This document shows, in pieces, positions 1 to 18,061 of a stretch of DNA of 18,061 nucleotides. The notes beneath the pieces are model-generated. The model was given only the letters and a program-made list of their open reading frames with translations, had not been told where the DNA came from and made no database searches. The stretch comes from Candidatus Woesearchaeota archaeon (GTDB taxonomy: Archaea; Nanobdellota; Nanobdellia; SCGC-AAA011-G17; GW2011-AR17): contig CAYFIU010000010.1 in assembly GCA_964343245.1 (NCBI GenBank), positions 1 to 18,061 on the forward strand. Direction: 5' to 3'. Every line of letters begins with the position of its first letter. Position 1 is the first letter of the stretch. The position numbers and the translations under genes were made by a program.

Positions 1-135
1 GACGCAGGAAAATTCCTAGACACTTTTAATGATAAATTTGATTCTTTCTTAGGCGGTGGCCACGAAAAAGCAGGTGGTTTCACAATAGAAGAAAATGAAT
101 TTCCTCAACTTATAGAAATGTTAAAGGACTTTTGA
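1..135 (+). CDS. 3' end of a DHH/DHHA1-family phosphoesterase (RecJ-like/NrnA-like), partial
   Basis: Frame 1 reads DAGKFLDTFNDKFDSFLGGGHEKAGGFTIEENEFPQLIEMLKDF then TGA at 133-135. GGGH-x2-AGG is the characteristic DHHA1 C-terminal motif. The gene is truncated by the window edge. Confidence 0.6.
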   Translation, partial: DAGKFLDTFNDKFDSFLGGGHEKAGGFTIEENEFPQLIEMLKDF

Positions 136-1005
136 TTTTTTCTTGTTTATGAAAGCATGGCTTAACATATCTTTGTTATAACCACCAGGGACTTTGCCAT
201 TAGCTGCATATTCATACAAAGCAGTGTTAAAAATACTATTAGCAACACCAAATACCATTCCAATCAATATCACTAGGATTACAGTAATCATAATCAAAAC
301 AATTAAAGCAATAAAATTTCCAGTGAGAAACATCAGGAATCCTACAATACAAGCAGGCACTATAATAGCCATTGAAATCGCACCTTGTATAGCACCTAAT
401 CCAAAATGCCTAACTAAACTTTCGCCCCATGTTTTCTTCAAAACTTGAATTGACTTTTTTATAGCATCAAAAGGAGTCAAGTTGTCATACACCATTGCAG
501 GTACAACAAAGATTGTAACTATTGCCCAAGCCATACCAAGTACTCCTCGCAAAATATGCAACACAATCGCACCAACACCTTTACTTTTTCTAGCCATGTT
601 TTCCAACCCTCTTAATAAGATACCTACAGTTGCAGCTAGAAGGCTCCACATAGCAATCAAATGAATCTTAGACAGAGCAAACCCTAAAGTTTCCATAAAC
701 TTTGCATCACCACCAGCAAACCTTTTCTTTGCAGTGTACACAACACACACATTGAAAAAAGTTGCAATGAAAGCTAATCCAAAATAAATTACGAAAAATG
801 CTAGATACTCAAAAAATCCAAAAATTTGCACTTGGCCAGCTAAAATACTAGCAATCAATGTTGGAACTAATAAAACTAGGATAAACAATAAAGAGAATAC
901 AGAAGCTAGAATTGGATACCAGATCAACTCTTTATCCTCTTTCATCACATGAAAGGTTGTTTTGGTTATTTCCCAACTATTACTAAAAACTTCTTTAATA
1001 CCCAT
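121..1005 (-). CDS. Polytopic integral membrane protein of unknown function
   Basis: The ORF contains at least six long hydrophobic stretches, for example YPILASVFSLLFILVLLVPTLIASILAG and FIALIVLIMITVILVILIGMVFGV. The track ORF start at 1017 is TTG. In-frame ATGs occur at 1011 and 1005. A minus-strand TATA-like box (TTTTAAATA, plus coordinates 1029-1037) lies 23 nt from the ATG at 1005, so that start is preferred. Confidence 0.7.
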   Translation of the reverse strand: MGIKEVFSNSWEITKTTFHVMKEDKELIWYPILASVFSLLFILVLLVPTLIASILAGQVQIFGFFEYLAFFVIYFGLAFIATFFNVCVVYTAKKRFAGGDAKFMETLGFALSKIHLIAMWSLLAATVGILLRGLENMARKSKGVGAIVLHILRGVLGMAWAIVTIFVVPAMVYDNLTPFDAIKKSIQVLKKTWGESLVRHFGLGAIQGAISMAIIVPACIVGFLMFLTGNFIALIVLIMITVILVILIGMVFGVANSIFNTALYEYAANGKVPGGYNKDMLSHAFINKKKSKVL

Positions 1006-1079
1006 ACACATTTTCAAGATTATATCTTATTTAAAACTTTCCAATACTTTTATAAACAACTTATGAATTTTTTTATAGT

Positions 1080-1403
1080 ATGACAACTGAACTAAGGTTC
1101 CCTGTTACAAGAGGAACATTTATATGGTATGGGCAACAAGTTGAAGTTACAGCAAGATGCCCTGAAATAGATCCATCTTTTACATCTATAGATCGTCTAA
1201 GAGGTATACCAGCATTAGCAGGAACATCTCATAGGCATATAGTAGTATTAGGTTACATGGGGCCATATATTGTTGAAGATTCTAGAGGTGAAAGAATTCT
1301 CCAAAGAAGAAATTATTCAGGCCGTCAAGTAAATGCTTTAGAAAGAGAGGTTGGATTTTTTAGCGCAGTTTATAGAGTTCTCAAAGGTTGGCCAAAAAAG
1401 TAA
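1080..1403 (+). CDS. Hypothetical protein, 107 aa, Arg/Gly-rich
   Basis: ATG-initiated ORF. A TTTATAAA box at 1049-1056 ends 23 nt before the ATG, which matches the leaderless geometry of other genes here. No family recognised. Confidence 0.55.
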   Translation: MTTELRFPVTRGTFIWYGQQVEVTARCPEIDPSFTSIDRLRGIPALAGTSHRHIVVLGYMGPYIVEDSRGERILQRRNYSGRQVNALEREVGFFSAVYRVLKGWPKK

Positions 1404-1426
1404 TTCTAAATAAAAGGTAAAAAGAA

Positions 1427-2569
1427 TTAAAGCCTTCTAAGATGCAAAACAGCACCACCAATGAAAAGCACTGCAACAATTACGCTAAGCAACACTAACC
1501 AAAGGTTACTTTGTTCATCAACATCAACACTGAAAACTCTTTGTTCAACAAGGCCATCAGCTGAACTAACTTCTACAAGAACTTCCTGAAAACCTTCTTG
1601 CTCAGGAGTGATTGTAAACATCAACTCACCAGTCCTACCTTCTGAAACAGTAACAGAATCAGTGTAATCAATTTCATCCATACCATAGACAAACAAGTTA
1701 AACTCTTTAGACTCATCACCTAAGTTAGTCACTTGAACTTTAAACTCAGACTCTTGCCCAACTTGCAATCCACTAACTGAAGAAACTGAAATTATTGCAT
1801 CAAAATCATAAACAGTTGAATTACCTTCAACTCTTAACCATGAACTTTTCTCAACAGTTGTATAACCATTATCATACTCAACAAGAACATTAACTTCATA
1901 GTCACCTGACAAATCAGAAGGAACTACTAGGTATAGTGTCTCTGTTGACAGTTCGTCATCAGTCTCACTATCTTTAGCACCTAGTTCTTCCAAGTAGGCA
2001 GTACTTGAAACTCCATCCAATGAAACAGTAACTCTAATATCCTTTTCAAGATTCTCTCCAAGGTTCTCTAATCTGACTTTTACTCCTAAGTAATCTCCTG
2101 GTTCAACACTAGTTGAACTCAAAAGAACTTCTTTGATATCAACACTATGCCTTGGCTCTTCCATGTACAAGTCATATGAAACCATTTCAGTTGACTCATC
2201 ATCATAAACCTCAACATACAATGTGTAAGTATTATCTTCAACTTGTAAATCGCTTGGGATTTCTAGGTATAAATATTTTCTATAAGTTACACCATCTTCA
2301 ATGTCAAACATTTCAGTGGCATATTCAACACTACCATACTCATAACCACCCATCCAAACCCTAATATTGACATCTTCAGTCTCACCAAGACCTTCTAAGT
2401 CAACCACAATCTGAGCTGTAGTGCCTAATTCAACTTGAACTTGCCTATCAGTTGCTTCAATTCCATTAACATAAACATTTGTAATCTCATAGTTTGTAGA
2501 ATCAGCCACAACTAGGCTACTAAATAGCACAAAAGCCATTAGTATTGTTAATATCAATTTTTTCATCAT
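1427..2569 (-). CDS. Secreted, C-terminally membrane-anchored surface protein with CARDB-like beta-sandwich repeats (S-layer-like)
   Basis: N-terminal signal peptide MMKKLILTILMAFVLFSSLVVADS. C-terminal TM segment plus basic tail LWLVLLSVIVAVLFIGGAVLHLRRL. Acidic beta-rich modules repeat, with patterns such as LENLGENLEKDIRVTV and VPSDLSGDYEVNVLVEY. An AGAGGT SD-like site precedes ATGATG. Confidence 0.8.
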   Translation of the reverse strand: MMKKLILTILMAFVLFSSLVVADSTNYEITNVYVNGIEATDRQVQVELGTTAQIVVDLEGLGETEDVNIRVWMGGYEYGSVEYATEMFDIEDGVTYRKYLYLEIPSDLQVEDNTYTLYVEVYDDESTEMVSYDLYMEEPRHSVDIKEVLLSSTSVEPGDYLGVKVRLENLGENLEKDIRVTVSLDGVSSTAYLEELGAKDSETDDELSTETLYLVVPSDLSGDYEVNVLVEYDNGYTTVEKSSWLRVEGNSTVYDFDAIISVSSVSGLQVGQESEFKVQVTNLGDESKEFNLFVYGMDEIDYTDSVTVSEGRTGELMFTITPEQEGFQEVLVEVSSADGLVEQRVFSVDVDEQSNLWLVLLSVIVAVLFIGGAVLHLRRL

Positions 2570-2650
2570 TTTTGAACCTCTTTGAATGATATTCTAGCGC
2601 ATCTAATCATATATAAAGCTTTCTATTTGTTACTACTTCTCAAGAACAAA

Positions 2651-3205
2651 CTATTTTTGTTTAAGATCTAAATTTCCATAAATTTTGGGGCCTACCCCTG
2701 TTAAACAAACAGCCCTTATTTTGCCATATCTAGGGTATATTTCCAATCTAGTCCAGCCATCATCACCACAAACAGGTACATCAGGACTAGGCCAAGAATA
2801 TCGGATATCCAGAACAAGCCTTTCAGGATGTTCCAAATGATCTCCAAAATCAAAGCTGATACTATCCCAGCCAGTAATGCCATTTGCAGCTAACATCTCT
2901 GTATAAAGAGGAATTAACCTATTATTTCTATCTAATATATGTTGCTCAATCTCACCCAGCTCTTCAGCTTTATTATAATAATCAATCAAAGGTGCATATC
3001 TTTGTATAAGCCTAGAAATTCTGGGGAAAAAAGGTTCTGGATCAGGCTCAATACCATCACTAGCAAGTTCAGCCTTAGGTTTAAAACTAGCAGGTGTAAG
3101 ATCATCAAAAGGTTCTGGGTGAACAAGGTTTCTAACAAGTGCACATCCCGTTTGGCTAGCTAAAGCCACTGTTAACAAGCTTGCAGCAATTCTATTCCTC
3201 AACAT
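2651..3205 (-). CDS. Secreted or lipoprotein-like protein, paralog A of a tandem pair, unknown family
   Basis: Signal-like N-terminus MLRNRIAASLLTVALASQTGC, with the Cys at a lipobox-like position (imperfect lipobox). Alignable with the adjacent 170-aa ORF: FFPRISRLIQRY vs YFGRISDVIFRY, DHLEHPERLVLDI vs DHLLHTERLLVDV, RLEIYPRYGKIRAVC vs RLVIYPVDEAIEVYC. Confidence 0.7.
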   Translation of the reverse strand: MLRNRIAASLLTVALASQTGCALVRNLVHPEPFDDLTPASFKPKAELASDGIEPDPEPFFPRISRLIQRYAPLIDYYNKAEELGEIEQHILDRNNRLIPLYTEMLAANGITGWDSISFDFGDHLEHPERLVLDIRYSWPSPDVPVCGDDGWTRLEIYPRYGKIRAVCLTGVGPKIYGNLDLKQK

Positions 3206-3241
3206 GGAACAAAAAAATCTTTTCTGCCTTTTTAATAATTA

Positions 3242-3754
3242 TTATGGTGTAATAAGATGTAAAACACCAGCAGGAATAATTGATTTCCTTGCAGTTGGGC
3301 AATAAACTTCAATAGCTTCGTCAACAGGATAAATTACTAATCTAACTCTGCCTCTAACAGGACAACCATGATAAACATCTCCAGGCTCTTCTTGGTGCAC
3401 ATCAACAAGCAACCTTTCAGTGTGCAAGAGATGATCTTGACACTGCAAAACAAGGCCCCCACTAATATTAATTTCATTACTAATAAGATATTCTTTAATT
3501 ATAGGAACAATTTCAGCTTCAAGATCTTGCCTAGCCAGCTTTACTTTTTCAAAATCTCTATTTACACGATGCTCTATTATCTGTCCAGAATAACGAAATA
3601 TAACATCACTTATTCTTCCAAAGTAGGTTTGTGGTTCTTCAACAATTAAAGCTGATCCGTCCTCAGGCCTTTCACTGGTTTTTAGCATACCTCCAGCAAT
3701 AGAGGGTGCTAACAAACTCAAGCCTAAAACAATTGCAGTTAAACCCTTTCTCAT
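3242..3754 (-). CDS. Secreted protein, paralog B of the tandem pair, unknown family
   Basis: Signal peptide MRKGLTAIVLGLSLLAPSIAGG. Shares the blocks listed for 2651-3205, including two conserved Cys. A TTTTATATA box on the minus strand ends about 21 nt upstream of the ATG. Confidence 0.7.
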   Translation of the reverse strand: MRKGLTAIVLGLSLLAPSIAGGMLKTSERPEDGSALIVEEPQTYFGRISDVIFRYSGQIIEHRVNRDFEKVKLARQDLEAEIVPIIKEYLISNEINISGGLVLQCQDHLLHTERLLVDVHQEEPGDVYHGCPVRGRVRLVIYPVDEAIEVYCPTARKSIIPAGVLHLITP

Positions 3755-3802
3755 AGTTTCATCAAACCTAGTACTTGTATATAAAAGTTAAGAAAAAAAT
3801 AA

Positions 3803-4036
3803 TTATAAAAATTCTTTAGCTTTTTCCATTAAAGGCAAAACAGCTTCTACTTCTTCTTTAAGCATTCTACCTAATTTAGCAAAACTGTATTCACCAGCAG
3901 CATTTCTATTCTCTCTAGACAACTGCAACTTTGGTGTACCGTCATTATAAGCAAAAACTCCAACTGTAATCTTTGAGCTCTCAAACTCAACACTCTCTGA
4001 AAACAAATTCTTGTCCAAACTCTTGTCAAATGGCAT
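3803..4036 (-). CDS. Small PC4/YdbC-like (ssDNA-binding fold) protein, tentative
   Basis: The pattern AYNDGTPKLQLSRENRNAAGEYSFAKLGRMLKEEVEAVL resembles bacterial YdbC/PC4-like proteins (WNDAEPKYDIR...KGITLSEEEF). The track start at 4069 is TTG. The ATG at 4036 (MPFDKS...) has a CTAAATA box ending 20 nt upstream, so it is preferred. Confidence 0.5.
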   Translation of the reverse strand: MPFDKSLDKNLFSESVEFESSKITVGVFAYNDGTPKLQLSRENRNAAGEYSFAKLGRMLKEEVEAVLPLMEKAKEFL

Positions 4037-4108
4037 TTCTATCAACTCCCTATAGTTATTTAGAATCAAGAATTATTTGGTCTTTAAAAAACTTGTTAAA
4101 ATAAAAAA

Positions 4109-6172
4109 TTAAAAAATAGAGTTTAAAAACTCTTCTACATTATCCCAAAATGTCTTAACAATTGGTTCATGAACTTCATATTCAATAACATCAACCATAC
4201 TCTGTACATCTAAGTTGAAAACTCTTTCTTCATAGGTATCATCACTTTCAACAATAACTTTCAAACCATATCTGCCTGATTCCATGTCATCTGGAATTTC
4301 AATAGTGTATAGTGCAGTTTCACTGTCACTTCTATCCAAGTCAGGGAAAGCAGCATAACTATGTTCATCATCAAAGATGAAAGTTACCAAGATGTCTCTT
4401 GCATCAAAACTGTTTCTATTTTCCATTGTCATTGATAATACAATTTCATTATCAAGAGCAACATTTGAGAGTTGACCATTTGAGTATCTGTAGTTGCCTG
4501 AAACAGCAACATTAGCATCAAAGTTGTACCATGAAGCTAAGTCAGCAGCATTCATAACAAACATGTTTGTTACTCCAAGCATGTCACCTTCATAGTTACC
4601 AATTCCACTATGTGGGACTTCACAGGTTAACACATCATCAACTTTGATCTCAACAACTTGTGACACAACATACTCGCCATCTGAGATAGACACAGTCAAG
4701 TAATATCTACCTGCATCATCACACTCAGTTTGCCATGACCAAACATTGCCATTAACTGAACCATCTTCTAAACCTTCAAAAGTGTAAGTGATTGCATCTC
4801 CATCAACATCCCATGCATTAACTTCAATTTCAATGAACTCACCTTCATCAACATGAACATCTAAAATTTCATCCATTTCTGGAGGATTGTTAGTTACAAC
4901 ATAATCATCTAACACTTCAAAGTCAATTGTAACAGTTTGATCACACAAAACATCGCCATCACTCACAACCACTTCAATGCTGTATAAATCAGCATCTCCT
5001 TCAGCAGTTTGCCATGTAAAGATATTATCTTGAGTTGTTCCAACACTGTTAGTCCAGGTGTAAGTCAAAGGATCTCCATCTGCATCTAGTGCATCGATTT
5101 CAAATTCAACAAGATCAGTTTCATAGTATGTTCCAACTGTTACTGGCTGAACAACAGGACAATTATTCACTGGTCCAATAGTCTCTAACACTTCAAATGT
5201 TATTGTAACAGTTTGATCACACAGAACATCACCATCACTCACAACCACTTCTATGGTATAAGTCCCAGCATCTCCCACAGCTGTTTGCCATGTGAATGTA
5301 TTACCCTGAGTTGTCCCAACACTGTTTGTCCAAGTGTAAGTTAAAGGATCAAGATCTGGGTCAATAGCACCAACTGGAAGTGTTATAAGATCGCCTTCAT
5401 AGTATGTTCCAGGAACTGGTGCTGTAACAATAGGACAGTTATTTGTAACAACAGGAACATCATTAACTGTAACATAAACTGGAACCATTGTAATGGATTC
5501 ACCATCATCAATCTCAACCCAGTCAGTATAAACACCAGCATCATTACTATCAGTTAGCCAGTAGTATTCAGTAGTACCTGCAACCACATTTGATGTGCTT
5601 TCACCATCAAAACCAGATTGTCCATTCACTTCAATATCTAATGAATCACCATCAGCATCATAAATGTAAACAGTGTCATCATCACCAAACAAGCTAGCTA
5701 GATATTTAACAAGAAAATCAGCACTGCTACTAAGGACTTCAATCCTCATCTCAGCTGTGTCGCCTTCATCAACTTCAATTCTAGCACCTAAAGCCAAAGG
5801 AGCTTCATTTTGAGTTACTTGGCCTTCTAAAATTTCAACAGTTTCACTACCAATTTCTATTTCAATATAGGGAGGATATCCACCTGTATATTGTTCATAA
5901 GAAACAGTACAAGTCCAATCATCACCTGCACTCAGATATGAATCATCTACAGTTGCAGTGTTAATTCCTTGTTCATTACTATTCTTCTCCCAAGTATAAA
6001 TAGGCAAATTATTCCCTAAGTCAAAATCATAAAGACATTCAATGTCTTGATTATCGTAAGCCGGATCTGGCAAAATACTTACACCATCTCCATTACTATC
6101 TACAGCAGACACGCTAGCAAATAGTAAAAATACAAATAATACAAATATTGTTCCGATTGTTATTTTTTTCAT
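4109..6172 (-). CDS. Secreted multi-domain surface protein with cadherin-like repeats and a CARDB-like C-terminal region (putative adhesin)
   Basis: Signal peptide MKKITIGTIFVLFVFLLFASVSA. Three tandem modules of about 92 aa carry Ca-binding-type motifs AIDPDLDPLTYTW, ALDADGDPLTYTW and AWDVDGDAITYTF. An upstream related module carries IYDADGDSLDIEV. No C-terminal TM segment. It begins 16 nt after the preceding ORF ends, with a GAGGAG SD-like site, so it is probably co-transcribed. Confidence 0.85.
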   Translation of the reverse strand: MKKITIGTIFVLFVFLLFASVSAVDSNGDGVSILPDPAYDNQDIECLYDFDLGNNLPIYTWEKNSNEQGINTATVDDSYLSAGDDWTCTVSYEQYTGGYPPYIEIEIGSETVEILEGQVTQNEAPLALGARIEVDEGDTAEMRIEVLSSSADFLVKYLASLFGDDDTVYIYDADGDSLDIEVNGQSGFDGESTSNVVAGTTEYYWLTDSNDAGVYTDWVEIDDGESITMVPVYVTVNDVPVVTNNCPIVTAPVPGTYYEGDLITLPVGAIDPDLDPLTYTWTNSVGTTQGNTFTWQTAVGDAGTYTIEVVVSDGDVLCDQTVTITFEVLETIGPVNNCPVVQPVTVGTYYETDLVEFEIDALDADGDPLTYTWTNSVGTTQDNIFTWQTAEGDADLYSIEVVVSDGDVLCDQTVTIDFEVLDDYVVTNNPPEMDEILDVHVDEGEFIEIEVNAWDVDGDAITYTFEGLEDGSVNGNVWSWQTECDDAGRYYLTVSISDGEYVVSQVVEIKVDDVLTCEVPHSGIGNYEGDMLGVTNMFVMNAADLASWYNFDANVAVSGNYRYSNGQLSNVALDNEIVLSMTMENRNSFDARDILVTFIFDDEHSYAAFPDLDRSDSETALYTIEIPDDMESGRYGLKVIVESDDTYEERVFNLDVQSMVDVIEYEVHEPIVKTFWDNVEEFLNSIF
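4634..5443 (-). repeat. Three tandem ~276-nt (~92-codon) intragenic repeats encoding cadherin-like domains
   Basis: Copies 1 and 2 are visibly similar at DNA level. Compare 4921-5160 with 5207-5445, for example aacagtttgatcacaca[a/g]aacatc[g/a]ccatcactcacaaccacttc. Copy 3 is conserved at protein level only. Confidence 0.8.
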
Positions 6173-6188
6173 TTTTGACTACTCCTCA

Positions 6189-8432
6189 TCACCTTCCCCA
6201 AGTCCAGGTTGATCGTAAATGTAATTCTCCATTACCTAAAGCACCACCTTTCATGTCAACTGGTGCATCACTAACCATATATAGATCTAAAGGTGCAAAT
6301 GATCCACCCAATTCAATCCTCCAAGCCCTTCCTTTAACTGGTGGTACAAGTGCAAGATCTGCCCCAACACTTAATCTGTGGCCTACTCCATTTTGTTCTG
6401 GAACATTACCATCAGCTGCTATAGTTGTACCTTCACCTTGATACTCTGCATAAGGCATAAAGACAATTCCAGGATGATCTTCTGTAAGAGTTATCCCTAA
6501 AGCTTCCATTTCACCTGGTTCTCTACCAAATTCAAAACCTAATCTTACATTTCCTAAGTGAGTAAGAGAGTTTGAATTAGCACCAAAATCACCAAAAGTT
6601 GTACTAACATCAACTGTCTGTGCTTGTGGTAACCTTGAGTATCTTCCTGCTACCTGTAATGCAACCTCAGGGTGTAAGAAAACCATAACATTAGCTCCAG
6701 CATATCCACCAAGACCTTCTGCAGAAGTTCTTGAAGTTACATCTTCACTGACCTCTTGTCTACTACCCATCTGATGGTACAAAGCTCCACCTTCAAGGTC
6801 CAGCAAAACTGTATCTCCTAACAAGAATTCTAAGCCTCCACCAAAATCAATATCAGCATTAAATGCTCTACTTCTTTCTAGAGTTCCACCAACGGGAGCA
6901 CCAGCTTTAACTTGTGCTACAAGGTATGGTCTCATACCATTTTCATCATCAAATGCAATATGTCCAGGAGTTAATCCTAGATTAAATAATCCATACAACT
7001 GCATCAATCTATCCCTTTGTTCACCTTCAGGCATCTCTGGATCTGCATAAGTAACAGCCATTCCTTTATTAACAAACTGTAATCCTACTCCGGCACCATT
7101 CCCAGCTCTTGCTAAAACAGCATATGGTCTTGGAAAAGCTCTTGCTGGACCTGTGCCTCTAGGAGGTGCATGGCCTGGAACAAATGTAGGTCCAAAACTA
7201 TGCTCAGTAGGCCCACCACCAACTACATCTGGCTCATCATCGTCATCTCTATGATCATATTGAGGAGCATCAAGTTCCCAGTCTACACTTGAATCATCAT
7301 CATCATCCCCATCAAATCCACCAGCAGCACTGTCATCATCATCTCCATCCAACCAACTTTCATCGTCAGCAGAGTCATCATCATCAGCTGCATTATTAGC
7401 GTCAATTCTTTCTCTAATTAAATCTTCAAGACTTTCATCATCATCATCGTCACCAGTATCATCATCACCTGGTGCATCTGCTATTGCAATTTCACTAGGT
7501 TGTTCATACATACTTAATGGGATCCAAACAGGAGCATATCTACCTTCTGCATCAGAAGCAACTAACTGATCACCAACAAAACCATCTGCTCCACTAAATA
7601 CCTCTCCAGTAAAACAATCTACATTCTCAGTGTCACTCATGTAACCAAAAACTAAATTATTTCCTATTACTTCCCAAAGTGCATCTTGAGGTGTATCTGA
7701 TAATGCTGCTTGAGCAGATCTTACAAACATTGCAGACTGATGCATGATTTCATTTACTCTTGCACCAATTCTAGGATCACATCCACAACCAAAGATTTCG
7801 CTATCTGCTAAACCTAAGCTTTTTCCAGCATGGTACCACACAGTTTGCTTAGCATCACCTGCTTCCTTTGCACGAAGATCAATAAAAGCTCTCCTATAAC
7901 CACTAGGAACAGGCCCCATAAAAGGATTTCCAGCCTCCTCTTGAGCACTAGCTTGAACAGCAGGAGCATTAACTCCAGCAAAAGCAACTAATCCAGCAAC
8001 ACCAGTTCCAACAGCACCAACAGCTCTAGCAGGAGTCATCCCATCTAAAGCAGCTTCTAAACTTTCACCAATTCTAGAAAGCAAACTTTCTCCTGTATTA
8101 GCTTGAGAATCTCTTTGATAAGCAGTTAAACCCTCGTCTCCAACTTCTGTCAAATAAGCTTTAGCCATTTGAAAACCTTCTGCTTTAGCATATACTGTCA
8201 TGTCCTTCAAAGTCGCTCTTTCATCAGGAGTTATAGCTAAATCAACTAAATTAGCTCCAACCTCTCTAACATCTTTATTACCATACGCCAATGCAACAGA
8301 AGCTACATTTCTTATATCTTCGCCATCAGGAGCATACTTTCTAAGCTCTCTAAGAGTAGTATCTTTAACTGCTTTAGCCTCAGCTAGAACAGCCTTTCCT
8401 GCATTTTTTATAGAATTATACATTTTTGTCAT
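6189..8432 (-). CDS. 747-aa mosaic protein of unknown family: helical N-domain, Ala/Gly hydrophobic segment, poly-Asp spacer, beta-strand-rich C-terminal half
   Basis: Long ATG ORF with a GAGGT SD-like site (plus 8443-8447) 10 nt upstream. No N-terminal signal peptide. Hydrophobic segment AVGAVGTGVAGLVAFAGVNAPAV (about 7953-8027). Acidic region at about 7230-7475. The C-terminal ~310 aa show alternating hydrophobic/polar strands rich in Gly and end in STWTWGR. Confidence 0.8.
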   Translation of the reverse strand: MTKMYNSIKNAGKAVLAEAKAVKDTTLRELRKYAPDGEDIRNVASVALAYGNKDVREVGANLVDLAITPDERATLKDMTVYAKAEGFQMAKAYLTEVGDEGLTAYQRDSQANTGESLLSRIGESLEAALDGMTPARAVGAVGTGVAGLVAFAGVNAPAVQASAQEEAGNPFMGPVPSGYRRAFIDLRAKEAGDAKQTVWYHAGKSLGLADSEIFGCGCDPRIGARVNEIMHQSAMFVRSAQAALSDTPQDALWEVIGNNLVFGYMSDTENVDCFTGEVFSGADGFVGDQLVASDAEGRYAPVWIPLSMYEQPSEIAIADAPGDDDTGDDDDDESLEDLIRERIDANNAADDDDSADDESWLDGDDDDSAAGGFDGDDDDDSSVDWELDAPQYDHRDDDDEPDVVGGGPTEHSFGPTFVPGHAPPRGTGPARAFPRPYAVLARAGNGAGVGLQFVNKGMAVTYADPEMPEGEQRDRLMQLYGLFNLGLTPGHIAFDDENGMRPYLVAQVKAGAPVGGTLERSRAFNADIDFGGGLEFLLGDTVLLDLEGGALYHQMGSRQEVSEDVTSRTSAEGLGGYAGANVMVFLHPEVALQVAGRYSRLPQAQTVDVSTTFGDFGANSNSLTHLGNVRLGFEFGREPGEMEALGITLTEDHPGIVFMPYAEYQGEGTTIAADGNVPEQNGVGHRLSVGADLALVPPVKGRAWRIELGGSFAPLDLYMVSDAPVDMKGGALGNGELHLRSTWTWGR

Positions 8433-8482
8433 TTTATTGTCAACCTCGCGAGTATCAATGCTTTCTAGAAAACAACATTCCC

Positions 8483-8490
8483 TTTATAAA
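8483..8490 (-). promoter_or_regulatory. Candidate TATA box (TTTATAAA, palindromic) for the 747-aa/687-aa operon
   Basis: Lies 50 nt upstream of the ATG at 8432. This predicts a leader of about 25 nt that contains the GAGGT SD. It is the only clear TATA-like element between 8433 and 8520 on this strand. Confidence 0.4.
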
Positions 8491-8562
8491 TATTTCCTTT
8501 TGGTCACAACTTCGGAGTGATAGCAACAATTATAAATACTACAAAATTTCCACCATTTCACC

Positions 8563-8784
8563 ATGGGAAAGGTTCATACAAGAACAAAAAGAAAATTTAG
8601 TAGAAGTACACATTTAGGTAGTATTAAAAATGGTTCTAGAACTCGAAAAGCAAGACAAAAAAGTTTTAGCTCTGAAGAGATCGCAAAAAAATGGGCAGAA
8701 GCTCAAGGCATTAAAAAATTCGAATTAAAAAATCGAAGACCTGAATATGCTTCAAAGAAAAAAATAATTATTATTCAAAAGTAA
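8563..8784 (+). CDS. Small highly basic protein, 73 aa, unknown function
   Basis: ATG ORF rich in Lys/Arg (MGKVHTRTKRKFSRSTH...). A TTATAAATA box at 8530-8538 ends 24 nt before the ATG. The stop abuts the stop of the convergent 475-aa gene. No family recognised. Confidence 0.5.
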   Translation: MGKVHTRTKRKFSRSTHLGSIKNGSRTRKARQKSFSSEEIAKKWAEAQGIKKFELKNRRPEYASKKKIIIIQK

Positions 8785-10212
8785 TTATTCAAACAGACTT
8801 TCTTTCTTTTTTGGAATTAATACATAAATCAGTAATAATACCACAATTAAGATCAAAAGCACAGTTGCTAAAAACTTCAAATAATTTAATGTAGATGCAT
8901 AAACCATTTCTATTTCATCACTAACAACACTATCATTAGCAGGTTCAGCGCTTTCATTAATCACTGGTTCATCATCAACAGGTTCTTCAACAATCTCATC
9001 AATTGTCAATGTAAAAGTTGAAACAACACTTGAATTAACATGCCCATCATCCCAAACATAAACACTATCAGTGTAAACTCCAGATTCTTCAGGCACCCAA
9101 TCTAAAGAATATGTCCCACTATAAATAACATATTCACCATCGCTGGCAAAGCCTGACTCTCCTTCAATTCTAAAGTAAATACCATCACCTTCTTTATCGT
9201 AAACATATATGTTGTGGTCAACCCTAAACAAGTTAGCCCAGAAATATGTAAACCAGTTTTCTTTAACTTCAACACTTAGAACAACACTTTCATCAACAAT
9301 GCCATTAATATCTTTTGTATCAACTTTTGGTGCTTTGTTAACATAGACTTCTTCTTCCTCAGTGTCGTCAGTGCTATCAACTATTGTAACCTCAATAACA
9401 GGTTCCTCTTCCTCTACTTCTTCTTCCTCAGTTTGATCCTCTTCTTCTTCAGTCTCTGGTTCATCATCAACAGCTTCAAACAAGTTATCCCAAAAACTGT
9501 CCTCTTCTTCCTCAGAAACATCTAAAATAAACTCTTCTTCATCTTCAACATTACCAACATAAGTAATAAAGGTAGCTGCACTAACATCGTCAACATGCTG
9601 ATCATCCCAGACATAAATAGTATCAGTGTAAACACCAACATCATCTTCATCAACAATCCAACCAAGAGCATAAACACCTTCATATTCATAGACTAAATCA
9701 GTAACAAACCCAGAATCTCCCTCGATACTAAAGTATAAATCATCACCATCTGCATCATAGATAAAAACATTTTCTTTGGTTCTGAAAACTGTTGCAAACC
9801 AATAACTAAGATAATTATTCTTAACTTCAATAGTTAAAATAGCAGTATCACCAACTTCAACTTCAGTGCTACTCTCTTTAACAATAGGAGCACTATTAAT
9901 CATAATTGGCTCAAGCACAATAGGCAAATCTTCCTCTACAGACTCTTCAACCTCTTCTTCTTCAGTTGTTTCATCAATAATCTCTACTTCAACTTCCTCT
10001 TCAACATCGTCAAATCCGCAACAACATCTCTCAAGAGCATCACAAGAAAGTATACCTATGTCTTCTTCACCTTCTGTACAAAATTGTTCCTCGCTCACAG
10101 CTTCACACAAGCCATAATCAAAACCTAAACTAAAACAAGTATCTTGGCATGAGTTTGCAACAACAAAAGGTAATAATAGTAAAATAACCCCCACTATTAG
10201 CCAGCTTTTCAT
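8785..10212 (-). CDS. Secreted, C-terminally anchored surface protein: Cys-rich N-domain, poly-Glu linkers, two cadherin-like modules
   Basis: Signal peptide MKSWLIVGVILLLLPFVVA. Eight-Cys segment SCQDTCFSLGFDYGLCEAVSEEQFCTEGEEDIGILSCDALERCCCG. Two ~115-aa modules with IYDADGDDLYFSIEGDSGF and VYDKEGDGIYFRIEGESGF. C-terminal TM segment FLATVLLILIVVLLLIYVLIPKKK. Confidence 0.85.
   Translation of the reverse strand: MKSWLIVGVILLLLPFVVANSCQDTCFSLGFDYGLCEAVSEEQFCTEGEEDIGILSCDALERCCCGFDDVEEEVEVEIIDETTEEEEVEESVEEDLPIVLEPIMINSAPIVKESSTEVEVGDTAILTIEVKNNYLSYWFATVFRTKENVFIYDADGDDLYFSIEGDSGFVTDLVYEYEGVYALGWIVDEDDVGVYTDTIYVWDDQHVDDVSAATFITYVGNVEDEEEFILDVSEEEEDSFWDNLFEAVDDEPETEEEEDQTEEEEVEEEEPVIEVTIVDSTDDTEEEEVYVNKAPKVDTKDINGIVDESVVLSVEVKENWFTYFWANLFRVDHNIYVYDKEGDGIYFRIEGESGFASDGEYVIYSGTYSLDWVPEESGVYTDSVYVWDDGHVNSSVVSTFTLTIDEIVEEPVDDEPVINESAEPANDSVVSDEIEMVYASTLNYLKFLATVLLILIVVLLLIYVLIPKKKESLFE
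8998..9900 (-). repeat. Two copies of a ~115-codon module separated by an acidic linker; a third copy is in the 687-aa gene (5462-5809)
   Basis: Protein-level alignment: NSAPIVKESSTEVEVGDTAILTIEVKNNYLSYWFATVF...GVYTDTIYVWDDQHV against NKAPKVDTKDINGIVDESVVLSVEVKENWFTYFWANLF...GVYTDSVYVWDDGHV against NEAPLALGARIEVDEGDTAEMRIEVLSSSADFLVKYLASLF...GVYTDWVEIDDGES. Confidence 0.7.
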
Positions 10213-10319
10213 AGCTTTGAAAATAAGAATTATCTTTATAATGATTATTGTATTTAGAAGGTTATTATTAATTACCCTGACTACAAATTTATATAAATAA
10301 AAGACTAATTCTTAATTTT

Positions 10320-11108
10320 ATGTTAAAACCAACAAGACGAGAAGTGAGTTTATCTTTTCTAATTTCCTTGTGCAGTTTAGCACTACCTATAAGAGCACGA
10401 GCTGATCATGATAATAATATATTAAGTGGTCCATTTGGTAGAGGAGAAGTGCCTTATGAAGTTGATTTTGAAGGTGGAATTTATTATGATGTTTGGTATG
10501 ATGAATACAAAGCACTAAGAAGGAGTCAGAATACCTATGGTGGTTGTGAATTATTCTTAACACCAAAGAACCACACCATGTTTAACCAATCTTCAATTAT
10601 AGTAAGAGATACTGAGCCTTCATTAACAAGATTGACCGATAGAATAGTTGCTGGCTTATCAACACAAGAGCAAAAAGCTCAAGAATTATTTGACTTTGTT
10701 ACAACAGCTATAAGATTTGAAAGCATTGACCATCCTAAAAAACCTCATGAGATTTTGATTGATAGAAAAGGTGATTGTACTGAAAAATCTACTCTTCTTG
10801 CTTCTCTATTAGAGCAGGTAGATATCCCTTATTGTTTGTTATATTTTAATCCAGAACTTTCAGAAATTGGCCATGCTAATGTAGGTATTCCTGGAAATTT
10901 CAGTGGTAGGAGTTGCACAATGTTCGAATATCAAGGGGTAACTTATACAATAGTAGAAATTGCTATACCTGGGTCTATTGGATCATCCACAATCCCAATG
11001 AACTTATTAGAACTTGCTACTACCCGTAATATAAGTTACATACAGCTACCAGGTGAACAAATTGTTGATTTCAAAACAGAACAACCATTGGATTGTTACA
11101 ATCCTTAG
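10320..11108 (+). CDS. Secreted transglutaminase-like cysteine protease/transglutaminase superfamily protein
   Basis: Hydrophobic signal-like N-terminus. Core pattern AQELFDFVTTAIRFE...RKGDCTEKSTLLASLLEQVDIPYCLLY...IGHANVGIPG matches the transglutaminase-core arrangement (G-x-C nucleophile, downstream His). ATATAAATA at 10291-10299 ends 20 nt before the ATG. Confidence 0.7.
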   Translation: MLKPTRREVSLSFLISLCSLALPIRARADHDNNILSGPFGRGEVPYEVDFEGGIYYDVWYDEYKALRRSQNTYGGCELFLTPKNHTMFNQSSIIVRDTEPSLTRLTDRIVAGLSTQEQKAQELFDFVTTAIRFESIDHPKKPHEILIDRKGDCTEKSTLLASLLEQVDIPYCLLYFNPELSEIGHANVGIPGNFSGRSCTMFEYQGVTYTIVEIAIPGSIGSSTIPMNLLELATTRNISYIQLPGEQIVDFKTEQPLDCYNP

Positions 11109-11144
11109 TAAACCTATATAAATAATAGCTTATTAAATATACAC

Positions 11145-11867
11145 ATGAAACCATTTTGGCCAGCAGTTAACAAAGTAATCAAAGAATCACACATTATAAT
11201 AGAAGTATTAGATGCAAGATTCCCAGAGTTCACTAGAAATGTAGAGATTGAAGATAAGATAAAGAACAAAATCTTAATCCTTGTTCTAAACAAATGTGAT
11301 TTAGTTAATAAGAAAGAGATAGAAGCTTATGCAAAAAAACACAATGCTATTTTTGTCTCTGCAAGAAAAAGGTTAGGCACAACAATGTTAAAGAAAAAGA
11401 TAATCTCATATTCAAAAGGTTTCAAAACTGTTGTTGGTGTTATGGGCTATCCAAACACAGGAAAGAGTTCTTTGATCAATGCACTAGCTGGTCGTAAAGC
11501 AGCAAAAACTTCTCCTGAATCTGGTTACACAAAAGGCAGACAACTAATAAAAATGGCACAGGGTGTTTATTTGTTAGACACACCTGGTGTTTTTCCTTAC
11601 AAAGAAAAAGATGAAGTTAAACATTCATTGACAGCAAGTAAAGATTTCACAAAAATAAAAGATCCAGACTTAGTTGCAATGGAACTTATTGAATTAAAAA
11701 AAGATTTGATTAAAAAGTTTTACAAACTAAAATCTTCAGACCCTGAAGAGATGTTAGAAGAGTTGGGACAAAAGTTTGGCAAATTAAAAAAAGGTGGTAT
11801 TGTCGACATGGACGCCACTTCAAAAGTTCTTTTGAAAGATTGGCAAAGAGGCAAGATTAAAGTTTAA
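11145..11867 (+). CDS. Circularly permuted GTPase of the YlqF/YawG (RbgA-like) family, probable ribosome-biogenesis GTPase
   Basis: G4 NKCDL (aa 49-53) precedes G1 GYPNTGKSS (aa 101-109) and G3 DTPG (aa 145-148); that is the permuted order. An AAACCTATATAAATA box at 11110-11124 ends 20 nt before the ATG. Confidence 0.85.
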   Translation: MKPFWPAVNKVIKESHIIIEVLDARFPEFTRNVEIEDKIKNKILILVLNKCDLVNKKEIEAYAKKHNAIFVSARKRLGTTMLKKKIISYSKGFKTVVGVMGYPNTGKSSLINALAGRKAAKTSPESGYTKGRQLIKMAQGVYLLDTPGVFPYKEKDEVKHSLTASKDFTKIKDPDLVAMELIELKKDLIKKFYKLKSSDPEEMLEELGQKFGKLKKGGIVDMDATSKVLLKDWQRGKIKV

Positions 11868-12750
11868 CATACCTAACTTTCTGAGGAGAAAGGGTTACTG
11901 GTCCACCATACTTAACTGTTTCTCCATCAAGAATAAAACTTCCACCATTAATAATAAGTTGACTAGCACTTCTGTTTATTGGTGCTGAAAGATTTTGACC
12001 CAATATGCCTTCTTTAATCATCTTAATCATTAATTTTCTATCAAAGCTTCCTGCTAAAACATGTAAATCCTTTTCATGTGGAAACTTAAAGGCATCTACT
12101 AAACCAACTGGCATAGCATAAACAAATACCCAATGCATATCTCTTGTTATAGTTTCATCAGGAAACTCTAAAGTCATTGGAAACTCTTCGAATATTTCTC
12201 TATAAGCAGTTTTAAAAACTTCTCTTCCTAAAAATCCAGCAATACCTCTTGCAACCAATGCTTTTGCTGCAAGTTCACCAGGAGTTTGATCATACCTTTC
12301 AAAGAAGTTAGTTACAATCCCATTTGAAAAACTAAGACCAAATCTTGTTTGGCCACCATAGTCCACTTTTACTAAATTTCTTTCTACAACATCTACATGA
12401 TCTAATGCAAGAGTTTCTTCTATAGTTTGCAAAGGATGATTTCTGCTATGGCCCACAGCAACTCCATGCATTCCAACAGTTCCTCCATTAACAAGCACTA
12501 CTGGAGGGATCTGGTCTAGACTATATTGATTTAAACCAGCTGTAAAAACATCAGAACCAGTTGTATCACCACCGATAATCATCATTATGTCTGGATCTCT
12601 TTCAACAACCTCTTGCATCACTGCTGGATAACTCTCTCTACTTGGAGCAACAATATGGGAACGATAAGGTAGAACACCTTCAATTTCAGCTAAAAAACCT
12701 CTACTATTTCTTCCAGCTTTAAGATTACTTATTGCAACAATATCTAGCAT
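11857..12750 (-). CDS. Diacylglycerol-kinase-catalytic-domain / NAD-kinase-fold lipid kinase-like protein
   Basis: The N-terminal Rossmann-like segment carries IMMIIGGDTTGSDV, a variant of the GGDGT motif of the DAGK_cat/NAD kinase fold. A minus-strand TTTAAATA box (plus 12773-12780) ends exactly 22 nt upstream of the ATG. The 3' end overlaps the GTPase gene by 11 nt. Confidence 0.6.
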   Translation of the reverse strand: MLDIVAISNLKAGRNSRGFLAEIEGVLPYRSHIVAPSRESYPAVMQEVVERDPDIMMIIGGDTTGSDVFTAGLNQYSLDQIPPVVLVNGGTVGMHGVAVGHSRNHPLQTIEETLALDHVDVVERNLVKVDYGGQTRFGLSFSNGIVTNFFERYDQTPGELAAKALVARGIAGFLGREVFKTAYREIFEEFPMTLEFPDETITRDMHWVFVYAMPVGLVDAFKFPHEKDLHVLAGSFDRKLMIKMIKEGILGQNLSAPINRSASQLIINGGSFILDGETVKYGGPVTLSPQKVRYVKL

Positions 12751-12775
12751 AAAAACACAGAAAAATAACTACTAT

Positions 12776-12931
12776 TTAAATTATATCATTAATCATCTTA
12801 TTAATTTCATCATCCCTTTTGCAAGTGTATGACTTTCCACAGTATGGACAGAGTTTTCCATTCCAATTCCTAGCTCTTCTAAACCTATACCTACAATCCT
12901 CACAAATAAAGCTAGACATTTCTTCTTCCAT
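12776..12931 (-). CDS. 51-aa zinc-ribbon protein (not in supplied ORF track)
   Basis: Manual translation of the minus strand gives MEEEMSSFICEDCRYRFRRARNWNGKLCPYCGKSYTCKRDDEINKMINDII then TAA. The CxxC-x14-CxxC spacing is typical of a zinc ribbon. A GTTAAAAAA box ends about 22-23 nt upstream of the ATG. Confidence 0.6.
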   Translation of the reverse strand: MEEEMSSFICEDCRYRFRRARNWNGKLCPYCGKSYTCKRDDEINKMINDII

Positions 12932-12985
12932 GTATTATATAATGCTTAACTTGTTTTTTAACTTTTCCAAACTAGAATTATATAA

Positions 12986-13234
12986 TTAGGCCCTCAATTC
13001 TTCCCCAGTTAAGCCCTCTGTCCTTGTTGTCAAATAATATAATGGGTGTAGAGTTTCATTTTGATAAACACCAATACCAATAACTTCAGAACCATTTCTG
13101 GCACAATAAGATTCTAAGGCTTGCGCGTCATCAATGATTTGACATGCAAAAGCTTCAATTTCAATTGGAGTTGGATCAAATTCTTCTAACCCTTCATTAT
13201 CAATCATCTCAGAAAGGTCATCTACTCTATACAT
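12986..13234 (-). CDS. Hypothetical acidic protein, 82 aa
   Basis: ATG ORF. A minus-strand TTTAATAAA box ends 22 nt upstream of the ATG. No family recognised. Confidence 0.55.
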   Translation of the reverse strand: MYRVDDLSEMIDNEGLEEFDPTPIEIEAFACQIIDDAQALESYCARNGSEVIGIGVYQNETLHPLYYLTTRTEGLTGEELRA

Positions 13235-13325
13235 AAACTATTATTTTGTTCAATTCTTTATTAAATTTATCTAAATTCTAAAACACAATAATACTTAAAT
13301 ATTAATATAATTAATTATATATAGT

Positions 13326-13679
13326 ATGGCAGACCTAGTAGCATGTCTTTCAACAGGCAAAGGAACTTGGACAGAAGTAAAGAAATTAATCCACAATCAA
13401 GATTGGGATAATATATACTTGATAACAAATGACTTTGGTAAAGACAAATTTACAGCAGACAAAGAGCTTAAGTTTATTCTAGTGGATGTTAACTCTGGTA
13501 TGGATTCTATGAAAAAGATTATCATGGAAGCTTTACGAGACAAAGTGAAAACAGAGGTTGCAGTAAATTTTATTTCAGGATCAGGCAAAGAACACATGGC
13601 AGTATTGTCAGCATTGTTCAAACTTGGTGTAGGAATAAGGTTCATAATTCCAACAGATTCTGATGTGAAAGAGTTATAG
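13326..13679 (+). CDS. Hypothetical small alpha/beta (Rossmann-like) protein, 117 aa
   Basis: ATG ORF with ACTTAAATA at 13293-13301 ending 24 nt upstream. The sequence alternates between strand-like and helix-like segments (LVACLSTGKG, NIYLITN, FILVD, AVNFISGSGKEHMAVLSAL, RFIIP). It is preferred over the antisense ORF 13397-13720. Confidence 0.6.
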   Translation: MADLVACLSTGKGTWTEVKKLIHNQDWDNIYLITNDFGKDKFTADKELKFILVDVNSGMDSMKKIIMEALRDKVKTEVAVNFISGSGKEHMAVLSALFKLGVGIRFIIPTDSDVKEL

Positions 13680-13709
13680 AGACTTTTTAGATGTATTATA
13701 GTGATAACC

Positions 13710-14543
13710 TTATCTATCACCTAGAACAATTTTTACTCTATAAGTTGCACCTTTTCCTGGTTCAAGCACTGAAAATTCACCTTCATCAAAGTATTTTGCA
13801 CCTGGCTCAATTGGATTAACTACAGGTTCCATACAAACAGGTCCAGTATTTTCAGGGACCCATAAAACCATATCTGTAAAACTATCTGCTGGTGTCCAAA
13901 CTTTGATCTTTCTTGCTTGATCACCAAGGTAAACAATTTCATTACAATTTTTTTCAACCCTCACTTCATTAGGTGATTCTAAAACGTCATCTAAACTACA
14001 AATCCATTGACCATGGCTATCAAGGAAAACCCCTTGATCAACCTCACCTTGTATTTGAAAACCAGGATGCCAACCAAAATTATAAGCCATTGGCCCAGTA
14101 CCATTATTTACAACTGAAAAAATAGCAGTTAAATTATGTTGCCTTAAATTAAAGATTTTTCTTAGATGAAAAGGCATGTAAGTCATTGTATCAGGATGTC
14201 CCTTCCTGCCTGTTTTTGGGTTAGGGATAGGATCACCACGATAAAATTGATCAAGTGTTACTCCTTCATGAAAATACTCTACAACTTTCCAGGGTAAAGC
14301 TCTTGATAACCCATGCTGATCAACATCATAAGTCTGACCACTAAAAACAACTTGATGATTATTTGAACGACCAAAAATTGGAAAACAAGTTATTTCAGAA
14401 GCCCTCCAGGCTGAATCTTCAGAATCAGATCTTCCACCATCATGCATAAATTCAACACCTTCTTCCTTTAAAGATACAAGCTGACCATTATCTGAATTAA
14501 CTAAAGCTTCTGTTCCTCCTGCCTTCATTTGTAAGAGTGTCAT
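13710..14543 (-). CDS. Aldose 1-epimerase (galactose mutarotase-like) family protein
   Basis: Family hallmarks appear in order: CFPIFGR, QHGLSRALPWKVV, FGWHPGF, VCMEPV. An ATATATAAA box ends about 21 nt upstream of the ATG on the minus strand. Confidence 0.85.
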   Translation of the reverse strand: MTLLQMKAGGTEALVNSDNGQLVSLKEEGVEFMHDGGRSDSEDSAWRASEITCFPIFGRSNNHQVVFSGQTYDVDQHGLSRALPWKVVEYFHEGVTLDQFYRGDPIPNPKTGRKGHPDTMTYMPFHLRKIFNLRQHNLTAIFSVVNNGTGPMAYNFGWHPGFQIQGEVDQGVFLDSHGQWICSLDDVLESPNEVRVEKNCNEIVYLGDQARKIKVWTPADSFTDMVLWVPENTGPVCMEPVVNPIEPGAKYFDEGEFSVLEPGKGATYRVKIVLGDR

Positions 14544-14625
14544 ACATTCAACTTTCTAATACTTCTTTATATATTTTCCTAATACCATCAAAAAGCATTT
14601 AAACCTTCTAAACCAAAACAAAAAC

Positions 14626-15639
14626 ATGTTCAAAGAAATGCTCCAACATGATGAAACATTGTTCAAGGATGAATTAGTATTAGACTATGACTATTTACCA
14701 AAGATTCTAAAGTTCAGAGAAGGCCAACAACAACACTTTGCAACTATCATTAAACCATTGCTACAAAAAAGAAATGGTTCAAATCTCTTTATTTATGGTT
14801 CACCAGGAATAGGCAAAACAGCAGCATGCAAACATGTACTAAGAGAAATGGAAACAGAAACAGATGCAGTTGTCCCGATATACATAAACTGTTGGAAACA
14901 TGACACTGTCTACAAGATTTTAGTTGAAATCTGCAACCAACTAAACTACAAATGGGTACAAAACAAAAAAACAGATGAACTCATGAAAGCAGTCTCAGAA
15001 ATATTAAACAAAAAAGCAGCAGTGTTTATTCTTGACGAAGTTGACAAGCTAAAAGAAGAACAAATTATATACCAGCTTTTAGAAGACATTTACAAAAAAT
15101 GCATTTTTATGATAACTAATGAAAAAGATTACTTAGCTAAGTTAGACCAAAGGGTAAAATCCAGATTACTTCCAGAAATGCTAGAGTTCAAACCTTACAC
15201 TTATGATGAAACAGAGGGCATTTTAGCTGAAAGAAAAGATGCAGGCTTTTTCCCAGGAGTTTTTTCTGAAACAGCATTCACAAAAATAGTTGAAACCTGT
15301 TTTGAAAAGCAAGATGTAAGAGTTGGAATCTTTTTACTAAAACAATCAGCAAACAATGCAGAAAATACTTCACAAAGAAAGGTTATGATTTCACATGTTG
15401 AGGAAGCAACACAGAAGTTAGATCCTTTTGACAAAGCAAAAGTCGACATGGATGAACAAGATAAAGAAATTCTAAACATTGTTAAACAAAATCCTGGCTT
15501 AACAATACCACAGGTTCATGAGCAATTCTCAAGAAAGTTTGATAAATCTATTAGAACAGTTCGAAGAAAGCTAGACAAGCTTAAAGAAACAAAACAAATT
15601 GAGTTTAAAGACGCACCTGGTGGCTGTGTTATTGTTTAG
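14626..15639 (+). CDS. cdc6: Orc1/Cdc6 replication initiator (AAA+ ATPase plus C-terminal winged helix)
   Basis: Walker A GSPGIGKTA, Walker B FILDEVD, sensor-like ITNE, and a C-terminal winged-helix-like segment (IRTVRRKLDKLKETKQIE). N-terminal LDYDYLPKILKFREGQ is typical of Orc1/Cdc6. At 337 aa it is short for the family. Confidence 0.9.
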   Translation: MFKEMLQHDETLFKDELVLDYDYLPKILKFREGQQQHFATIIKPLLQKRNGSNLFIYGSPGIGKTAACKHVLREMETETDAVVPIYINCWKHDTVYKILVEICNQLNYKWVQNKKTDELMKAVSEILNKKAAVFILDEVDKLKEEQIIYQLLEDIYKKCIFMITNEKDYLAKLDQRVKSRLLPEMLEFKPYTYDETEGILAERKDAGFFPGVFSETAFTKIVETCFEKQDVRVGIFLLKQSANNAENTSQRKVMISHVEEATQKLDPFDKAKVDMDEQDKEILNIVKQNPGLTIPQVHEQFSRKFDKSIRTVRRKLDKLKETKQIEFKDAPGGCVIV

Positions 15640-15805
15640 GGTTATTTCTTTATTCTGACGGCTGTCCTAGCAAATAAAAGCACCTTCTCCAATATATATA
15701 CCACAGTATCAAGTGAGTGACAGTGACATGGGTGCGCGCAGCGCTTATAAACACTTCCAACTATACTAATTGTAAGTCAAATTAAAACTTAATGGAGGTG
15801 GAAAT

Positions 15806-15952
15806 ATGTTGAGAACTAGCGGGAGCTATATCCAATGGACACAATACAAACAAAGAGTAAACCAACTAGAAATGTTACATTTCTTGCATACAACAACTCT
15901 CCAGTCTGCTAAAAACTACTGGAAGAAGAAAGGAGGTGATAACTATGTTTAA
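15806..15952 (+). CDS. Tiny ORF a, 48 aa, basic (MLRTSGSYIQWTQYKQRVNQLEMLHFLHTTTLQSAKNYWKKKGGDNYV)
   Basis: The ATG is preceded by GGAGGTG (15794-15800) with a 5-nt spacer. The stop overlaps the start of the next tiny ORF (ATGTTTAA). Below the length cutoff of the ORF track. Coding status unproven. Confidence 0.4.
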   Translation: MLRTSGSYIQWTQYKQRVNQLEMLHFLHTTTLQSAKNYWKKKGGDNYV

Positions 15953-16040
15953 GACAGAATTCATTGAACAAGTATTCAGCCAAACCTTGAGAGAACTACC
16001 AACAGAAAGAAAGGAGGTGAGACCATGGCAGAGATTTTAA
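15945..16040 (+). CDS. Tiny ORF b, 31 aa (MFKTEFIEQVFSQTLRELPTERKEVRPWQRF)
   Basis: The ATG is preceded by GGAGGTG (15932-15938) with a 6-nt spacer. It overlaps ORF a by 8 nt and ORF c by 16 nt. Coding status unproven. Confidence 0.35.
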   Translation: MFKTEFIEQVFSQTLRELPTERKEVRPWQRF

Positions 16041-16135
16041 CAATCTATGAAGAAGAAGATTTAAACAAGCTTCTAGAAGAAGAAGTAATAGACGACTTTG
16101 AAGAAGCATTCATGCGAGGTTATCTAGCGGGATAA
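16025..16135 (+). CDS. Tiny ORF c, 36 aa, strongly acidic (MAEILTIYEEEDLNKLLEEEVIDDFEEAFMRGYLAG)
   Basis: The ATG is preceded by GGAGGTG (16013-16019) with a 5-nt spacer. The extended 13-mer AGAAAGGAGGTGA is shared with ORF b. The stop overlaps the first bases of the next promoter box. Confidence 0.4.
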   Translation: MAEILTIYEEEDLNKLLEEEVIDDFEEAFMRGYLAG

Positions 16136-16145
16136 ACCTTAAATA
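16134..16145 (+). promoter_or_regulatory. BRE/TATA-type promoter box AAACCTTAAATA for the metallophosphoesterase gene
   Basis: An identical 12-mer occurs three times in the window (16134, 17456, 17941). Each copy ends exactly 22 nt before an ATG, here the ATG at 16168. Confidence 0.7.
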
Positions 16146-16167
16146 CTTTTTTTCTTTGTTTAAACAC

Positions 16168-16758
16168 ATGAAAATACTAGCATTCGCAGATCCTCACTCA
16201 CATGAAGAGCATATTAAAGAAATAAAAAAGAAATCTAAAAGTGCAGATATAATAATTTGCGCAGGTGACTTAAGCTGGTTCGGAAAAAACCTAAACAAAC
16301 TTCTAAAACAATTAAACACAATAAAGAAGCCAGTTTACATAATCCAAGGCAACCATGAAGAAGCAAAAGACATGAACAAACTTTGCAAACCACTAAAGAA
16401 TGTTCACTTCATGCACAAAAAACTTTACAGGCTAGGGAACCATGTTTTCCTTTTCTATGGCAACTCAGGACTTTCAACAAGAGAACCAGATTTTTGGAAA
16501 TTTGCAAAGAAAGCAATGAAAGAAGTGAAAAAAACAGACAAAGTAATTCTAGTAACACATGGCCCACCTTCAAAAACAAAGTTAGACCTTCTACCCTGTG
16601 GGCATGTTGGTTGCAAAGATATTAAACAATTCATATTAAAATACAAACCTATGTTATACATCTGTGGGCACTTACATGAGAACTTTGGAATAAAAGAGAT
16701 TAAGAAAAAATCCTTAATGATTAATCCAGGCCCTGATGGCAAGATACTTAAGGTATAA
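16168..16758 (+). CDS. Calcineurin-like metallophosphoesterase
   Basis: Ordered motifs: FADPHSH (DxH), AGDLSWFG (GD), QGNHE (GNHE), VTHGPP, CGHLHEN (GHxH). The track start at 16156 is TTG. The ATG at 16168 (MKILAFAD) fits the 22-nt promoter spacing. Confidence 0.85.
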   Translation: MKILAFADPHSHEEHIKEIKKKSKSADIIICAGDLSWFGKNLNKLLKQLNTIKKPVYIIQGNHEEAKDMNKLCKPLKNVHFMHKKLYRLGNHVFLFYGNSGLSTREPDFWKFAKKAMKEVKKTDKVILVTHGPPSKTKLDLLPCGHVGCKDIKQFILKYKPMLYICGHLHENFGIKEIKKKSLMINPGPDGKILKV

Positions 16759-17062
16759 GTTTGATTTGCATACAGTTATCATTTTGCAATTTGAATTCAA
16801 CCTTCTCACCTTTTCGCAAGCTCAACACATCACTAATCTCTTTAGGTATTCTTAATATTAAATTGCTTTTGACTTTACTAAGCTTAACTCTAAATTCCTG
16901 CTTCTTCAGTTTATTCAGAAGTAAGATTCTTTCAGCTTGGATAGGCTCATAAATAACCTCGCCACATCCCTTACAAACCCACCCACTAATTTTATACCTA
17001 TTAAATGTTAAATCTTTAGTAAACTTTGCTAATTTTCCGCATGAACATATAATTCCTTTCAT
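16748..17062 (-). CDS. Zinc-ribbon plus AbrB/SpoVT (MazE-like) domain protein, antitoxin-type
   Basis: N-terminal CSCG...CKGCG zinc-ribbon spacing. C-terminal KVKSNLILRIPKEISDVLSLRKGEKVEFKL matches the swapped-hairpin AbrB/SpoVT pattern. The start overlaps the upstream ORF stop (ATGA), with a GAGGT SD about 13 nt upstream. Confidence 0.7.
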   Translation of the reverse strand: MKGIICSCGKLAKFTKDLTFNRYKISGWVCKGCGEVIYEPIQAERILLLNKLKKQEFRVKLSKVKSNLILRIPKEISDVLSLRKGEKVEFKLQNDNCMQIKLIP

Positions 17063-17250
17063 TTTCTTTTTGTAAACCTCCCTAAATGCTTTATCAAGTA
17101 TATCTCTTCTTCAAATTGAACACTGTAAGCCTTAACAATAACTATGTTATAGACTTTCTTCCAATAATCCAACCATTTCTCTTCAGTACCTTTACTTCTT
17201 TTCCTTACTTCATAACCTTTCTCAAGGATTTTTTTACAATCCTCAAGCAT
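17059..17250 (-). CDS. 63-aa ORF, C-terminal part of a DUF4258-like toxin-type protein (tentative)
   Basis: Translationally coupled (ATGA) to the AbrB-type gene. YNIVIVKAYSVQFEEEIYLIKHLG resembles the C-terminal beta core of small toxin families. The same frame continues upstream across a single TGA (see 17263-17373). Confidence 0.5.
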   Translation of the reverse strand: MLEDCKKILEKGYEVRKRSKGTEEKWLDYWKKVYNIVIVKAYSVQFEEEIYLIKHLGRFTKRK

Positions 17251-17262
17251 AAATCCATAATG

Positions 17263-17373
17263 TCAAAGTTCATTTCTCGCACTATTTGTTGGATATAACC
17301 TTAAACCTTTATATCTAACATATGTTATGGGCTTATGTTTAGGTAATATGTTATCCTTATTAAACTTTTCCAT
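17263..17373 (-). pseudogene. 36-codon ORF ending at in-frame TGA; apparent 5' part of the toxin-type gene (split or disrupted gene)
   Basis: Manual translation gives MEKFNKDNILPKHKPITYVRYKGLRLYPTNSARNEL then TGA (17263-17265). HYGF follows, then the ATG at 17250, all in one frame. The promoter-like box lies upstream of 17373, not of 17250. Confidence 0.4.
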
Positions 17374-17374
17374 A

Positions 17375-17399
17375 AAAGAGTATATTAAAATTACTCTTT
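17375..17399. promoter_or_regulatory. Perfect 8-bp inverted repeat AAAGAGTA-N9-TACTCTTT, candidate operator of the TA-like operon
   Basis: Arms at 17375-17382 and 17392-17399. It sits between the minus-strand ATG (17373) and the TATA-like box CTTTCTTAAAGA (plus 17395-17406), overlapping that box and the predicted start site. Confidence 0.4.
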
Positions 17400-17455
17400 A
17401 AGAAAGCATAACCAAGAAATATAGAAAATTTCCAAAGAGTCGGGAATATTTACCT

Positions 17456-17467
17456 AAACCTTAAATA
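17456..17467 (+). promoter_or_regulatory. BRE/TATA-type promoter box AAACCTTAAATA for the 150-aa ORF
   Basis: Identical 12-mer, ending exactly 22 nt before the ATG at 17490. Confidence 0.7.
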
Positions 17468-17489
17468 CTCTAGGAAAAAAATCTAACTC

Positions 17490-17942
17490 ATGGCAATGCA
17501 ACAAGTTAATGCACTCAAGTGTGATCTTTGTGATTTATTAACAACAGACTGGGATACAGCAGAGCAACATGGAGAAATTGAAAGAGCGTTTAGATTTAAT
17601 GTTGGACTGGTGTATTGGAGTTCAAAAGCAAGAAAGGTAAGAGTACTTGTAGGATATGGTACTCCAAGTAAACATGAAATAGATCATACACATAACTTTC
17701 ATTACACAACATGCACACCTGAATTTGGTGCACACCAACCAAAAAGGGAAGGTACAACAACTTCAAGGACTTTAGTTGCAGCATTGAGGCCTGTTGGTAT
17801 GGGTGATTGTAATTATAGATTATTGGAAGAGAGAGAACTTGAAGAGTTTAGAATGGCTTGGGATGCATGGGAAGACAAACCAGCAGATTATCCAACAGGA
17901 GAACAATTATTTAGACAAGTCCCACCAAGTTTGATAGCATAA
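17490..17942 (+). CDS. Hypothetical protein, 150 aa, Cys/His-containing
   Basis: ATG ORF with a canonical promoter box at fixed spacing. It contains CDLC and HEIDHTHNFHYTTC, which are possible metal ligands. No family recognised. Confidence 0.6.
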   Translation: MAMQQVNALKCDLCDLLTTDWDTAEQHGEIERAFRFNVGLVYWSSKARKVRVLVGYGTPSKHEIDHTHNFHYTTCTPEFGAHQPKREGTTTSRTLVAALRPVGMGDCNYRLLEERELEEFRMAWDAWEDKPADYPTGEQLFRQVPPSLIA

Positions 17943-17952
17943 ACCTTAAATA
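17941..17952 (+). promoter_or_regulatory. BRE/TATA-type promoter box AAACCTTAAATA for uppP
   Basis: Identical 12-mer, ending exactly 22 nt before the ATG at 17975. Confidence 0.7.
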
Positions 17953-17974
17953 ATTCTCAACAAACTTTATACAG

Positions 17975-18061
17975 ATGAACATACTAGAATCAATCTTTTT
18001 AGGTATCATTCAAGGTATAACAGAATGGTTGCCTATTTCATCTTCTGGCCACTTAGTGATA
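17975..18061 (+). CDS. uppP: Undecaprenyl/polyprenyl-diphosphatase (UppP/BacA family), 5' end, partial
   Basis: The translation [29 protein letters not shown] contains the family N-terminal signature QG-x-TE-x-LP-x-SSSGHL. Truncated by the window edge. Confidence 0.85.

Follow-up and report, generated by a model that had tools for sequence, protein, structure and literature searches.

The question raised by this locus is whether an archaeon can encode a protein with a domain of the outer-membrane beta-barrel kind. OMP-type transmembrane beta-barrels count as a hallmark of diderm bacteria and of the organelles descended from them, and to find one in an archaeon thought to have a single membrane would be unexpected. 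The gene concerned (the target) lies at 6189-8432 on the minus strand of the window, by which we mean the whole stretch of 18,061 nt of Woesearchaeota DNA that was analysed, and is an ATG-initiated ORF for a protein of 747 aa. The reading that we favour, and think probably correct, is that it is a highly divergent member of an uncharacterised Woesearchaeota envelope-protein family with a C-terminal domain (C-domain) related to outer-membrane barrels. The family was previously unnamed and is described as a family here.

On re-reading the sequence, the ORF and every segment described in the initial annotation were found where it had placed them. The protein begins with a helix-prone, Ala/Lys/Glu-rich extension (aa 1-131, 8040..8432, this and all the following segments being on the minus strand) that has no hydrophobic stretches; the lack of a signal peptide at this end had been pointed out there. 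The next segment resembles a signal peptide, as judged by alignment with those of the family, and is internal (aa 132-162, 7947..8039); it reads MTPAR, AVGAVGTGVAGLVAFAGV and NAPAVQA, with SAQEE after it, and its hydrophobic part is AVGAVGTGVAGLVAFAGVNAPAV (aa 137-159, nt 7956-8024; best 19-residue Kyte-Doolittle mean 1.60). Then come the family N-domain (about aa 175-312, 7497..7910), with GCGC at aa 215-218, and a disordered linker (aa 313-436, 7125..7496) made up of an acidic spacer, in which Asp occurs in exactly six runs of three to five residues (aa 323-399, nt 7236-7466), and a Pro/Gly stretch (aa 414-436, nt 7125-7193). The protein ends with an all-beta C-domain of type A (aa 437-747, 6192..7124), followed by the stop codon as read from the ORF (6189..6191). 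The C-domain has 311 aa with 15% Gly and no Cys, and a crude dyad-repeat count gives about 15 short amphipathic strand-like segments. No internal repeats were found in the target protein, and no tRNA or Rfam features in the window. Four independently assembled contigs carry the identical ORF, which is thus no assembly artefact.

That the protein belongs to no recognised family, as first stated, holds across Pfam, NCBIfam, PHROGs and PDB sequences, in none of which the target has a match; in the first three of these there was also no profile match to known pore-forming toxins, phage proteins or defence systems. A word-indexed search of 5.8 billion proteins with the full-length target retrieved the target alone, exhaustive phmmer against 1.84 billion representatives gave only the target and one other sequence, P0003, and a profile made from these two brought in no further relatives. 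Patterns derived from the target had no match in JGI metagenomes or in viral contigs. P0003 was considered as a naturally short homologue of 256 aa, and this was rejected as its stop codon is within Illumina adapter sequence.

The relatives are found by synteny. The neighbouring gene for a very basic protein of 73 aa (8563..8784, plus strand, divergent from the target) is conserved, with 51-90% identity in L005-L016, and was used as anchor for locus retrieval; it had no match in viral contigs. Retrieval brought in L006 and L007-L016, with ten syntenic loci from MAGs of Woesearchaeota/Nanoarchaeota, each read over 10-20 kb, and all nine that are long enough to show it have a protein of 478-561 aa at the position of the target (L006:8403-9875; L007:5141-6607; L008:5067-6575; L009:2580-4043; L010:1263-2843; L011:1131-2588; L012:1375-3060; L013:8299-9864; L016:8445-9881). 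The window and these nine loci have the same arrangement, the family gene being between the divergent 73-aa gene, which is always about 125-135 nt from its start (130 nt in the window), and a co-directional adhesin gene. The proteins also share a layout of signal peptide, N-domain of about 130 aa with two conserved cysteines, Pro-rich linker and Gly-rich, Cys-free, all-beta C-domain of 250-300 aa, with a gene for an Ig/PKD adhesin tightly downstream. The target, at first an apparent orphan, is a very divergent member of this family by synteny and by homology of both domains. The family is a definable one of at least 11 sequences, and alignment-based structure prediction and experiments are therefore possible.

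The homology can be followed domain by domain. Target aa 132-162 aligns with the family signal peptides, for example GILSVIGAGLVTPTYA followed by QEG, and M132 falls on the initiator Met. The hydrophobic segment of the initial annotation is thus present, and its counterpart is the signal peptide of the family, now in an internal position; we predict it to be a Sec signal or signal-anchor, with cleavage inferred. A viral fusion-peptide reading of this Ala/Gly-rich segment was considered and rejected, given the alignment with signal peptides. The DGMTPxR and APA[VI] motifs of the target are kept in P0003. The N-domain has in common with the family the motifs QTVW..A, (G)C-D/S-P...N-x-I, C...DG-x-x-GD and P-V-x-IP, and in alignment A7 the two cysteines conserved in the family fall on target C218, which is the second Cys of GCGC, and on C273. 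GCGC had been seen as a motif of its own, and is better described as holding one of these two. The placing of the N-domain is supported by shuffle z-scores from Smith-Waterman alignment (6.2 against L010, 5.4 against L011, 4.7 against L008) and by an N-domain HMM built without the target, for which the target was the top non-family match of 250 ORFs (E 0.006, the next being 0.18). The family linker is rich in Pro, Val and Glu, variable in length and in the same place as that of the target, and in L012 it carries an inserted Ig-like domain; the poly-Asp and Pro/Gly spacer described earlier is real, and we would recast it as a variant of this disordered linker.

The C-domain of the target is of type A and collinear with those of L011, L012 and L007. 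BLASTP aligns aa 548-692 with L011 at 27% identity (E 3e-6 to 3e-5), comparison by shuffling gives z-scores of 10.75 (L011) and 8.75 (L012), and a type-A HMM made without the target puts it first of 250 ORFs (E 0.0012, the next being 0.14). Over alignments A6, A7 and A9 the collinearity extends from the signal peptide through the last strand. The pairwise comparison with L006, which has the other C-domain type, was not significant (z 0.25), and hhalign with the single target sequence against a mixed family alignment gave a probability of only 2%.

The adhesin gene downstream (4109..6172, minus strand) encodes 687 aa with a signal peptide, Big_9/PKD repeats (Pfam matches Big_9 5.8e-14 and PKD 9e-7), a conserved C-terminal motif ending in FWDNVEEFLNSIF, and no membrane anchor. 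It starts 16 nt past the target stop and has a GGAG-type Shine-Dalgarno motif. The pairing, first suggested from this spacing alone, extends to each related locus of sufficient length, an adhesin orthologue coming directly after the family gene. In the seven loci measured 3-43 nt separate the two genes, while in two more the predicted ORFs overlap, and the adhesins align with 37% identity. The survey of related genomes for co-occurrence that had been proposed thus yielded homologues in conserved synteny beside the adhesin gene. Other genes adjoining the target encode Ig-like, CARDB and other surface domains.

The locus has had a mosaic evolution. Between the window and L005 identity is 90% for the 73-aa protein and 78% for the upstream protein, but falls to 37% for the target, and at the DNA level it breaks down some 60 nt inside the target gene. 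C-domain types A and B do not track the clades defined by the neighbouring GTPase, and as N- and C-domain histories differ across relatives the term mosaic, used at the outset for the protein itself, is apt. Cassette-like domain exchange at a single locus is thus documented. In the window lineage the target would have gained the 131-aa helical extension ahead of the signal peptide, had its linker changed to the poly-Asp plus Pro/Gly spacer, and diverged in sequence at a much higher rate than the adjoining genes. Close relatives have exchanged N- and C-domain types, and this, together with the very fast divergence, would point to selection by an external partner, for which host cell, virus and substrate are candidates.

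Two alternatives concern the origin of the gene and the point at which its translation begins. The likeness to bacterial outer-membrane barrel families discussed below, a target G+C above that of the flanks and the title 'bacterium' on one related record might suggest bacterial contamination, or recent transfer of a gene for a bacterial outer-membrane protein. However the G+C excess is confined to codon positions 1 and 2 and is due to the Ala/Gly/Asp content, while GC3 (0.16 against 0.16-0.33 in adjoining genes) and a 79% share of AGA among Arg codons fit the host. Furthermore the gene is on the same contig as an Orc1/Cdc6 gene in four assemblies, the locus is syntenic in at least four Woesearchaeota clades and the exhaustive phmmer search revealed no bacterial relative among its 1.84 billion representatives. 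We have rejected recent transfer or contamination on the strength of the four contigs and the host-like codons, and rate it as extremely improbable; the absence of recent transfer had already been argued from the codons, and the conserved archaeal synteny agrees.

In the case of the start codon, translation might begin at M132, with the 131 codons before it being a separate or regulatory frame or part of an alternative long isoform. In alignment with all family members M132 coincides exactly with their initiator Met, it is kept in P0003, and MTPAR, the h-region and APAVQA would together make a canonical signal peptide. The extension itself is confined to the window lineage and the related L005; the nine family members lack it and begin at once with the signal peptide, it has no Pfam match, and its GC3 is 0.16. 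Against a start at M132, two species with a shared identity of only about 37% both have M1 to M132 free of stop codons. Furthermore the protein sequence of the extension is conserved in this frame in L005/P0003 (tblastn over aa 3-95 with 36% identity and E 1.3e-12). A TATA-like TTTATAAA (8484-8491, minus strand) and a Shine-Dalgarno-like GAGGT (8443-8447, minus strand, 10 nt ahead of the ATG at 8432), both read from the sequence, are putative expression signals of the target, and no comparable Shine-Dalgarno motif was seen upstream of the M132 codon. The spacing of 130 nt to the divergent 73-aa gene is as in the relatives, which would put the promoter upstream of M1. We thus find a start at M132 rather doubtful and treat the 747-aa protein as the product. 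A rare evolutionary event would then be recorded here, in which a signal peptide has been buried behind a new N-terminal domain of 131 aa.

We turn to the C-domain, in which the strand pattern had been read as that of an outer-membrane barrel. That the homologues resemble outer-membrane barrel models is shown by profile matches. The Pfam model OMP_b-brl (PF13505, MBB clan), for small outer-membrane beta-barrel proteins of diderm bacteria, matches L011 (E 2.1e-5), L012 (1.4e-5) and L016 (0.0048), with scores for these single homologues of 25.2, 25.8 and 17.5 bits that fall short of the gathering cut-off (28.7 bits). Only the type-B consensus exceeds it, with 34.7 bits (E 2.6e-8); by tblastn this consensus had no match in plasmids. 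The type-A consensus, which includes the target, has 24.8 bits with OMP_b-brl and matches BBP2_2 at 1.7e-4, but with the 12-strand translocator model Autotransporter (PF03797) it has an E of only 0.12 (12.6 bits), too weak to place it there. Most other weak matches of family C-domains are also to barrels (OMP_b-brl_2, BBP2_2, Opacity, Channel_Tsx). For the target itself the position is different: its C-domain alone has no Pfam match even at E 10, and the link to OMP_b-brl is transitive, via homologues of 27-34% identity. PDB sequence and profile searches with the target, L006, L011, L012 and alignments A5, A6, A8 and A9 gave no outer-membrane protein and nothing meaningful, and the models from AlphaFold2 run on the sequence alone could not be used (pLDDT 35 for the whole protein, 30 for the C-domain). 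As the target has no Pfam match and structure prediction without an alignment failed, the barrel reading of its C-domain has indirect support and is not proven. The C-terminal half singled out in the initial annotation does belong to a domain family of which the Pfam likeness is mainly to bacterial outer-membrane barrels.

Alternating hydrophobic and polar strands fit soluble beta-sandwiches too, and the C-domain could be such a sandwich, or a lectin-like binding domain, on the acidic stalk of an ordinary secreted or tethered surface protein, the Pfam matches then reflecting a shared Gly-rich pattern. This would accord with the lack of a Pfam match for the target and of any outer-membrane protein from the PDB, with an organism that is presumably monoderm, and with the surface domains of the adjoining genes. 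Reversed single sequences, used as controls, also draw weak outer-membrane matches (E 0.13-0.22), so that pattern alone contributes. However the best of these has E 0.13 and the forward matches are about 10^4 times better, the type-B consensus clears a curated cut-off, and C-domain matches with E < 0.1 are all, and the weak ones mostly, to membrane-barrel families, none being to a sandwich family. In addition the OMP_b-brl match extends to the last profile position and to the last residue, with an aromatic at the end as in outer-membrane proteins. The beta-signal of such proteins is a last amphipathic strand that closes with an aromatic, usually Phe; five of nine family members have a terminal Phe or Trp after an amphipathic strand, and in the target, which ends in LHLRSTWTWGR, the aromatic is at position -3. 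We take a soluble domain to be a serious proposal but an unlikely one. A second alternative is that the C-domain is a secreted pore-former, freed by signal peptidase and inserting itself into a host or competitor membrane held by the adhesin, as a channel for nutrient uptake or killing. In its favour the C-domain is OMP-like, neither the family members after cleavage nor the adhesin would have an anchor of their own, and fast evolution with domain swapping is as in contact and toxin systems. Against it there is no likeness to any known pore-forming toxin family, the organism has no known host, and in the window lineage the protein may remain tethered; we consider it improbable.

The preferred reading, of an envelope protein with a barrel-related C-domain, allows a mechanism to be suggested. 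The internal signal sequence at aa 132-162 would send the protein to the Sec translocon with the extension remaining in the cytoplasm, and the N-domain, acidic stalk and beta-domain would end up outside the cell. Cleavage after AVQA162 would free the outer part, and if uncleaved the product would be a tethered type II membrane protein. The barrel-like C-domain on its flexible stalk may be the working end, either for insertion in a lipid layer or for docking of the presumably co-transcribed anchorless Ig/PKD adhesin, and target and adhesin would together act as a module for contact at the cell surface. That the protein is exported and cleaved, that its barrel closes and enters a membrane, and that it works together with the adhesin are inferences of ours, and a role of the target in a membrane or in host contact is suggested in the same sense. 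The original interpretation is partly supported, namely in the barrel likeness of the family, the native gene and the conserved pairing with the adhesin gene; a membrane-inserting or pore-forming partner of the adhesin is a hypothesis. More speculatively, Woesearchaeota, presumably single-membrane DPANN archaea, might make genuine OMP-type barrels without BAM, exported by Sec and self-inserting into a host membrane or an unseen outer layer, where they would anchor or cooperate with the adhesin. The pair would be a split analogue of intimin or an autotransporter, with cassettes swapped to follow the host and the extension coupling it to the cell interior. We know of no archaeon with BAM-type insertion machinery, and we would give this extended proposal only a small chance of being right. 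If true, this conserved, native and fast-evolving barrel family linked to an adhesin would be a concrete molecular candidate for how uncultured and probably symbiotic Woesearchaeota touch or breach partner cells, and would make one ask how barrel folding is achieved in the absence of BAM.

Comparison with known systems may help to place the family. Bacterial anti-sigma factors span the membrane once, as type II proteins, and keep an N-domain in the cytoplasm, and the target would have the same N-in, C-out topology if the segment is uncleaved; however the sequences are not similar, and no partner or family is known for the extension of the target. With OMP_b-brl proteins the family shares a signal peptide and a Gly-rich, Cys-free domain of amphipathic strands, with an aromatic end in five of nine members, but it is archaeal, has an N-domain and long linker preceding the barrel-like domain, and is in an organism with no known outer membrane or BAM. 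As the barrel-like domain is 250-300 aa and the OMP_b-brl model 175 positions, extra strands would be expected. PopA of Bdellovibrio belongs to a porin-like lipid-trapping superfamily with a possible distant relative in DPANN Altiarchaeales (PMC12228718), so that there have been earlier hints of barrel-like proteins in archaea of this kind. A relationship in sequence was not seen, and PopA is compared here as a barrel protein of a contact-dependent, parasitic lifestyle, and it differs in being located in a true outer membrane. In type V secretion, autotransporters consist of passenger, linker and C-terminal barrel, and intimin/invasin proteins combine a barrel with Ig-like adhesin domains. Our family differs in being archaeal, in having no POTRA or LysM and in having the adhesin made separately, with a signal peptide of its own, but resembles these systems in the order of signal peptide, N-terminal domain, linker and C-terminal beta-domain of about 250-300 aa, and in its pairing with an Ig/PKD adhesin.

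The target gene (6189-8432, minus strand) encodes 747 aa, and the segments listed in the initial annotation are all present where it placed them: a hydrophobic segment at aa 137-159, GCGC at aa 215-218, six runs of Asp at aa 323-399, a Pro/Gly linker at aa 414-436, and a C-terminal 311 aa with 15% Gly and no Cys. The codons were said to be host-like, and indeed the choice for Arg, Gly, Ala and Leu is that of the neighbouring genes, with GC3 of 0.16. The local G+C of up to 0.42 at this gene, in a window of about 33-36%, is due to codon positions 1 and 2 only. The window, from a Tara Oceans scaffold (mesopelagic, size fraction 0.1-0.22 µm), also includes an archaeal Orc1/Cdc6 gene (14626-15639) and genes for several secreted proteins of Ig-like, CARDB and transglutaminase types. 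Four marine contigs from independent assemblies, the longest of 57.8 kb, encode the identical target protein. The window (121-1017, minus strand) and contig L002 have an unbroken gene for a DUF6159 membrane protein; in contigs L001 (17419-18303) and L003 (12183-13067) it is broken into two ORFs (184 and 106 aa), through a frameshift at strain level or a difference in assembly.

The target was thought to match no recognised family, and whole or in parts it gave no match in Pfam, NCBIfam, PHROGs or PDB sequences; however it does belong to a Woesearchaeota family that was found by synteny. A word-indexed protein search with the target returned only itself (the same kind of search with the N-terminal 235 aa of the adhesin, 5468-6172, minus strand, returned nothing and missed even itself, an apparent limitation of the index). 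Exhaustive phmmer against 1.84 billion cluster representatives added only P0003, a protein of 256 aa with 33-37% identity to target aa 3-239. It is encoded on L005, a 1.67-kb Logan contig (SRR27205368) with the gene order of the window, which closes with Illumina adapter sequence (AGATCGGAAGAGCGTCGTGTAGGGA, 1640-1666). The last seven residues and stop codon of P0003 come from the adapter, and it is thus a truncated fragment and was rejected as a short homologue. Between L005 and the window, identity is 90% for the 73-aa protein encoded next to the target gene and 78% for the upstream protein, but only 37% for the target homologue. DNA identity drops sharply about 60 nt into the target gene, and this gene diverges much faster than the genes around it.

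The gene for this very basic 73-aa protein (8563-8784, plus strand) is about 130 nt upstream of the target gene and divergent from it. The protein has no Pfam match. Used as a synteny anchor, it led to one contig of a JGI metagenome (L006) and to ten loci of GTDB genomes (L007-L016), labelled mostly Candidatus Woesearchaeota or Nanoarchaeota. It (MGKVHTRTKRKF...SEEIAKKWAEAQGIK...) is 51-90% identical among Woesearchaeota loci, and its gene is divergent from the family gene in every case. One locus, L008 (JAUYPF010000034.1), is titled "MAG: bacterium", yet shares synteny with the loci of Woesearchaeota, its genes being 86-91% identical to theirs, and the label is probably wrong.

In all loci that are long enough the order is GTPase, small Cys-rich anchored protein and 73-aa gene, with a protein of 478-561 aa and the adhesin on the opposite strand. 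In the window the place of the Cys-rich, C-terminally anchored proteins of about 130-170 aa is taken by a 475-aa protein (8785-10212, minus strand) with a start resembling theirs, enlarged by a domain that is present twice and is also found at adhesin aa 122-217 (BLASTP E 2e-13 and 2e-9). The adhesins, 690-871 aa where complete, are orthologous to that of the window (37% identity, common C-terminal end ...F[LF]xx[LI]F), and the gap between family gene and adhesin gene is 3-43 nt in the seven loci measured. The proposed co-occurrence with the downstream adhesin is thus borne out, the pairing being kept in every related locus with enough sequence. The adhesin of the window and its orthologues in L006-L016 all lack a membrane anchor. 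Their C-terminal ends (4109-4180, minus strand, in the window) carry a conserved amphipathic motif, [FL][WK][DE]x[VLI]xx[FL][FL]xx[LI]F-COOH, which may serve in docking or sorting. Downstream of the adhesin gene the window has two small secreted proteins of 184 and 170 aa (2651-3205 and 3242-3754, minus strand), paralogous-looking by eye, one with a lipobox-like ...TGC and neither with a family match; relatives have other small lipoprotein-like genes in their place.

All nine positional counterparts of the target have an N-terminal signal peptide, an N-domain of about 130 aa with two conserved cysteines, a linker of variable length rich in Pro, Val and Glu, and a Gly-rich C-domain of 250-280 aa with short amphipathic strands and no Cys; the C-terminal residue is Phe or Trp in five. 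Pairwise similarity of the target to the first counterpart found, in L006, is absent. However BLASTP aligns target aa 548-692 with aa 314-436 of the L011 C-domain (27% identity, E 3e-6 to 3e-5), and Smith-Waterman z values (1000 shuffles) are 10.75, 8.75 and 3.3 for the C-domains of L011, L012 and L007. For the N-domain they are 6.2 (L010), 5.4 (L011) and 4.7 (L008). When HMMs built without the target were searched against all ORFs of 80 aa or more in all loci, 250 in number, the target was the top non-family ORF for the N-domain (E 0.006, next 0.18) and for the type-A form of the C-domain (E 0.0012, next 0.14).

The alignments (A6, A7 and A9) are collinear along their whole length. Target M132-TPAR-AVGAVGTGVAGLVAFAGV-NAPAVQA|S aligns to the family signal peptides, with M132 on the initiator Met, and the Ala/Gly-rich hydrophobic segment lies in this stretch. 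GCGC is no separate motif: its second Cys, C218, is with C273 one of the two conserved family cysteines. By alignment the poly-Asp and Pro/Gly stretches stand in for the Pro-rich linker, and aa 437-747 is a type-A C-domain.

The first 131 residues have a counterpart in L005 only. On one reading translation of the target starts at M132, the residue on the family initiator Met. However the extension is kept in frame in L005 (E 1.3e-12), the divergent 73-aa gene is as far away as in relatives, at about 130 nt, and there are TATA-like and GAGGT signals upstream of M1 with none comparable for M132. The extension is thus most simply seen as a real, lineage-specific addition, which would make the cleavable signal peptide an internal signal or anchor.

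The C-terminal half was said to look like an outer-membrane beta-barrel. Pfam scans of single family members gave OMP_b-brl (PF13505) for L011 (E 2.1e-5, 25.2 bits), L012 (E 1.4e-5, 25.8 bits) and L016 (E 0.0048), the match extending to the final profile position and final residue, and other weak matches are mostly to outer-membrane barrels (OMP_b-brl_2, BBP2_2, Opacity, Channel_Tsx). Reversed sequences, which preserve composition and alternation, gave a best E of 0.13. The type-B HMM consensus scores 34.7 bits (E 2.6e-8), over the gathering cut-off of 28.7 bits, and also matches Phenol_MetA_deg (E 0.003). The type-A consensus, target included, scores 24.8 bits (E 2.8e-5) and also matches BBP2_2 (1.7e-4) and Autotransporter (0.12), and the whole-family consensus reaches 24.6 bits, aligned to profile positions 22-175. 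Against this, the target by itself has no OMP_b-brl score in Pfam scans and single homologues are all under the cut-off; formally a family consensus alone, and not the target, belongs to PF13505. PDB sequence and profile searches matched no outer-membrane protein, and AlphaFold2 without an alignment gave unusable models (pLDDT 35 and 30). Weighing the homologue and consensus matches and the reversed control against these limits, we consider an outer-membrane-type barrel fold for the C-domain likely, short of demonstrated.

The GTPase gives clades {L007, L008, L009}, {L011, L012, L013}, {L006, L016} and L010, with the window organism as outgroup (53-56% identity to all). C-domains are type A in L007, L011, L012 and the target and type B in L008, L009, L010, L013, L006 and L016, both types thus occurring within single clades, and in the N-domain L012 is closer to L007, L008 and L009 than to L011, which is closest to L013. 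Given this discordance, domain cassettes are exchanged at the locus. In the family member of L012 (1375-3060, minus strand), an inserted Big_9/PKD-like Ig domain (Pfam Big_9 6.4e-8) also interrupts the linker that joins the N- and C-domains. Such exchange, with the very fast divergence from L005, is the pattern expected under selection by an external partner.

We suggest that the signal sequence would direct export, and that the extension of the window lineage would remain in the cytoplasm, the target then being a tethered type II membrane protein or cut after AVQA162. The barrel-like domain would be kept off the cell by the acidic stalk and by the N-domain, which probably has a disulfide bond. 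As cleaved family proteins and adhesins alike lack their own anchor, and the genes are always coupled, the two may act jointly as a contact module, with the barrel-like domain either sitting in a lipid layer or docking the amphipathic C-terminal motif of the adhesin.

Full-text literature searches found no paper connecting a family of this kind with DPANN or Woesearchaeota; one paper mentions a possible distant relative of PopA among Altiarchaeales, nothing more (PMC12228718). The relationship is one of remote homology. The closest known kind is the OMP_b-brl/MBB barrels of bacteria, and the domain order is nearest to that of type V autotransporters and intimins.

Follow-up and report, generated by a model that had tools for sequence, protein, structure and literature searches.

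The stretch of DNA analysed here (the window, 18,061 nucleotides) is one whole contig of the genome of a Candidatus Woesearchaeota archaeon, which is available as an assembly (G000) of 651 kb in 70 contigs with a completeness of 76%. On the plus strand of the window, a gene for a short Orc1/Cdc6 paralog of 337 residues (positions 14626–15639) is followed by three small open reading frames, ORF a (15806–15952, 48 residues), ORF b (15945–16040, 31 residues) and ORF c (16025–16135, 36 residues), all on the same strand. The predicted product of ORF a is basic (pI 9.9), that of ORF b has a pI of 8.3, and that of ORF c is acidic, with a pI of 4.05 and a net charge of −10, such that the products of a and c are oppositely charged. 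ORFs a and c share a reading frame and ORF b uses a different one; ORFs a and b overlap by 8 nt (ATGTTTAA) and ORFs b and c by 16 nt. The three ATG start codons, at 15806, 15945 and 16025, are preceded by the sequence GGAGGTG at 15794–15800 (SD1), 15932–15938 and 16013–16019, with spacings of 5, 6 and 5 nt, respectively. The latter two copies form part of the longer Shine-Dalgarno sites SD2 (15931–15939) and SD3 (16012–16020), both with the sequence AGGAGGTGA, which lie inside the ends of ORFs a and b, respectively, and sit within an identical 13-mer, AGAAAGGAGGTGA. This arrangement had been described in the original prediction, a reading of the bare sequence; all of its coordinates, lengths and spacings are reproduced here, the 13-mer is present at both sites, and the overlaps and frames agree with the ORF listing. 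The automatic listing begins ORF b at a GTG within SD2, but in the related genome G001, which belongs to the same genus, it is the ATG equivalent to 15945 that is conserved.

The 3′ end of the 16S rRNA reads GGATCACCTCCT in three other genomes from this family (the 16S rRNA gene of G000 itself is not assembled), so that SD2 and SD3 can pair with it over 9 nt. Sites complementary to this 3′ end are found 5–6 nt before the starts of all three ORFs. The window contains four copies of GGAGGTG, against 1.16 expected, and a count of at least four is reached in 6 of 200 shuffled sequences, which taken alone is weak evidence. In the genome as a whole the motif occurs 35 times on the two strands of the 651 kb, with about 13 copies preceding ATG-initiated ORFs of at least 23 residues, and three of the 35 fall inside a single 226-nt stretch of the a-b-c cassette. 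Both the complementarity to the 16S 3′ end and the stop/start overlaps (of the ATGA type, up to 17 nt) are shared with the SD-led, translationally coupled genes of other archaeal operons. The cassette differs from these in that its first gene, too, is preceded by a leader with a perfect SD site, whereas the first genes of this genome are mostly leaderless, and in that all three of its products are microproteins.

Upstream of ORF a lies a promoter element of about 70 nt (15685–15756, plus strand), consisting of tandem GTGACA repeats, a GC-rich block (GGGTGCGCGCAGCGC) and a TATA box, TTATAAA, at 15745–15751 (within CTTATAAA at 15744–15751). The element is present in 13 copies in the genome according to an nhmmer search (E<1e-4), or 12 when a regular expression for its core is used; in addition to the copy in the window these are located on contigs C1, C3 (two copies), C4, C7, C8, C9, C19, C20, C21, C30 and C32. 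Ten copies precede leaderless genes, with the end of the TATA box 21–23 nt before the ATG (18 nt for one copy that precedes a short ORF). The genes concerned are LAGLIDADG-type genes (three with Pfam support from LAGLIDADG_3, six by similarity), two TnpB/Cas12f-like genes and a gene for a Hef helicase-nuclease (DEAD, ERCC4 and HhH domains). At the cassette the distance from TATA box to ATG is 54 nt, and by analogy with the 22–23-nt spacing of the sister promoters transcription would start near 15774, resulting in a 5′ leader of about 31 nt (15774–15805) that carries SD1. The TATA box that had been suggested for this region is therefore indeed present, and the leader of about 30 nt that was expected to follow from it is consistent with the sister promoters.

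Two further copies of the element differ from those before the leaderless genes. The copy on C8 (locus L079, 321–551) precedes an ORF of 77 residues without a family match, the leader of which contains an SD-like sequence, TAGGAGGG. The copy on C9 (in the last 130 nt of locus L084) is located about 70 nt from the end of the contig, where no ORF is called and the sequence that follows is not coding-like. A role of this copy as an rRNA promoter was considered and rejected, as the rRNA operons of relatives use an ordinary AAACCTTTAAATA-type box.

The core of the element is kept at the cassette in the genomes G001, G002, G003 and G017. In the latter three it is also found before TnpB, Bro-N-like and other genes, while G001 has it at the cassette only. 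Judged from this distribution, the element seems to be native to the cassette and to be shared with, or borrowed by, DNA-transaction and selfish genes; its restriction to the cassette in G001 makes it more likely that the mobile genes borrowed it. The genes led by the element could form a co-regulated set, or they could represent the capture of a strong promoter by selfish genes. Such a promoter module, rather than an isolated ORB, also accounts for a stretch here that could be taken for a weak origin candidate.

To assess the coding capacity of the three ORFs, the region was compared with that of G001, which it matches at 75% nucleotide identity. G001 retains all three ORFs, an SD-like site before each of them, and identical overlaps of 8 and 16 nt. 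In codon-based alignments ORF a shows 38 identical residues out of 47, with a pS of 0.545, a pN of 0.087 and a dN/dS of about 0.095, and for ORFs b and c pN (0.23 and 0.15, respectively) is well below pS (0.80 and 0.84, respectively). Synonymous sites are thus close to saturation while the proteins are kept, which excludes chance ORFs, a decayed gene and a purely RNA-level element. The substitutions show the synonymous bias expected of coding sequences, and in the orthologous regions the ATG/SD pairs and the tight junctions are kept without any disruption of the frames. The three ORFs are real genes under selection at the protein level. That they might be chance ORFs, or the remains of one longer gene that has decayed, could be argued from their very short length, their spread over two frames and the modest size of the GGAGGTG excess in the window, but each piece has its own SD site and start codon in many genomes, each is under purifying selection, and hundreds of homologs exist; this explanation is already refuted by the comparative data. 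The proposed small-protein operon with SD-led genes and a layout typical of translational coupling is borne out by the conserved starts, SD sites and junctions and by the selection on its products, and the stretch is almost certainly a conserved, tricistronic microprotein operon of the expressed type. Scans of the window for Rfam families and tRNAs gave no matches. A leucine-rich ORF of 37 residues antisense to ORF c (15996–16109, minus strand) was rejected as an artefact that mirrors the GAA-rich coding strand, since the codon-position pattern favours the plus strand.

Downstream of the cassette, a run of seven T residues (16147–16153) starts 11 nt after the stop codon of ORF c, within the region occupied by the promoter of the following gene, and might act as an archaeal oligo-T terminator. 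That gene (16168–16758) encodes a metallophosphoesterase and is served by a promoter box of its own with the standard spacing of 22 nt; an AbrB/MazE-type gene lies nearby, at 16748–17062. The position of the short ORFs just upstream of another gene, with a T-run in between, and the finding that the same phosphoesterase gene follows the cassette in G071 might indicate that the ORFs are upstream ORFs, or part of a leader, controlling the metallophosphoesterase gene, a regulatory leader having been among the suggested roles. However, the amino acid sequences of a, b and c are under selection, the gene downstream is a different one in G001, G037, G063 and G064, and the phosphoesterase gene has its own promoter box. 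The variable downstream gene and the separate promoter both argue against a leader function, and neither hallmark of a leader peptide or attenuator, i.e., a fixed regulated gene on the 3′ side and a peptide that is free of selection, is observed at the cassette. Control of the phosphoesterase gene by the cassette is accordingly considered highly improbable. As separate observations, the G001 locus has an additional gene inserted between orc1 and the cassette, and directly after ORF c (L010, about 1925–2070) it contains a fourth small ORF of 48 residues that looks ribbon-helix-helix-like by eye.

The cassette is widely distributed in the order. Of 240 genomes belonging to the order, 179 gave a match at E≤0.1 when searched in six frames with the sequence of c. 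At the 30 best loci, which were selected by their c score and therefore over-sample the closer relatives, nearly every homolog starts with M-(D/N)-I-Y and is preceded, at a distance of 5–9 nt, by a site resembling GGAGG or GGTG. An ortholog of the window Orc1/Cdc6 is located directly upstream on the same strand at 25 of these 30 loci, the other five comprising one truncated locus, two fusions to zinc fingers and two others. The same arrangement is found at six out of seven further loci, which carry triplets, and in G037, G112 and G004. At least eight families in the order share the synteny with the same Orc1 paralog, and among them the gene on the 3′ side of the cassette varies. In many families the cassette recurs either as an a-b-c triplet or as b-c alone; full triplets from other families are present in G002, G063, G064, G065 and G071, in each case behind an Orc1 ortholog. 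The junctions within the triplets, in seven loci, vary between an overlap of 17 nt and a gap of 5 nt, with an SD-like site at each, such that a stop/start overlap or very short gap is conserved in the orthologs, as in an operon. Homologs of ORF a are found in 29 of the 240 genomes, always beside c. At most of the loci examined a b-like ORF abuts or overlaps the start of c in another frame; against a profile built from these upstream ORFs of relatives, the window ORF b reaches 24 bits, compared with 13.9 bits for the best of 2000 shuffled sequences.

In several genomes members of the cassette are fused. Fusions of a to b occur in genus g10 and others, where a start of the a type (M-x-x-T-S-x-S-Y) is joined to b in an ORF of approximately 42 residues. 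Natural b-c fusions are present in G178 (locus L040) and P0243, and in P0077 an a-type sequence is joined to c. The existence of all three pairwise fusions suggests that the products of a, b and c act together. The possibility that a and b arose by a genus-specific split of one ancestral ORF was rejected, because homologs of a occur in several other families; the fused ORFs of genus g10 thus represent the derived state. A profile of these fused ORFs scores 2.6 bits against a, which is not significant, and the homology of the shared M-x-T-S-x-S-Y start is argued from its position only.

The distribution of the cassette also bears on its proposed relation to toxin–antitoxin systems and mobile elements. 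The opposite charges of a and c, the proximity of the AbrB/MazE-type gene, and the use of the same promoter element by TnpB, LAGLIDADG and Bro-N-like genes in G000 and related genomes would fit an addiction pair of a basic and an acidic partner, or what is left of a replication module of plasmid or viral origin, with an Orc1-like gene and small genes; a toxin/antidote-like function and a virus or plasmid remnant had been put forward for this stretch. Yet a, b, c and their fusions match no family in Pfam, PHROGs or PADLOC that would indicate a toxin, a defence function or a phage origin; the cassette is a single-copy, syntenic core locus across the order, unlike mobile modules; and in G001 the promoter element does not occur outside the cassette. 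Neither a known toxin or antitoxin fold nor the patchy, mobile, multi-copy distribution of type II toxin–antitoxin systems is seen. An origin of this kind is therefore regarded as very unlikely, and the toxin–antitoxin reading is not supported by the data, as is also the case for the leader-peptide and pseudogene readings.

The conserved upstream neighbour of the cassette is a genuine member of the initiator family. The window Orc1 contains the Pfam domains AAA_22 and Cdc6_lid and a C-terminal winged helix-turn-helix domain (HTH_24), and it matches the ORC1-type model NF001624 of NCBIfam over its full length with 225 bits (for TIGR02928 it scores 180.2, against a cut-off of 181.3). In G001, G004, G037 and G112 there are two Orc1/Cdc6 paralogs, of which the short one (about 355 residues) is always located beside the cassette and the longer one (about 405–413 residues) elsewhere. 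Only the short paralog was found in G000, and the long one is probably missing due to the incompleteness of the assembly. Since relatives have a second, longer paralog, the main initiator may be a protein other than the neighbour of the cassette. In the closed 737-kb genome G037 the GC skew is negative throughout, with no turning point and no origin signal, and skew-based origin calling fails in this lineage. Initiation of replication in archaea is thought to require little beyond Orc1/Cdc6 and MCM, and to our knowledge no small accessory factors have been described.

A conserved three-gene operon beside a replication-initiator locus, and named for that adjacency, has been reported in haloarchaea: the oapABC genes (now arvABC) of Haloferax are located beside orc1/oriC. 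Vesicle formation is driven by OapA, a small GTPase, and OapB contains a DUF2073 domain (PMC10927574). These “origin-associated” genes show that adjacency to replication genes can mislead (PMC10927574). The resemblance is one of layout; there is no sequence relation, the products of the present cassette are peptides of 31–48 residues, of which a and c are predicted to be helical, and a Pfam search with a, b and c gave no GTPase or DUF2073 signal, such that the cassette does not belong to the Oap/Arv group.

AlphaFold2 models were examined for a and c. Protein a, folded alone, is predicted to form one long helix (residues 11–43) with a pLDDT of 83. Protein c is predicted with a pLDDT of 94 as a helical hairpin, in which a short N-terminal arm with an invariant tyrosine is followed by two helices comprising residues 10–18 and 24–35. 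The sequence motifs of the two shorter proteins are LDxxxIExLFSxQLxxLP, the core motif of b, and IYxxxDxxxLLExDEIxxxEEGFMxGY for c. When a, b, c, the fusions and the c alignment were compared with Pfam, NCBIfam, PHROGs and PADLOC, zinc-finger matches were the only ones obtained, and these concern the long forms exclusively. A sequence-profile search of the PDB gave nothing credible, and a Foldseek search of the c model against the PDB gave no match with an E-value under 4.8, a result to be expected for a hairpin of 36 residues. The ESM Atlas contains only unnamed clusters for c and no match for a, and searches of the literature with the motif strings, or for small proteins related to DPANN archaea or Orc1, found nothing relevant. 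Standard annotation had been expected to overlook the three ORFs altogether, but public protein collections already contain a and c as unnamed proteins, which occur in NCBI, ENA and Tara records, including a contig of 57.8 kb; for b, which is absent from all of these collections, the expectation holds. The absence of b shows that conserved genes of about 30 codons are still overlooked by gene callers.

The c proteins form a large family, represented here by the alignments A1, A2 and A5, for which no Pfam, NCBIfam, PHROG or PADLOC model exists. A word-indexed search of 5.8 billion proteins gave 430 clusters, all labelled hypothetical and assigned to “Nanoarchaeota archaeon” wherever a source name is given. 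Among 1.84 billion proteins, 706 representative clusters match at E≤1e-3, with lengths of 31–92 residues in all of the 150 matches listed. Across the phylum, the motif was detected in 284 of the 401 genomes that were sampled, with one to six matches per genome; this tally takes in five unpublished genomes (G439, G440, G499, G533 and G565), none of which supplied a locus examined in detail. Its hallmarks are the invariant residues Tyr8, Met30 and Gly32 and the near-invariant residues Ile22, Glu26, Phe29 and Tyr33, in a frame of approximately 32 residues. The window c protein contains all of these residues, and its score of 66 bits against the profile of the family (E 2e-18) identifies it as a member. 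We regard c as a new and widespread protein motif.

The c motif is not confined to free-standing proteins. It is found at the C-terminus of an ScpB, a protein of chromosome condensation (PF04079, E 7e-35; G480, L070, 881–1669), at the N-terminal end of a membrane protein of the secretion machinery, SecD/F (PF02355; G383, L069, 1446–2834), directly before zinc fingers of the zf-FCS/TRASH type, and in tandem copies. The ScpB of G000 itself lacks it. Zinc-finger matches (PF06467, PF04945 or PF24273) are restricted to the longer relatives L037, L042, L072, L073 and L078, which carry such a finger right after the c motif. The window c protein has no cysteines and no zinc finger and is not a member of the TRASH/zf-FCS/YHS proteins; only the N-terminal acidic module, which is not described by any Pfam model, is common to both. 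The fusions of c to such unrelated machineries as ScpB and SecD/F suggest, from the domain arrangements, a shared docking function. In bacteria, the C-terminal tip of SSB and the C-terminal peptide of FtsZ are acidic docking tails. Like these, c is a short acidic segment that ends in aromatic residues and is attached to diverse proteins, although it also stands alone; unlike the disordered tails, it is predicted to fold into a two-helix hairpin. The likeness is meant as an analogy, by which the presence of the c motif on diverse proteins would hint at a common binding partner.

The most plausible explanation that we can offer for these observations, and one we consider rather probable, is that the cassette encodes a translationally coupled complex of helical microproteins, possibly accessory to Orc1. 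The operon would be transcribed from its own promoter, consisting of the conserved GC-rich upstream element and the TATA box at 15745–15751, and its translation would begin at the three strong SD sites. The stop/start overlaps would couple the three frames, such that a, b and c are produced in roughly matched amounts. The long basic helix of a, the short protein b and the acidic hairpin of c would then assemble into one small helical complex, a step that we judge likely in its own right. The opposite charges of a and c, together with their predicted helices, fit products that work jointly. This complex may serve as an accessory factor or modulator of the short Orc1 paralog, in replication initiation or in chromosome biology; this part of the explanation, that the complex works with Orc1 or in chromosome biology, is regarded as possible. 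It draws on the retention of the cassette behind the short Orc1 paralog across the order and on the fusion of c to ScpB, which tentatively indicate a role related to replication or the chromosome.

The main rival to a role with Orc1 accepts the operon as real, but takes c to be a general docking or dimerisation hairpin and a, b and c to act outside replication, with the adjacency to orc1 being incidental, i.e., historical or related to dosage or co-expression only. The occurrence of the c motif on SecD/F and TRASH-finger proteins argues for such a general module and against a replication-specific one. Consistent with this, the motif is also found on ScpB, in tandem, and in one to six copies per genome, and adjacency to Orc1 is rare outside the order, where no more than three of 16 loci have orc1 in the vicinity of the best c copy; the haloarchaeal oap genes provide a precedent for an adjacency that misleads. 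On the other hand, the synteny with the same Orc1 survives in at least eight families while the downstream gene changes. Moreover, G000, at its completeness of 76%, contains a single c-motif match and thus shows no partner with a c tail. We consider an incidental adjacency to be a tentative alternative, with a minority chance of being correct.

The explanation of the cassette as a coupled microprotein complex can be extended to a more specific proposal, which we put forward as a speculation that is rather unlikely to hold. In Woesearchaeales-type DPANN archaea, the products of a, b and c might constitute an accessory complex that is dedicated to the short Orc1/Cdc6 paralog and modulates either initiation or a set of Orc1-controlled genes that share the promoter with GACA repeats and a GC-rich block. 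The hairpin of c would then be a new docking module that brings ScpB, SecD/F and TRASH proteins to the same hub.

DPANN genomes are minimal, and a conserved triad beside an Orc1 paralog, with a predicted strong expression, is therefore unlikely to be dispensable. The shared promoter defines a small set of candidates for co-regulation, comprising the Hef, LAGLIDADG and TnpB genes and the a-b-c cassette. Naming the c motif, with its confidently predicted fold and hundreds of relatives, would annotate a part of the “dark matter” of the DPANN archaea and would give a handle on its binding partner.
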